Shown in pieces: positions 1-64,000 of a stretch of 64,000 nt of DNA. The position numbers and the translations under genes are program-made. The stretch's first letter is position 1. Every line of letters begins with the position of its first letter. Under the pieces are notes generated by a model. That model was not told the DNA's origin and did no database searches. It saw only the letters and a program-made list of their open reading frames with translations. The DNA lies in contig OZ255842.1 in NCBI GenBank assembly GCA_965277805.1, positions 2,528,001 to 2,592,000 on the forward strand. The letters are read 5' to 3'. This stretch comes from Candidatus Lustribacter sp. GTDB taxonomy: Bacteria; Vulcanimicrobiota; Vulcanimicrobiia; Vulcanimicrobiales; Vulcanimicrobiaceae.

Positions 1-30
1 CACGGCCGAGAAGCGATGTCCTAGCCTAGC

Positions 31-474
31 CTACGAGTTTTTGTCCATCACGACTTTGCCGCTGAGCTCTTCGACACGATCGACGTCGATGAGCACGCCG
101 ACGCCGGACTTGTCTTTGTCGCGCGACTGTTCGGTCGCGTTGGTCTTTTCCCAGACCTTCTCGCGCTCCGGCCCATCCTTGACGATACGGGCCGTGCCGT
201 ACACGCGGAACGCGCCGCCGCCGTAGGGGATGTCTTTCATGCGCGCGGCGTTGCGATAATACACCACGACCTTCGGGTTGGCGGCGAGATTGTGTTCGGT
301 CGAACGATGGCTGCGTTCCCAGAACGACAACGTGTGATCGTCGAAGACCGCGATGCTGCCCTTCGGGCTGATCTGCGGTGTGCCGTCGGCACCGACGGTG
401 CCCAGCAGCGCTTCGTGCCCTTCGGCCAGCGCGGTGTCATACAATTCAGCAATGAGCGGCGTTAGTTTAATCAT
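31..474 (-). CDS. Pyridoxamine 5'-phosphate oxidase-like FMN-binding protein
   Basis: 147 aa; LGTVGADGTPQISPKGS and NLAANPKV motifs of PNPOx-like split barrels. Confidence 0.8.
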   Translation of the reverse strand: MIKLTPLIAELYDTALAEGHEALLGTVGADGTPQISPKGSIAVFDDHTLSFWERSHRSTEHNLAANPKVVVYYRNAARMKDIPYGGGAFRVYGTARIVKDGPEREKVWEKTNATEQSRDKDKSGVGVLIDVDRVEELSGKVVMDKNS

Positions 475-850
475 CGTGCCGGACTATATGACCGGCGGCT
501 GCGAGCACCTTTTTCGCCTCCGCTAAGCGATCTTCGCGCACCAGGATGTGGTCGGTGTCGTAGGTCGAGATCCCGAAGATCGAGATGCCGGCTTCCGCGA
601 GCGGCGCGGCCAGCGATGCGACGATTCCGGTCAGCGTGAAATCGAGCGTGCCCACGACGGCGAGCGCGCGGAAGCCGCGCTGCACTTCGGTGTGCGTCGA
701 CGGGACGGCATCGTCGCGGCAGACGATCGAGAGCTCCCGCGGAGTGCGAACGACGGCGAGGAAATCTCGGCCCGCAACCCACGGCGGCACCGGAGCATCG
801 GCTGCCAGCCGGGCCAGCGCCAAGGTCTCGTCGAGCACGTGCAGTTCCAC
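467..850 (-). CDS. ACT-domain protein (ACT_7/CASTOR-like)
   Basis: GTLDFTLTGIVASLAAPLAEAGISIFGISTYDTDHILV signature. Confidence 0.85.
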   Translation of the reverse strand: MELHVLDETLALARLAADAPVPPWVAGRDFLAVVRTPRELSIVCRDDAVPSTHTEVQRGFRALAVVGTLDFTLTGIVASLAAPLAEAGISIFGISTYDTDHILVREDRLAEAKKVLAAAGHIVRHDD

Positions 851-860
851 CCGGTCTCCT

Positions 861-1985
861 CTAAACGAGCGCGGCGCTGGCGATGCGCGCGAGGCCCTCG
901 CGGAAGGCGTCGATCGGCGCCACCCAACTGAGCCGCAGCCACCCTTCGAGCGTTGCGCCGAAGATGGAACCGGGGATCGTGACGACGTCGTGCTCCTGCA
1001 CGAGGCGCATCGCGGAGGCCACCGAGTCGCTGAAGTCGGGCAACTTCACGCAGGCGTAAAATGCACCGTCGGGTTCGATGAACTGCAGACCGGATTCGCG
1101 CAGCGCCGCTAACACGGCCGTGCGCTGCGTGCGATACCACGCGGCATGTTCGGCAAGCGCACCCGGTTCGCTGAAGATGCTCTGCGCGACGCGCTGCCCG
1201 AAGGTGTTCGCCGCGGTGACGATCCACGCGTGCACCTTGCTCAACTCATCGCACAGCGGCGCGGGCGCGATCGTCCAGCCGATGCGTAAGCCGGTGAGCG
1301 CGTTGGACTTCGAGAGACCGTTGATCGCAATCGTGTAGGGATAGAGCTCGGCGAACGAACCGGCGTCTTCGACATACGTCAGTTCGCGATAGAGTTCGTC
1401 GAAGAGCACCCACACCGGTTCGCCCGCACGCGCGAGCAGCGCATCGGCCAGCTGCTGCGCTGCGGCGCGCGTGATGACGCGCCCGGTCGGGTTCGACGGC
1501 GAACCGATGATCACGAGCCGCGTCTTCGGCGAGAGCGCGGCGACGATCGCATCGGCGTCATACGAAAAGCCGGTGCTCTCGGGCATCCCGACCGAGCGGA
1601 CGGGGATGCCTTCGAGCTGCGCGATCTTCGCGTAGGCCGTATAGGCCGGCTCGACCAGCAAGACTTCGTCGCGCTCGGGATCGAGCAACGTCTTGATCGC
1701 GACGTACATCGCTTCTTCCGAACCGCTCGTGATGCACACGTTGCGCGCGTCCGAGCGGCCGGGATAGGCGTAGTGCTGCGCGATCAGCGTGCGCAATTCG
1801 AGCGCGCCCGGATTGAGCGTGTACTTCATACCGCGCTCGGCCGTTTCTCGGGCCGCCGCGTCGATGAACCGCTGCTGCGGAAACAGCGTCGGTTCGCCGA
1901 GCCCGAGGTCGATCGACGTCGGGCGTTTGAGCGCGGCCATCGCGCGAATTTGCGACGGCTCGATCGCCGCAAGTTTCGGATTCAC
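861..1985 (-). CDS. PLP-dependent aminotransferase class I/II (candidate DapC)
   Basis: SPSNPTG, DELY and GLSKSNALTGLRIGW motifs; directly downstream of dapD. Confidence 0.85.
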   Translation of the reverse strand: MNPKLAAIEPSQIRAMAALKRPTSIDLGLGEPTLFPQQRFIDAAARETAERGMKYTLNPGALELRTLIAQHYAYPGRSDARNVCITSGSEEAMYVAIKTLLDPERDEVLLVEPAYTAYAKIAQLEGIPVRSVGMPESTGFSYDADAIVAALSPKTRLVIIGSPSNPTGRVITRAAAQQLADALLARAGEPVWVLFDELYRELTYVEDAGSFAELYPYTIAINGLSKSNALTGLRIGWTIAPAPLCDELSKVHAWIVTAANTFGQRVAQSIFSEPGALAEHAAWYRTQRTAVLAALRESGLQFIEPDGAFYACVKLPDFSDSVASAMRLVQEHDVVTIPGSIFGATLEGWLRLSWVAPIDAFREGLARIASAALV

Positions 1986-1990
1986 CGTCT

Positions 1991-2019
1991 TGTCATCCCG
2001 AGCTTGTCGAGGGATGACA
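1991..2019. repeat. REP-like palindromic intergenic repeat, copy 1
   Basis: TGTCATCCC-GAGCTTGTCGA-GGGATGACA; same core at 18945, 32424 and 60848. Confidence 0.75.
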
Positions 2020-2023
2020 TATC

Positions 2024-2878
2024 CTAGACGGCGACCTCGTAGTCGCGCAACACGGCGTTGAGCGAGGTTTTCATGTCGGTCGATTCGCTGCGCGTGCCGA
2101 TCACGAGCGCGACCGGGACGCCGTACTGCCCGGCCGGGAACGTCTTGGGCATACTTCCCGGAATCACGACCGAGCGCGGCTCAACGTACCCCTTGGTGAT
2201 CACCGGTTCGTTGCCGCGCACGTCGACGATCGACGTCGACGCGGTGATGACGGTGCCGGCACCGAGCACGGCTCCGGTTCCGATGCGCACGCCTTCGACC
2301 ACGATGCAGCGCGAACCGATGAACGCGCCGTCTTCGACGATTACCGGCGAAGCTTGCGCGGGTTCGAGCACGCCGCCGATGCCGACGCCGCCGGCGAGAT
2401 GAACGTTCTTGCCGATCTGCGCGCACGAACCGACCGTCGCCCACGTGTCGACCATCGAGCCCTCGTCGACGTACGCGCCGATGTTGACGAAACCGGGCAT
2501 CAGGATTGCGCCGCGCCCAAGGAAACTTCCGTAGCGCGCAATCCCGCCCGGAACGCAGCGCACGCCGAGCTTCTTGTAATTGCGCTTGGTCGGCACTTTG
2601 TCGAAGTACGTCGGCGAGAACTCGCGCACGCCCGGCGCATCCTTTTGCGCGCAGTCCGGACCGACGTGTTCGCTGTCCATGCGCGCGAAGTAGAGCAAGA
2701 TCGCGTGCTTGATCCACGCATGTGTGATCCAGCTCTCTCCGTTGAACTCCGCAACGCGCAAGTGGCCTTCGTCCAGTGCCTCAATGACCTCGTCGACCGC
2801 CTTGCCCTTCTTCCCCTTAACGTTAGTCGGATCGGCGACCAGCGCTTCGATCCGAGCCTGTAACTCTGAAACATCCAT
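2024..2878 (-). CDS. dapD: Tetrahydrodipicolinate N-succinyltransferase
   Basis: [56 protein letters not shown]. Confidence 0.95.
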
Positions 2879-2979
2879 CTCGACGCCTCTTCGGTCCGCA
2901 AGAGACGGTTCCCAGGGAAGAACGGTTGGGGTTCCGGCGAATCTTGTTGTTCCGGCTCCGCGCTTACTTCTGGAGATGT

Positions 2980-4971
2980 ATGGCCAACACGGCTGACGAC
3001 GAAAAACGTATCAACACCATCCGCTTCCTGGCCGTTGATGCGGTCCAGAAAGCGAACTCGGGCCACCCCGGCATGCCGCTGGGAGCGGCCGCCGCGGCGT
3101 ACACCCTCTGGTCGCGCCACATGCAGATGGACCCGGCCGACCCCAAGTGGTTCAATCGCGACCGCTTCGTCCTCAGCGCCGGTCACGCATCGGCCTTACT
3201 CTACGCGCTGCTGCACCTCTTCGGCTACGACCTGACGATCGACGATCTCAAATCGTTTCGTCAGCTGGGCAGCCGGACGCCGGGTCACCCGGAGTACCAC
3301 CACACCGCGGGCGTGGAGGTCACGACCGGCCCGCTGGGTCAGGGATTCGGCAACGCGGTGGGTCTGGCGATCGCGCAGGCACAGGTCGCGGCCACCTACT
3401 CGGCCGGCGGCAGCCTCTTCGACCATTACACCTACGTGATGGCCGGCGACGGCGACATGATGGAAGGCGTAGCCAGCGAGGCTGCTTCACTCGCCGGTCA
3501 CTTGCAACTCGGCAAGCTGATTTGTCTCTACGACGACAACAAGATCTCGCTCGCCGCACCGACGTCGGTCACGTTTACCGAAGACGTCGGCAAGCGCTTC
3601 GAAGCCTACGGTTGGCACATCCAGCACATCGATGAAGCGCACGCCAACGACGTCGACGTCATCGACGCGGCGATCAAGAAGGCGAAAGGCGAGTCGAACA
3701 AGCCGTCGATCATCTTGATTCATTCGACGATCGGCTACGCCTCGCCGAAGGCCGGCACGTTCGGGGCGCACGGCGAGCCGCTCGGCGCCGACAACGTCGC
3801 CAAGACAAAGGAAACCTTAGGCTGGCCGGTCGAGCCGGCGTTCCTCATCCCCGATGACGTTGCCAAGTACTTCGGCGAACGCAAAGCCGCCGGTGCGAAA
3901 GCGCACGCGGAGTGGGACGCGGTCTATACGGATTGGAAGCGCGCCAACGCGGATCTGGCCAAACAGTTCGAGCGCGCGCGCGACGGCAAATTGCCCGACG
4001 ATCTTCCCTGGCCCACGTTCAACGAAGAAAACGGCAGCGTCGCCTCGCGTGACGCGGGCGGCGTGGTGATGAACGCGATCGCCAAGGCGCTTCCCGAACT
4101 GATCGGCGGTTCGGCCGACCTCGATCCGTCGACGAAGACCTACCTCAAGGGCTTCGGCGATTTCCAGCCCGGAACGTACGGCGGGCGCAACGTGCACTTC
4201 GGCGTGCGCGAGCACACGATGGCCGCTGCGACCAACGGCATGGCCGCGCATGGCGCCATCTTGCCGTTCTGCGCGACGTTCTTCAACTTCCTCGACTACT
4301 GCAAACCGGCGCTTCGGCTCGCCGCGCTCAACCTGATGCGCACCATCTACGTGTTCACCCACGACTCCGTGTTCTTGGGCGAAGACGGTCCGACGCATCA
4401 GCCGATCGAGCAGCTCGCAATGCTGCGCGCGACACCCAACGTCATCGATCTGCGGCCGGCCGACGCTCTCGAAACGCTCGAGGCGTGGAAGTACGCAGTA
4501 CAGCCGGGAACGGGACCGTCGGTCATCGTGCTCTCGCGCCAGAAGCTGCCGTATCTCGGCGACCGCAAAGCCGACGTCGCGCGAGGCGCCTACATTCTCG
4601 ATGAGCCGGCCGGGACGCCCGACCTGATCCTCATCGCGAGCGGTTCGGAAGTGCAGCTCGCGCGCGCAGCAGCGAAACTGCTGGCGGCGAAGGGCACGAA
4701 GGCGCGCGTCGTTTCGATGCCGTCGTTCCACCTCTTCGATAAACAAGATGCCGCATATCGCGAGTCGGTGCTGCCGGCTGCGATCAAGGCGCGCGTCTCG
4801 ATCGAAGCTGCCAGCACGTTCGGCTGGCACAAATATGTCGGCGATCGTGGCCTCGCGTACGGGCTCGATCACTTCGGCACGTCGGCCCCAGCGCCGGCGA
4901 TTGAAAAAGAGTACGGCTTCACCCCCGAACACATCGCCGACGTCGCAACAGGCCTCTTGGCCGGCGTCTGA
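2980..4971 (+). CDS. tkt: Transketolase
   Basis: [49 protein letters not shown] at 2980 after GGAG. Confidence 0.97.
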
Positions 4972-4992
4972 TTTTCCGCAAAGGATCGCATC

Positions 4993-6120
4993 ATGGGTAA
5001 CCAACTCCGAGAACTCTCCGCTGCGGGTCAGAGCGTCTGGCTCGATAACATCAAACGCTCGATGTTCGCTTCGGGCGATCTGCAGAAGCTCATCGATCTC
5101 GGCCTGCGCGGCCAGACGTCCAATCCAACGATCTTCGAGCACGCGATCGGTGCGGGTACCGATTACGACGAGCAGCTCAAGACGCTGGCCGCCAGCGAAC
5201 ACGACCCGCAGAACCTCTTCGAAGCGCTGGCGATCCAAGACATTCGCAGCGCGTGCGACCTCTTCGCGCCGGTCTACAAGAGCACGAACGCGCTCGACGG
5301 TTACGTGTCGCTTGAGGTATCGCCCGCGCTCGCGCACGATACGAAGGCCACCACCGAGGCGGCTCTGCGCTTGTGGAAAGCCGTCGATCGGCCGAACGTG
5401 ATGATCAAGATTCCCGGCACGCCCGAGTGCTTGGCGTCCATCCGCGCCTCGATCGCTGCCGGCGTCAACATCAACGTGACGCTGCTGTTCTCGGTCGACC
5501 AGTACGCCGCCGCGGCCAATGCCTACATCGACGGCCTCGAAGATCGCGTCAAAGCCGGTCAGCCGATCGATGGAGTCGCTTCGGTGGCGAGCGTCTTCGT
5601 CTCGCGCATCGACACGATGATCGACAAGATGCTCGACGAACGCATCGCCAAGGGCGAGAAGCTCGAAGACCTCAAGGGCAAGGCGGGCATCGCGAACCTG
5701 AAACTGACGTACGCGAAGTTCGAAGAGCTCTTCCACGGCACGCGCTTTGCCACGCTGAAAGCCAAGGGCGCGAAGGTTCAGCGTCCGCTCTGGGCCAGCA
5801 CCTCGACCAAGAACCCGAAGTACGACGATCTGATGTACGTCGTCAACGTCGTCGGCGCGGACACCGTCAACACGATGCCGCCGGCCACGATCGACGCGCT
5901 GCTGGATCACGGCGTGATCAAACCCGACACGATCCATCAGGACGTTCCGGGCGCGAAAGCGCTGATCGCGGAGCTGGCCGCCAAGGGCATTTCGCTGCAC
6001 GACGTCACCGAGCAGCTGGTTGCCGACGGCGTGAAATCGTTCGCGCAGTCGTTCAAAGACATGCTCGACGCAATTCAAGCCAAACACGAAGCCCTGGCCG
6101 CGAAAGCCGAGGCCAAGTGA
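4993..6120 (+). CDS. tal: Transaldolase (long type)
   Basis: SVWLD, TSNPTIF, VSLEVSP, MIKIPGT, NVTLLFS, FVSRID, RPLWAST. Confidence 0.96.
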   Translation: MGNQLRELSAAGQSVWLDNIKRSMFASGDLQKLIDLGLRGQTSNPTIFEHAIGAGTDYDEQLKTLAASEHDPQNLFEALAIQDIRSACDLFAPVYKSTNALDGYVSLEVSPALAHDTKATTEAALRLWKAVDRPNVMIKIPGTPECLASIRASIAAGVNINVTLLFSVDQYAAAANAYIDGLEDRVKAGQPIDGVASVASVFVSRIDTMIDKMLDERIAKGEKLEDLKGKAGIANLKLTYAKFEELFHGTRFATLKAKGAKVQRPLWASTSTKNPKYDDLMYVVNVVGADTVNTMPPATIDALLDHGVIKPDTIHQDVPGAKALIAELAAKGISLHDVTEQLVADGVKSFAQSFKDMLDAIQAKHEALAAKAEAK

Positions 6121-7685
6121 CGCAAACGGTCGCTGCGACCAACGGCGTCCCCGGGGGCGACGTCAACCCGCTGCGCGCGGGCGTCGCCTCCAGCCGCATC
6201 ACCGAACCGTGCAACGTCGTGTTCTTCGGCGCGAGCGGCGATCTCGTCAAGCGCATGCTGATGCCGGCGATGTACAATCTCCGGCTCGAAGACATACTGC
6301 CGGCGAACTACGGGATTCTCGGATTCTCGCGCTGCGAATGGCAGACGGCGGAGTTCCGCGCCAGTATGCGCAAGTCGATCGACGAGTTCTCGCGTTCCGG
6401 GCCGGCCAAAGATCCGCTCTGGACCGATTTCGCCAAGCGCCTCTCCTTCGTCAACGGCTCGTTCGACGATCCGGAAGCCTTCAAGCAACTCCGCCGGCAG
6501 CTCGAAAACAACGATGCGACGCTCGGTACCGGCGGCAACCGTCTGTACTACCTCTCGACGCCGCCCTCGCTCTTCGGCACGATCATCGACCGGCTCGACG
6601 AAGCCGGGCTCGGACCGCGCGACAACAAGGCGGGCTGGACGCGCATCATCATCGAGAAGCCGTTCGGCACCGATCTCGAGTCGGCGCGGGCGTTGCAAGC
6701 CGAAGTCAACAAGGTCTTCGACGAGAAGGCCGTCTACCGCATCGACCACTACCTCGGCAAAGAGCCGGTGCAAGACATCATGGCGCTGCGCTTCGCAAAC
6801 GTGATCTTCGAGCCGCTCTGGAACCGGCGCTACATCGAGCACGTCCAGATCACGGCGACGGAAACGGTCGGCGTCGAAGAACGCGGCGGCTATTACGACA
6901 ACGCCGGCGCGCTGCGCGACATGATTCAGAACCACGTCATGAACTTGCTCGCGCTGGTTGCGATGGAGCCGCCGGTGTCGCCGACGGCCGACAACATCCG
7001 CGATGAGAAGTTTAAGGTGCTATCGGCGCTGCGGCCGATGGACCGCTCGCGCATCATGCTCGACACCGCCCGGGGTCAATACGGACCGGGCGCCATCGGC
7101 GGCAAGCCCGTCCCCGGCTATCGCGAAGAACCCAACGTCAACCCGAAGTCGAACACGGAGACCTACGCAGCGGTCAAGCTTTTCATCGACAACTGGCGCT
7201 GGGCCGATGTCCCGTTCTTCCTGCGCAGCGGCAAACGCATGGCGCGCAAGAACTCCGAAATCGCGATTCGCTTCAAGGGCATCCCGCACAAGCTCTTCGG
7301 CGAAGCCGGCGACTCGATCGACAACAACGTACTCGTCATGAAGATCCAGCCCGAAGAGGGCGTCTCGCTGCGTTTCTCGGCCAAAGTTCCCGGGCCGAAG
7401 ATGCACATCCGCGCGGTCTCGATGGACTTCAACTACGGCACGGGCTTCGGCGTGGTGTCGGCGCCCGCATACGAGCGTCTGATCGGCGATGCGATGCGCG
7501 GCGACGCCACGTTATTCACGCGCTGGGACGCGGTACAGCAAGCGTGGGAGCAAGTCATGCCGATCCTCGAGACGTGGCAATCCACCATCGACGAAACGTT
7601 TCCGAATTATGCCGCCGGATCGCAAGGCCCGGCGTCCTCCGACCGGATGCTCGCAGCCCACGGAGCGGAATGGAGGAAGATATGA
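6117..7685 (+). CDS. zwf: Glucose-6-phosphate 1-dehydrogenase
   Basis: FGASGDL, IEKPFG, YRIDHYLGKE, RDMIQNH; GTG start overlaps the tal stop. Confidence 0.96.
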   Translation: MTQTVAATNGVPGGDVNPLRAGVASSRITEPCNVVFFGASGDLVKRMLMPAMYNLRLEDILPANYGILGFSRCEWQTAEFRASMRKSIDEFSRSGPAKDPLWTDFAKRLSFVNGSFDDPEAFKQLRRQLENNDATLGTGGNRLYYLSTPPSLFGTIIDRLDEAGLGPRDNKAGWTRIIIEKPFGTDLESARALQAEVNKVFDEKAVYRIDHYLGKEPVQDIMALRFANVIFEPLWNRRYIEHVQITATETVGVEERGGYYDNAGALRDMIQNHVMNLLALVAMEPPVSPTADNIRDEKFKVLSALRPMDRSRIMLDTARGQYGPGAIGGKPVPGYREEPNVNPKSNTETYAAVKLFIDNWRWADVPFFLRSGKRMARKNSEIAIRFKGIPHKLFGEAGDSIDNNVLVMKIQPEEGVSLRFSAKVPGPKMHIRAVSMDFNYGTGFGVVSAPAYERLIGDAMRGDATLFTRWDAVQQAWEQVMPILETWQSTIDETFPNYAAGSQGPASSDRMLAAHGAEWRKI

Positions 7686-8680
7686 CCCCACCTGCTATCC
7701 CGACCGGCGACATCGCTCTGATCCGCAGCGAGCTGGCGCGCGCCAAGCCGCACATTACCACGATGAACTTCATCGTGTGGATCGATCGAGAGAGCAACCG
7801 CGATTGGGTATTGCAGCGGGCCATCAAGATCTCCGAAAAACATCCGTCTCGAACGATCGTCCTCGATGCGAGCCCGGGCCGCATCGGCGCCCACGTGCGG
7901 CCGCTCGATCCAAACGACCCCGCGCAGCAGAGCGCCTTCATCGACATCGGCGTCGCCGGCATCTCGCCGAAGGAGGCGTGCGAGCTCGCCACCTCGCTCG
8001 CCGTTCCCGACGTGCTGACCGTGCTGTGCTGGAGCGCCGAAACGCTCGATGAGAACACCGCGTTCCGCTGCTTCTTCGCCGGCGGCGAACTGCCGGTGGC
8101 CGTCGTCGACTCCTCGCTCGGCGTGCGCGATGCCTCAACGATTCTCGAGGTCGCCAAGTTCTACAACGAACATCCCGGCGTCTCGCTGCGTGACCTGGCG
8201 TGGATGCGTTTGCACCTTTGGCAAGACATCATCGCGCACTTCTTCGACGATCCGGCGCTGCGCGAGGAGCTCTTTTCCATCCGTAAGCTGCGTATCGTGG
8301 CCGGCTCCGACGCCGAAGCGCTCTATCTGGGCGGCTGGCTCGGGAGCCGGCTCGGCTGGAGCGCGACGGCGCACGATGAGTTCGCCGACCGCAACGGTCA
8401 TCACATCGCGTTCGAACACGAGCGCGGCGGGCAAGCGCGGCGCGTCTACAGCGTCGCCCTCACCACGGCCACGTCGGTCTATGAGGGCAGTGTCGACGAA
8501 AAAGATCCGTCGATAGTACGCGTATGGGTCGAAGGCGCGAACGCGCGCGAAGTGCGGCTCGTACCGGTCAAGGCGATCGATACGGCATCGCTGGTCGAAC
8601 GCGCGGCACTCGAGGAACCGGGCACCGACGAGATCTTCGAGCGGGCGCTGCGCATGGTACCGACGCTGATGGCGGGCTAA
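7682..8680 (+). CDS. opcA: G6PDH assembly/effector protein OpcA
   Basis: Between zwf and pgl; HPSRTIVL, DLAWMRL..W, GWLGSRLGW motifs; ATGA overlap. Confidence 0.85.
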   Translation: MTPPAIPTGDIALIRSELARAKPHITTMNFIVWIDRESNRDWVLQRAIKISEKHPSRTIVLDASPGRIGAHVRPLDPNDPAQQSAFIDIGVAGISPKEACELATSLAVPDVLTVLCWSAETLDENTAFRCFFAGGELPVAVVDSSLGVRDASTILEVAKFYNEHPGVSLRDLAWMRLHLWQDIIAHFFDDPALREELFSIRKLRIVAGSDAEALYLGGWLGSRLGWSATAHDEFADRNGHHIAFEHERGGQARRVYSVALTTATSVYEGSVDEKDPSIVRVWVEGANAREVRLVPVKAIDTASLVERAALEEPGTDEIFERALRMVPTLMAG

Positions 8681-8683
8681 CAG

Positions 8684-9439
8684 ATGCCCGTCAACGTCGC
8701 GATCGAAATTCTGCCCGATGAGCAGCACTTGGCCGAAGCCGCCGCCGACCGTTTCATCGGCATCGTCGAAACGGCACTGCGCTATCGCCAGATCGCCGAC
8801 GTTGCGCTGGCCGGCGGTTCGACGCCCAAAGCGATGAACGCGCTGCTCGCCGGCTCGCCGCGCCGTGGCCACGTTGCGTGGGATCGCGTACGCTTCTTCT
8901 TCGGCGACGAACGCACCGTGCCGCCCGACGACCCCGAGTCGAACTATCGCATGACGCGCGAAACGCTCTTCGATCCGCTCGGCATCCCCGCCGACCACAT
9001 CTTCCGCATCCACGGCGAAGACGATCCGCAGGCGGCCGCCGAAGCGTACGCCCAAGTGCTCGTGCGCGAACTCGGTTCGCGGCCGCGCTTCGATCTGCTC
9101 TACCTCGGCATGGGTCCGGACGGCCACACCGCGTCGATCTTCCCCGGCACCTACTCCCGCATCGACGATACGAAGCTGGTGGTCGCGAACTGGGTCGAAC
9201 AATTCAAGACCTGGCGCATCACGCTCACGCCGCACGTCATCAACGATGCCACGCACGTCGTGATCACGGCCGGCGGCAGCGCCAAGGCCGACGCCCTACA
9301 CGCAGTGCTCGACGGCCCGCACGATCCGGACAAGTATCCGGTGCAGCTCGTCGCCCCGACGGACGGCGAGCTGCATTGGCTTATTGATGAAGCGGCGGCG
9401 GCGAAACTTGCGCGTCGGGCGGGAGCGGCAGGACGCTAG
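8684..9439 (+). CDS. pgl: 6-phosphogluconolactonase
   Basis: LAGGSTP, FFGDERTVP, SNYRM, LGMGPDGHTASIFP, RITLT. Confidence 0.95.
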   Translation: MPVNVAIEILPDEQHLAEAAADRFIGIVETALRYRQIADVALAGGSTPKAMNALLAGSPRRGHVAWDRVRFFFGDERTVPPDDPESNYRMTRETLFDPLGIPADHIFRIHGEDDPQAAAEAYAQVLVRELGSRPRFDLLYLGMGPDGHTASIFPGTYSRIDDTKLVVANWVEQFKTWRITLTPHVINDATHVVITAGGSAKADALHAVLDGPHDPDKYPVQLVAPTDGELHWLIDEAAAAKLARRAGAAGR

Positions 9440-11408
9440 TCGTCGGGCTGGTCAAGTTCAGCGTCGTCGTGCCGACGTTTTGCACGTCGATGTTGTCGTT
9501 CGCGAAGTTCGTCCCCGCAACCGCGTTGAGCTGAACGACCGCCTTGTTGAGGGCCGTCTGCGCCGAGAGCTCGCGCCCTTCGTTGTCGGCCAGATCCAGC
9601 TGCCGCTGCAAGACGAGGAACGTCGTCGACGTTCCGGCCGCGAAGCGCCGCTGTTCGGAGAGCAGCACGCGCGCCGAGGCATCGCGCGCGGCAGATGCGG
9701 CGGCCAGCCGGTACTGCGTTTCGCGGAGCGTCTGAATCGCGTTCACCGCTTCCGAGCGCACGCGCTGTAAGAGCGCCAGCTCTTGCACCGCGACTTGTTT
9801 CGCTTGTTCTTGCGCAATCGCGTATTCGGCCTTGGCCGTGCGGTTGCCGATGGGGAACTGCAGCGTGAGCGAGACGTTATACGTCGGGAAGCGGAAGTTC
9901 CACAGGTTCTGCCACGACTGTCCGGCCGTACCGGTTTGGAAGGCCGGTGTGGTGCCGAAGTTCGGCACGATGAACGGGATCTGGTTGGCCGGCGTTGCCG
10001 TCGCGTTGTAGTTGGAGATCAGCTGATCGAGCGCCGTGATCTCGCCGCCGAGGGTTTGGAAGAACGGCGTGCCGCTGAGGTTGTTCGGAACGCCCGAGAA
10101 GCCGTTGGCCGTGATGCCGACGCCCAGATCGAGCTGTGGCAAGCGCTGATTCTTCGCGTACGCGAGGTTCGCGTTTGCGGTGAGCCGCTCGGCGCGCAGT
10201 TGCGCGAGTTCGGGGCGATTACGCAACGCGGTGACGATCAAATCGTCGAGCTTCGGCTCGGCCGGCAGTTGCAGCACGGGCGAGGTCGGTACGAGGTTTG
10301 CCATCCACAGCGGATCGGCCGGGTTGGCCAAGATGAGGCCCTTGAGCTGCGTTTGCAGTGCCTGTACGGATTGCAGCGCCGAGAACACGTTGTCTTGAAA
10401 GACGTTGACCTGCGTGTTCGACTCGACGATGTCGACCGGCGCCGCGGCGCCGCGCGCTGCCAGCCGTGAATTCGATGCGGCCTGGGCTTGCGAATTCCGC
10501 AGGCCCTCTTCTTGGATTGCAACGTCGCGCCAAGCGGCGACGAGATCCCAGTAGGCGTTCGAGACGCTGGTGACGGTTTGCGAGGCTTGCGTGAGCACTT
10601 GCGCCGATTGCATCTGCGAGTTCGCGTTCGCCAAGAGAAGCTGGCGGCGCACGGCGCTCCCGCCGCCCGAGCCCTTGAGCAGCGGCTGCGTGAAGTTTAG
10701 CGCGATCGCCGTCTGATAGAACGGGTTATAGCTGTTCAGCTCGGCGTTATTCTGGATGGACTGTTGACTGCCGCTCAAACTATAGCGGCCGCCGTTCGAC
10801 GTCATCCCCGTGAACGCGGCGGAGACGCCGTCGGAGATCTGCGTGATTGGGCCGCCGTTGGGTCCCGCTTGGAACGGCGACGTTGCCGGCTGCACCGAGT
10901 GCGTATAGGAAGGCACGAGCTGGAACTGGACGTCGTAGGCGCCCTTGGCCGCGACGATCTGGTAGTTCGCAATGCGGTTGTTCGACTCGGCGATGGCGAG
11001 ATCGGTGTTGCGCTGGAGCGCCATCGTGATGGCGTCTTGCAAGTTAATGCCGACGAACGGCTGGTTCACGCCGATGAGGTCGCCGGTCGGCAGCGGCGCA
11101 TTCGCGGGCGCGGCGTAACCGGGTGCAACGTTCGGTACATTCGGCAGCACCGCCGGAATCGGCGGCGGCGGCAACGCTTCACCTTGCGGCTGTGACTGTT
11201 GCGAGCGCTGCGGCTGCGATGCCGCCGGCTGCTGCTGCTGCTGCGGTGATGTTTGCTGCTGCTGCTGCGTAGGCGTCGACGGCAGAACCGCGGGTACCGC
11301 GGGCGAGCTGACGGGGGCCGGGGAGGGCTGTTGCGCTGACGCGGGGCTTACCGCGGAGCACAACAGGACGGAGATGCCCAGCATCCCCGCTGTTAAGCGT
11401 ACGAACAT
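9381..11408 (-). CDS. TolC-family outer membrane efflux protein
   Basis: Signal peptide, P/Q-rich linker, two OEP repeats (AYWDLV; RFAAGTSTTFLVL). Confidence 0.85.
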   Translation of the reverse strand: MFVRLTAGMLGISVLLCSAVSPASAQQPSPAPVSSPAVPAVLPSTPTQQQQQTSPQQQQQPAASQPQRSQQSQPQGEALPPPPIPAVLPNVPNVAPGYAAPANAPLPTGDLIGVNQPFVGINLQDAITMALQRNTDLAIAESNNRIANYQIVAAKGAYDVQFQLVPSYTHSVQPATSPFQAGPNGGPITQISDGVSAAFTGMTSNGGRYSLSGSQQSIQNNAELNSYNPFYQTAIALNFTQPLLKGSGGGSAVRRQLLLANANSQMQSAQVLTQASQTVTSVSNAYWDLVAAWRDVAIQEEGLRNSQAQAASNSRLAARGAAAPVDIVESNTQVNVFQDNVFSALQSVQALQTQLKGLILANPADPLWMANLVPTSPVLQLPAEPKLDDLIVTALRNRPELAQLRAERLTANANLAYAKNQRLPQLDLGVGITANGFSGVPNNLSGTPFFQTLGGEITALDQLISNYNATATPANQIPFIVPNFGTTPAFQTGTAGQSWQNLWNFRFPTYNVSLTLQFPIGNRTAKAEYAIAQEQAKQVAVQELALLQRVRSEAVNAIQTLRETQYRLAAASAARDASARVLLSEQRRFAAGTSTTFLVLQRQLDLADNEGRELSAQTALNKAVVQLNAVAGTNFANDNIDVQNVGTTTLNLTSPTTSVLPLPPDAQVSPPPLHQ

Positions 11409-11418
11409 GGAGGTTGCT

Positions 11419-12819
11419 CTACTTTACCTTGACGGACGTCTCGACGGACATCCCCACCCGCAGCGGCTTATCGGCCGGCGCATCGACGATCGCAATGCGA
11501 ACCGGCAGACGCTGCGTCACTTTGACGAAGTTGCCCGTGGCGTTCTGCGCCGGGATCAAGCTGAACGTGTTTTGCGATGCAGGTCCGATCGACTCGACGC
11601 GGCCGTGGAACGTCGTGCCCTTGTAGGCATCGACGTCGACGTCGACGTCTTGACCGACCTTCATTTTGCCGAGCTGCGTTTCTTTGTAGTTTGCCGTGAT
11701 GTAGAGGTTCGATCGCGGCACGAGTTCCAGCAGCGCTTGTCCCGGCGCAACGGTCGCACCGACTTCGATGTTCTTGGCGCCGACGACGCCGTCGATCGGC
11801 GAGCGAATCGTCGTGTAGTTGAGCTGATCGCGAGCCGTTTGGGCTTGCGCGATCGCCGACTTCACCTGAGCCTGAGCGGCGTTCGCTTGCGCGGCAATTG
11901 CCGGTACGCGCGAGGGTGCGGCGGATTCAACCAGGCGCCCCTGCGCCGTTTGGAGCTGACCTTCGCCCGAGCCGATGCCGGCTTGCGCCGCGGTCGCTGC
12001 GGCAATCGCCGCGGTCTCACGCGCTTGCGCCTGCGCCACGTTGGTTTGCGCGGAAGTTACCTGATCGAGCGCCGCGCGGTACTGCGAGAGCGCTTGTGCT
12101 TGGGCTGCGCGGAATGAATCGAGTTGCTGTTGCGAAGCATCGCCGGTGCGCACGAGCGAACTGTAGCGCTCGAAATCGGCGTTGGCTTTGGCGAGCGCGG
12201 CGTTCGCGCTCGGCACCGTGGCTTGCGCGACGCGGAGTTGCGCCTGGGCGCCGGCAACGGCGGAATGCGCCGCGTCGGCCTGCTGGCGGTACGACTGATA
12301 GGTGGCCTCGGCATTGTTAATCTGCGCCTCGGCCGCTTTCACGCCGCCGGAGCCTTGGCTCTTCTGCGCGTTCTGCTGTTCGGCCGTCAGCTGCACGTTC
12401 TGTTGCGCGGCGTTGGCCTGCGCTTGTTGCGCGGCCACAGCGGCCTGCGCTTGTTCGAATTTGGTGCGCTCGTCGCGGTTGTCGAGCACGATGAGGACTT
12501 GGCCCTTATGAACCGTGTCGTTCGTGTCGGTGAGGATCTGGCTGACGCGCTCGGAGATCTTGCTCGTGATCGTCACCGTATCCGCGTCGACCCGCGCATC
12601 ATCGGTCGTTTCGTGCGTCGTCGCATATGCGAGGAAACGGATCCCCCAAATGAGGACGGCGATGAGCACGACGGCGCCGGCGATGATTGCAATCACCGGC
12701 GGTTTGCGGCGGGGCGAGGGCGGCTTGATCTCATCGCCGCGGTCGTTGACCAGCGGCGGCGGTGGCGGCGGGGTGCCGCGACCCTCCGCTGTGCGGGGGG
12801 CTTCGGTGCGGGTTTCCAC
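11419..12819 (-). CDS. HlyD/EmrA-family membrane fusion protein
   Basis: TM helix, ETTDDA, long coiled coil, ANYKETQL, NATGNFVKVTQRLPVRI. Confidence 0.93.
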   Translation of the reverse strand: METRTEAPRTAEGRGTPPPPPPLVNDRGDEIKPPSPRRKPPVIAIIAGAVVLIAVLIWGIRFLAYATTHETTDDARVDADTVTITSKISERVSQILTDTNDTVHKGQVLIVLDNRDERTKFEQAQAAVAAQQAQANAAQQNVQLTAEQQNAQKSQGSGGVKAAEAQINNAEATYQSYRQQADAAHSAVAGAQAQLRVAQATVPSANAALAKANADFERYSSLVRTGDASQQQLDSFRAAQAQALSQYRAALDQVTSAQTNVAQAQARETAAIAAATAAQAGIGSGEGQLQTAQGRLVESAAPSRVPAIAAQANAAQAQVKSAIAQAQTARDQLNYTTIRSPIDGVVGAKNIEVGATVAPGQALLELVPRSNLYITANYKETQLGKMKVGQDVDVDVDAYKGTTFHGRVESIGPASQNTFSLIPAQNATGNFVKVTQRLPVRIAIVDAPADKPLRVGMSVETSVKVK

Positions 12820-13421
12820 TAGCGTTGTACTCCGTTCAGGAAGACGTCGACGATCGCGTCGATCGTCCCATTATCGATTGGGTCGTTGCCCCAAAGCTTG
12901 CGCGCGACGACGAGCTGGAACATCATACCCATGTAAAAGCGCGCGAGAAACGAGGGCTCGCCGTCCAGCCGGCCCTCTCGCACGCGTTCGGCAAAATAGT
13001 CCGTCAAGAGCCCGATGACTTGGCGCGGGCCGCGCCATTCGGGCGCCTCAAAATCGGCCGGACCATGTTCGAGCGCGTCTTCGGCGAGCGCGATGCACAT
13101 CAGCTCGCGCTGCCCGTTCATCACCCGCACGGCGGCGTGCGCGATCGTCTTGATGTCGGCCCCAATATCGGTACCGTTCAGTTCGCCGATTACGCTGCGA
13201 AGAGTTTCGATCGCGCATGAGTCTTCGCGCATCGCGCCGATGAGCGCGGCCTTCGAGCCGAAGTGGCGGAAGAGCGTCGCTTCGTTGACGCCGGCGCGTT
13301 CGGCAACTTCCCGGGTGGTGGTGCCGCGCGTGCCGTTGCGTTCGAAAATCTCGCGCGTTGCGGCGAGAATGCGGGCGCGCGTTTCCTCGACTCCGGCGTG
13401 GGTGCGTTGCGGTGCCAGCAT
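12819..13421 (-). CDS. TetR/AcrR-family transcriptional regulator
   Basis: TTTREVAERAGVNEATLFRHFGSK helix-turn-helix. Confidence 0.93.
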   Translation of the reverse strand: MLAPQRTHAGVEETRARILAATREIFERNGTRGTTTREVAERAGVNEATLFRHFGSKAALIGAMREDSCAIETLRSVIGELNGTDIGADIKTIAHAAVRVMNGQRELMCIALAEDALEHGPADFEAPEWRGPRQVIGLLTDYFAERVREGRLDGEPSFLARFYMGMMFQLVVARKLWGNDPIDNGTIDAIVDVFLNGVQR

Positions 13422-14410
13422 CAGTTATCTTTCACGAAGACCGAGGGGTCGACCGCGACATTGGTTTGGTAGTCGCCGTACGTGCCGTACGCGACGGCGC
13501 GCACGTGCGGAATCTTGATGTCGGCGCGCTGCGAGACCAGCAGCCGGTATCCGCCGATGTCGCGGAACGACTGCGACATCGTGATCGAGCCGCCGTTATA
13601 GTAATCGTAACGAATCTGATCGATCGACCAGGTGGCCGGATCGACGAGGACTGTTTCGTGATCGATCATGCCGCGCACGCGCTGCACCATCGTCAGCGTG
13701 ATATCGCGATGATGCTCGAAGAGCGATTCGCCCGAGTTCGTGATCACGAAGTGGCGCTCCCAATTCGCGGGGTCGCCGACATCGGTATAGAGTTTCTCGA
13801 AGCCGCGCGCATACGACGGCAGCTTGTCGAAAACGACCTCGTAGTTCGACGGGCGCTGATAGTACGTCGTCGCATCGAGGTGTTCGCGGATGAACGGGAA
13901 CGAGCTCAAGCGGATGTCGACGTGCAAGCGGCCCTGAAACGACGAGAGATTCGGATTGCGTTCGATCACGCGCGCGATGATCGCCGCCGGATCGGAGGGC
14001 ACGGCTTGCGGTGCGACGGCGGCCTTCGCCGGCAACGAGCCGGCGGCACTGACGAACGCCGCCAGCATGGCCGCCACGACGCGGGGGATCCAGCGCCGGT
14101 GGCCGTTGCGCGGAGTGGCGTCCGGATCGAGCGGGAGCGCGAAGACGCGGTCGAGGCCGTAGAGCGCGAGCGCGTCGCGCAGGGCCGGAGTGCGCGGCTC
14201 GACGGCGATCGCGCCGCCCACTTCGCGCACCCGCCGCAGGCCGCCGACGAGCGTGGCGACGAGTTCGGGGGGCAGGGCCTCGCCCTCCAGCGCCACGATA
14301 AGACGGGGCGCCCGGACCTTGGCGTCGAGCAAATCGTCGACCAGCGCGTCGAAGTGGGCGCGGGCGTTTTCGTCGTCGACGGCTAACGTGAGGTGGGTCG
14401 GTTCGTTCAT
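13421..14410 (-). CDS. Membrane protein with degenerate STAS-like N-domain, TM/signal segment and LolA-like extracytoplasmic domain
   Basis: LRRVREVGG..LALYGLDRVF resembles STAS; beta-rich C-domain resembles LolA fold; ATG at 14410 chosen because it lies downstream of the predicted promoter. Confidence 0.55.
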   Translation of the reverse strand: MNEPTHLTLAVDDENARAHFDALVDDLLDAKVRAPRLIVALEGEALPPELVATLVGGLRRVREVGGAIAVEPRTPALRDALALYGLDRVFALPLDPDATPRNGHRRWIPRVVAAMLAAFVSAAGSLPAKAAVAPQAVPSDPAAIIARVIERNPNLSSFQGRLHVDIRLSSFPFIREHLDATTYYQRPSNYEVVFDKLPSYARGFEKLYTDVGDPANWERHFVITNSGESLFEHHRDITLTMVQRVRGMIDHETVLVDPATWSIDQIRYDYYNGGSITMSQSFRDIGGYRLLVSQRADIKIPHVRAVAYGTYGDYQTNVAVDPSVFVKDN

Positions 14411-14421
14411 AGCTCTCATCA

Positions 14422-14483
14422 TGCGTGTAAGTACTTGCATAACTATAACGCAAGCCATCTCCGAGTGCAAGTACTCGCTTGCA
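14422..14483 (-). promoter_or_regulatory. sigma70-type promoter with two TGCAAG-N6-CTTGCA-type operators (putative TetR sites)
   Basis: Minus strand TTGCAC(14470-14465)-N17-TATAGT(14447-14442); palindrome TGCAAG-TACTCG-CTTGCA at 14466-14483 and a degenerate copy at 14422-14439. Confidence 0.65.
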
Positions 14484-14514
14484 TTTCATTTCCGTCCCGT
14501 ACGGTGGGCCGGCG

Positions 14515-15300
14515 GTGATTGATTCCGCGGAGGTGGCGATTGCCGCCGAGGGCGCCGGATTGGGCGCCGCCACGATCTATCTGGCCGCCCTCGATCGCGA
14601 GCGGCCGCGCCTAGCCCTCGATTCCGGGCGCCCGATCTATCCCGCCAGCATGATCAAGGTGCCGTTGGCGGCCGCCGCCGCATCCGCGGTCGAGGCCGGC
14701 CGGGCGCGCTGGGGCGATCAGGTCGAGGTCCTCGCGGCCAACATGACCTTTAACGACGCGCCCTCTCCCCTCGAGCCCGGCTACGTCGCAACGGTGATCG
14801 AGCTGGTCGAACTGATGCTGACGCGCTCGGACAACGTCGCGACCAACGTGTTGATGGACGTTCTCGGCCGCGAGCCGGCCACGCTCGACGCCCGGGCGCT
14901 CGGACTGCGCGAGACCGCGTTCCGGCGCAAGCTCTCCGGGAAGCTGCCGCTGATCGACGACCCCGCCGCCACCGGCCGCAACAGCCACCCGGCGCGCGAA
15001 GCCGCCGACTTGTTCGAGGGCATCGCGCGCGGGCGCATCCCGTCGAGCCCGCTGCTGCACCGCTTCTTGCGCGGTCAAGTCTGGAACACCAAACTCTCGG
15101 CCGGCCTCGAGTCCGGCGATCGCTTCGCGCACAAGACCGGCGACACCGACGACACGAGCCACGATGGCGGCATCCTCGAACTCGCCGGCGGCGGGCGCTA
15201 CGTCATCGTCGTCTATAGCGAACTTGCGTCAAACGACGAGACCGACGCGCGCTTCGCCGCCTTCATGCGCGGGCTCCGGCCCCGGCTCGTCGAGGGGTGA
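14515..15300 (+). CDS. Class A beta-lactamase-like serine hydrolase
   Basis: ASMIK (SxxK), SDN and HKTG motifs; start uncertain. Confidence 0.85.
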   Translation: MIDSAEVAIAAEGAGLGAATIYLAALDRERPRLALDSGRPIYPASMIKVPLAAAAASAVEAGRARWGDQVEVLAANMTFNDAPSPLEPGYVATVIELVELMLTRSDNVATNVLMDVLGREPATLDARALGLRETAFRRKLSGKLPLIDDPAATGRNSHPAREAADLFEGIARGRIPSSPLLHRFLRGQVWNTKLSAGLESGDRFAHKTGDTDDTSHDGGILELAGGGRYVIVVYSELASNDETDARFAAFMRGLRPRLVEG

Positions 15301-15328
15301 GGAGAACGGGCGCGAAACTTTTTTGCCC

Positions 15329-16462
15329 ATGAAGAACACGCTGTTGTGCGCGCTGGCGCTCACACTCGCGCTCGGCACCGCGCTTCCCGGTGCAGCCGCG
15401 ACCCGCGGCCCCGCTGCGGGCAAGACCGTCAAAATCGGTGTCATCGCCGATGTAACGGGCTCCGGTGCCGTCTACGGCACGATGCAAAAGAACGCATACG
15501 ATCTGGCCAACGACGACGTGATGTCGGGCGTCATCGACGCCGGCGGCGCGAACCTCTCGTTCGACGTCGAAGACGCCGCGAGCGATCCGGCCCAAGTCGT
15601 GAACCTGATGCAGAAGTTCACCACTGACGGTTCGACGCCGCTGGTGCTCGGCCCAACGCTCTCGGGCGAAGCGTTCCGCGCGTTTCCGATCGCGAAAGCC
15701 GCGAACTTCCCGGTGATGGGCACGTCGACGACGGCCGAAGGCGTGACCGCGATCGGACCGACGGTCTTCCGCGACTCGCTGGCCGAATCGCAGGCGATCC
15801 CGCCGACGGTTGCGCGCGTGCAGCAAACCTGGCATGCCAAAACCGTGGCGATCATCTACGGCGACGACAACGCGTTCACCAAAACCGACGGCGATCTGTT
15901 CGCGCGCGAATTCCAGAAGAGCGGCGCAACCGTTGTCGATACCGAGACCTTCCACATCGGCGATAAAGATTTCGGACCGGCGCTGACCAAGATCGCGTCG
16001 AAAAAGCCCGATGTGATCGCGATCGGCGGCCTCTTCCCCGAAGCGACGCAGATCATTGCCCAAGCCGGCAAGCTCGGCATCAAGGCCCACATGCTCGGCG
16101 GCAACGGCCTCAACTCCACCCAGATGTATCAGACGGCCGGCCCGGCGTCGGTCGGCGTGGTCGTCGGTGCGGCGTGGTTCATCGGCGGCAAGTACACCGG
16201 CAACCTCGAATTCGTGCAGCGCTTCAAAAAGAAGTACGGCACGACGCCCGATCAGTTCGCGGCGCAAGCGTACGCCGCGGCCCAAGTCGTCGCATCGCTC
16301 GTCAAGGCGGGCGCCACCACGAAGGAAACGATGCTCGCCGGCTTGCGCAACGTGCGCGTCGTGCAAACGGTGCTCGGCCCGATCGCCTTCGATCAGAACC
16401 GCGACGTAAAAGCCGCGCCGGTGGTGCTGAAGATCGTCAAGGGCGGCTTCGCCTATCTGTAA
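15329..16462 (+). CDS. Branched-chain amino acid-type ABC substrate-binding protein (LivJ/K-like)
   Basis: Signal peptide MKNTLLCALALTLALG; VKIGVI..TGSGAVYG; first gene of a Liv-type operon. Confidence 0.9.
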   Translation: MKNTLLCALALTLALGTALPGAAATRGPAAGKTVKIGVIADVTGSGAVYGTMQKNAYDLANDDVMSGVIDAGGANLSFDVEDAASDPAQVVNLMQKFTTDGSTPLVLGPTLSGEAFRAFPIAKAANFPVMGTSTTAEGVTAIGPTVFRDSLAESQAIPPTVARVQQTWHAKTVAIIYGDDNAFTKTDGDLFAREFQKSGATVVDTETFHIGDKDFGPALTKIASKKPDVIAIGGLFPEATQIIAQAGKLGIKAHMLGGNGLNSTQMYQTAGPASVGVVVGAAWFIGGKYTGNLEFVQRFKKKYGTTPDQFAAQAYAAAQVVASLVKAGATTKETMLAGLRNVRVVQTVLGPIAFDQNRDVKAAPVVLKIVKGGFAYL

Positions 16463-16480
16463 GATTCGAGTCGCTTAGCT

Positions 16481-17359
16481 TTGCTCGCGCAACAGCTCGT
16501 CAACGGTCTCTTCCTCGGCGCCGTTTACGCGCTGTTCGCGGTCGGTTACACGCTCGTCTTCGGCGTGCTCGACATCCTCAATCTCGCGCACGCCGCGATC
16601 TACATGATCGCCGCGTTCACCGCATACTCGCTGGTGGCGCACGGCTTGCCGATCGGCATCGCATTTGCCGGCGGCGTGCTCGTGGCCGGCGTCGTCGGGA
16701 TCCTGCTCGACCGGATCGCGTTCGCGCCGTTGCGCCGGCGTAATGCCGGCACGCTGGTGCCCCTGATCTCCTCGATCGGCGCCGCGATCATCATCGGCGC
16801 GGTCGCGCGCGGGATCTACGGCATCAACGAGCGCCACTTCGTCGACGGCGGTATCGACTCGCCGCCGATCCATCTAGGCCCGGTAACCTTTACCGCGGTC
16901 GAAGCGATCATTTTCGCGACGGCGATCGCACTGATGCTCGTGCTGAGCTACGTGCTGCGCGCAACGACGCTCGGGCGCAATATCCGCGCCGTGTCGCAAG
17001 ACCGCATCGCCGCGGCGCTCCTCGGCGTCAACATCGAGCGCACGATCGCTGCGACCTTCTTCATCGCTTCGGCGCTCGGCGGCGCAGCCGGCATTCTCAC
17101 CGGGCTGGAATACAACTCCGTAAGCATCGACATGGCCGGTTCGATCGAGCTCAAGGGATTGGCGGTGATCGTTCTCGGCGGTATGGGCAGCATCACGGGT
17201 GCCGTGATCGGGGGCTTCGTGATCGGTGCCGTCGAGACGCTGGCCGTCGCTTACGGGCTCTCGGAATGGCGCGACGCCCTAACGTTCGGCGTGATGTTCG
17301 CGATCTTGGTGGCGCGTCCGGCCGGCATCTTCGGCGCGCGCGCGCTTCGCAACGCGTGA
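16481..17359 (+). CDS. livH: Liv-type ABC permease
   Basis: QQLVNGLFLGAVYALFAVGYTLVFGVL..LNLAH. Confidence 0.9.
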   Translation: MLAQQLVNGLFLGAVYALFAVGYTLVFGVLDILNLAHAAIYMIAAFTAYSLVAHGLPIGIAFAGGVLVAGVVGILLDRIAFAPLRRRNAGTLVPLISSIGAAIIIGAVARGIYGINERHFVDGGIDSPPIHLGPVTFTAVEAIIFATAIALMLVLSYVLRATTLGRNIRAVSQDRIAAALLGVNIERTIAATFFIASALGGAAGILTGLEYNSVSIDMAGSIELKGLAVIVLGGMGSITGAVIGGFVIGAVETLAVAYGLSEWRDALTFGVMFAILVARPAGIFGARALRNA

Positions 17360-18210
17360 GCTTCTTCGTCCAGTTCTACGCGCAGCACTCGCGGCTGCTC
17401 GATGAGATCGGCATCAACGCGCTGCTCGCGCTTTCGCTCTCGGTTTCGCTTCAGGCCGGGCAACTGGCGCTGGCGCAAGCGGCCTTTGCCGGAATCGCGG
17501 CGTACGTAGCGGCGATTGCGAGCGTGCAATACCACTGGCCGCTCTTCCCGAGCATTCTGCTGGCCGTTATTTGCTCGACGCTCGTCGCGGCATTGCTCGC
17601 CTATCCGGTGCGGCAGTTGCGCGGCATCTTTCTCGCCATTGCAACGATCGGTTTCGGCGAGATCCTGCGCGTGGTCCTAAACAACCTCGCCATCACCGGC
17701 GGCGCCGAGGGACTGAGCGGAATCCCGAACGACGTCAACACCGCCATCATCTACGGCGGGCTCGTGCTGGTGGCGGTAGCGCTGTTCGCTTTGTCGCGCA
17801 CGAAGTTCGCGCTTGCCGTCGCCCTCACGCGCGAGGACGAGGCGGCGGCGCGCGGCGTCGGCGTCGACACCGGCATGGTGCGTTTCGCCTCGCTCGCGCT
17901 GGGCGGAGCAATCGCGGGCCTTGCCGGCGCGCTCTACGCGCACGCGTTTTATTTTCTCACGCCCAGCGACTTCGGCTTTCCGCGCATGGAACAGATCCTC
18001 GTGTGGTGCGTGATCGGCGGCGTGACGAGCCCGATCGGCGCAGTGGCCGGCGCGGCGTTCCTCTCGATCTTGCCGGAGGTCATTCGCGGTCTCGCCGACT
18101 TCCGCGAGATCACGAACGGCATCATTTTGCTGGCCGTGATCCTGTTCGCGCCGAGCGGCTTCTCCGCATTATGGCGCTCGCGACGCGCAACGGTGCGGCG
18201 CGATGCCTGA
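17356..18210 (+). CDS. livM: Liv-type ABC permease
   Basis: GQLALAQAAF, LRGIFLAIATIGFGE, TGGAEGL; GTGA overlap with livH. Confidence 0.88.
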   Translation: MSFFVQFYAQHSRLLDEIGINALLALSLSVSLQAGQLALAQAAFAGIAAYVAAIASVQYHWPLFPSILLAVICSTLVAALLAYPVRQLRGIFLAIATIGFGEILRVVLNNLAITGGAEGLSGIPNDVNTAIIYGGLVLVAVALFALSRTKFALAVALTREDEAAARGVGVDTGMVRFASLALGGAIAGLAGALYAHAFYFLTPSDFGFPRMEQILVWCVIGGVTSPIGAVAGAAFLSILPEVIRGLADFREITNGIILLAVILFAPSGFSALWRSRRATVRRDA

Positions 18211-18928
18211 GACGCTCGTCCTCGATCGCGTCGGCGTTCGCTACGGCGGCGTCATCGCGCTCAGCGACGTGTCGCTGGCGGTTTCGCCCGGCGCAACGCT
18301 CGGCCTGATCGGGCCCAACGGCGCCGGCAAAACGACGCTCATCAATGCCACCACCGGCATCGCACCGCTGACCACCGGAACGATCGCGCTGGGAGACCGC
18401 CGGCTGAACGGATTGCCGCCGCACCGCATCGCACGCGCCGGTATCGCGCGCACCTACCAGAACATCCGCCTCTTCGGTGCGCTCGACGTGCGCACGAACC
18501 TCGCGGCCGGCGCCTTCGCGCAGCCCGGCGCGCTCAGCGACGACGCCGCGCGCGCGTTGCTCGAACGCGCCGGCGTTCCCGATCTCGATCTGGACGCGCT
18601 CGCCGCCGCACTGCCGTACGGCGATCAACGCCGCCTCGAGATCGCGCGCGCCCTCGCCGCCCGCCCGTCGATTCTGATGCTCGACGAGCCCGCTGCGGGC
18701 ATGAACCCCGCCGAGACCGCGCGCCTAGTCGAAACGATTCGCGCCATCGCAAGCACCGGCATCGGCATCCTGCTGATCGAACACGACATGACGCTCGTGC
18801 GCGCCGCCTGCGACAACGTCGTCGTCCTGAACTTCGGTGAAGTCCTCGCCCGCGGCACCCCCGCCGAAATCGCCCGCAACCCAGCCGTGATCGAAGCCTA
18901 CCTCGGCACAACCGCCGGTGTGATGTAA
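18203..18928 (+). CDS. livG: Liv-type ABC ATPase
   Basis: GPNGAGKTT, LPYGDQRRLEIARAL, DEPAAGMN, VIEAYLG. Confidence 0.92.
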   Translation: MPETLVLDRVGVRYGGVIALSDVSLAVSPGATLGLIGPNGAGKTTLINATTGIAPLTTGTIALGDRRLNGLPPHRIARAGIARTYQNIRLFGALDVRTNLAAGAFAQPGALSDDAARALLERAGVPDLDLDALAAALPYGDQRRLEIARALAARPSILMLDEPAAGMNPAETARLVETIRAIASTGIGILLIEHDMTLVRAACDNVVVLNFGEVLARGTPAEIARNPAVIEAYLGTTAGVM

Positions 18929-18944
18929 TGGCCGTGCCGCTTAA

Positions 18945-18990
18945 TGTCGTCCCGAGCAAAGCGCCGACAGGCGCGTCGTCGAGGGACAGC
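18945..18990. repeat. REP-like repeat, copy 2 (long form with inner GCGCC/GGCGC hairpin)
   Basis: TGTCGTCCCGAGC-AAAGCGCCGACAGGCGCGTC-GTCGAGGGACAGC between livG and livF. Confidence 0.7.
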
Positions 18991-18995
18991 CACTA

Positions 18996-19697
18996 ATGGC
19001 GCTACTCGAGGTGACCGGCCTGTGCGCCGGTTACGGCAAGATCGAGATCCTGCACGGCGTCGACGTCGCGCTTGAGGCCGGCACGCTGTGCGCAATCGTC
19101 GGTGCAAACGGCGCCGGCAAGACAACGTTGCTGCTCGCGATCTCCGCGATCATCAAGAAACGCGCCGGCGCCGTGCGCTTCGACGGCGAAGACGTCACCA
19201 AGCTAGCACCGCACACGCTCGTTCACCGCGGCCTCTTGCACGTTCCGGAAGGCCGCCGCATGCTCGCACGCATGAGCGTCGAGGAAAACTTGCAAGTCGC
19301 CGCAGCGGTACGCGGCGCAGCGGGGTTCGCCTCGATCGCCGGCCTCTTCGATCGCTTCCCGATCCTGCGCACGCGCCGCAATGTCTCCGCCGGTTCGCTT
19401 TCCGGCGGCGAACAGCAAATGCTCGCGATCGCCCGCGCGCTCGCCGCCGGCCCCAAAGCACTGCTGCTCGACGAACCCTCGATGGGTCTCGCGCCCAAAC
19501 TCGTCGACGAGATCTTCCACATCATCGCAAACGAACGCGCCAACGGCACCTCGATCCTACTGGTCGAGCAAAACGCCCACCGCGCCCTCTCGATCGCCGA
19601 CCACGCCTACGTAATGGACCGCGGCCGCATCACCCTATCGGGCACAGGCCCCGACCTCCTCAACAACCGCGAAGTAACCGCCGCCTACCTCGGCTGA
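18996..19697 (+). CDS. livF: Liv-type ABC ATPase
   Basis: GANGAGKTT, VPEGRR, LSGGEQQMLAIARAL, DEPSMGLAP. Confidence 0.92.
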   Translation: MALLEVTGLCAGYGKIEILHGVDVALEAGTLCAIVGANGAGKTTLLLAISAIIKKRAGAVRFDGEDVTKLAPHTLVHRGLLHVPEGRRMLARMSVEENLQVAAAVRGAAGFASIAGLFDRFPILRTRRNVSAGSLSGGEQQMLAIARALAAGPKALLLDEPSMGLAPKLVDEIFHIIANERANGTSILLVEQNAHRALSIADHAYVMDRGRITLSGTGPDLLNNREVTAAYLG

Positions 19698-19727
19698 AAT
19701 CGCGCCAAAAAGCCGGGGCAACTCCAC

Positions 19728-21563
19728 TCACGGTTGCGCTCCGAAGCCGAGCGAGAGCTGCGGGATGGCGGCGACGCAGATGAGGGCGAGGACGATCGCG
19801 AGCAGATAGGGGACGATGCGCGCAACGGCGAGGTCGGGATCGCATTTGCCGATCGCGCACGCGGCGTAATAGCCCGCGCCGAACGGTGGTGAGAACAAGC
19901 CGACGCCCATCGCGAGCACCGCCACGATCGCGAAGTGGACTTCGGCGATGCCGGCGGCCTTGGCGATCGGGAAGAGCAGCGGGCCGAACAGCACGATCGC
20001 GGGGATGCCTTCGAGGATCGAACCCAGCACGAGAAAGAGCACGATTGCGAGCGCCATGAACCCCGCCTTGCCGCCGGGCGCATGCGTGAGGACGGCAGCG
20101 AGCTGATCCGCAAAGCCCGATTGCGTCAGCGCCCACGCCATCGCGGTTGCGGTCGCGATGATCAGCATGATCGCGCCGGTTAGGCTGACGGTCTCGCGTA
20201 ACACCGGATACAGCTGGCGCCAATCGAACTCGCGATACACGAAGATGCCGACGAGCACGGTATAGATGATGCCGATCGTGCTCACTTCCGTCGCCGTCGC
20301 GACACCGCCGAGGATCGCTGCGCGGATGACGAAGGGCAGCACGAAGCCGGGAATCGCGACGAAGAATGCCCATAGGATCACGCGCAACGCCGGACGCGGC
20401 GCAAGTTCGGTGCGATCGTCGCGCGAGCGAAACCAGACGACCACCAGCAGAAACAGTGCGGCCACCGCTGCGGGTACCAGACCGGCTGCAAACAACGCGG
20501 CAATCGAGACCCCGGTCGTCGAGCCGATGATGATCAGCACGAGGCTCGGCGGAATCGTTTCCGCCATCGCCGCGGACGACGCGAGCAGCGCTACGAGCTC
20601 GGGGCGCGGCGTGCCGCGGCGTTCCATCTCGGGGAAGAGCACTGGCGCAACCGCGGCCATATCGGCCGCCTTTGCACCGGAAATTCCGGAGACCAGATAC
20701 ATCGCGAAGACGAGCACGAAGCCAAGCCCGCCGCGCAGATGGCCCACGATGCTCGCGAGCGCGGCCACGAGACGCTTCGCGATGCCGGCGTTCCCCATCA
20801 GGAGTCCCAGCACGATGAACAGCGGAATCGCGAGCAGGATCAAGCTCGAGATGCCCTCGTCCATCCGGTCGACGACCGTGCTCAGCGGGACGCTCGTCGT
20901 CAGCCCGAGGTAGCTCAGCGTGCCGAAACCGAAGGCGAATGCGATCGGGATACCGATCGCCACGCACGCGCCCACGAGCAGGACGAAGAACAGCAGCAGG
21001 TTGACGTTACCGAGCGGCACGAGTAGCGGGCGGCCGAAGTACGCCGCGACGCAGACGACGAGCGCGACGGCCACCACGGTGATGACCTGTTTGCGCGGCG
21101 CTTCGATCAAACGCAGCACCGAGATAAGAAGAAACGCGATGAGTGCAACGACGATCGAGGCAATCACGTCCGAATGCGGGATCCCGAGCACGGGCGTGAG
21201 ATCGGTCTGTTCCTGAATCAGGAACGTGCGGCTCGCGGGGAAGAGTTCGAGCGCGAACAGCGCCACGACCACCGACGAGATCACGTCCAGCAGCGAGGCC
21301 ATCTCGGGGCTCACGCGCCGTACGATCGCCGTCAGACGGATGTGCTCGCGGCGCCGGTAGGCGGAGATCGCGCCGAGCATCGCCAGCCACAACAAGAGGA
21401 TCGTCGCGATCTCATCGGTCCAGACGATCGCGTTGTGGAGCACGTAGCGCGAGAACACGCCGGCGGCGAGGGCCACGACTTCGACGACCAGCAGTACCGC
21501 CGCCAGCGGCTCGGTGAGATAGCCGATCCATCGGTCGACGGTGTTCGTCCAGGAGGATTTCAC
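19728..21563 (-). CDS. TRAP transporter fused small and large permease (DctQ-DctM)
   Basis: N-terminal DctQ-like region (RYVL..WTDE) followed by DctM motifs (LLAIPLF, GISG, IPPS, TATE). Confidence 0.9.
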   Translation of the reverse strand: MKSSWTNTVDRWIGYLTEPLAAVLLVVEVVALAAGVFSRYVLHNAIVWTDEIATILLLWLAMLGAISAYRRREHIRLTAIVRRVSPEMASLLDVISSVVVALFALELFPASRTFLIQEQTDLTPVLGIPHSDVIASIVVALIAFLLISVLRLIEAPRKQVITVVAVALVVCVAAYFGRPLLVPLGNVNLLLFFVLLVGACVAIGIPIAFAFGFGTLSYLGLTTSVPLSTVVDRMDEGISSLILLAIPLFIVLGLLMGNAGIAKRLVAALASIVGHLRGGLGFVLVFAMYLVSGISGAKAADMAAVAPVLFPEMERRGTPRPELVALLASSAAMAETIPPSLVLIIIGSTTGVSIAALFAAGLVPAAVAALFLLVVVWFRSRDDRTELAPRPALRVILWAFFVAIPGFVLPFVIRAAILGGVATATEVSTIGIIYTVLVGIFVYREFDWRQLYPVLRETVSLTGAIMLIIATATAMAWALTQSGFADQLAAVLTHAPGGKAGFMALAIVLFLVLGSILEGIPAIVLFGPLLFPIAKAAGIAEVHFAIVAVLAMGVGLFSPPFGAGYYAACAIGKCDPDLAVARIVPYLLAIVLALICVAAIPQLSLGFGAQP

Positions 21564-21611
21564 GTTCCCGAATCGTTTACCTAAAATGAAGAACTTTCCT
21601 TACGCCGGAGG

Positions 21612-22631
21612 ATGTCCATGACCGACCGCGTTTCACGTTCGCGCTTCGTTGCAAGCGCCGCCGCATCGACGTTCGCGTCGATCGCGATCGTCCGCTCGCC
21701 CGCGCGAGCCGCGCAATTCGATTACAAGATGGCACACGGCACGCCGACCAACATGGCCGTGCACGTGCGCTCGGCCGAAATGTGGGACGCCGTGAAGCGC
21801 GAAACCAACGGCGCGATCAATGTCAAGATCTTCCCGAACAACCAACTCGGCAGCGAGCTCGCGCAACTCGCGCAGTTACGCTCCGGTGCCTTGCAGTTCA
21901 TGATCATCCAAGGCGTGTCGCTCTCGGGCGTCGTTCCCGGCGTGTCGATGGACGGGCTCGGCTTCGTTTTCCGCGACGCCGCGCAAGCCGAATCCGCGTA
22001 CGATGGCCCCCTCGGCGCGTACTTGCGCAAGCTCATCACCGATAAGGGCATCTTCGCGTTTCCGCGCGTGTTCAATTTCGGCATGCGCCAAGTCACCTCA
22101 TCATCGCATCCGATCCGCACGGCGGCAGACTTCGGCGGCTTCAAGATTCGCACGCCGCCCGCACCGATTTCGGTCGACCTCTTCAAGACGCTTGGTGCAT
22201 CGCCGACGCCGATCGTGTTCCCGGAGCTCTATCTCGCGCTGCAAACGAAAGTCGTCGACGGACAAGAGACGCCGTACAGCACGATCGACGTGTCGAACTT
22301 CGCCGAAGTGCAGAAATACCTGAGCGTCACCAACCACACGGCGACGATCTTCTGGTTTCTCGCCAACATGGAAGCGTGGAACGCAATACCGCCGCCGATG
22401 CAGGCGATCGTGTTGCGGCATGCCGAGCGCGCGGCGATTCTCGAGCGCCGCGATACCGAACAGCAGAGCACGGCCACGGCCGACAAGCTGCGCCGCGAGG
22501 GCATGACGTTCAATACCGCCGATGCCGCCTCGATGCGCGCCCCGCTCAAGCCGTTCTACACCCGCTGGAAGGGCGAGTTCGGCGCGACGGCGTGGGATTT
22601 GCTTGAAAAAACATCAGGCAAACTGGTCTAG
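21612..22631 (+). CDS. dctP: TRAP substrate-binding protein
   Basis: FPNNQLG, GFKIRTP, ELYLALQTKVVDGQETP, EVQKY; Tat-like leader. Confidence 0.9.
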   Translation: MSMTDRVSRSRFVASAAASTFASIAIVRSPARAAQFDYKMAHGTPTNMAVHVRSAEMWDAVKRETNGAINVKIFPNNQLGSELAQLAQLRSGALQFMIIQGVSLSGVVPGVSMDGLGFVFRDAAQAESAYDGPLGAYLRKLITDKGIFAFPRVFNFGMRQVTSSSHPIRTAADFGGFKIRTPPAPISVDLFKTLGASPTPIVFPELYLALQTKVVDGQETPYSTIDVSNFAEVQKYLSVTNHTATIFWFLANMEAWNAIPPPMQAIVLRHAERAAILERRDTEQQSTATADKLRREGMTFNTADAASMRAPLKPFYTRWKGEFGATAWDLLEKTSGKLV

Positions 22632-22637
22632 ATCGCT

Positions 22638-22695
22638 TGTGGAAACGGTGAATACCGGTGGATCGCCGTGCATAACGAAAAGTTCTTGTGGATAA
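22638..22695. promoter_or_regulatory. Phased DnaA-box-like array A
   Basis: Perfect TGTGGATAA at 22687-22695 plus co-oriented degenerate boxes at 22638, 22647, 22657 and 22667. Confidence 0.65.
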
Positions 22696-22719
22696 CCGCT
22701 CCTTGGCGCATTGCGCCCC

Positions 22720-22748
22720 TTGCAATCAAATTTCGCGTATGACATCAT
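22720..22748 (+). promoter_or_regulatory. sigma70-type promoter of ncRNA-1
   Basis: TTGCAA-N17-CATCAT with an extended TG; 6 nt to the first hairpin base (A22755), same geometry as the paralog. Confidence 0.55.
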
Positions 22749-22754
22749 GAACTC

Positions 22755-22938
22755 ACGACAAGCGATTGTCGTGCGACTGGCGAGACAGTCGCGGCGAGTA
22801 CGGGCCGCAGCGAGCAATCAAAGCCCCGGAAACCCAATGGCCTTCGACGCCGCACTGGGCTGAGCAATCGGCGCGGGCGTGCGCAACACCAGTAAACTCG
22901 CATGACGAAAGCCCCGTGGTTCGCGCCGCGGGGCTTTC
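22755..22938 (+). ncRNA. Putative novel structured ncRNA, copy 1 (~184 nt)
   Basis: GNRA-capped hairpins, paralogy and compensatory changes versus 23576-23767, upstream promoter, 3' terminator hairpin, no same-strand gene downstream. Confidence 0.7.
22907..22938. terminator. Bidirectional intrinsic terminator hairpin
   Basis: GAAAGCCCCGTGG-TTCGCG-CCGCGGGGCTTTC between ncRNA-1 and a convergent gene. Confidence 0.7.
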
Positions 22939-22943
22939 CGACA

Positions 22944-23453
22944 TTATAAGCCGTTCCAGTCCGTGTACGGCGCCGGCTTCTTCGCCGGCGGACCGACGTC
23001 GATCGCGACGTCGAGATGCGCCGTGAGCTGGATCTTCTGCGGGTCGCCCGCGTAGAGCTGTCCGTCGACCCACACGGTGGTGTGCTCGCCCGGCCGGAGC
23101 TTCGCGCCGGCAACATCCGTGCGCGAGAGCGGCTGCCCCCACACCGCAAAGAACTGACCCAGCGTGTACGAGCGCATCGTCGGCGACTCGACGTGGATGA
23201 TCCCATCGGGTGTGTGCGTGTGCAGCCAGTAGAAGCAGTTGCCCATGAGCGGGCGGCCGACATCTTCAGGAATACCCACCGGTTTGCCGTGATCGAAGAT
23301 CGCGAGGTGCTGATGGATGTGGAGCACGTTGCCTTCCATCTGGTCGCAGTGAATGCCGTCGACCGGTTGTCCGGTCGGCACGCTTGCCGCGCCCGGCGCG
23401 AACGTCGAAGCCGCCAGCAGCGCCGCAATGCAAATGCGAATGATTACGAGCAT
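22944..23453 (-). CDS. Secreted His-rich conserved hypothetical protein (putative metal-binding)
   Basis: ATG at 23453 after GAGAAAGGG; signal peptide; HIHQH, CFYWLHTH and GIIHVESP motifs. Confidence 0.75.
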   Translation of the reverse strand: MLVIIRICIAALLAASTFAPGAASVPTGQPVDGIHCDQMEGNVLHIHQHLAIFDHGKPVGIPEDVGRPLMGNCFYWLHTHTPDGIIHVESPTMRSYTLGQFFAVWGQPLSRTDVAGAKLRPGEHTTVWVDGQLYAGDPQKIQLTAHLDVAIDVGPPAKKPAPYTDWNGL

Positions 23454-23467
23454 ACGAGCCCTTTCTC

Positions 23468-23526
23468 GGTGGATAATATGGATGCCCAGGCGAGCGCGGT
23501 GGAAAACGCAACTTTCTTGTGGATAA
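23468..23526. promoter_or_regulatory. Phased DnaA-box-like array B
   Basis: GGTGGATAA 23468, TATGGATGC 23477, GGTGGAAAA 23498, perfect TGTGGATAA 23518-23526; shares TTCTTGTGGATAACCGC with array A. Confidence 0.65.
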
Positions 23527-23540
23527 CCGCAAGCGCCGTC

Positions 23541-23569
23541 TTGCGTTGTCGGGACGACCGACGTATGCT
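23541..23569 (+). promoter_or_regulatory. sigma70-type promoter of ncRNA-2
   Basis: TTGCGT-N17-TATGCT, 6 nt before A23576. Confidence 0.65.
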
Positions 23570-23575
23570 CCATTC

Positions 23576-23767
23576 ACGCCGGTTTACCGGCGCGCGAGCG
23601 ACGAGAAGCTCGCAGCGAATTGGTTACGACGCACGGCTCGTCCGTTCGCCGCCATCCGGTTCCTCAACGAAGTACGACGCCGTAATGGCCGAGCTGATCG
23701 GCGAGGACGTGCGCAGATCGGATTCTCGTGCTGACCGGCGCCGCGGGGCCCACGTCCCGCGGCGCCG
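23576..23767 (+). ncRNA. Putative novel structured ncRNA, copy 2 (~192 nt)
   Basis: Same architecture as 22755-22938; shared block CGACGCCGYAMTGG..TCGGCGMGGRCGTGCGCA; 13-bp 3' hairpin at 23736-23767. Confidence 0.7.
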
Positions 23768-23776
23768 TCGCGCATT

Positions 23777-24793
23777 TTAGCCTTCGTATGTTTTGGCGAG
23801 CGCGCGCGCGATGATGCGCGCGTGTTCGCGCGCGCTTTCCGGCGCGATGACTTCGCCTTCCGTCCCCCAGCTCAACGACCAGCGTACGATTTCGGCCGGA
23901 TCGGCAACGCGATACGTGATCTCGACCGAGCCGTCGTCTTGCCGCTCGACGCGCCGGTCGCGCGCGACGCTCGCCGCCGCGGCCGCCTTCGCCACGACCG
24001 GCGAGAACCGCACGGTCACGTCGGTCAGATCGGTGCTCTGCCAGACCCCGCTGACCGAATGCGCACCGTACGCTTCGAGATTGAAGTCGGCCGGCCGCTC
24101 GAAGGTCTGCGGCTGCACCGCGACCGCATCGATGTTGTCGATCGCAAACACGCGCATGTCGGTGCGCGCGTGATCGTAGGCTACGAGATAGATCCGGCCG
24201 TTCGAAACGATGAAGCCGTACGGGTCGACGCGCCGCTGCGTCTTCGCCGCGCGCTTGTCGGTATAGTCGAACTGCACGACGCGGTGGTCGCGTTCGGCCG
24301 TTTGCAGCGTCTCGAAGTTGCGCTCGGTCGCCGGCTCGAGCGCAACCGACTCCAGCCGGATGGCAAGCGACGACGACTGCATCGCGGTGGCCGAGCGCTG
24401 GTCGCTCGACTGCAGCAGCTTCGACGTCGTCTCATCGATATAGGCGGAGAGCGTGCCGCCGAGCGATGAACCCAACCGCTTGAGGGTGACGAGTCCCAGG
24501 AGCTCGCGCTGGCTTAGATTGAGCCGCCGCAGGCTATAGCCGTCGGCGAACTTGTACGTCGAGCTGGTGCGGTCGAAATACCACGGGAAGCCGGCGTCGG
24601 AGAGAACGGCGAGGTAGCGCCGCAAACTGCGCGTGCTGGGCGGCTTGTCGTCGGCGATCCGTTCCTTGAGCTCCTCGAACGAGAAGCGGCCGTCGTCGAT
24701 CGCGCTGAGAAGCCGGACGAGGAGGACGACCTTCGGCTCCGAGCGTTCTTCCCTCACGGTAGGCGTCGTTCGGGCGAGCGGGCCCGGCGCCAT
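23777..24793 (-). CDS. HTH-WYL-WCX transcriptional regulator (PafBC/DriD-like)
   Basis: STRSLRRYLAVL HTH; RRVDPYG..YLVAYD...MRVFAIDNI WYL domain; WSLSWG..EVIAP WCX domain; start uncertain (TTG at 24835 possible). Confidence 0.9.
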   Translation of the reverse strand: MAPGPLARTTPTVREERSEPKVVLLVRLLSAIDDGRFSFEELKERIADDKPPSTRSLRRYLAVLSDAGFPWYFDRTSSTYKFADGYSLRRLNLSQRELLGLVTLKRLGSSLGGTLSAYIDETTSKLLQSSDQRSATAMQSSSLAIRLESVALEPATERNFETLQTAERDHRVVQFDYTDKRAAKTQRRVDPYGFIVSNGRIYLVAYDHARTDMRVFAIDNIDAVAVQPQTFERPADFNLEAYGAHSVSGVWQSTDLTDVTVRFSPVVAKAAAAASVARDRRVERQDDGSVEITYRVADPAEIVRWSLSWGTEGEVIAPESAREHARIIARALAKTYEG

Positions 24794-24892
24794 GCCGCGC
24801 AAGGCGTTTGCTCGGATGCTCTGGGGAGGCGCCAATCCTGCGGTAAAGAACTTTTCCTTTCCGTTTTTTATCTCTTGCCGGTAAGGAGTACC

Positions 24893-26236
24893 ATGGACGA
24901 TTCGAATCGCCGCGAGTTCTTGCGCCGCAGTGGTGCCTTGGGCATCGCCGGCGCGGCCGCGCTGGGCTATCCGCTCCTAGAAACGCGGGCCGCTGGGTCG
25001 GCTCCTCTTCTTCCGCCGCGCGACGTCATCGCTGCCGGCGGCGGCGCAACGGTCAAGATCGGTCACCTCGACGGCTTCTCGGGCGTGTATGCCGCCGCGT
25101 CGCAATCGCAGCAGCTCGGCTTGGAACTCGCCGTCGCGCAAGCGATGAAAAAGAACTCGCGCATCAAGTACGAGATCATCAAGGGCGACGACGCCAACAC
25201 GCCGGCCACCGGCAGCACCGAAGCTCGCCGCTTGGTCGTGCAAGAAAAGGTCGACATCTTGGCCGGATGCTTGAGTTCGGGCGTCGGCCTCGCGGTTTCG
25301 AACACGTGCGAAGAGCTCGGCTCGTTCTTCCTCGCAATCGGCACGCACGACACGAACATCACCGGCCAGGGTGCGCATCACGTCACGTTCCGCCAGACCT
25401 GTTCGAACGCGATGCTCGCCAATGCCGTCGGCCCGGCATTGTTGAAGTTCGGCAAGAAATGGTACTTCATCACGGCCGACTACGCGTTCGGGAACGACGC
25501 GCAAGCGCGCTTGCAAAAGATCTTGCTCGCCCAGGGCGGCCAAGTCGTCGCTAACGACAAGCACGCTCTCGGCGCGATCGACTTCTCGTCGTACATGACC
25601 AAGGCGCGCAACACCGATGCCAACGTCATGGTCTTCTGCAACTACGGTCCGGACACGCAGAACGCGGTCAAGGCCGCAATCCAGCTCGGCATCAACCAGA
25701 AGATGAAATTCGGCGGCATCCTGTGCGGCAACGACGTGGCCGTCGGCCTTCCGGTCGACGATATCGTCGGATCCACATGGGGCTACGTCTGGGGGCCCGA
25801 CGCCGGCGGCGCGCGCACAACGCAGATCTACAAAGACCTGAAGACCAAAGCCAAAAATGTCGACTGGCGCATGTATCTCGGCCTGATGGCCGGCGAAACG
25901 ATGATCAATCGCATGAACGCGGCCGGGACGACCGAACCGTCGAAGATCCTGGCCGCCTACATGGGTTACAAGTACGATGCCGGCAAGAAGAGCGACGCGT
26001 ACTTCCGCGCCTGCGATCATCAAGCCGTGCAAGAAACCTATGCCGGCACGATCGTTCCGAAAGCCAAGCGCAAGAGCGATGGCGAATACTTCGTCATCAC
26101 CAACCGCGTCGGCGGAGACTACGCGGCCGAATCGTGCAGCGAGCCCGATTCAGCCGCGGCGACGAAGACCTTTGCGACCGAGACGCCCATCCCGGTCCGC
26201 CAAGGCTACACGCCGCTCAACCTCAAGTCGGCTTAG
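24893..26236 (+). CDS. Tat-exported Liv-type ABC substrate-binding protein (orphan)
   Basis: AAGGAG RBS; NRREFLR Tat motif; TADYAFG and FRACDHQAV motifs. Confidence 0.88.
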   Translation: MDDSNRREFLRRSGALGIAGAAALGYPLLETRAAGSAPLLPPRDVIAAGGGATVKIGHLDGFSGVYAAASQSQQLGLELAVAQAMKKNSRIKYEIIKGDDANTPATGSTEARRLVVQEKVDILAGCLSSGVGLAVSNTCEELGSFFLAIGTHDTNITGQGAHHVTFRQTCSNAMLANAVGPALLKFGKKWYFITADYAFGNDAQARLQKILLAQGGQVVANDKHALGAIDFSSYMTKARNTDANVMVFCNYGPDTQNAVKAAIQLGINQKMKFGGILCGNDVAVGLPVDDIVGSTWGYVWGPDAGGARTTQIYKDLKTKAKNVDWRMYLGLMAGETMINRMNAAGTTEPSKILAAYMGYKYDAGKKSDAYFRACDHQAVQETYAGTIVPKAKRKSDGEYFVITNRVGGDYAAESCSEPDSAAATKTFATETPIPVRQGYTPLNLKSA

Positions 26237-27204
26237 CAGAATCCGTTCGGGTGTTGGCCTTCGTCCTCGCGCAGCGCGGCGAGGGCCGACATCAGCGGAC
26301 GATCGTCGAAGCGGAACAGGTAGACGCGCTCGTCGCCGGTGTTCTCGTGCACGACGGTCTGCCATGCCGGAACGGCGAACGAATCGCCGCGCTTCCAATT
26401 CAGCGTGATATCGCCGACCTGCGTGCGGCCGCTGCCTTCGTAGACGTGGAATACGGCACTCGCCGTTTCGCGTTTCGGAGCGGTTTTCGCACCCTTGTCG
26501 ATGCGGTAGGCCGACGCGCCGATCGTCGCGCTGATGTCGGCGCCGTTCGCGCGCATGTGATAGCGCTCTTCAACCGCCGCGCCCGGCTTGGCGTCGAGTT
26601 TCGGCTGCATTTCAGACCACGGATATTTGCGGTTTGAAGCGACCTTGAGCAGATCCGACGGATAGCGCGTTTGCGCGTAGTGTTCCGTGAAGTTGCTCGG
26701 CAGCACTTGCCACAGCGGCAAATCGAGACCGTCGAGCCAGATCATCGGTACGTCGCCTTCGTTGCCGTGATCGTGCCATTCCCACGACGGGGTCAGCACC
26801 AAATCGCCGCGCTCCATCATGACCTTCTCGCCTTCGACCGCGGTGAAGCCGCGTTCGCCTTCGATGATGAAGCGCAGCGCGAACGGCGTGTGCCGGTGCG
26901 CGCGCGCCGTCTCGCCGGGGAGAATTGTTTGCAGGCCCGCGTAGAGCGTGTCGGTCGTGTGCGGCGCCTTTAGCTTCGGATTGATCAACATGAACACGCG
27001 GCGCTCCGCAAGTTCCGTGCCGACCAAACGCGCGGCCCGCTCGCAGAACGGACGCAGCTTGTCGTAGTCCCACACGTACGGCATGGCCTTGGCCACCGGG
27101 AACGGCGGCGATACCGTGCTCAGCAGCGGCCAGAGCGGCTCGGCGTGCTCGACCACGGCCTCATCGAAAAGCTGCTCGAGGCTATCGTGCTGGACAACGG
27201 TCAT
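26233..27204 (-). CDS. Gentisate 1,2-dioxygenase-like bicupin
   Basis: AERRV..LINP, TLYAGLQ, AHRHTPFALRF, TPSWEWHDH, WLDGLDLP. Confidence 0.85.
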   Translation of the reverse strand: MTVVQHDSLEQLFDEAVVEHAEPLWPLLSTVSPPFPVAKAMPYVWDYDKLRPFCERAARLVGTELAERRVFMLINPKLKAPHTTDTLYAGLQTILPGETARAHRHTPFALRFIIEGERGFTAVEGEKVMMERGDLVLTPSWEWHDHGNEGDVPMIWLDGLDLPLWQVLPSNFTEHYAQTRYPSDLLKVASNRKYPWSEMQPKLDAKPGAAVEERYHMRANGADISATIGASAYRIDKGAKTAPKRETASAVFHVYEGSGRTQVGDITLNWKRGDSFAVPAWQTVVHENTGDERVYLFRFDDRPLMSALAALREDEGQHPNGFC

Positions 27205-27290
27205 GGGTTGGGGCCTCCGGAGGCTGGAAAGCGGTGCTACTGCCTATGACCTTCCCTGTGCCGCGCCCGGTTTCCGGGGTGGGCCGGGCT

Positions 27291-27357
27291 GAGAACGCAT
27301 TCTTTAGGTCCGAGAACGTATTCTTTAGTTGACAGCGGCCCGGGGCTGATGTATCGT
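27291..27357 (+). promoter_or_regulatory. blaI-like promoter with tandem operators
   Basis: GAGAACGYATTCTTTAG twice (27291 and 27312) abutting TTGACA(27329)-N17-TATCGT(27352); ATG follows 6 nt later, suggesting a leaderless mRNA. Confidence 0.7.
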
Positions 27358-27363
27358 CGGCCT

Positions 27364-27747
27364 ATGGCCCGCAAAAAGACCCCGACCCTCACCGAGGCAG
27401 AGTACCGGCTGATGGATATCGTCTGGTCGAACGGGCCGCTGAGCGTCGCCGAAGTGCTCGACCGCGTGGGCGATCCGCCGCTGGCCTACAACACGGTCCT
27501 GACCACGCTGCGCATCCTCGAGCAAAAGGGCTATCTCTCGCACAAGGCCTCCGGCCGCGCCTTCATCTACCACGCCAACGTCGAGCGCGACGAGGCCCAG
27601 CGCGACGTCGTCAACCACATGGTCGCCCGCTTCTTCGGCGGCTCGCCCCGCGAGCTCGTGCTCAATCTGCTCGAGTCGGAGTCGGTCGATGATGCCGAGC
27701 TTGCCCGCTTGCGAGAGCTCATCGACCGGAAGGCGGGACCGGCATGA
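27364..27747 (+). CDS. BlaI/MecI/CopY-family repressor
   Basis: LTEAEYRLMDIVW, LAYNTVLTTLRILEQKGY, FFGGS..LVLNL. Confidence 0.93.
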   Translation: MARKKTPTLTEAEYRLMDIVWSNGPLSVAEVLDRVGDPPLAYNTVLTTLRILEQKGYLSHKASGRAFIYHANVERDEAQRDVVNHMVARFFGGSPRELVLNLLESESVDDAELARLRELIDRKAGPA

Positions 27748-29426
27748 TCGGAACCATCGTCGCCGCAGCGCTCTGGGCGCTGGCGGCCAGCCTGCTCCTC
27801 TCCGTCGTCGTCGGCGGACTGGTCGCGGCCGCCATCGTGCTGACGCGCCCGACGGCTGCCACGCGCGGCGCCTTGTGGTCGGTCGCGCTGGCTGCGGCCG
27901 GCGTCGCCCCGGTCGCCATCCTCGCCGTAATGCTCGTTCGCGGCACGTTCGCCGGGACGCCGGCCGCGACGGCCGCGCACACGCCCGCCCATTCATCCGC
28001 CCACACCGCTCCGGCCCGCCGAATGACCGGCGAGCGGACGATCTTGAACATGCCCGGCCCGGCGTTGGCCCTGCGCGTTCCCGGACCGCCCGACGTCGCG
28101 CCGCTCGCCGCGGCCGGCATCGTTGCCGTTTGGGCACTCGGCGCCCTGATCGGGCTCGCCGGCCTCGCCCGCAGCCTGGCGCGCGTCCGGAGTCTGAAGC
28201 TGCGTTCGAGCCCGCTCGACGGCACGCTCGCGACCGAACTGCCCTGGCTCACCACGACGCCCGGACGCGAGATCTACTTACGCCTCACGTACGAGACGGA
28301 AACGCCGATCGCCGTCGGCTTCCGCCGGCCCGTGATCCTGATCCCGACCGAGATGGCGACCGCCGACGGCCTGACCTCGATCGAGCCGCTGATCATGCAC
28401 GAGTACGCGCATCTCGCGCGCTACGACGATTGGACCAACCTCGCGCAGCGCGTGACCGAACGTCTCTTCTGGTTCAACCCGCTCGTCTGGATGATCGGCC
28501 ACCGTATCGCGCTCGAGCGCGAGGTTGCCGCCGACGAAGCCGTCGTTGCACGCACGCACAATCCGAAAGTCTACGCATCGACGCTGTGGCGCATGGCGCA
28601 AGAGATGCGCATGCCCGAACACGTCGTCGTTGCGCCGGGCGCGATGCTCACGCGCAAACAGATCTCCGTGCGCATCGAACGGCTGCTCGACGAGACACCC
28701 CTCGGCCGCCGCTACATCAGCGCAGCCGCACTAGCGATCGGCGTCGTTGCCTTTACCGGTGTAGCCGCACTTGCTGCGACAGCGCCACCGATCGTGCTCG
28801 CGCAAAACGACTCGCTCGCGCCTGTCGTCACCCATCCAGTCGAGACTCATTCGTTCGTACTGCAGCCACTGGCTCCACCGGCTTCACCGGCGCCCGTGTC
28901 GCCCGTAACGCCCGTACCCGCTGTGCTTCCCGTGCTCCCGAAGACCGCGTCGCCGGTTGAACTTCCGTCCGCGGCCCGCGAAACAATTGCTGCAGCTGCT
29001 GCCGCCCTGGCCACTGCGGCAGCGAAATCCGCCGACGCCGACGATCTCGGACACAAAATCCAGGCTGAAGTACAGCGCAGCTTCGGGGATGCTGCGAAGC
29101 ATCATCTGGTGGTGCTAAACAGCAACGACGACGGCCCGGTTAGCCGCGACCTGATCCGCAGCTGCATCGGCTGCGACTTCTCTCACCGTGACATGCATGG
29201 AATGGATTTGAGCAACCTCTCGCTGATCGGAGACGACTTTTCGTACGCTGACCTTCGCGGCGTCAACCTTCACGGGTCAAAACTGACGGGCGTCGATCTC
29301 AGTCACAGCAACCTCGACGATGCGGATATGAGCCAGTCGCTGCTTCGTGGCGTTGACCTCTCGCACGCTTCGATGCATGGCACCAACACGTCCGGCATCA
29401 AGCTGATCGGAAGCTCGCTCCCATGA
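27744..29426 (+). CDS. BlaR1-like M56 metallopeptidase fused to C-terminal pentapeptide repeats
   Basis: TM helices, HEYAH, WFNPLVW, EREVAADE; C-terminal CIGCDF followed by pentapeptide repeats. Confidence 0.88.
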   Translation: MIGTIVAAALWALAASLLLSVVVGGLVAAAIVLTRPTAATRGALWSVALAAAGVAPVAILAVMLVRGTFAGTPAATAAHTPAHSSAHTAPARRMTGERTILNMPGPALALRVPGPPDVAPLAAAGIVAVWALGALIGLAGLARSLARVRSLKLRSSPLDGTLATELPWLTTTPGREIYLRLTYETETPIAVGFRRPVILIPTEMATADGLTSIEPLIMHEYAHLARYDDWTNLAQRVTERLFWFNPLVWMIGHRIALEREVAADEAVVARTHNPKVYASTLWRMAQEMRMPEHVVVAPGAMLTRKQISVRIERLLDETPLGRRYISAAALAIGVVAFTGVAALAATAPPIVLAQNDSLAPVVTHPVETHSFVLQPLAPPASPAPVSPVTPVPAVLPVLPKTASPVELPSAARETIAAAAAALATAAAKSADADDLGHKIQAEVQRSFGDAAKHHLVVLNSNDDGPVSRDLIRSCIGCDFSHRDMHGMDLSNLSLIGDDFSYADLRGVNLHGSKLTGVDLSHSNLDDADMSQSLLRGVDLSHASMHGTNTSGIKLIGSSLP

Positions 29427-29451
29427 GAGCTTCCGTTTCTTTGCCCTCGTC

Positions 29452-29466
29452 AACTAATTCTATAGT
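29452..29466. promoter_or_regulatory. Putative BlaI-type operator ACTA-N6-TAGT
   Basis: AACTAATTCTATAGT upstream of the pentapeptide gene; matches 30193 and the blaI tandem repeats. Confidence 0.6.
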
Positions 29467-29478
29467 AGGTAGTTAACT

Positions 29479-30174
29479 ATGCTCGCACACTCTATCGCCG
29501 TTCTGCTCGGGCTTCTGATGTTACTGATGAGCGCCCCGGCGGGCGCCGCCGACACGATACTCAACGCTCGCTGCATCGGCTGTGACATGCACGGTCGGGA
29601 CCTTCACGGGCAAGATCTTCACGGCGCGACGTACATCGGCACCGATATGCAAGACATCAATCTGCGCGACACCGATTTGCGAAATGTAAGATTTGTCGGC
29701 GTCGATCTTTCCGGGGGAACGCTCGACGGAGCCGATTTGCGCGGGTCGACCTTTACGGGTGTCGATTTCGGTAACGTGACGCTTCGAGGTGCTAATGTTA
29801 CCGGCATTCGGCTAACGGGCGTCGATCTCAAACGCATCCGGCTCGCCGGCGTTGACGTTCACACATTCTTGGCCCGCTGCGTCGGATGCGATTTCTCCCA
29901 GGCCGATCTTCACGGCCTCGATATGCACGGCTCCGCGCTGATCGGCGCCGATTTTCACGATGCGAATCTCGAAAACGTCAACTTTAACGGCGCGACGCTT
30001 TGCAGCGGCCACAGCAATAACCCGTGTGACGACCTGCGCGGCGCGCGCGTCGCGGGGGCCAACTTCCGCAATGTGCGCTGGTGCGAGGGCATCGACCGCG
30101 CTTGTCGTCCGGTGACGGCCGACGAGCTGCGCCGCCTCACCAACAACCCGCTCACCGGAGCGCAGTTACCCTGA
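29479..30174 (+). CDS. Secreted pentapeptide-repeat protein
   Basis: Signal peptide; CIGCD and CVGCD caps; A(D/N)LxG-type repeats. Confidence 0.88.
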   Translation: MLAHSIAVLLGLLMLLMSAPAGAADTILNARCIGCDMHGRDLHGQDLHGATYIGTDMQDINLRDTDLRNVRFVGVDLSGGTLDGADLRGSTFTGVDFGNVTLRGANVTGIRLTGVDLKRIRLAGVDVHTFLARCVGCDFSQADLHGLDMHGSALIGADFHDANLENVNFNGATLCSGHSNNPCDDLRGARVAGANFRNVRWCEGIDRACRPVTADELRRLTNNPLTGAQLP

Positions 30175-30192
30175 TTTTACCGCGCCGTCTGA

Positions 30193-30207
30193 AACTAAAT
30201 CGCTAGT
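30193..30207. promoter_or_regulatory. Putative BlaI-type operator ACTA-N6-TAGT
   Basis: AACTAAATCGCTAGT upstream of the 46-aa ORF. Confidence 0.55.
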
Positions 30208-30238
30208 ACACCGTAACTTAACCGGAGGCACACACACC

Positions 30239-30379
30239 ATGTTCAACTTCTTCGCACCGATCGTCTTAGCACTCGCGATCATCGCCACGCTCGGCACGCA
30301 GCTCGTCACGACGGCCTATCGCAATACGCAATTACCGCCGTGCGCCGGCTGCGAGATCCACTCGCGCGACCTCAGCTAG
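30239..30379 (+). CDS. 46-aa membrane/secreted microprotein with CxGC motif (absent from ORF track)
   Basis: GGAGG RBS; MFNFFAPIVLALAIIATLGTQLVTTAYRNTQLPPCAGCEIHSRDLS. Confidence 0.65.
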   Translation: MFNFFAPIVLALAIIATLGTQLVTTAYRNTQLPPCAGCEIHSRDLS

Positions 30380-31242
30380 TTCGTGCGGGCGATTTCGCCG
30401 AAGCGGCCGGCTTGATAATCGCGGAAGGCCTGCTCGATCTCGGCCTTCGTGTTCATCACGAAGGGTCCGTACCGCGCGACCGGCTCGTTCAGCGGCATGC
30501 CGGCGAGGACCAGCGCTTCGAAGCCGCCGGCGTCCGCCGTTAGCTCGAGCGACGCCGGCGCGTTCGCGATCAGCGCAACGCGGTGATCGGAGAGCGCGGT
30601 GTCTTGCACGCGGCCGCTGCCGTCAATCGTGTGAACGATCGCATTCGAACCCGCTGCAATCGACAGCGTCAGATGCGCACCGGCTTCGAGCTTCACGTGA
30701 ACCATCGTCGTTGGAACGGTCGTCTCGATCGGCGAACCCTTTCCATCCAGTTCACCGGCAATCACGCGGGCCCACGTTCCGGGGCCGGTGACGATCGGCA
30801 GTTGCGCGCTCGCATACTCTTGATAACGCGGCGTTGCCAGCTTCTGCGACTGCGGCAGGTTGACCCAAATCTGAAAGCCGTGCACGCGTCCGCCGCGCTC
30901 CATGATTTCTTTCGCCGGCATCTCCGAATGGATCACGCCGGCACCCGCCGTCATCCATTGCACGTCACCCGGCTGCAGCGAGCCGCGATGACCGTGCGAA
31001 TCTTCATGCTCCATCGCACCGTCGAGCACGTAGGTGACGGTTTCGAAGCCGCGGTGCGGATGGTCGGGAGCGCCGATGCCCTCGCCTGGACCGTACGTAA
31101 CGGGACCCATCTCGTCGATGAGCAGAATCGGATCGAAGTATGAGAGTCCGGCGACCGGAAATGCGCGCCGGATCTGAAAGCCGCCGCCTTCGAGTGCGAC
31201 CTGCGTGGGGACAACCGTGATGGACGTGGCTTGGGTCTGCAT
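30376..31242 (-). CDS. Pirin-family protein
   Basis: DHPHRGFETVTY, WMTAGAGVIHSE, GPFVMN. Confidence 0.95.
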   Translation of the reverse strand: MQTQATSITVVPTQVALEGGGFQIRRAFPVAGLSYFDPILLIDEMGPVTYGPGEGIGAPDHPHRGFETVTYVLDGAMEHEDSHGHRGSLQPGDVQWMTAGAGVIHSEMPAKEIMERGGRVHGFQIWVNLPQSQKLATPRYQEYASAQLPIVTGPGTWARVIAGELDGKGSPIETTVPTTMVHVKLEAGAHLTLSIAAGSNAIVHTIDGSGRVQDTALSDHRVALIANAPASLELTADAGGFEALVLAGMPLNEPVARYGPFVMNTKAEIEQAFRDYQAGRFGEIARTN

Positions 31243-31314
31243 AGCCTATCCATAACCACCGCCGGGTTGCATGAGATGCAGGGGCGAGCAGCCCAGGCGT
31301 AGAGTCAACCGGTC

Positions 31315-32421
31315 ATGACGACGGAAGCGGTCAAACCCTTAGCTTACGGCATCGACTCCTACCTCGAGTGGATCAAACGCGAAGGCCTGCTCGTGCACGA
31401 GGGCCTCGCGCTGAACCTCATGAAGCTCGAGACGCGGGACTGGCCGCGCTTCGGCGTCGACGGCGCCGCGCTGCACTTCAAAGGCAGCGGCGACTTCTGC
31501 TCGATGTTCCTCATGAACGTCGGCGCGGGAAAAGCCACCAACCCGATCCAGCACGTCTTCGAGGCGATCTACTACGTCTTCGAGGGCCGCGGCTCGACGC
31601 AGCTCGAGTTCAGCGACGGAACGACCCGCAGTTTCGAATGGGGTCCGCGCAGCTTTTTTGCTATCCCACTCAACGCGAAGTACCGGCATTTCAACGCGAG
31701 CGGCACCGAACGCGCGCTGCTGGCCGTAACGACGACGGCGCCGCTGATGATGAAGATCTTTCACAACGAGCGCTTCATCTTCGACTTGCCGTTCGATTTC
31801 ACGGACCGCATCGGTAAGGAAGCGTTCTTCACCGGGCAAGGCGATTTGCACATGGTCCGGCCCGGCAACAATATGTGGGAGACGAACTTCGTCCCCGATT
31901 TGGGCGAACTCGAGCTCACCAGTTGGGACGACCGCGGCAAGGGCTCGAAAAATATTATCTTCGCGCTCGGCGACGGCATCATGCACGCGCACATGTCGGA
32001 GATCCCCCCGGCCATGTACAAGAAGGCGCACCGGCACATCGACGGCGCGCACGTGCTCACCCTCAGCGGCAACGGCTATTCGCTGCTCTGGTATCCGGGT
32101 GAGAAAGACTTCGAACGCGTCGATTGGGAATACGGCGTCGTCTTTCCGCCGCAAGCCAACCAGTTTCATCAGCATTTCGTCACGAGCAACAACGCGTCGC
32201 GCTACATCGCCACCGGCATCGGCGGCATGCGCTACCCGCTCACCGAAGAGCACCGCCGGATCGCGCTCGGCAAGCCGGGTGATAAGCAATCGCTCTCACT
32301 CAGCGTGAAGGACGGCGGCGACCAGATCGAGTTCACCGATCAAGACCCGCGCATTCACGAAATCTGGCGCGAAGAGATGCGCAAGAACGGCATCCCGTCG
32401 GACTGGGACCCCACGCACTGA
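31315..32421 (+). CDS. Double-cupin protein of unknown function (paralog of 57024-58184)
   Basis: FEWGPRS, WETNF, YKKAHRH, GYSLLW, FHQHF, GGDQIEF.DQDP. Confidence 0.75.
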   Translation: MTTEAVKPLAYGIDSYLEWIKREGLLVHEGLALNLMKLETRDWPRFGVDGAALHFKGSGDFCSMFLMNVGAGKATNPIQHVFEAIYYVFEGRGSTQLEFSDGTTRSFEWGPRSFFAIPLNAKYRHFNASGTERALLAVTTTAPLMMKIFHNERFIFDLPFDFTDRIGKEAFFTGQGDLHMVRPGNNMWETNFVPDLGELELTSWDDRGKGSKNIIFALGDGIMHAHMSEIPPAMYKKAHRHIDGAHVLTLSGNGYSLLWYPGEKDFERVDWEYGVVFPPQANQFHQHFVTSNNASRYIATGIGGMRYPLTEEHRRIALGKPGDKQSLSLSVKDGGDQIEFTDQDPRIHEIWREEMRKNGIPSDWDPTH

Positions 32422-32423
32422 CC

Positions 32424-32453
32424 GTCATCCCGAGCTTGTCGAGGGACAGCCAC
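32424..32453. repeat. REP-like repeat, copy 3
   Basis: GTCATCCCGAGCTTGTCGAGGGACAGCCAC just after the cupin stop codon. Confidence 0.75.
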
Positions 32454-32508
32454 GATATTGCCAGTTTGACCCAAGCGCCCTCACAAGCTTCTGCGCGATG
32501 ATGCGGGC

Positions 32509-32829
32509 ATGGAAAACGCTACGACCGTCATCTTTCCCGTCGGAGATTTCACCTCCGCGATCATGCGGAAGGTCGCCGATTCCTTGGGCGAAGCCTCGTC
32601 GCGCGGACGCACGATCGTGATCTCGCTGCAGTGGACCGCGCGCTGGTCCTGGGATGCGTTGTGCCAGCTCTCGGAATCGCTGCACGACCGTTACCGGAAT
32701 GCGCGCGTGTGTTTTACCGGGGTTCCGCCGGCCCGCCGCGCGCTGTTGCGGGAAGTCGGGCTCAGCGGGGCTTGGATCGCCGACGAACCGTTACCCGGTT
32801 CGGCGCAACAGGTCCTGATTGCCGCCTGA
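32509..32829 (+). CDS. Small STAS-like hypothetical protein
   Basis: 106 aa; FPVGDF..., RVCFTGVPP..RALLREVGL resembles a degenerate STAS domain. Confidence 0.5.
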   Translation: MENATTVIFPVGDFTSAIMRKVADSLGEASSRGRTIVISLQWTARWSWDALCQLSESLHDRYRNARVCFTGVPPARRALLREVGLSGAWIADEPLPGSAQQVLIAA

Positions 32830-32832
32830 GCG

Positions 32833-33414
32833 CTACGGATGCGCGTGACAGATCAGGTCGGCGTTGTTCGGTAACACGCCGAAGAAGGTGAGTTCGGCCA
32901 CGCCGATCGCGGGCAGGTAGATGACCGTGTTCAGTTTCCGGCCGTTGAGGTAATCGGAGAACGCGAAACCGTCGGCCTTCGCTCCGTTGGCGTCGGCCGT
33001 CGCCTTCATACCCTCGAAGCGCTTCTCAATCTGTGCGCCGCTGATGCTGTGGTAGGTGCTGCGCTGCCCCGCGGCCGGCGGAACTGCCGGCAAAAGCAAA
33101 GCCTTGGGAAAGCGTTTGATCACGCCGGGCTGCAGCAAGTAGCCGTACGCGTAGATATTGCCCTGTGCGTCGGCCGCACGATACGCCTGCGTCTTCGTCA
33201 TCGAGGGCCCGATCGCAACGGCCGTCGTGACCAGCATGGCGTTGGGCGCGATCTTCGGATCGCCGGGCGCGACGTCGACGGTAACGTACCCCTGCGTGTT
33301 GCAGTGCAGCAGTTGGTGAAAACCGGCGTTCATCGGCGTCAGCGGGCCGGCGGCACCGGCCGGCGCGCTCGCGAGCAACGTGAGGGCAAGAGTCAGTGCA
33401 ATGCGGACGTTCAT
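32833..33414 (-). CDS. Secreted hypothetical protein
   Basis: Signal peptide MNVRIALTLALTLLASAPAGA; coupled to the upstream gene. Confidence 0.65.
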   Translation of the reverse strand: MNVRIALTLALTLLASAPAGAAGPLTPMNAGFHQLLHCNTQGYVTVDVAPGDPKIAPNAMLVTTAVAIGPSMTKTQAYRAADAQGNIYAYGYLLQPGVIKRFPKALLLPAVPPAAGQRSTYHSISGAQIEKRFEGMKATADANGAKADGFAFSDYLNGRKLNTVIYLPAIGVAELTFFGVLPNNADLICHAHP

Positions 33415-35045
33415 CAGTAGCGTGATGCTTTCGTTTCTTGCGCGGTGATGAACTCCAGCAGCGCGGGTCTCCCGGCGCGCGTCTGTTCGATGCCGCGTTT
33501 GATCGCCGGAACGATCTCTTCGGGTGCGGTGATGCGTTCGCCATAGCCGCCGAAGGCGCGCGCCATAGCGGCGTAGTCGCCGGAGATGTCGGTCGAGCGA
33601 TACTTCTTCGTCGCTTCCGGCATCACGTTGAGTTCGATCGCCATGGCCGAGTTGTTGAGCAAAATCGAGAGGATCGGAATGCGCTCGCGCACCGCCGTCT
33701 CGAAGTCCATGCCGGTGAAGCCGATCGCGGCGTCACCCCAAACGTTGATGCACAGCTTCTCCGGCCGCGCCAGTTTGGCGCCCATGGCGAGCCCGAGCCC
33801 GTAGCCGAGCTGCGTCGTCTTTCCCCAGCCGATGTAGCTGTGCGGCGCGGTCGACTTCCAGAACGGCGTGAGCTGATCGCGCGGGCTGCCGGCGTCGTGC
33901 GTGATGATCGTCTCGGCTTTGTCGACCGTCTGCTGCAGATCCCAGAGCACGCGATAGGGGCTGATCGGCGTCTCGGCCGAGGTCAGCTTCGGCATCCATT
34001 CGGCGAGCCACGGCTCTTCGACCAACGCGATCTCGGCCTGCACCGCGGCCGGGTCGCTGGCGGTGCCTTCGAGCAGTTCGCGACACGCGTCGACGAGCGC
34101 ACGCAGCGCGAGCTGCGCATCGCCGGCCAGGCCCACCACGGAACGCACCGATTTGTTCAAGTCGTTGGGGTCGCTCGTCAAGTGAACGAACGTCTTCCCG
34201 GGCGGCATCTTGATCGCGAACGACGATTCCGAGAAACTGCAGCCCGCGCCGAAGATCACGTCGGCGTTATCGAGGAAGTGCCGCACCGTCTTCGGCATCG
34301 CCGCGCCGCCGGCGCCGAGCGCGAGCGGATGCGTTTCGTCGAACGCGCTCTTGCCCTCGAGGCTCGTGCACACGGGCGCCGCGAGCAACTCGGCCAGCTC
34401 TTTCAGTTCCGCATACGCTCCGGCCCAGTGGATGCCGGCGCCGGCATAAATCGTCAAGCGCTTCGCGCCGACGAGCACTTCGGCCGCGCTTTTGACGTCG
34501 TCGGGATCGGGTCCGCTGCGCGTCGCGTAGACGGGCGCGTAGTCGAGCGGTTCGGGAACCTCGGCGCCGTAGAGATCGTTCGGGATCTCGATCACCACCG
34601 GGCGCAGACGGCCGTTGCGCAGCAGCGAGAACGCGCGCCGCATGATGTTCGGCACTTCCGCGCCCGACGTGATCGGCTCCGCGTGCTTGGACACCGGTTC
34701 GAACACCCGGGTCGAGTTGAAATTATCCGGCACGTGCGCGATGCGCGTTGCGTACCCGCCCGGCAGGATCAGTAACGGAATGGATTCCGAATACGCCTGC
34801 GCAACCGAACCGAACGCGTTCTCGATCCCCGGTCCGTGCTGGCATGCGAACACGCCGATCTTCTTGCCGTGCGAGAGGCGCGCGACGGCGTCGGCCATGT
34901 GCACCGCGATGCGTTCCTGACGCACGATGATCGGACGGATGTCGGCTTCGGCCGCGGCCTCGATCACCGCGTTGCGCGGGTAGGCGAAGAGAATCTCAAC
35001 ACCTTCTCGCTTGAGGATCTCGGCAATGGCGGCGGCAGCCTTCAT
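33414..35045 (-). CDS. Thiamine diphosphate-dependent enzyme (acetolactate synthase-like family)
   Basis: VRQER, HGPG, QLGYGLG, WGDAA...NN ThDP motif. Confidence 0.9.
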   Translation of the reverse strand: MKAAAAIAEILKREGVEILFAYPRNAVIEAAAEADIRPIIVRQERIAVHMADAVARLSHGKKIGVFACQHGPGIENAFGSVAQAYSESIPLLILPGGYATRIAHVPDNFNSTRVFEPVSKHAEPITSGAEVPNIMRRAFSLLRNGRLRPVVIEIPNDLYGAEVPEPLDYAPVYATRSGPDPDDVKSAAEVLVGAKRLTIYAGAGIHWAGAYAELKELAELLAAPVCTSLEGKSAFDETHPLALGAGGAAMPKTVRHFLDNADVIFGAGCSFSESSFAIKMPPGKTFVHLTSDPNDLNKSVRSVVGLAGDAQLALRALVDACRELLEGTASDPAAVQAEIALVEEPWLAEWMPKLTSAETPISPYRVLWDLQQTVDKAETIITHDAGSPRDQLTPFWKSTAPHSYIGWGKTTQLGYGLGLAMGAKLARPEKLCINVWGDAAIGFTGMDFETAVRERIPILSILLNNSAMAIELNVMPEATKKYRSTDISGDYAAMARAFGGYGERITAPEEIVPAIKRGIEQTRAGRPALLEFITAQETKASRY

Positions 35046-38000
35046 GACGGATCCGCGAACAGAAACTCGAGATCGTCTTTGGTGAGCGACTTCGCGATCG
35101 CGCTGTCGGCCTTGATGACCGAACGCGAGAGCGCGCTCTTGCGCTCGGCAAGCGCGCGAATCTTTTCCTCAACCGATCCGGCCGTGACCATCCGGTACGC
35201 CGTGACCGGGCGCGTTTGTCCGATGCGGTGCGTGCGGTCGATCGCCTGACGCTCGACGGCCGGATTCCACCACGGATCGTAGAGGATTACGTAGTCGGCT
35301 GCGGTCAGCGTCAGCCCGACACCGCCGGCCTTGAGCGAGCAGAGGAACACCGGCGGCCCATCGGCGGACATGAAGCGCTCGACTTCCGCCTGCCGGTCGC
35401 GATCTTTAGTCGAACCATCGAGATAACCCAACACGACGTCGCGCTTTTGCAACGCGGTGCGCATGATCTTCAGCATCGAGGCAAAGGCCGAGAACACCAG
35501 AACTTTGTGTCCGCCGGAGAGCACTTCTTCCACGGTCTCGAGGAAGGCGTCGAACTTGCCGCTCGCCTCGGGCTCATCGATGTACTCGGGCAGAATCAAA
35601 CCGGGATGCGCGCAGACCTGGCGCAACCGCGTCAGCGCGGCCAGGACGTGAACCGTCGCGCCTTCCATCCCGTTCTCGCCGCCGATGTTCGCGATCACGT
35701 CGCGGCGCGCGGCCTCGGCGATGCCGCGATACAACCGGCGCTGCAACGGCGAGAGGTCGCACTCGATGATCTGTTCGGTGCGTTCCGGCAGCTCGCGTGC
35801 CACGTCTTCTTTGGTGCGGCGCAACACGAACGGCTCGAGCCGCGAACGCAGTTGGTGCGCCGCCGTTTCGTCGCCTTCGGCGATCGGGTTCTCGAAGCGC
35901 CGCCGGAACGAAGCTTCCGAGCCGAGCAGGCCCGGTTCGACGAACGCGAAGATCGACCACAGGTCGCGCAGCGAGTTCTCGACCGGCGTACCCGTGAGCG
36001 CCAGCCGGTGATCGGCCCTCAGATTACGCACGACCTTGGCGATCTGAGAACTCGGGTTCTTCGCGTTCTGCGCCTCATCGAGAATCAGCGTGCGGAAGTT
36101 GAAGCGTTCGAGCTGTTCCGCATCGAGCCGCGCCAACGCGTACGAGGTGATGATCACGTCGTAGTTCTCGAGTTCGGCGTAGCGCTGCGCGCGATCGGCC
36201 CCTGATTGCAAACGTAACGTCGTCAACGTGGGCGCGAAGCGGGCGATCTCGTTTTCCCACGTGTGCGTGACCGACGTCGGCGCGATGACCAGACACGGCG
36301 CCGCGCCTTCTATCTCTTTGCGATGTAGTAGGTATGTGATCATCTCTAACGTCTTACCTAATCCCATTTCGTCGGCAAGAATGCCGCCGAACCGGAACGA
36401 CGCGAGATACTGTAAGAAGTCGAGGCCGCGGCGCTGATACCCCCGCAGCGTTTTGGCCAGCGTCGCCGGAGGCTCGATCTCTTCGATGCCGCCGAAATTG
36501 CGCAGACGGGCGCGCAAGATTTCCACTTCTTCGGGCAGCGCAACATCGCCGAAGGCTTCGTGAATTTCGTCGTGCAGCGCAACGAGCGCCGCCATGCCGG
36601 TACGGCGGCGATCGTTCAGCTCGGAGAGGAGCGTGCGGCGCATCCGCAGCGCCTCGACGTCGAAGAGCTTGCCGCGCACTTCCGCGTAACGGCCGCTCGA
36701 TTGCAGCAGGGCCGCGAGTTCTTTCGGCGTCAGCGCCGAGCCGTCGCCGACGAACACGTCGACGTTGAGTTCGAACCAGTCACGCTCGCCGTCCTGATCG
36801 GCCGGACGCGCGGAGATCGACACGTTCATCGCCGATTCGCCCGACGCAACAGCGCTCAGCGAGTCGTCGAGAATGATGTCGACGTCGTCCCACTCGCCCA
36901 CGACCTCGCGCACGAACGTGGCCGCGCGCTCGACGTCGTGCAGCGCGAACGCGTCGCTGCCGCGCGGCACGAAGCCGGCTTCGAGGAACCGGTGCGCGAA
37001 CGCGCGCGCCGTCGCCGGCGCAAACCGCACGAACCGGCCGTTGTTCGCGGCCACCGCGCCGTGAACCGAGAACGTTGCATTGGCTTCGCTCTTGCGATCG
37101 ATGAACTGCAGACGCCCGATCAGCGCGCCGTCGCTCCAGCGCAAACGCGCGAGCGCGGCCGGCGCTTCGGCGTCGACGACGCCGAGTTCGCGCCGGTCGG
37201 TCGCGGACAGAAAGGGCGCGACGCGGGCGATCGTGCCGATCGAAGGATGCTTGCCGTTGGCGCTCGCCGAGCCGTTGAGCGCCGGCGCGGCAGCGGCCGC
37301 CGCGACGACCTTGCGCGCATCGAAGCTGTCGTCGAGCAGGTAGGCGGTGCGGTTGACGACCAGCCACGACGGCGGACCGTCAACGATCAGCGCGCCGCGC
37401 GGCGTGAAACGCTCGCCGTTGCCGCGTTCGAGCGCGGGGACGAACCGGTCGCCTTCGCGCACGGCGCGCAGCTGCAGCCCGCGCACGTCGATGTCGAAGG
37501 GCACGAGTTCGACCGGATGCCGGTTCGCGCTCGGTTCGTCGTCAAAGCGCGTACGCGGATGGCGCGCGAGCCGGAAGAGCGCGCGTGCGAGCGCCCGCTG
37601 TGAGACGCGCGTACCGAACGCTTCCTGCACCGCTTCGTCGCGAATCAGTTCGCGGTCGGCGTTGTCCCAATCGTCGGGCGGCGTCGATTCCATCATTGCG
37701 AGGATCGACTCGGCGTCACGAATGACGCCCCGCAAACGCGGCGTGTCGAGGTAGAGGGCGCCGGTGAGCACCTTGCCGTCGGCCGCGGAGATCACCGGCC
37801 ACACGCTGCGGGCGCGCGCCCGGGGCGCCTCGAGATCGATCGCGGGCAGCCAGGTCAGGTCGATCTCGGCATCGGCCGGATCGGTCGGCACCGGCGCCTC
37901 ATCGGCCCGGCGCACGGTCTCCAACGTGGCCACGACGTGTTCGCAGACGCCGGTCGAGCCGCAGGTACAGACGCTGCGCAGGGCCTGCGGTCCGGTGCCG

Positions 38001-38218
38001 CTGGCCCATTCCACGCCGCACGACACGCCGCCGCGGTCGGCGACGGTCGCCTCGATCTTCACGCCCTCCACCGAACGTAGAGTAACGCGGCCCGCATCAG
38101 CGAGCTCGAGAGCGGCACGGGTCAGGTCGCGTGCAAACCAATTTCCGATCGACGCCGGCAAGCGCGATCGCCACAGGGCAAAGGGAGTCAACCGTGGGGT
38201 ATTCGCCGCTACCGCCAC
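35042..38218 (-). CDS. SWIM zinc finger plus SNF2-family DEAD/H helicase
   Basis: CTC..CEH SWIM; LADEMGLGKT, DEAQ, LTGTP, WWNP..QAIDRTHRIGQ. Confidence 0.93.
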   Translation of the reverse strand: MAVAANTPRLTPFALWRSRLPASIGNWFARDLTRAALELADAGRVTLRSVEGVKIEATVADRGGVSCGVEWASGTGPQALRSVCTCGSTGVCEHVVATLETVRRADEAPVPTDPADAEIDLTWLPAIDLEAPRARARSVWPVISAADGKVLTGALYLDTPRLRGVIRDAESILAMMESTPPDDWDNADRELIRDEAVQEAFGTRVSQRALARALFRLARHPRTRFDDEPSANRHPVELVPFDIDVRGLQLRAVREGDRFVPALERGNGERFTPRGALIVDGPPSWLVVNRTAYLLDDSFDARKVVAAAAAAPALNGSASANGKHPSIGTIARVAPFLSATDRRELGVVDAEAPAALARLRWSDGALIGRLQFIDRKSEANATFSVHGAVAANNGRFVRFAPATARAFAHRFLEAGFVPRGSDAFALHDVERAATFVREVVGEWDDVDIILDDSLSAVASGESAMNVSISARPADQDGERDWFELNVDVFVGDGSALTPKELAALLQSSGRYAEVRGKLFDVEALRMRRTLLSELNDRRRTGMAALVALHDEIHEAFGDVALPEEVEILRARLRNFGGIEEIEPPATLAKTLRGYQRRGLDFLQYLASFRFGGILADEMGLGKTLEMITYLLHRKEIEGAAPCLVIAPTSVTHTWENEIARFAPTLTTLRLQSGADRAQRYAELENYDVIITSYALARLDAEQLERFNFRTLILDEAQNAKNPSSQIAKVVRNLRADHRLALTGTPVENSLRDLWSIFAFVEPGLLGSEASFRRRFENPIAEGDETAAHQLRSRLEPFVLRRTKEDVARELPERTEQIIECDLSPLQRRLYRGIAEAARRDVIANIGGENGMEGATVHVLAALTRLRQVCAHPGLILPEYIDEPEASGKFDAFLETVEEVLSGGHKVLVFSAFASMLKIMRTALQKRDVVLGYLDGSTKDRDRQAEVERFMSADGPPVFLCSLKAGGVGLTLTAADYVILYDPWWNPAVERQAIDRTHRIGQTRPVTAYRMVTAGSVEEKIRALAERKSALSRSVIKADSAIAKSLTKDDLEFLFADPS

Positions 38219-38240
38219 GGTTTACTCGGACTTTGCGGGA

Positions 38241-40742
<2,502 letters not shown>

Positions 40743-40984
40743 AACGGTTCTGAACTCCCCGAGCGATCATGTCGCTCCCTGCATACCCAACACTCCCGAA
40801 TCGCTCCGTGGGTGAGGGTTTCTCCTTTAACGAGTTTCGGGTTGCGGTGGTTGCAAACGTTTAGCCCTTTGGCGGACCGGTCGCCCCGTCCGCTGTACGC
40901 CTAGGGGTCGTTCCGGGGATGACTGTCCGCCCTCCTGTGGAAACGTGCAGCTTTCGTCGCACGCCCCTCGACGCGGAGAAATCC

Positions 40985-41872
40985 TTGCTGGCGGCTATCA
41001 GCTCGACGCAGTTCCTCGACCAGTTGGTCAACGGCATCAGTTTAGGGATGCTTTACATTCTGGTCGCGCTGGGTCTGAACATCATTCTCGGCCTGATGGG
41101 TGTGATCAACTTCTCCCACGGCTCGTTCTTCATGCTCGGCGCGTACTTTATGTACTCGTTCGTACCGCTCGTCGGGTTCTGGCCCGCCATCGTGATCGCC
41201 GCGGTACTCGTCGGGTTGCTCGGCATGGTGTTCGAAGCGGCGCTCGTGCGCCCGCTCTATCGCCGCTTGCCTGAGTACACCCTGTTGCTCACGTTCGGTA
41301 CCGCACTCATCTTCGCCCAAATCACGCGCGCTCGCTGGGGCGACGACGCGGTGCGCGTCGAGATTCCATCCTACTTCGCGAACACGCTGACGGTCGGCGG
41401 CTACCAGTTGCCGTTCTATCGCGACGTGTTCTTGGTGCTCGTGACGGTCGTCATTCTGATCGGCGTTTGGCTCTTGTTGAACAAGACGAACATCGGGATG
41501 ATCATCCGCGCCGGCACGCGCGATGCCGAAATGGTGAAGATCCTCGGCATCAACATGCCGGTCATGTTCACCCTGGTGTTCGGAATCGGTTCGCTGATGG
41601 CCGGACTCGCCGGCGCACTTGCGGCGCCGCTGTATGCGGTCGCCCCGAACCTCTCCTCGCAATGGATCGTCTTGACGTTCGTGATCGTGATCGTCGGCGG
41701 GATCGGTTCGTTCTGGGGTGCGATCGTCGGCGGCCTCGTGATCGGCGTGCTTTCGAGCCTCATGTCGCTGTTCTGGCCGCCCGCCGTCGACGTCACCGGC
41801 TACGTTCTCATGGGCATCGTCCTTTTGGTGCGCCCGCGCGGCCTCTTCGGCGTCGAGGGTCTGTTCGAGTGA
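40985..41872 (+). CDS. Liv-type ABC permease (LivH-like)
   Basis: QLVNGISLGMLY..GLNIILGLMGVINFSHG; TTG start at 40985 after GGAG (start uncertain). Confidence 0.88.
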   Translation: MLAAISSTQFLDQLVNGISLGMLYILVALGLNIILGLMGVINFSHGSFFMLGAYFMYSFVPLVGFWPAIVIAAVLVGLLGMVFEAALVRPLYRRLPEYTLLLTFGTALIFAQITRARWGDDAVRVEIPSYFANTLTVGGYQLPFYRDVFLVLVTVVILIGVWLLLNKTNIGMIIRAGTRDAEMVKILGINMPVMFTLVFGIGSLMAGLAGALAAPLYAVAPNLSSQWIVLTFVIVIVGGIGSFWGAIVGGLVIGVLSSLMSLFWPPAVDVTGYVLMGIVLLVRPRGLFGVEGLFE

Positions 41873-42972
41873 CGGTCCGGCGAATTCTGATCCATCCGCT
41901 CTTGTGGACGGCGGTCGTGTTCGTCATTCTGCCGCAGGTCGCGGGGGCGAATCCGTTCACGGGAACGAGCGGCTTCGTCGACATCGCGACGACGATGCTG
42001 ATCTTCGGGCTCTTGGCCGGCGGCTTTAACCTGCTGCTCGGGCACGTCGGCGAACTGTCGTTCGGGCATGCGATGTTTTTCGCAATCGGGGCCTACACGA
42101 CGGCGCTCTACATCAAAGGCTTCTCGGTCAACGTCTTCGGGTACACGTGGAACCACGACGCGGCCTCGAATATGTGGATCGCATTGCTGCTCTCGCTGCT
42201 GCTCGTGCTCGTGTGGTCGGTGCTGCTCGCGCGCCTGATCGTGCCGCGTTCGAGCGGCGTCTACTACTCGATGATCACGCTCGCGTTCGCGCAGGTCATT
42301 TACTTCATCGCGTTCACGTGGAGCGATCTCACCCACGGCGAGGACGGCCTGCAGGGCGTACCGCGGCCGGCCTTACCCGGGCTGCCGCCGGGCTATCTCG
42401 GTGACTCGTTCCACTTCTATACTTTCACGGCGATCGTCGCTTTTCTCTGTCTCGTGCTGCTCTACTGGATCACGGTCTCACCGTTCGGCACGGTGCTTCA
42501 CGCAATTCGTGAGAATAAAATACGCGCGCGCTTCCTCGGCTACGACGTGAACAAGTACCGCGTCAACGCGTTCGTGCTCTCGGCGCTCTTCCCGGCCGTC
42601 GCCGGTTGGCTGTGGACCTACTACCAGCAGTCGATCAATCCCGACGCGAGCTCGGTGGCGTATTCCGGCAACCTCGTGATGATGTCGCTGCTCGGCGGCG
42701 TGCAATCGTTCTTCGGGCCGATCCTCGGTTCGATCGTCTACTGGGAACTGCAGAACAACATCTCGCAGGTTACCAAATACTGGGAAGCGTGGATCGGCGT
42801 GGTATTCGTCGTGTTCGTGCTGGCGAGCCCGCGCGGGATCATGGGGCTGCTTGATGACGCGCGGCATTACGGCGTGAGCGGCATCTTCTCGCGCAGCAGG
42901 CGCGATGCGATCGAAGCGAGCCACGAGCTACCGGCCGTCGATGAGGTCGGGGCAGGCGAGATCGTGCCATGA
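41869..42972 (+). CDS. Liv-type ABC permease (LivM-like)
   Basis: GELSFGHAMFF, YYSMITLAFAQ, THGEDG, AIREN; GTGA overlap. Confidence 0.88.
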   Translation: MTVRRILIHPLLWTAVVFVILPQVAGANPFTGTSGFVDIATTMLIFGLLAGGFNLLLGHVGELSFGHAMFFAIGAYTTALYIKGFSVNVFGYTWNHDAASNMWIALLLSLLLVLVWSVLLARLIVPRSSGVYYSMITLAFAQVIYFIAFTWSDLTHGEDGLQGVPRPALPGLPPGYLGDSFHFYTFTAIVAFLCLVLLYWITVSPFGTVLHAIRENKIRARFLGYDVNKYRVNAFVLSALFPAVAGWLWTYYQQSINPDASSVAYSGNLVMMSLLGGVQSFFGPILGSIVYWELQNNISQVTKYWEAWIGVVFVVFVLASPRGIMGLLDDARHYGVSGIFSRSRRDAIEASHELPAVDEVGAGEIVP

Positions 42973-43715
42973 GTTACGTCTTCAAGACCGAGGCCCTCAC
43001 CAAACGTTTCTCCGGCTTCACCGCGGTGAACGACGTCTCGATCGAGATTCCGGAAGGCGGCGTGCGCACGATCATCGGCCCGAACGGTGCCGGCAAGACG
43101 ACGTTCTTCAACCTGCTCAGCGGCGCGCTGCCGCCGAGCGACGGCCGGATCTTCTTCCGCGACCAGGACGTCACCACGCTCGAGCCCTACCAGCGCGCGC
43201 GGCTCGGCATCGCGCGCTCGTTCCAGATCACGAACATTTTCGGACGCCTGAGCGTCGCGGAGAACGTACGGCTCGCGGTCCAAGCGGTACGCGACGGCAA
43301 AGCGAATTTCTTTCTGCCGCTCAAGAACGCGCGCGCCATCGGTGCTGCGACCGATCGTATCCTCAACGATATCGGCCTGTGGCCGGCTCGCAACGCGCGC
43401 GCCGAAAATCTCTCGCACGGCGATCAGCGCCGGCTCGAGATCGGCCTCGTGCTCGCGAGCGATCCGCCCGTCTTGCTGCTCGATGAACCGCTGGCCGGCA
43501 TGTCGCCGACCGAAACGCACGAGACCGTCGCGCTCATCCAGCGCATCTCACCCGATCGTACGATCATGCTGGTCGAGCACGACATCGACGTCGTAATGGC
43601 GATCTCGACCACGATCACGGTGTTCCAAACCGGCGCCGTCCTCGCCAGCGGAACGCCGGAAGAGATCCGCGCCGATCAAAACGTCCAGCGCGCCTACCTG
43701 GGAGAGATCGCCTAA
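42969..43715 (+). CDS. Liv-type ABC ATPase (LivG-like)
   Basis: GPNGAGKTT, LSHGDQRRLE, VQRAYLG. Confidence 0.92.
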   Translation: MSYVFKTEALTKRFSGFTAVNDVSIEIPEGGVRTIIGPNGAGKTTFFNLLSGALPPSDGRIFFRDQDVTTLEPYQRARLGIARSFQITNIFGRLSVAENVRLAVQAVRDGKANFFLPLKNARAIGAATDRILNDIGLWPARNARAENLSHGDQRRLEIGLVLASDPPVLLLDEPLAGMSPTETHETVALIQRISPDRTIMLVEHDIDVVMAISTTITVFQTGAVLASGTPEEIRADQNVQRAYLGEIA

Positions 43716-43716
43716 C

Positions 43717-44415
<699 letters not shown>

Positions 44416-44461
44416 GGGTACGGCGTAACCGCCGGGAGCCGTCCGCGGTTGGAGGAGCGAT

Positions 44462-44773
44462 ATGGTTACACAAGAGATCGTCCGTGAAGCGCTGGCCGAG
44501 GTTCAGGACCCCGAACTCCACATGGGCATTCTCGAGCTCGGCTTGGTCTACGACGTCCTGGTCGAGGGCGACGAGGGCAAGGAGGTCACCGTCGTGATGA
44601 CGCTGACCTCGCCGATGTGCCCGGTGGGCCCGATGTTCACCCAGGCCGTCCAGTCGAAGGTCGAGGGCCTCGACGGCGTCGACCGCTGCAAGGTCGACCT
44701 CACCTTCTCCCCGCCGTGGGACCCCAAGACCATGGCCTCCGACGACGTAAAGAACCAACTCGGCATCTGGTGA
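44462..44773 (+). CDS. DUF59/SufT metal-sulfur cluster assembly factor
   Basis: VQDPE, LGLVY, MTLTSPMCP, PPW. Confidence 0.92.
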   Translation: MVTQEIVREALAEVQDPELHMGILELGLVYDVLVEGDEGKEVTVVMTLTSPMCPVGPMFTQAVQSKVEGLDGVDRCKVDLTFSPPWDPKTMASDDVKNQLGIW

Positions 44774-45823
44774 TTACGCGAACTTCGGCATGACTTTCTT
44801 CGCGAAGAGCTTCATCGAGCGCTTCGCGTCGGCGTAGTTGATGGTGTTGAAGTTGACTTGGAGTGAGGCGATCTCGAAGTCGCCGACTTGCTCGCAGTAG
44901 TCGGCGATCTGCTCGCGGACTTGCTTCGGCGTGCCGACCCACGCGGTGCCGCTCGCGACGTTGCTCTCGAACGTATCTTGCTTGAGCTTCTCGATCATCG
45001 CGCCGTAGTTGGCATAGTCTTTCGAGCTGGTGCCGGTGGTCCAGTCGCTCGCCGCTTCGACGATCGCCGCTAAGTAGCGGTTGAGCGGGTCGCGCGCGAT
45101 GCGCACCGCTTCTTCGGCATCTTCGTGGCAGAACATATGGAAGGCGATCATCACGCGCCCATTGCCGGGATGTCCGGCCGACTTCCAGGCGTCGCGATAC
45201 ACGCCGATCAGCCGGCGCATCTCCGCATGCAGAATCGGAATCCCCATCACCGCGTGACCGAGCCGCCCGGCGTTCGCGAACGACGATTCGGTGGCGAGCG
45301 CGGCGACCCAGAACGGCGGGCGCGGTTTCTGCGTCGGCCGCGGCAGCGACGTCGTCGTGCCGAAGGCGTGGAACTTGCCGTTGATCGCGACGTTCTCTTC
45401 TTCCAAGAGCCGGCGCACCATCTCGAGCCCTTCATCGAAGCGTTCGCGGCTCTCATCGAGGCTGATCCCGAAGCGCGCGAATTCGTGCGGCAAGAACGCG
45501 CGCGCGAAACCGACTTCGAGCCGCCCGTGCGAGATCGCATCGAGCATGCCGATCTCGCCCGCCATCTTAAGCGGATGGTTGAACACCGGCAACACGGCGC
45601 CCGTGATCAAACGCATCTTCTTCGTGCGCTGCGCGGCAGCGGTCAAGAACAGCAGCGGGTTGGGTGAATAGCCGCCGTAGGGGGTGAAGTAGTGTTCGAC
45701 CATGCGCACGTGCGTGTAGCCGAGGTCCTCGCCCAACTCGCACAAATCGAGCGCATCGTCAAAATACGCTTCCGCCGTGACCTCGTTTCCGACCGACGGG
45801 AAGAACTGCAGACCGAATTCCAT
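44774..45823 (-). CDS. Luciferase-like (LLM) flavin-dependent monooxygenase
   Basis: VEHYF, HPLKMAGE..MLDAISHGRLEVG, PRPTQKPRPP. Confidence 0.9.
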   Translation of the reverse strand: MEFGLQFFPSVGNEVTAEAYFDDALDLCELGEDLGYTHVRMVEHYFTPYGGYSPNPLLFLTAAAQRTKKMRLITGAVLPVFNHPLKMAGEIGMLDAISHGRLEVGFARAFLPHEFARFGISLDESRERFDEGLEMVRRLLEEENVAINGKFHAFGTTTSLPRPTQKPRPPFWVAALATESSFANAGRLGHAVMGIPILHAEMRRLIGVYRDAWKSAGHPGNGRVMIAFHMFCHEDAEEAVRIARDPLNRYLAAIVEAASDWTTGTSSKDYANYGAMIEKLKQDTFESNVASGTAWVGTPKQVREQIADYCEQVGDFEIASLQVNFNTINYADAKRSMKLFAKKVMPKFA

Positions 45824-45860
45824 TGCCCCCGGCGTTTGCGCCCTCTGTGCCCGGCCCTCC

Positions 45861-46325
45861 TTAGGCCCCTCGACTCTGCCTCCAGGCGCGCTCCCGCAGT
45901 TCGAGAAACCCGGCTAGCCGATGCCCCAGATCCTGTAAGCTCGCGCGCGCGATCCGTTTGCCGATCACCTCATCGAAGCACCGCCCGAAGACGCCCAAGG
46001 GAGCGTCGTACGTGCCCTCGATGAGGAGGAGCGTACCCATCGCCTCGATGCGAAAGCAAATCGTCCCGCGAAAATTCGGCAACAGCGGCATGCCGCTATG
46101 CCAGCGGAGTTGGATCTCGTCGTGCCGCCGGCCCACTTCGGTAAGATCCGCATGAAGGCCAAAATTCATACGCACGCGGCGCTCGAACGCCGGCAGTGAT
46201 GGAAACCACGGAACCCGTACGAACGACTCCACGCCCCCGGCTTCCGCGTTATGCAGGTACTCCTGCGCATACTCGGTCGCCATCGAGAACGGGCAGTCGG
46301 CGAGGGTCGAAGTCGTGATGGTCAC
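45861..46325 (-). CDS. Hypothetical protein (possibly SRPBCC/START-like)
   Basis: 154 aa; PNFRGTI..GTYDAPLGVFG..FD...G.RIARA. Confidence 0.6.
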   Translation of the reverse strand: MTITTSTLADCPFSMATEYAQEYLHNAEAGGVESFVRVPWFPSLPAFERRVRMNFGLHADLTEVGRRHDEIQLRWHSGMPLLPNFRGTICFRIEAMGTLLLIEGTYDAPLGVFGRCFDEVIGKRIARASLQDLGHRLAGFLELRERAWRQSRGA

Positions 46326-46375
46326 GCTTCAAGCGTACTCGCGCGCAAGAATATCGTGTGAAGGCGTCTTCCAGA

Positions 46376-47098
46376 TTACGGCAGCTCGGCCAACTTGTAG
46401 CCCGCGCCATAGACCGTCAGCACGTAGCGCGGGTGTTGCGGATCAACCTCGATCTTGGAGCGCAAATTTGCGATATGCCGGTCGAGCGTCCGGTCAAACA
46501 CCTCGCCGCCGTCGATCGAGATCAGCTCGATGAGATGATCGCGCGTAAACACTTGACCCGGGTGGTCAGCGAAGATGCAGAGCAAACGATATTCGGTCGG
46601 CGTCAACTTGAGCGGCGTACCGTCGCGTGCGACCTCGTGTGCGGTGAGGTCGATCGTTATTTCGCCGACGCGGCGCAGATCGTGAACGGCGCGAGGCGGG
46701 GCGCTACTGCCGGCGGCCGGCGATGCGCTGAAGCGACGCAACACCGTCTTCACCCGCGCGACGACCTCACGCGGGCTGTAGGGCTTGCTCACGTAGTCGT
46801 CGGCCCCCAGCTCGAGTCCGACGACGCGATCGACCTCCGTCACGCGGGCCGTGAGCATGATGACGGGCACGTCGAGTTGCGCCCGGATCTCGCGGAACGC
46901 CTCGAGCCCGGATAGCACCGGCAGATTCAGGTCGAGCAGCACTAAGTCGGGGCGCTCGGCCAGTGCGAGGTCGACAGCGGCCCGTCCGTCGGCTGCCCGC
47001 AGCACGCGGAATCCCTCATCCCGAAGATAGACTTCGAGTACGTCGAGCAGCGCCGGTTCATCGTCGACCACGAGCACCGTTGCCGTGCGCGCCGTCAT
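46376..47098 (-). CDS. OmpR-family response regulator
   Basis: VVDDE, LDLNLP, GADDYVSKP, LTPTEY, TVYGAGY; ATGA overlap with the kinase. Confidence 0.93.
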   Translation of the reverse strand: MTARTATVLVVDDEPALLDVLEVYLRDEGFRVLRAADGRAAVDLALAERPDLVLLDLNLPVLSGLEAFREIRAQLDVPVIMLTARVTEVDRVVGLELGADDYVSKPYSPREVVARVKTVLRRFSASPAAGSSAPPRAVHDLRRVGEITIDLTAHEVARDGTPLKLTPTEYRLLCIFADHPGQVFTRDHLIELISIDGGEVFDRTLDRHIANLRSKIEVDPQHPRYVLTVYGAGYKLAELP

Positions 47099-48792
47099 GT
47101 CCAGCGTTCGATTTTCGCCCGCAAGTCGGCGAGCTTCACCGGTTTGGAGAGGTAATCGTCCATGCCGGCAGCGAGACACGCCGCCCGATCCTCCGCGAAC
47201 GCATTGGCCGTCATCGCCGTGATCGGCAAATGCTGCCCCGTCAACCGTTCTTCATGCCGGATCAACTTCGTGGCATCCAAGCCGTCGAGATTCGGCATCT
47301 GACAATCCATGAACACCATCGCGTAACGTTCGCTGCGTATGGCTTCGAGCGCTTGACGTCCGTCGAAGACGAAGGTCACTGCGACGCCGAGGTCTTCGAA
47401 CTGCTGTTTGAGCAAACGCCGTAGCGGTTCGTTGTCCTCGGCGACCAAAACGGTCCCGTTCGTCGGGGCGACGGTGGCGAGCGATTCAGTTGCCGGAACG
47501 TTCCGCGCGGCCGGCCGTCCGGCGGCGCCCGATGCACGCGCGAAGCGCAGCGCAAACCAAAAGGACGAACCGAGATCGGCGGTGCTCTCAACACCGATCC
47601 GGCCACCCATCATCTCAACTAGCCGCTTTGAGATCGAGAGGCCCAAACCCGTTCCGGCAAATTTGCGTGACGCCGAGCGGTCCGCTTGCGCGAATGGTTC
47701 GAATAACAGCGGCAGCAGGGCCGACGGAATGCCGATGCCGGTGTCCTGCACGTCGAAGCGCACCAGGACCTCATCGGCCGAAAGGTCCTCCGAGACGGCG
47801 CGCACGACGACGCGACCGCTCTCGGTGAACTTCACCGCGTTGCCCACGAGGTTGAACAGAATCTGCCGAACGCGGTCGCGGTCGCCCAGAACGGCCGGGA
47901 TCGACGGATCGACGTAGGCGTTCAGCGTAATGTTCTTTTCGCGCGCGACGTGCGCAAGCACATCGGCAACGCCTTCGAGCAGCGGTTCGATCTCGAATGG
48001 CTCGACCTGCAGCTCCAGCTTGCCGGCTTCGATCTTCGAGAAGTCGAGAACGCTGTTGATCAGCGTTAAGAGCGCCTCGGAGGCTTCAGTCATCGTTTGC
48101 ACGGTGATGTGCGCACGCTCGTCGAGTTTCATTCGGCTCAGCAGCTCCGCGCCGGCGATGATCGAAGCCAGCGGCGTCCGCAACTCGTGGCTCATGGTCG
48201 AGACGAATTCGGTTTTGAAGCGCGACGCGTCGGCCAACTCCAGATTCGCAAGGCGCAGCTCCTCGCTATGCTTGCGCTCGCTGATATCGGTAATCGCGGC
48301 AAGCGTGAACGTTTCGCCGCCGGTCACGATTGGATTCAGGCCGATTTCGATCGGTACCTCACTGGCATCTTTGCGCCGCCCGTAGAGATCGCGCCCGGCG
48401 CCCATTGCACGCGCGCTCGGCGCCGCGGCAAAGTCGTCACGCAGGTCCCGGTGGCCATGACGGAATCGCTCGGGAACGAGTTCATCGATCGACATACCGA
48501 GCAGCTCGTCGCGAGAGTAGCCGAAAAGCGCTTCGGCCTGCCCGTTCACGAGCACGATCCGGCCGCCGCCGTTCACCAGAACCTTGGCGTACGGTGATCC
48601 CTCGATCACGGCGTTGAGCAGATCTTCGTTCGGTGCAGGACGGCGTACGAGCGCCGCATCGAGCGACTCGAGCGAGCTCAAAATATCAGCCAAACGGCCC
48701 GGATTCGGCTCCAGCTTGCCGTCGATGAGCGCATGCACGGTTCCGATGGCGACCGCCAGGTCGTTACGCATGTCGTGCTGCGTCCGATCCAT
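47095..48792 (-). CDS. Hybrid sensor histidine kinase (PAS-HisKA-HATPase-REC)
   Basis: PAS (AMGAGRDLYGRRKD), SHELRTPL, NAVKFT, DTGIG, GTGLGL, MDCQMP. Confidence 0.92.
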   Translation of the reverse strand: MDRTQHDMRNDLAVAIGTVHALIDGKLEPNPGRLADILSSLESLDAALVRRPAPNEDLLNAVIEGSPYAKVLVNGGGRIVLVNGQAEALFGYSRDELLGMSIDELVPERFRHGHRDLRDDFAAAPSARAMGAGRDLYGRRKDASEVPIEIGLNPIVTGGETFTLAAITDISERKHSEELRLANLELADASRFKTEFVSTMSHELRTPLASIIAGAELLSRMKLDERAHITVQTMTEASEALLTLINSVLDFSKIEAGKLELQVEPFEIEPLLEGVADVLAHVAREKNITLNAYVDPSIPAVLGDRDRVRQILFNLVGNAVKFTESGRVVVRAVSEDLSADEVLVRFDVQDTGIGIPSALLPLLFEPFAQADRSASRKFAGTGLGLSISKRLVEMMGGRIGVESTADLGSSFWFALRFARASGAAGRPAARNVPATESLATVAPTNGTVLVAEDNEPLRRLLKQQFEDLGVAVTFVFDGRQALEAIRSERYAMVFMDCQMPNLDGLDATKLIRHEERLTGQHLPITAMTANAFAEDRAACLAAGMDDYLSKPVKLADLRAKIERWT

Positions 48793-48928
48793 ATGGCACC
48801 CTTCGCGCAATCTCCGTCAACGCATTTGGGGCCTTCCACGGATCTTCACACCGCCTTCGCTCGCCGGCGATAGCTTCAGGTTGCAAAAACACACCATCAC
48901 AACGCGCTCCGCGCTTGAGGAAATCATC

Positions 48929-49519
48929 ATGCAATCCGCCGCCGTCCGTCACATCGAGGATCCGCCTATAGCGCGCGCGCTGTTCGGAGATACACGCTTC
49001 GCCTGGATCTGGCTGATCCTCCGCGTCTACGTGGGCTGGCAATGGTTCAGCGAAGGTCTCAATAAAGTCCAGACTCCCGCGTGGGCTGGTGCGAAGGCCG
49101 GCACGTTTCTCACGGTCTGGATCGACGGAGCACTCAAGAAGACGCAGGGCGCACACGCGGACGTCCAAGGCTGGTACGGGTTTTTCCTCAGCCACGCCGT
49201 GCTGCCGCATGCCGCCTTCTGGAGCTATACCGTCTCGTACGGCGAGCTTTTCGTCGGCCTCGGTCTCATCTTCGGACTCTTCACCGGGATCGCCGCGTTC
49301 TTCGGCACGACCATGAACGCAAGCTATCTCTTAGCCGGCACGGTCAGCACGAATCCGATCTTGTTCGCCTTCGGCACGCTGCTCGTTCTCGCGTGGAAGA
49401 CCGCCGGTTACTGGGGTGCAGATCGCTTCGTCCTCGCACGTCTCGGCACGCCCTGGACAAGCACGCATACGGATTCTCGGCCCGCGAACATCACGCAGAC
49501 GCCCGCACCGGCGTCATGA
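48929..49519 (+). CDS. DoxX/DoxD-like membrane protein
   Basis: WLILRVYVGWQW, GELFVGLGLIFG, NASYLLAGTVSTNP, AGYWGAD. Confidence 0.85.
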   Translation: MQSAAVRHIEDPPIARALFGDTRFAWIWLILRVYVGWQWFSEGLNKVQTPAWAGAKAGTFLTVWIDGALKKTQGAHADVQGWYGFFLSHAVLPHAAFWSYTVSYGELFVGLGLIFGLFTGIAAFFGTTMNASYLLAGTVSTNPILFAFGTLLVLAWKTAGYWGADRFVLARLGTPWTSTHTDSRPANITQTPAPAS

Positions 49520-49764
49520 CGCCGGTCGTGGAGCGCGATCTGATCCTTGCGCCGCTGGCCTCGGCAGACCGCGTTCTCCGCGCCTTCTCCGCATCGCACC
49601 CGGAGTTTGACGGCCAGTTGGTCGTCGAGGCCGATGCCAGATTCAACGGTTTCTGGCTGATCCTCACCGGCGCATTTGCCAGACCCACCGCTCGCGCTCT
49701 CCTGCGAGAAATTCGCGTCGAAATTGAAGCCGACGCCCGCACACAAAACTCGAAAGGTTCCTAA
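49516..49764 (+). CDS. Small hypothetical protein (82 aa), possibly an internally deleted relative of 45861-46325
   Basis: ATGA overlap with doxX; stop 1 nt before adhP; PEFDGQL..LILTGAF. Confidence 0.5.
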   Translation: MTPVVERDLILAPLASADRVLRAFSASHPEFDGQLVVEADARFNGFWLILTGAFARPTARALLREIRVEIEADARTQNSKGS

Positions 49765-49765
49765 C

Positions 49766-50848
49766 ATGTCAACCATCACGATCGAACGCCGCGGCGCGCA
49801 GCCTGCGAATATCGGATACCTTCCGAAAACGATGAAGGCCGCCGTCGTGCGCGCTTTCGGTCAACCGCTCGCAATTGCGGAAGTTCCAACACCCGTTCCC
49901 GGCCCCGGCGAAGTGCTGGTAGAAGTGACGGCCTGCGGGGTTTGCCATACCGACGTTCATGCGGCCGACGGCGATTGGCCGGTTAAACCGCAGCCGCCGT
50001 TCATTCCCGGACACGAGACCGCCGGACGCGTTGTCGCCTTGGGTGTGGGAGTCGACGACTTCAAGCTGGGTGACGCGATCGGCATCGCCTGGCTCCACGA
50101 CGCATGCGGCAAGTGCGAGTTCTGCATCACCGGCTGGGAAACGTTGTGCGCCACGCAGCACGACAGCGGCTACAGCGTCGACGGCGGCTTCGCGCAATAC
50201 GCAATCGCTTCGGCGGCCTATGCCGCGCACTTGAGCGCGGACGTCGATTTCTACCAGATGGCGCCGATCTTATGTGCGGGCGTCACCACCTATAAGGGAC
50301 TCAAACAAACCGAAGCGCGACCGGGGCAGTGGGTCGCGATCTCGGGCCTCGGCGGCTTGGGTCACGTTGCCGTGCAGTACGCCAAGGCGATGGGGCTAAA
50401 CGTCGTCGGCCTCGACGTGACGCCGGAAAAACTTGCGCTGGCGCGCTCGGTGGGCGCCGACGTGACGGTGAACGCGCTCGACGCCGATGCGGCCGCGCAA
50501 GTCCTCGAGGCGACCCACGGCGGCGCGCACGGCGTGCTGGTCACGGCGCCTTCGCCGCCGGCCTTCTCGCAAGCCATCGCGTTCGCGCGCAGCAAGGGAA
50601 CAATTGCGCTGATCGGTCTCCCGCCGGGCGGATTTCAGACGCCGATCTTCGACGTCGTGCTCAAGGGCTTGACGATTCGCGGTTCGATCGTCGGCACGCG
50701 CAAGGATCTCGAGGAAGCGGTGGCCTTCGCGAGCGCCGGAAAAGTCCGGGCCGATATCCACAAAGCGAAACTCGAAGACATCAACCGGATCTTCACCGAC
50801 CTCAAGGCCGGCAAAGTCGAGGGCCGTATGGTCCTCGATCTGGCCTAA
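49766..50848 (+). CDS. adhP: Zinc-dependent alcohol dehydrogenase
   Basis: CHTD, PGHE, CxxCxxC, CAGVTTYK, GSIVGTR, GRMVLD. Confidence 0.93.
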   Translation: MSTITIERRGAQPANIGYLPKTMKAAVVRAFGQPLAIAEVPTPVPGPGEVLVEVTACGVCHTDVHAADGDWPVKPQPPFIPGHETAGRVVALGVGVDDFKLGDAIGIAWLHDACGKCEFCITGWETLCATQHDSGYSVDGGFAQYAIASAAYAAHLSADVDFYQMAPILCAGVTTYKGLKQTEARPGQWVAISGLGGLGHVAVQYAKAMGLNVVGLDVTPEKLALARSVGADVTVNALDADAAAQVLEATHGGAHGVLVTAPSPPAFSQAIAFARSKGTIALIGLPPGGFQTPIFDVVLKGLTIRGSIVGTRKDLEEAVAFASAGKVRADIHKAKLEDINRIFTDLKAGKVEGRMVLDLA

Positions 50849-52548
50849 GTTTGAATGCCGGCGCGTGCGCTGAGCTTGCGGCCGATGATGGCGACGCCGA
50901 TTGCCATCGCGGCCGAGATCACGCCGACGACCGCACCGTTCTCGATCGAACCGTTGGTCGCGTAATCGAGCACCAAGAGCGAGAGCGGACGCGTCGTCGG
51001 CGTGGCGAGCAAGATCATCGTGCTGATGTCTTTCACGCAGCCGACGAACACGAACAGCGCGACCGTCACCGCGGTCGGTGAGAGCAGCGGCAAGAGCACG
51101 CGCCGGTAGAGTTCCCACCAGCCCGCACCCGAGGTGAACGCCGCTTCTTCGAGCTCGAGCCCGATGCGCGCGATGCCGTTCTTCATCAGGTTCACGCCGC
51201 CGGGCATTTCCTTGAAGAGCATCGCGATGACGAGACCGGCCACCGAACCGTAGAGAACGTTGAGGATCGGGAAGCCGAGGTAGATCCACAAGAGCGAGAG
51301 GCTCAGCAAGATGCCGGGAATCGACCACGGCAGCCACGCCGCGACGTCGAGAACCTGCCGGCCCGCGGCTTTCGTGCGCAAGATGATGTAGGCGATCAGC
51401 GAGAAGCAGATCACGCCCGCGATCGCCGTGAAAATACCCAGCAGCAGCGTCGTCGTGAACGATGAGAGGAACACCGGATCGTGCAGCACGGTGTTCCAGT
51501 GGCTCGTCGTAAAGCCGAAGCCGCCGGCCGCGTTGGTCACGCCGAAGATCTCCATGAACGAGCCGACGACGAGCGTGATCGTCGGAACGAGCACCGCGAG
51601 GCCGGCAAAGCCGCCGCAGAAGAGCGTGGCCGGCCAACGCCAGCGGCCGAGATCGACTGCCGGCGCGGCGGCGAGCTTCCCGGTCAGCGTCGCATAGGAG
51701 CGCCCGCGGACGACACGCTGGTACCACAGCGCCAGCGCGATCAGCAAGATCACGAACGGAACGCTCAGCGCCATCGCCGGCGCGTAGCGCGGCGGCTCGT
51801 ACACGACCAGTTCCTGAATCTTGGTCGAGAACACGCGGATGCCGGCCGGAACGCCGAGGAACAACTCGACCTCGAACCCCTCGAGGCTGCGGATCAGCGC
51901 GATGATGCCGGCCATCGTCAACGCCGGCGCGAGCAGCGGCAACACGACGCGCCGGAACGACTCCATGAGGCTCGCGCCCGACATGCGCGCGCTCTCTTCG
52001 AGCACGGGATTCAGGCCGCGGAATGCCGGTCCCAGCAGCAGCACGATCGCGGGCACCGTCGTCGTCACGAGATGCACCCACGTGATGCCGGTATAGGAGT
52101 AGATGTTGAACGGGCCATGCTGCAGTCCGAACACCGGCTGTAAGATGCGGTTGATCCAGCCCGACTTCGGATCGAGCAACAGCGCCCACGCCATCGCCAT
52201 CGGCAGCGTGGGCAAAAAGAACGCGGTCCAAATCAGGAACTCGATCGAGCGACGCCAGCGCACGTTGGTGCGAATCACGAGCCACGCCAGCACGCTGCCG
52301 AGCAAGAGCGCGATCGGCACGCGCATGAGCACGAGTAAGAACGTATTTGCGATCGCCTGCCACACCGACGCGGTTGAAAACGCGCTCGTCCAGCCGCTGG
52401 TTCCCCAAACGGTCGGATTGCCCGGCAGCGAGGTACGGAAGCTGCCGACCAGCGTGATGATCACGGGCGCGATCGCAAATGCGGTCACGATGATGACGGG
52501 CAGCGTCAACAGCGCGTTCGTGCGCTGCCCTTCGGTGGTTCTTACCAC
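50845..52548 (-). CDS. ABC permease with two BPD_transp_1 domains (FbpB/ThiP-like)
   Basis: LEESARMSGA and LEEAAFTSGA EAA loops; GTG start overlaps the upstream stop. Confidence 0.88.
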   Translation of the reverse strand: MVRTTEGQRTNALLTLPVIIVTAFAIAPVIITLVGSFRTSLPGNPTVWGTSGWTSAFSTASVWQAIANTFLLVLMRVPIALLLGSVLAWLVIRTNVRWRRSIEFLIWTAFFLPTLPMAMAWALLLDPKSGWINRILQPVFGLQHGPFNIYSYTGITWVHLVTTTVPAIVLLLGPAFRGLNPVLEESARMSGASLMESFRRVVLPLLAPALTMAGIIALIRSLEGFEVELFLGVPAGIRVFSTKIQELVVYEPPRYAPAMALSVPFVILLIALALWYQRVVRGRSYATLTGKLAAAPAVDLGRWRWPATLFCGGFAGLAVLVPTITLVVGSFMEIFGVTNAAGGFGFTTSHWNTVLHDPVFLSSFTTTLLLGIFTAIAGVICFSLIAYIILRTKAAGRQVLDVAAWLPWSIPGILLSLSLLWIYLGFPILNVLYGSVAGLVIAMLFKEMPGGVNLMKNGIARIGLELEEAAFTSGAGWWELYRRVLLPLLSPTAVTVALFVFVGCVKDISTMILLATPTTRPLSLLVLDYATNGSIENGAVVGVISAAMAIGVAIIGRKLSARAGIQT

Positions 52549-53741
52549 GTGCCGACGGCGTTCGCGGGGGACTGGTAGCTGAGCCTCAGTTCGCGGCGCT
52601 GGGCCGCCGACTCGAGAATCGCCACGCAAACCTCGAGCGTGGCCCGGCCCCAGGCGGCATCGAGAAACGGCTCGCGCTCACCGGCCAGCGCGTCGGCCAG
52701 TTCCATCAGCTCCGCCGCGCCGCGCAGATAGCCCGCACCGCAGGCGAGTTCGCGCCGGCCGTTGCGGTCGTAAACGTACACGCCGTCGGGCGATTGGCGC
52801 ACGACGCCGCGTTCGCAATGCACGATGGTTAGGCCGAAGAAGGGTGGTTTGCGCAACGAACGTTTGTCTTCGCCGCCGTCACGGCCGCGCCCGTACGGAT
52901 CGCCGGCCTGTTGGAAACGCCACTTCTCCTCGGGCGACATCGGCGCGCGGCGTTCGGCCGGCCGCACCGAGCCCGCGTCGAGCGTGCGGTAACCGCTTTC
53001 ACCGATGCCCCAGGTCAAATCTACGATGTCGAAATACCCCTGCGCGTTGAAGACGAGCGTTGCCGCCGCGCCGTCGTCGAACGTCAGCAGCGCGGTGTAG
53101 TCGGATTCGGTCGCGGGCGAACCCGCCTCGCGCCGCGCCGTCACCGCGCGCACGCTGCTCACCGGGCTGCCGGCGAGGTAACGCACGATATCGATTTGGT
53201 GCGGAGCCTGACGAAACACCGGACCCGTGCCGAGATCGGTGCGTTCTTCAGCCGGAGTGCGCGGCCGGATCAGCCAGTCGTTGAAGTTCCACGTATTGAT
53301 CTGCGTGACGCGGCCGAGCTCGCCGCTCTTGATGACCTCTCGCATGCGCCGCAATACCGAATAGTAGATCTTCGAGTGCCCCTGGACGTACTTCACGCTG
53401 GCGGCCTTAACCGCCGACACGATCGCGTTGCACTCATCAATCGTCGTCGCCATCGGCTTCTCGCACACGACGTGCTTGCCGTGGTTCGCCGCCAGCACCG
53501 CATGCTTCGCGTGAAACTCGTTCGGCGTCGCGATCCAAACAACGTCGACATCGTCGCACGCCGCGAGCGCTTCGACCGAATCGAACAGGTGCACGCCGGG
53601 ATGCCGCGTGCCGAACGCGCGCAGGGCGTCGGCGCGCACGTCGGCGACGGCCGTGAGCCGGACGGTATCGGCGATCGCGCCGATATTCGGCAGCACCTGC
53701 TCTGCCGCGATGCCGATACCGGCGATGCCGAGACGCAGCAC
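52542..53741 (-). CDS. Gfo/Idh/MocA oxidoreductase (phthalate dihydrodiol dehydrogenase-like)
   Basis: IATPNEFH, CEKPMA, DWLIRPR.P.E, QAPHQIDIVR. Confidence 0.85.
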   Translation of the reverse strand: MLRLGIAGIGIAAEQVLPNIGAIADTVRLTAVADVRADALRAFGTRHPGVHLFDSVEALAACDDVDVVWIATPNEFHAKHAVLAANHGKHVVCEKPMATTIDECNAIVSAVKAASVKYVQGHSKIYYSVLRRMREVIKSGELGRVTQINTWNFNDWLIRPRTPAEERTDLGTGPVFRQAPHQIDIVRYLAGSPVSSVRAVTARREAGSPATESDYTALLTFDDGAAATLVFNAQGYFDIVDLTWGIGESGYRTLDAGSVRPAERRAPMSPEEKWRFQQAGDPYGRGRDGGEDKRSLRKPPFFGLTIVHCERGVVRQSPDGVYVYDRNGRRELACGAGYLRGAAELMELADALAGEREPFLDAAWGRATLEVCVAILESAAQRRELRLSYQSPANAVGTW

Positions 53742-53743
53742 CG

Positions 53744-54913
53744 CTACGAGGTCTTTGCTGCGCCGCTACCGACCGCTTCGAGGCGGTTGAGGCTGTGCGT
53801 GGAGAACTCGATGATCTCGTTCTTGGCCGGATCGCGCAGGATAGCCATCGGTTCGCCGCCGGCCTCGACGATGGCGATCTGCTCGTCGAGCAGTTTCCGT
53901 AACATCACGATGCCGACGTCGGTCACGCCGAGATGCTCTTGCGAGCGGTCGTAGATTGCGCCCTGCGTTTCCCACGCCATGCGATCTTGGCTGTTGAAGC
54001 TGTCGAGCGCGTACTCGCCGTCGGGACCTTTGTCGTCGGGCATGTACTGCATCGGCACGACCGCCTGCGGCGGTTCCTCGAGCCCGGTGTCGTTCGGCTG
54101 GAACTGCATCACGATGATCCGCGTGCTGGTGTCGTCGATCGGCACGCGCCAATGCTGGCGCTCGTTGCGGCCTTCGGGAATGCGCAGGATGTTCGGGAAG
54201 ATCAACGGCGGACGGATCTCTTCGCCCGGATGATCGCCGCCGTAGAACAGCGTCTTCGTAATGCCCCACTCGCAGAGTGAGAAGTCGTACTTCACGATCG
54301 GCCGGTAGTAGTACGCGGCCGACTCCCACTTGATCCCCTTCTGCGCCATCGTGTGACCGTGCAGATAGTAGGTGTGGGTCGTGTCGGCGGTGTTCTCTTG
54401 CGCTTGCAGCCAGTTACACGTGAGGTCCGGCCGGATCTCGATCAGGCGCGTGCCGTCCTTGCGCACGAGCGTGTCCCAGCGGGGCAAGAGCGGCGCCGGC
54501 AGCGGACCCATATAGACGAAGAGCAAACCGCCGAGTTCTTGCACCGGATAAGCGCGCTGACGCACGCGGTCCTTGAACGTGCTGTCCTTCGGTTCGAAGG
54601 GCTGCTCGACGCAACGGCCGTCGCGCTCGAACTTCCAGCCGTGGTAGGCGCAGCGGATCGCGCTGCCTTCCAGAAAACCGTAGTACAGCGAGCAGCCGCG
54701 GTGCGTGCAGTGTTCGGTCACGCAACCGAAGTTGCCGTCGTCGCCGCGGTACACGACCAGGTCCTCGCCCATCACCTTGATGCGCTTCTTCGGCCGCTCG
54801 TCGGTGAAGTCGCAGGCCGGCCACAAGGCCTGCCAGTAGCGGCGCAACAGTTGACCGCCGGGCGTATTTGCGCCGGTTTGGGTGAGGCGCGCGTTCTTCT
54901 CCGCTGACAGCAT
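53744..54913 (-). CDS. Rieske non-heme iron oxygenase (phthalate 4,5-dioxygenase/LigX group)
   Basis: LLRRYW, CTHRG, CAYHGWKF, CNWLQAQEN..D..H...LH, QDRMAWETQG. Confidence 0.9.
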   Translation of the reverse strand: MLSAEKNARLTQTGANTPGGQLLRRYWQALWPACDFTDERPKKRIKVMGEDLVVYRGDDGNFGCVTEHCTHRGCSLYYGFLEGSAIRCAYHGWKFERDGRCVEQPFEPKDSTFKDRVRQRAYPVQELGGLLFVYMGPLPAPLLPRWDTLVRKDGTRLIEIRPDLTCNWLQAQENTADTTHTYYLHGHTMAQKGIKWESAAYYYRPIVKYDFSLCEWGITKTLFYGGDHPGEEIRPPLIFPNILRIPEGRNERQHWRVPIDDTSTRIIVMQFQPNDTGLEEPPQAVVPMQYMPDDKGPDGEYALDSFNSQDRMAWETQGAIYDRSQEHLGVTDVGIVMLRKLLDEQIAIVEAGGEPMAILRDPAKNEIIEFSTHSLNRLEAVGSGAAKTS

Positions 54914-54916
54914 CGT

Positions 54917-55792
54917 CTAGACCGGCGCGGTGACGCGCGCCCCGAAGAACGCGAGCGCGATATCGTTGAAGCGATCCGACTCGTCGTTCTGCGCTTGATG
55001 GCCCGAGTTCTCGAGCATCTCGAACGTGACGTTGGGCAACATCTTCTGCAGCGTGTCGGCGAACTCGGGCGGCGCGAAACTGTCCTTGGCGCCCCACACC
55101 ATGTGCATCGGGATCGTGAGCTGCGGCAAACGGTGCTTCAGCTCGAAACGCTGCCATTCGTTGGGATCGGTCTTGAGCGAGTTGCGATACTGCCCTTGCA
55201 GCCTGTGGACTTTGTCGTGGCCCGGCAAGGCGGCCATCTGCACGCGATCGGCGATCAGTTCGTCGGTGATCTTGCTATGATCGTGAACGATGATCTCCAT
55301 GAAGCTGCGCATCGCCTCGGGCGTGCCGTCGTAAGCTTGGAGTTTCTTCATGCCGCCCATCTGGGCGTCGTTGCGCTCGAGCCCCATGGCGAGCGCGATG
55401 CTGCCGCTGCTGATCATGAGCAGCTTCTTGACGCGCTTGGGCTGATCGACGGTCAATTTGGCCGCCATGTACGCACCGCGCGAATTCCCGCAGAGATAGA
55501 CCTTATCCAGACACAATGCGTCGAGAAAGCCCAGCAGGTGATCGACGGAATCTTGATCGCTGCAGCTTTCGGTGGGTTTGTCGGTCAGACCGAATCCCAG
55601 CGTATCGAGCGCGTACACGCGAAAGTGTTTCGCGAGCACCGGGATCGTTTGCCGCCAACCGGCCCAACCGTAGGCACCCGGACCGGCACCGTGCACGAAC
55701 ACGATCGGCTCACCGCTGCCGGCCTCGACGTAATGGGTTTTGATCCCGCGCACATCGACAAACGATGAGAGCACGCCCTCGGGCAACTGCAT
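54917..55792 (-). CDS. Alpha/beta hydrolase (MhpC/BphD meta-cleavage hydrolase-like)
   Basis: HGAGPGA, GFG, GNSRG nucleophile motif, WG..D, GH. Confidence 0.85.
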   Translation of the reverse strand: MQLPEGVLSSFVDVRGIKTHYVEAGSGEPIVFVHGAGPGAYGWAGWRQTIPVLAKHFRVYALDTLGFGLTDKPTESCSDQDSVDHLLGFLDALCLDKVYLCGNSRGAYMAAKLTVDQPKRVKKLLMISSGSIALAMGLERNDAQMGGMKKLQAYDGTPEAMRSFMEIIVHDHSKITDELIADRVQMAALPGHDKVHRLQGQYRNSLKTDPNEWQRFELKHRLPQLTIPMHMVWGAKDSFAPPEFADTLQKMLPNVTFEMLENSGHQAQNDESDRFNDIALAFFGARVTAPV

Positions 55793-55905
55793 AGAACTGG
55801 GTCCTTTCGTCGAAGGGGGTCAATTCGGCGCGACGAAACCGGTCCGGTCCGTGATAACCTAAATCGCCTAAGCAGTTTTCGCGGCGGTAGAAAGGCACCC
55901 TCCAA

Positions 55906-57027
55906 ATGTCCGAGCTTCAGTCATTGAACCGTCTGATGAACCGTCGCGCTGCCATCGCGGGCACTGGTGCCGCGCTGCTCGCGGCGGCAGCAAGCCGCCC
56001 CGCGTTTGCTCAAGCCGGCGCGATGACCGCGCTCGTTAACGCTGCGAAAGCTGAAGGCGCCGTCGTGGTCGACGGTCCACCGATCGATGCGACGCGTGAC
56101 GTGCTCGTCAGCGGCTTTCAAAAAGCCTACGGCATCCCGGTGACCTACATCAGCAGCGGAACGTCGGCCAGCGGTGCGCGCGTGCGCTCCGAACGCGCCG
56201 CCGGCAAGTACCTGCTCGACGTGTTCATCAGCGGCAGCGACACACCGGTGCTGACGTTTCTGCCCGGCGGCTGGCTCGATCGCATCGAGCCGATCCTCGT
56301 CTCGCCCGAAGTGATCAACAAGCGCAACTGGAAAGACGGACATCTCTGGTACGCGGATCCGAACAACACGATTTTGCGCGTGCTCTCGAACGTCGTCCCC
56401 GAAATGGCCATCAACACGAAGATGATCAAGCGCGGCGAGATCACCAAATGGAAAGACTTGCTCGAGCCCAAGTGGCAGGGGAAGTATGTGGTGAAGGACC
56501 CGGCCAGTTCCGGCGCCGGTAATTCGCTGACCAGCTACTTCTATATCGAGTTCGGTGCCGACTTCGTGAAGAAGTTCTATCAAGAGCAGAAGCCGGTGTT
56601 TTCGAACAATGCGCGCCAAGCGGCGCAATGGCTCGCGCAAGGCAACTATCCGGTCACCATCGGCACCGACATCGCGGAGCTGATGCGCTTCCAGCAACAG
56701 GGCTACCCGATCGAACCCATCTTCCCGACCGATGCGCCGAGCGTGCTCACCGGCAGCTGGGGTCTCGTCTGCCTCATGAACAAAGCACCGCACTCCAACG
56801 CCGCCAAATTGTTCATCAACTGGCTCGCCGGCACGAGCGCGCAAGCCGCCTTCGCCCCATCGACGCAATCGCTCAGCCTGCGCACCGACGTGCAGTACGA
56901 GAAAGACTTGCCGCCGTTCATCTTTCCGCAAAAGGGGACCAAGTACTTGGACACCTACGACTACAAATACATCACCGAGCAGCGTAACAGCGCCAGTGAC
57001 AAAGTCCGCGAGCTGCTCGGCGAATGA
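55906..57027 (+). CDS. Tat-exported ABC substrate-binding protein (paralog 1)
   Basis: NRRAAI; AAKAEG, W.DLL.PKWQGK, APH.NAAKLFINW. Confidence 0.88.
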   Translation: MSELQSLNRLMNRRAAIAGTGAALLAAAASRPAFAQAGAMTALVNAAKAEGAVVVDGPPIDATRDVLVSGFQKAYGIPVTYISSGTSASGARVRSERAAGKYLLDVFISGSDTPVLTFLPGGWLDRIEPILVSPEVINKRNWKDGHLWYADPNNTILRVLSNVVPEMAINTKMIKRGEITKWKDLLEPKWQGKYVVKDPASSGAGNSLTSYFYIEFGADFVKKFYQEQKPVFSNNARQAAQWLAQGNYPVTIGTDIAELMRFQQQGYPIEPIFPTDAPSVLTGSWGLVCLMNKAPHSNAAKLFINWLAGTSAQAAFAPSTQSLSLRTDVQYEKDLPPFIFPQKGTKYLDTYDYKYITEQRNSASDKVRELLGE

Positions 57028-58184
57028 CGCAGCAAGCAACGAAACCCGCGCGGAAGATCAACCAGCCGGCGTATCAAAAGTGGATGGACGCGCAAGAGAT
57101 TCCGATTCACCGCGGTTACGGCATGCACGACGTGCGCGTGCTCGAGCGTAAGCCATGGAAGCTCACCGGCACTCCCGGCGCGTTCATCGATCTCGTCGGC
57201 ATGGAGGGCTTCTCCGGCATGCACGTGGTGGAGATTCCGCCCGGCGGCGCCATCACGAAGCAGCGTCACCTCTATCAGCAGCTGATCTGCATCCTCGAGG
57301 GCCACGGTACGGCCGAAGTCTGGCTCGATGAAGCTCCCGACAAAAAGCTCACGTTTGAGTGGGGACCGTGGAGCCTCTTCTCGCCGCCGGCCAACTCATC
57401 GTACCGGCTCTACAACGTCGGCAATACGCCGGTGATCTATCTCGGCGTCAACGATGCGCCGATGATGATCGACCTCTTTCACAACCTCGACTTCATCTTC
57501 AACAACCCCTACGTGTTCCGCGATCGCTTCAACGGTGCCGACGCCGAATATTTCACCCGGGAAGAACGGATTCTCGAAGGCTCCGGCGTGATGTGGCAGA
57601 CGAACTTCATCGACAACGTGAGCGAGGCGCTGGTCGACGCGCAAGAAGCGAAGGGCGCAGGCGTCAAGATCACCGTGTTCGACATGGCGCAGAACTCGTT
57701 CGCCGGTCATCTCACCGAGTGGCCCGTCGGCCGCTATCACAAGGCGCATCACCATCAGGGCGGCGCGATCTTGCTGATCGCGCGCTCGGAGGGCTACAGC
57801 TTGATGTGGCCTCAGGAATTGGGCGTCCGGCCGTACGAAAACCATTTCGAAGATCAGATCGTGCGGCTCGACTGGGGCTTGTACTCCGTGTTCTGCCCGC
57901 CGACGAAGTGGTTCCACCAGCACTTCAACACCGGCAACGAAACGGCGCGGCAGTTGGCCTTCCGTCCCGGCGGCAGCTCGAACAATCCGACGGGCTTCCG
58001 CCGTTCGGGCACGCGCGTCGTGAACGGCAAGCTCGGTGTGTACGTCAGCTACCGCGAGGGCGGCACGCTGATCGAGTATGAAGACGAGGATCCGCGGATC
58101 AAAACCGACTACGAGAAGATCCTCGGCGACGCCGGCATCGAGTCGAAGATGCCCGCCTTCAACTACAACACCGACGTGCGATGA
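57024..58184 (+). CDS. Double-cupin protein of unknown function
   Basis: FEWGPWS, WQTNF, YHKAHHH, GYSLMW, FHQHF, GGTLIEYEDEDP. Confidence 0.78.
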   Translation: MTQQATKPARKINQPAYQKWMDAQEIPIHRGYGMHDVRVLERKPWKLTGTPGAFIDLVGMEGFSGMHVVEIPPGGAITKQRHLYQQLICILEGHGTAEVWLDEAPDKKLTFEWGPWSLFSPPANSSYRLYNVGNTPVIYLGVNDAPMMIDLFHNLDFIFNNPYVFRDRFNGADAEYFTREERILEGSGVMWQTNFIDNVSEALVDAQEAKGAGVKITVFDMAQNSFAGHLTEWPVGRYHKAHHHQGGAILLIARSEGYSLMWPQELGVRPYENHFEDQIVRLDWGLYSVFCPPTKWFHQHFNTGNETARQLAFRPGGSSNNPTGFRRSGTRVVNGKLGVYVSYREGGTLIEYEDEDPRIKTDYEKILGDAGIESKMPAFNYNTDVR

Positions 58185-59269
58185 TCTCGATCCACGGTCT
58201 CGTTAAACGCTACGCGGGCCGTGATATCACCCGCAACGCCGTCAACGGCATCTCGTTCGAGGTGCCCGACGGCCAGCTGTTCACGTTGCTCGGACCGAGC
58301 GGCTGCGGCAAGACGACGACGCTGCGGATGATCGCTGGCCTCGAGCGGCCCGATGCGGGCGAGATCAGCATCGCCGGCAAGCACGTTTACGACGCGAAGC
58401 AGAACATCGCGGTACCGGCCAACAAACGGCCGATCGGCATGGTTTTCCAATCTTATGCGGTGTGGCCGCACATGACGGTGTTCGAGAACGTCTCGTTCCC
58501 GCTGACCGTCGGCAAGAACAAACCGGCCAAAGACGTCGTGCGCGAAAAAACCGAACGCGCGCTCGAACTCGTGGGCTTGGCGGAGTACGCGTCGCGCTCG
58601 GCAACCGCGCTCTCCGGCGGCCAGCAGCAACGCGTCGCTTTGGCGCGCGCGCTCGTGCGCGAACCGGAGATCCTGCTGCTCGACGAACCGCTCAGCAACC
58701 TCGATGCGCAGTTGCGCGAACGGATGCGCGAAGAGATCCGCGAGGTCCAGCAAAAACTCGGCATCACGGCCGTCTACGTTACCCACGATCAAAACGAGGC
58801 GCTGGCCATCTCCGACTGCATCATGCTGATGGAGCAGGGCGAGATCGTCGAACTCGGCGAGCCGCAGCAGATCTACCGTTCGCCGCGTTCGGCCTTCACC
58901 GCCACGTTCGTCGGCGTGGCCAACGAGCTCGCCGGAACCGTCGAGCGCACCAGCGGCGCGACGAACATCGTGACCTCGCACGGCAGCGTCAGCGGCGTTG
59001 CGGGTAACGACCTCACTCACGGACAGAGCGTGCAGCTCTTTCTGCGCCCGGAAGACTTCGTGCTGCACCGCGACCGCCCGGCTAAGGACGTGTGGACCGG
59101 AACGGTGTCGTTCTGCATCTATCAAGGTGACTGCTGGGACTATCACGTTGAGTCGGCCGGTACGCTGCTGCGCGTGCGCGTGCACAAAGAGAAGGCGGGC
59201 CTCAAGCGCGGCGACGTCGTGTTCCTCGAACCCGATCCGAACGCCGCCGTCGTCATGCTCGCGCCCTAA
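58181..59269 (+). CDS. ABC ATPase (PotA/FbpC type)
   Basis: GPSGCGKTT, LSGGQQQRVALARAL, VTHDQ, TOBE-like tail. Confidence 0.93.
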   Translation: MISIHGLVKRYAGRDITRNAVNGISFEVPDGQLFTLLGPSGCGKTTTLRMIAGLERPDAGEISIAGKHVYDAKQNIAVPANKRPIGMVFQSYAVWPHMTVFENVSFPLTVGKNKPAKDVVREKTERALELVGLAEYASRSATALSGGQQQRVALARALVREPEILLLDEPLSNLDAQLRERMREEIREVQQKLGITAVYVTHDQNEALAISDCIMLMEQGEIVELGEPQQIYRSPRSAFTATFVGVANELAGTVERTSGATNIVTSHGSVSGVAGNDLTHGQSVQLFLRPEDFVLHRDRPAKDVWTGTVSFCIYQGDCWDYHVESAGTLLRVRVHKEKAGLKRGDVVFLEPDPNAAVVMLAP

Positions 59270-59277
59270 CGGCGCCG

Positions 59278-60819
59278 ATGTATCCATACACCTGGACGCC
59301 GCCGGCAACGCTACGGCCGCCGATGTGGCGGCTGCACGAAGATGCGATGCCGCACGAACACCTCAGCGACGAGGAAAAGGCCACGCTGACCGATGCGGTC
59401 TGGCGCCTCGACAACGTCGAGTTCACCACGGTCGGCATCGATGTCGGCAGCTCGACCTCACACCTGATGTTCTCCCGCGTGCACCTGCAGCGCCAAGCGC
59501 ACCAGCTCTCGAGCCGCTTCGTCGTCATCGAACGCAGCACGCTCTGGTCGTCGCCGATCCGGCTCACGCCGTTCCTCGATGACGACACGATCGACGCCGC
59601 GCAACTCGCAACGTTCATCGACGACGCCTATCGCAGCGCGGGCCTCTCCCGCGACGCCGTCGACACCGGCGCCGTCATCCTTACCGGCGAAGCCGTCAAG
59701 CGCAAAAATGCCGCGGCCATCGCGGCGCTGTTCGCAAGCGACGCCGGCAAGTTCGTCTGCGCGTCGGCCGGGCACCATATGGAGTGCGTGCTGGCCGCGC
59801 ACGGTTCGAGCGCGGCCGCGCTCTCGCAAAGCACCGGCAAGACCGTGCTCAACTGCGATATCGGCGGCGGAACGACGAAGCTCGGACTCTGCAGCGGCGG
59901 CCACGTGATCGCAACGTGCGCGTTCGCCGTCGGCGGGCGGCTGATCGCGTTCGACGAGACCCGCGCGGTCGCGCGGCTCGACGATCCGGCCGCGACGGCA
60001 GCACGCGCGTGCAACGTCGCGCTCGCCGTCGGCAAAGTTCCCGCGCCGGAAGACATCGCGGCGATCGTCGACGCGATGGCCCGCACGGTCGCCGGTTACA
60101 TCCGGCGCGACCCGCCGTCCGGGCTCGCAGGCGAACTGCTGCTCACGCAGCCGCTCACCGGATCGCTGCCCGAACTGCTAACGTTCTCGGGCGGGGTGTC
60201 GGAGTACATCTACGGCCGCGAATCGCGCACGTTCGGCGACGTCGCGCTGCCGCTGGCGCGCGCCGTGCGCACCGCCTGCGCGGAACTCCCGCTCGAACTC
60301 GTCGATCCGGGCGCGGGCATTCGCGCCACCGCCATCGGCGTCTCGCAATTCACGGTGCAGGTCAGCGGACGCACGATTTTCCTCGGCACCGTCGCGCTGC
60401 CGCTGCGCAACTTGCCGGTCGTCGCACCGCACCTGCACACCGGCGGTGACATTCATCCGGACATCGTTGCCAAGGCGATCGAGCTGGCGCGCGAACGGCT
60501 CGACGTCGAGCGCGGCGCCGCGCATGCGATCGCGGTGAGCTTTCGCGGCACGCCGAACTACGAACGGCTCACGGCGCTCGCCACCGGCATCGCCAAGAGC
60601 GTCCGCGATTCGGGCGGGGAACCGCTCGTGCTCATCATCGACGGCGACATCGGCCAGTCGCTGGGCCGGCTACTGCAACACGAACTGCACGTCGAACGCC
60701 CGCTGCTCTGCATCGATGCGCTCGAACTCGGCGAATTCGATTTCGTCGACATCGGCAAACCAGTCGAACTCGCACGCGGCGTCCCCGTGGTAGTAAAATC
60801 GCTGCTCTTCGGCCGTTAG
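59278..60819 (+). CDS. EutA-like ASKHA ATPase (ethanolamine ammonia-lyase reactivase homolog)
   Basis: VGIDVGSSTSHL, GAVILTGEA, FVCASAG, DIGGGTT, FSGGVSE, IRAT.IG.SQ, DFVDIG, PVVVKSLLF; start uncertain. Confidence 0.85.
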   Translation: MYPYTWTPPATLRPPMWRLHEDAMPHEHLSDEEKATLTDAVWRLDNVEFTTVGIDVGSSTSHLMFSRVHLQRQAHQLSSRFVVIERSTLWSSPIRLTPFLDDDTIDAAQLATFIDDAYRSAGLSRDAVDTGAVILTGEAVKRKNAAAIAALFASDAGKFVCASAGHHMECVLAAHGSSAAALSQSTGKTVLNCDIGGGTTKLGLCSGGHVIATCAFAVGGRLIAFDETRAVARLDDPAATAARACNVALAVGKVPAPEDIAAIVDAMARTVAGYIRRDPPSGLAGELLLTQPLTGSLPELLTFSGGVSEYIYGRESRTFGDVALPLARAVRTACAELPLELVDPGAGIRATAIGVSQFTVQVSGRTIFLGTVALPLRNLPVVAPHLHTGGDIHPDIVAKAIELARERLDVERGAAHAIAVSFRGTPNYERLTALATGIAKSVRDSGGEPLVLIIDGDIGQSLGRLLQHELHVERPLLCIDALELGEFDFVDIGKPVELARGVPVVVKSLLFGR

Positions 60820-60847
60820 CGGCGTTGAGAGACAACGGCCCCCCTCG

Positions 60848-60893
60848 CTGTCATCCCGAGCGAAGCGCCGCATGGCGCGAAGTCGAGGGACAG
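60848..60893. repeat. REP-like repeat, copy 4 (long form)
   Basis: CTGTCATCCCGAGC-GAAGCGCCGCATGGCGCGAA-GTCGAGGGACAG. Confidence 0.72.
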
Positions 60894-60920
60894 AGATAAC
60901 CAAGGGCCAACGCCAGGGCA

Positions 60921-62036
60921 ATGCCCCTCCATCGGCCCACGCAGCCAATGACCCGTCGCGCCGCAATCGCCGGCGCAAGCGCCGCACTTACCGCCGCTGC
61001 AATCCGGACGGCAGACGCGCAATCAGCAGCAATGACATCCCTGATCGCCGCGGCCAAGGCCGAAGGCAGCGTCGTGGTCGACGGTCCTCCGCTCGACTCA
61101 GTGCGCGAAGTGATCGGACCCGGCTTCCAACGCGCCTACGGCATCCCGGTGACGTACATCAGCGGCGGCGGCTCGGCCACGGCGGCTCGCGTGCGCGCCG
61201 AACGCGCCTCGGGCAAATATCTGCTCGACGTGTTCATCAGCGGCCCCGACACGCCCACGATCACGTTTCTGCCCAGCGGCTGGCTCGATAAGATCGAACC
61301 GGTGCTCGTCGCGCGCGACGTCGTCGACAAACGCAATTGGAAAGACGGGCACCTCTGGTATGAAGACGAGGGCCACACGATCTTGCGCGTGCTGCAGTAC
61401 GTGGTGCCCGAGCTCGCCGTCAACACGAAGTTCGTCCAGCCGAAACAGGTCGCGACGTGGAAGTCGCTGCTCGAACCGAAGTGGCAAGGCAAAATGGTGG
61501 CCAAGGATCCGGCGAGTTCGGGCGGTTCGGGCGCATCGCTGACCAGTTACTTCTATCTCGTCTTCGGCCCGGACTTCGTCAAGAAGCTCTACGTCGAGCA
61601 GAAGCCGATGCTCTCGCGCGACGCGCGTCAGGCGGCGCAGTGGCTGGCTGACGGATCGTATCCGATCCTGATCGGCCCCGACACGACCGCGATGGATCAA
61701 TTCGTCAAACTCGGCTATCCGCTGCAGCCGGTGTTCCCGACCGACGGGCCGAGCGTGCTGACCGGCGGCTGGGGGCTCATCGGCCTGCTCAACAAAGCGC
61801 AGCATCCGAATGCCGCGAAGCTGTTCATCAATTGGCTCGCGGGGCGTGAAGCGCAAACCGCGTATGCCAAAGCCACGCAATCGCTCAGCCTGCGCACCGA
61901 CATCCACTACGTCGACATGCCCGGCTACTTGTTTCCGCAGAAGGGGACGAAGTATATGGATACCTACGACTTCAAGTTCGTCACCGAACAGCGCGACCCG
62001 GCACTGGCCAAAGCGCGCGAGCTGCTCGGCGAGTGA
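60921..62036 (+). CDS. Tat-exported ABC substrate-binding protein (paralog 2)
   Basis: TRRAAI; close paralog of 55906-57027; alternative start at 60948. Confidence 0.88.
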   Translation: MPLHRPTQPMTRRAAIAGASAALTAAAIRTADAQSAAMTSLIAAAKAEGSVVVDGPPLDSVREVIGPGFQRAYGIPVTYISGGGSATAARVRAERASGKYLLDVFISGPDTPTITFLPSGWLDKIEPVLVARDVVDKRNWKDGHLWYEDEGHTILRVLQYVVPELAVNTKFVQPKQVATWKSLLEPKWQGKMVAKDPASSGGSGASLTSYFYLVFGPDFVKKLYVEQKPMLSRDARQAAQWLADGSYPILIGPDTTAMDQFVKLGYPLQPVFPTDGPSVLTGGWGLIGLLNKAQHPNAAKLFINWLAGREAQTAYAKATQSLSLRTDIHYVDMPGYLFPQKGTKYMDTYDFKFVTEQRDPALAKARELLGE

Positions 62037-63118
62037 AGCGCCGCGCGGCGATCGCGGGCGCGAGTGCGGCGCTGGTTGCAACAGCCGCAACGCCGGCGCA
62101 CGCACAATCGGCAGCGCTCGCTACGCTCGTGAGCGCGGCGCAAGCCGAAGGCAGCGTGGTCGTGGATGGGCCGCCGAACGACATCGCGCGCCAAGGGCTC
62201 TTGAGCGGCTTCCAGCGCGCATACGGCATTCCGATTTCGTACGTTACGAGCGGGTCTTCATCGTCCAGCGCGCGCATTCGCGCGGAGCGCGTCGCCGGCA
62301 AGTACGTGCTCGACGTCTTCTTGAGCGGCGCCGATGCCGCGTGCCTGACGTTTCTCCCCAGCGGCTGGCTCGATCGCATCGAACCGGTCCTCGTAGCGCC
62401 CGACGTACTGGACACTCGCAAGTGGCGCGACGGCCACCTTTGGTACCAAGACGACGCACACACCATTTTGCACGTGCTCTCAACCGTCGCGCCGGGGCTG
62501 GCCGTCAACACCAAGCTTCTGCGACGCGGCGAAGCCACGACGTGGAAGTCGCTGCTCGATCCGAAATGGCAAGGCAAAATCATCGCCAAGGATCCGCTGA
62601 CGTTGGGCGCCGGCTCGCAAATGCCGAGCTACTTCTTCCTGACGTTCGGGCCGGATTACGTGAAGACGCTCTACCAGACGCAGCAACCCGTGCTCTCACG
62701 CAACGCACGCCAGGCGATGCAGTGGTTAGCCGAAGGCAGCTACCCGATTCTGATCGGTCCGGACACATCCGAACTGATGGCGTTCAAGAAACTCGGCTAT
62801 CCCGTGGAGCCCGTGCTGCCCACGGACGGACCCAGCATCATCAACGCCGGTTGGGGACTCGTCTGCCTCATGAACAAAGCGCCCCATCCGAATGCGGCCA
62901 AGCTGTTCGTCAACTGGGTAGCCGGCCGCGCAGGCCAAACAATCTATGCTAACGCAACCCAATCGGCGAGTTTGCGGACCGACGTGACATACGACGGGCT
63001 GCCGGCGTATCTGTTCCCCCGGCGAGGCGCCAACTACATGGATACCTCCACGTTGAAATTCGTCACGGAACAGCATGAAGCGGCGATGAACAAAGTGCAA
63101 GAACTACTCGGAAAATAA
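62033..63118 (+). CDS. Tat-exported ABC substrate-binding protein (paralog 3)
   Basis: KRRAAI; GTGA overlap; same motifs as paralogs 1 and 2. Confidence 0.88.
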   Translation: MKRRAAIAGASAALVATAATPAHAQSAALATLVSAAQAEGSVVVDGPPNDIARQGLLSGFQRAYGIPISYVTSGSSSSSARIRAERVAGKYVLDVFLSGADAACLTFLPSGWLDRIEPVLVAPDVLDTRKWRDGHLWYQDDAHTILHVLSTVAPGLAVNTKLLRRGEATTWKSLLDPKWQGKIIAKDPLTLGAGSQMPSYFFLTFGPDYVKTLYQTQQPVLSRNARQAMQWLAEGSYPILIGPDTSELMAFKKLGYPVEPVLPTDGPSIINAGWGLVCLMNKAPHPNAAKLFVNWVAGRAGQTIYANATQSASLRTDVTYDGLPAYLFPRRGANYMDTSTLKFVTEQHEAAMNKVQELLGK

Positions 63119-63131
63119 AGGTACGGTAAAC

Positions 63132-63908
63132 GTGAGTCTTCTGGACGGCAAAACGATCCTCGTCACCGGCGTCGCCAATCGCTGGTCGATCGCCAGCGGC
63201 ATCGCGCGACGGTTGCACGCACACGGTGCACGCCTGATCCTGACCTATCAGGGCGAGCGGGTCGAGGATTCAGTCCGCAAGACCGCAGCCGAACTTGGCG
63301 GCGGTCCCGTGTTCGAAGCGGACGTCACCAACGACGCCTCGCTCGATGCGCTCGCAGCCTCGATCGGAAAGATCGACGGTATCGTGCATTCGATCGCTTT
63401 CGTGAAGAAAGAAGACCTCAGCGGCAAGGTGTACGACACCTCGCGCGATGGGTTCGCCATGGCGATGGACATCAGCTCGTACTCGCTGATCGCACTGGTC
63501 GGCCATCTCAAGGATAACCTCAACGACGGCGGCTCCATCATGGCGCTGACCTATCTCGGCGGTACGCAGATCGTGCCGAACTACAACGTCGCCGGCATCG
63601 CGAAGGCCGCGCTCGAATCGATCGTGCGCTACCTCGCCTTCGATCTCGGCGAACGCGGCATCCGCGTCAACGCGATCTCGGCCGGCCCGATTTCGACCGC
63701 GTCATCGCGTCAAGTCGCCGGCTTCTCGGCCATGCCCGCCAAGGTCGCGGCCGCCGCGCCGCTCAAGCGCACGATCACGGCCGACGACGTCGGCAACTGC
63801 GCGGTCTATCTTGCCAGCGATCTTTCGAGCCAGGTCACGGCCGACGTCCACTTCGTCGACGCCGGCTACCACGCGATGGGCATGTATCCGGAGGCACCGA
63901 AAGCCTGA
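63132..63908 (+). CDS. fabI: Enoyl-ACP reductase
   Basis: GVANRWSIA, HSIAF, ISSYSL, YNV..IAKAALE, VNAISAGPI. Confidence 0.93.
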   Translation: MSLLDGKTILVTGVANRWSIASGIARRLHAHGARLILTYQGERVEDSVRKTAAELGGGPVFEADVTNDASLDALAASIGKIDGIVHSIAFVKKEDLSGKVYDTSRDGFAMAMDISSYSLIALVGHLKDNLNDGGSIMALTYLGGTQIVPNYNVAGIAKAALESIVRYLAFDLGERGIRVNAISAGPISTASSRQVAGFSAMPAKVAAAAPLKRTITADDVGNCAVYLASDLSSQVTADVHFVDAGYHAMGMYPEAPKA

Positions 63909-63917
63909 GGCCTTCCC

Positions 63918-64000
63918 TCAGAAGCTTTCGTCGAACCGGACGTCACCCTCAACGCCGACGCGGTATGCGGATGAACGGCGCTCGAAGAAGTTCGTCAGTT
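63918..64000 (-). CDS. nrdB: 3' end of class I ribonucleotide reductase beta subunit (partial, runs off the window)
   Basis: Minus strand reads LTNFFERRSSAYRVGVEGDVRFDESF*, matching the NFFE..Y..F tail of NrdB/NrdF. Confidence 0.75.
   Translation of the reverse strand, partial: LTNFFERRSSAYRVGVEGDVRFDESF

Follow-up and report, generated by a model that had tools for sequence, protein, structure and literature searches.

Do the two similar stretches on either side of a small reverse-strand gene in this Candidatus Lustribacter genome encode RNAs and, if so, of what kind? They lie in the 64,000-nt stretch of DNA that was analysed (the window), and the original prediction saw in them a pair of paralogous, unrecognised structured non-coding RNAs. 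The covariation of their helices, the lack of a match in Rfam 15 and their recovery in contigs from RNA libraries uphold that view. Judged from sequence, the pair belongs to a previously uncatalogued RNA family known from a few genera of the Eremiobacterota/Vulcanimicrobiota. Peat and oligotrophic soils widely harbour Eremiobacterota (WPS-2); to our knowledge the phylum has almost no cultured members and no described non-coding RNAs, and titles and abstract openings in the literature on Eremiobacterota non-coding RNA and on Lustribacter mention nothing of such RNAs.

Layout of the locus

RNA A, an A-type copy of ∼188 nt, occupies 22755-22942 on the + strand, while RNA B, a B-type copy of ∼196 nt, occupies 23576-23771 on the same strand. 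The two score 186.6 and 193.4 bits, respectively, with the covariance model R1 described below, and both assignments also draw on pair counts, a pseudoknot and RNA-library contigs. Every string quoted in the original prediction is present where it was placed, and the near-identical block that it reported, ∼41 nt long, is found in both copies. Aligned with their flanks, the two regions show a mean column identity of 76%. A BLAST search of the 5.5-Mb genome returned A and B as the only two copies of the element; other matches were 15-70 nt long, and those inspected as candidate further copies (at 779,3xx, 5,217,6xx and 2,882,8xx-2,883,9xx) were rejected as coding-looking sequence.

The open reading frames 3' of the RNAs, at 22944-23453 and 23777-24835, are both convergent with them, each terminal hairpin being located immediately past the stop of the convergent gene. 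Downstream frames are also convergent in the loci read from the genera g25, g47 and g69. The absence of a same-strand gene downstream, here and in those loci, bears out the original view that the RNAs are not riboswitch leaders. The first of these genes (22944-23453, − strand) encodes a 169-aa protein with His-rich motifs and, judged by eye from its sequence, a signal-peptide-like N-terminus. It belongs to no Pfam or NCBIfam family, and its Atlas matches are hypothetical-protein clusters only. The gene adjoins the RNA gene or genes in all four RNA-bearing genera; beside its homologues in other phyla (53 loci) only terminator-like or weak R1 matches were found. The ends of a DctP gene and a WYL gene also lie on the 1201-nt stretch that holds the locus.

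Distribution of the RNA family

A comparison with Rfam and a covariance-model search of related genomes, both suggested with the original prediction, place the pair in a family of its own. Within the 64-kb window Rfam 15 gave no match at gathering score, which supports novelty. Run in E-value mode, it returned only terminator-like matches, the best of which (F6, 24.7 bits against a threshold of 46) covered the terminal hairpin only, and the sole match on nine relatives' loci was a spurious MIR1437 in a spacer. With an E-value cut-off of 1e-5, model R1 recovered 38 copies, which come from 16 genomes in four genera of one family and are syntenic with conserved promoters. Some genera carry tandem arrays of two to four copies (two to four paralogues in g25, two in G067), while the genus of the studied genome has two copies per genome only. 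In the genome samples 12 of 151 genomes of the family had an R1 match, one of which (G065, 30.6 bits) was judged false, as it comprised only a hairpin-2-like piece. A model search of 79 genomes from 20 other families of the phylum found no copy. The core model R2, comprising 73 positions of the 38-copy alignment, separated true matches (at least 44.8 bits) from the remainder (at most 29.7 bits). Among the latter G270, G154 and G011, at about 29.5 bits, were rejected as coding-looking DNA lacking the promoter motif.

A covarying fold with a pseudoknot

Folding of the two RNAs was better than that of dinucleotide shuffles, with z-scores of −3.32 and −2.97. From the 38-copy alignment a covariation-backed fold is predicted in which two hairpins at the 5' end are followed by a variable arm with a GNRA cap, a conserved arm built of P4, an internal loop and P5, and a terminal hairpin, with a pseudoknot in addition. 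Hairpins 1 and 2, which had been proposed for both copies, are indeed present at 22755-22792 in RNA A, where HP1 spans 22755-22772 with a GCGA loop and HP2 22773-22792, and at 23576-23593 and 23594-23613, respectively, in RNA B. The variable arm lies within 22793-22847 in RNA A, where it is GNRA-capped, and within 23614-23677 in RNA B. P4 pairs 22848-22853 with 22877-22883 in RNA A (U22880 bulged) and 23678-23683 with 23707-23713 in RNA B (U23710 bulged), and P5 occupies 22859-22872, with a GCAA loop, and 23688-23702. The TGAC followed by a 13-bp stem noted at the 3' end was likewise confirmed, the terminal hairpins spanning 22907-22938 and 23736-23767.

Across the helices 90.2% of cells are paired and 34 of 44 pairs have changed on both sides, in agreement with the claim that the stems diverge yet keep pairing. 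Slid controls reached at most 44.4% pairing, and none of 500 shuffles attained the observed covariation, although, given the mutual relatedness of the 38 copies, these shuffles make the result look more significant than it is. Pairing in the terminal hairpin reaches 96.4%, and 12 of its 14 pairs show changes on both sides; P4 is 94.1-94.6% paired, with four such pairs, and P5 is 89.2% paired. Two proposed elements fared less well. The sequences of the predicted GYACG/CGTGC closing stem exist, but their pairing with each other is unsupported (72.4% of cells); the 3' strand instead pairs with CGCCGY, in P4, in 94.6% of cells. The RGCGA motif is not conserved across the wider family. G-U pairs are frequent when the + strand is read (pair 287-302 is GC in 21 copies and GU in 15; P5 pair 27-39 is UG in 16 and CG in 14). 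Read from the opposite strand they would become A-C mismatches, and they thus support a + strand RNA. In minimum-energy folds GNRA loops cap HP1 in 11 of 37 copies, the variable arm in 22 of 37 and P5 in 19 of 38. Candidate junction helices were seen 5' of P4 (B type, CGA/UCG or AGUUCGA/UCGGAUU; A type, UGG/CCA), in registers that differ between the types.

The pseudoknot, which like the upstream array discussed below did not feature in the original prediction, joins the HP2 loop, with its CGAG core, to the strand that immediately precedes the terminal hairpin. In RNA A GCGAG (22780-22784) faces CUCGC (22897-22901), and in RNA B ACGAGAA (23601-23607) faces UUCUCGU (23723-23729); one copy pairs CGUGAGAA with UUCUCACG. 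The longest duplex between the loop and the 3' strand averages 6.2 nt, compared with 3.7 nt for shuffled strands and 5.67 nt (maximum 5.92) when partners were permuted among copies (300 permutations). By position, the pairs are GC in 38/38 copies, AU in 36/38, GC in 38/38, CG in 35 with UG in two and UA in one, and GC in 16 with AU in 12 and GU in seven. The helix comprises only 4-5 bp in A-type copies, two of the 38 copies have one internal mismatch, and the fifth position is unpaired in three.

Presence in environmental RNA libraries

Contigs from four peat or soil metatranscriptome runs, belonging to four studies, cover both RNAs, at 22763-22927 in RNA A and 23587-23747 in RNA B. Word depth reached 47,091, a figure that, like all evidence from contigs, cannot directly reveal the strand, the true ends or how strongly the RNAs are expressed. 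These results derive from four runs, 14 other RNA-labelled runs with small word shares having been left out. One 183-nt contig consists of 23588-23730 between two adapters, and thus represents a 143-nt fragment from inside RNA B. The adapter-bearing loose ends listed share one orientation in 11 of 11 cases. With Illumina dUTP chemistry this orientation corresponds to + strand RNA, and so, given that chemistry, a + strand transcript is indicated. The rest of the 1201-nt stretch (the arrays, promoters, 169-aa gene and DctP/WYL ends) was without contig cover, which does not equate with silence.

Promoters and DnaA-box-like arrays

Each RNA has its own predicted promoter. That of RNA A (22720-22748) comprises a −35 element TTGCAA (22720-22725), a 17-nt spacer and a −10 element CATCAT (22743-22748), with a predicted start at A22755; that of RNA B (23541-23569) comprises TTGCGT (23541-23546), a 17-nt spacer and TATGCT (23564-23569), with a predicted start at A23576. 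The ACG start 6 nt past the −10 box, as first described, is thus found in both. A scan for E. coli-type consensus detected no promoter at the locus (below the 9-of-12 threshold) and no U-tract terminator. The promoter call therefore rests on positional conservation, the order −35, 17 nt, −10, 6 nt and ACG being recognisable by eye upstream of a majority of the 38 listed copies. Both this layout and the 3' hairpin are conserved with the RNA, as expected for stand-alone sRNA genes.

Upstream of each promoter lies an array of DnaA-box-like repeats in one orientation. The units of array A (22638-22695, + strand) start at 22638 (TGTGGAAAC), 22647, 22657, 22667 (CGTGCATAA) and 22687 (a perfect TGTGGATAA, 22687-22695), with successive starts 9, 10, 10 and 20 bp apart. 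Array B (23468-23526, + strand) contains GGTGGATAA (23468-23476), TATGGATGC (23477-23485), GGTGGAAAA (23498-23506) and a perfect TGTGGATAA (23518-23526). The repeats are co-oriented and phased at 10 bp, on one face of the helix. Upstream of the 38 copies boxes with at most one mismatch number 69 in the forward orientation and none in reverse; in 36 of 38 copies the phased, co-oriented array has its proximal box, located at −58 or −68, further boxes following at −78/−88 and −108/−118. The two best-conserved units, TGTGGA(T/C)AA and GTGGA(C/T/A)AAC, which we take to be the DnaA-box consensus, also precede the organism's own dnaA, and the array holds several close consensus matches like those at that gene. 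Each promoter here has the perfect TGTGGATAA and two more boxes (at most one mismatch) within 50 bp. Genome-wide a perfect box occurs in only five of 31 box clusters, two of which are these promoters while two precede dnaA. The extended motif TTCTTGTGGA has six other occurrences in the genome, none promoter-like, and thus no regulon could be read; a box cluster at 3,513,563 was rejected as a regulon member, being in coding-looking DNA.

What the RNAs may do

The explanation that we favour, with slightly better than even confidence, is that the two genes at the locus are paralogues, each transcribed independently, and belong to a new structured sRNA family of ∼190 nt, whose members would be activator-gated and probably bind protein. 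Each gene would be transcribed from its own σ70-like predicted promoter, downstream of TGTGGAnAA repeats that match the boxes preceding the organism's dnaA. An oligomer assembled on the array would gate transcription, and RNA level would thereby track the state of the bound protein. DnaA is the most likely occupant of the array, a candidacy based on its sequence to which we give about an even chance. The RNA itself may act through its folded core and not through a linear seed for antisense pairing, binding a protein or other macromolecule as do 6S, CsrB and Y RNAs; by analogy this seems plausible, if a little short of an even chance. It is rather unlikely, though worth stating, that the pair are Eremiobacterota representatives of a cross-phylum arrangement in which structured sRNA genes are gated by DnaA-box arrays. 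If so, an RNA would signal the state of replication or growth on behalf of the replication initiator, or would itself feed back on initiation.

Tandem sibling copies, however, are more typical of base-pairing sRNAs, and it is possible, though in our view doubtful, that the RNAs are redundant or additive antisense regulators such as Qrr1-5, LhrC1-5 and PrrF1/2. In that case the targets would differ between the A and B types, the core serving mainly for stability or chaperone binding. The stand-alone nature of each copy, which has a promoter and a terminal hairpin to itself, the tandem paralogues in g25 and G067, and the variation of HP1 and the middle arm among copies are all consistent with such a role. 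Against it, no invariant single-stranded stretch common to the A and B types exceeds about 4 nt, invariant nucleotides are confined to P4, P5, the pseudoknot and internal loops, and seed-type sRNAs seldom combine a pseudoknot with as many as three GNRA loops.

The DnaA component of the favoured explanation is challenged by the phasing of the array, as direct repeats at 10 bp also fit a response regulator of the OmpR/PhoB type. Such regulators typically bind 9-10-bp phased direct repeats, and the co-oriented units on one helix face have this spacing. In addition, G121 has weaker units such as CGGTGAnnnn repeated every 10 bp, and an invariant TTCTT flank falls outside the DnaA 9-mer. A lineage-specific response regulator bound to the array in place of DnaA, controlling a stress or starvation sRNA in reply to signals such as oxygen or phosphate limitation, is a tentative alternative. 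It has to contend with the identity of the best-conserved units to the DnaA-box consensus, with the presence of the same words before dnaA, and with the scarcity of perfect boxes in the other box clusters of the genome.

It is improbable that the DNA itself is the functional element, as a DnaA-titrating or regulating cluster of the datA/DARS or Bacillus type or a secondary origin, with incidental transcripts. The box clusters are of similar quality to those preceding dnaA, but compensatory changes and G-U pairs reveal selection on RNA helices, and two copies whose boxes are missing (G172c3, from g25) or reduced to one at another position (G152c1) retain the RNA. The locus was also rejected as the replication origin: it lies at 2.55 Mb, 1.7 Mb from dnaA (4,285,527) and the GC-skew minimum (near 4.25 Mb).

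A diverged pair of 6S, RNA-polymerase-binding, RNAs is less probable still. The length of about 190 nt, the two paralogues and the high word depth reached in RNA libraries from the environment would suit such RNAs, and whole-genome searches with RF00013 gave no match in eight of eight genomes of the genus. However, a 6S candidate lies elsewhere in the genome, on the − strand at G000:C1:4213141-4213325, with a full-length RF00013 match (39.3 bits, E 1.8e-6). It is 76% identical to a 6S-like RNA of g25, is orthologous to the weak 6S matches in that genus, and has no boxes at its promoter; the g25 genomes with these weak matches also carry the new RNA. RF00013 has no match at the RNA A and RNA B loci, and two local 5' hairpins with a pseudoknot differ from a rod with a central bubble. 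On these sequence comparisons RNA A and RNA B are not 6S, a diverged copy of which sits elsewhere; the original prediction had recognised no 6S signature in them.

Least credible of all is the proposal that these are not RNA genes but chance similarities, bidirectional terminators, 3' UTR fragments, mobile repeats or small protein genes, for although the terminal hairpins directly follow the stops of convergent genes and a frame of about 31 codons that opens with ATG can be read by eye in RNA B, the proposal is contradicted by helix covariation, by 38 syntenic copies with conserved promoters, by the fact that genomes of this genus have only two copies each, by adapter-flanked 143-nt fragments within the element, and by ATG-started frames that differ among copies and loop lengths that vary by non-multiples of three, which show that the RNAs are not coding.

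Comparison with known systems

The raiA motif, OLE, ROOL and GOLLD are orphan structured bacterial RNAs discovered by comparative genomics, all of which are in Rfam. The new family resembles them in its multi-helix fold, pseudoknot, GNRA loops, unassigned function and narrow taxonomic range, but differs in having no Rfam match and a defined promoter array, and is shorter than OLE, ROOL and GOLLD. As a covariation-supported family that recurs in the libraries of several studies, it is a ready target for the discovery of structure and partners. CsrB/RsmZ and bacterial Y RNAs are similarly multi-hairpin RNAs, sometimes with several paralogues; unlike in CsrB/RsmZ, GGA-type loop motifs occur only in HP1 of some g25 copies and not family-wide. 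With 6S RNA (RF00013), which some bacteria carry in two copies, the family shares its length of about 190 nt and the high word depths seen in environmental RNA libraries, but not its fold, and a separate diverged 6S gene exists both here and in g25 genomes.

In Bacillus subtilis, sda and eight stable DnaA-binding intergenic regions are reported (PMC2533591) as examples of DnaA-controlled promoters and DnaA-box clusters outside oriC. As in those clusters, consensus boxes are found here upstream of a small gene and far from oriC; in contrast to them, the product is a structured RNA and the boxes, which are predicted sites only, are co-oriented, 10-bp phased and at fixed distances. A title-level listing of the literature contained no case of DnaA control of any sRNA. 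If DnaA controls the RNA, replication initiation would be tied to RNA-based regulation.

Qrr1-5 of Vibrio, LhrC1-5 of Listeria and PrrF1/F2 of Pseudomonas are encoded by tandem sibling sRNA genes. RNA A and RNA B, like these, derive from side-by-side paralogous genes with their own terminal hairpins and their own predicted promoters, putatively controlled from upstream sites. They differ in lacking any sequence or Rfam relation to these sRNAs, in the location of their conservation, which is in a pseudoknotted core rather than a seed, and in the DnaA-box-like character of the upstream sites.

The two RNA genes and their genomic context

The sequences at 22755-22942 (RNA A, + strand) and 23576-23771 (RNA B, + strand) match the description in the original prediction. 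Both start with ACG, 6 nt past a −10-like hexamer (CATCAT at 22743-22748 in A and TATGCT at 23564-23569 in B, both + strand), 17 nt upstream of which is a TTGCAA (A) or TTGCGT (B) hexamer. The two 5′ hairpins, HP1 and HP2, are of equal length in the two copies while differing in their letters, a block of ∼41 nt is common to both, and a 13-bp GC-rich hairpin forms the 3′ end of each. The A and B regions, flanks included, display a mean column identity of 76%, and both fold better than shuffled sequences (z −3.32 for A, −2.97 for B). When the complete 5.53-Mb genome was searched by BLAST with each copy, only the query itself and the promoter region of the other copy were returned; the remaining matches were of 15-70 nt, and the three places inspected were coding-looking DNA. 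The ATG-started frames are unlike between the copies, and their loops vary in length by numbers that are not multiples of three; the elements are therefore not coding.

As predicted, no same-strand gene follows either RNA. The next open reading frames are convergent: a 169-aa protein gene with no Pfam or NCBIfam family (22944-23453, − strand) and, convergent to RNA B, a gene for a WYL+WCX-domain regulator (23777-24835, − strand). By eye the 169-aa protein appears to have a signal-peptide-like N-terminus and HxHxH/HTH-like histidine motifs; its homologues (57 loci) are from Actinomycetota, Burkholderiaceae, Chloroflexota and others. The genes upstream of the RNAs are an ABC operon of LivKHMGF type and those of a TRAP transporter (DctQM, DctP). 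In genus g1, to which this genome belongs, the TRAP genes (19728-22631; a fused DctQM gene on the − strand and the DctP gene on the + strand) separate the LivKHMGF operon from RNA A. In g25, another genus of the family, a Liv-type ABC ATPase gene is directly followed by the RNA array, so that the TRAP genes appear to have been inserted into an older gene order. All four RNA-bearing genera have the gene for the 169-aa protein next to their RNA gene or genes, with a Liv-type ABC ATPase gene nearby; in the loci read from the other three genera, the neighbouring genes comprised this protein gene and genes for ABC ATPases. The proximity may have been inherited with the gene order and need not imply a functional link.

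A new RNA family that is distinct from 6S RNA

RNA A and RNA B belong to a new RNA family. Orthologues of both are present in other genomes of g1, and a full-length covariance model (R1), built from 13 orthologous sequences of A and B, identified 38 copies at E ≤ 1e-5 in 16 genomes from four genera of a single family. Genus g1 carries A and B, except that G005 has B alone; 3-4 tandem copies, spaced roughly 290-550 bp, occur in six of six g25 genomes, while single genomes of genera g47 (G067) and g69 (G089) contain two tandem copies and one copy, respectively. The g25 spacers (loci L062, L064 and L170; for example L170:1721-1868) contain long GC-rich inverted-repeat elements, which may be REP-like palindromic repeats. 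R1 matched 12 of 151 sampled genomes of the family, one of the 12 (G065) being judged false, and 0 of 79 sampled genomes from 20 other families of the phylum; these sets are samples, such that the result means not found in the genomes searched rather than absent. A 73-position core model (R2), derived from 37 of the 38 copies (G031c3, with a degenerate core, was left out), separates true copies (at least 44.8 bits) from the rest (at most 29.7 bits and coding-looking). The A-type core (GCGCAACACCA) occurs in g1, g47 and g69, the B-type core (GCGCAGAUCG) in g1 and g25.

The expectation that the RNAs would be unrecognised in Rfam held: Rfam 15 gave no match at gathering score in the window, E-value mode yielded only terminator-like matches there, and the sole match in nine relatives' loci was a spurious microRNA in a spacer (MIR1437 in a g25 spacer repeat, 41 bits versus 168). 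6S matches occur in the phylum with scores that fall towards the host family (11/11, 5/5 and 8/24 genomes in families f3, f2 and f1, respectively; the f3 tally includes genome G048, of which the argument below is independent), and the whole-genome family search found none in eight g1 genomes. Three g25 genomes with the new RNA have weak full-length 6S matches at a separate locus, 92% alike. The orthologue of this 6S-like RNA in the genome under study (76% identity, E 1.9e-24) lies outside the window on the − strand, at 4213144-4213329 of the contig. It matches RF00013 over its full length at 4213141-4213325 (L198:1498-1682) with 39.3 bits (gathering score 46.4; E 1.8e-6 in a 601-nt search), and escaped detection in the whole-genome family search with its cutoff of E ≤ 1. 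As a diverged 6S RNA is thus encoded separately both here and in g25 genomes carrying the new RNA, the new RNAs are not 6S, in agreement with the original prediction.

Presence in RNA libraries

The sequence of this family is present in RNA libraries of four studies. Eighteen RNA-labelled peat/soil runs contained 0.11-0.14 of the sampled words of a 1201-nt stretch, and four of these (X1, X2, X3 and X18; one per study, Logan contigs) were used. Their contigs, among which strain variants were seen, cover 22763-22927 and 23587-23747 at summed word depths of up to 47,091 (X1), 27,719 (X3), 23,525 (X18) and 4,031 (X2), although contigs give neither expression level nor true ends. The flanks of the stretch had no contigs, which is not evidence that they are silent. 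Eleven listed loose contig ends are Illumina adapter sequence in a single orientation: adapter ending in GTGCTCTTCCGATCT precedes 22763, 22767, 22771, 23587 and 23588, adapter beginning with AGATCGGAAGAGCGTCGT follows 23722, 23728 and 23730, and one 183-nt contig comprises 23588-23730 between two adapters. In dUTP-stranded libraries read 1 is antisense, and the adapter orientation thus points to + strand RNA. The fragments begin 8-16 nt downstream of the predicted 5′ ends; such libraries typically lose a terminal 5′ stretch of this size. The starts are therefore consistent with the predicted RNA starts, without proving them.

Fold of the RNA

The alignment of the 38 copies shows the fold and strand of the family. 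The proposed structure has 90.2% of cells paired, with both-sided changes in 34 of 44 pairs; none of 500 shuffles reached the observed pairing values and slid controls were at most 44.4% paired, controls that overstate the case given the relatedness of the copies and the fit of the alignment to part of the structure. HP1 (98.0%), HP2 (99.6%) and the terminal hairpin (96.4%) are almost fully paired, as is helix P4 of the conserved arm (94.6%), in which CGCCGY pairs with RCG(U)GCG; helix P5 is 72.7% paired in the model alignment and 89.2% in the core alignment. The closing stem originally proposed, GYACG/CGTGC, is replaced: it is 72.4% paired, and P4 uses that strand instead. Two P4 pairs covary (CG 32, AU 2, UG 2, GU 1; and UA 17, CG 11, UG 6, AU 1, GC 1), and the frequency of G-U pairs identifies the + strand as the RNA. 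In minimum-energy folds GNRA tetraloops on stems of at least 3 bp cap HP1 in 11/37, the variable middle arm in 22/37 and P5 in 19/38.

The HP2 loop is complementary to a strand immediately preceding the terminal hairpin (GCGAG/CUCGC in A, ACGAGAA/UUCUCGU in B). The longest duplex has a mean length of 6.2 nt over the 38 copies, compared with 3.7 nt for shuffled strands and 5.67 nt when partners were permuted among copies (maximum 5.92 in 300 permutations). The pseudoknot core is GC 38/38, AU 36/38 and GC 38/38, followed by CG 35/UG 2/UA 1 and GC 16/AU 12/GU 7; in one copy CGAG/CUCG becomes UGAG/CUCA. The RNA may act through this conserved pseudoknotted core by binding a partner, a tentative proposal. 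A role as a seed-type antisense regulator appears somewhat less probable.

A DnaA-box-like promoter array

Ahead of the −35 hexamer, both copies contain TGTGGAnAA-type repeats in one orientation, starting at 22638, 22647, 22657, 22667 and 22687 in A and at 23468, 23477, 23498 and 23518 in B (all + strand), the promoter-proximal unit being a perfect TGTGGATAA in each. With up to one mismatch allowed, the 38 upstream regions of 135 nt contain 69 forward and 0 reverse boxes, against ∼4 expected in an equal length from the genome-wide frequency (4461; 0.81 per kb, both strands). The proximal box is kept in 36 of the 38 copies and lies at −58 or at −68, positions separated by one helical turn; further boxes occur at −78/−88 and −108/−118.

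Transcription would be gated by a protein oligomer on this array. Conservation of the TTCTT flank equals that of the box, and the extended motif was found at no other promoter-like place in the genome, suggesting that a protein other than DnaA could bind; an OmpR/PhoB-type regulator is a candidate, though a less likely one than DnaA. DnaA itself may be the bound protein with about an even chance. No ncRNA of Eremiobacterota and no DnaA-box-gated sRNA gene was found in the openly accessible literature covered. The genome has 31 clusters in which at least three boxes fall within 80 bp. A perfect box is present in only five: those of the RNA A and B promoters, two that precede dnaA and one within coding-looking DNA. 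Upstream of dnaA are TTGTCCACA, TGTGGACAA and TGTGGATAA; the rpmH-side region (4284890-4285070 of the contig, outside the window), which is near the GC-skew minimum and is the probable oriC, contains TTGTCCACA, TGTGGACAG, TGTGGACAA and TGTGGATAA. The words of the RNA promoter array correspond to the DnaA-box consensus, TTATCCACA, or TTGTCCACA in high-G+C bacteria.
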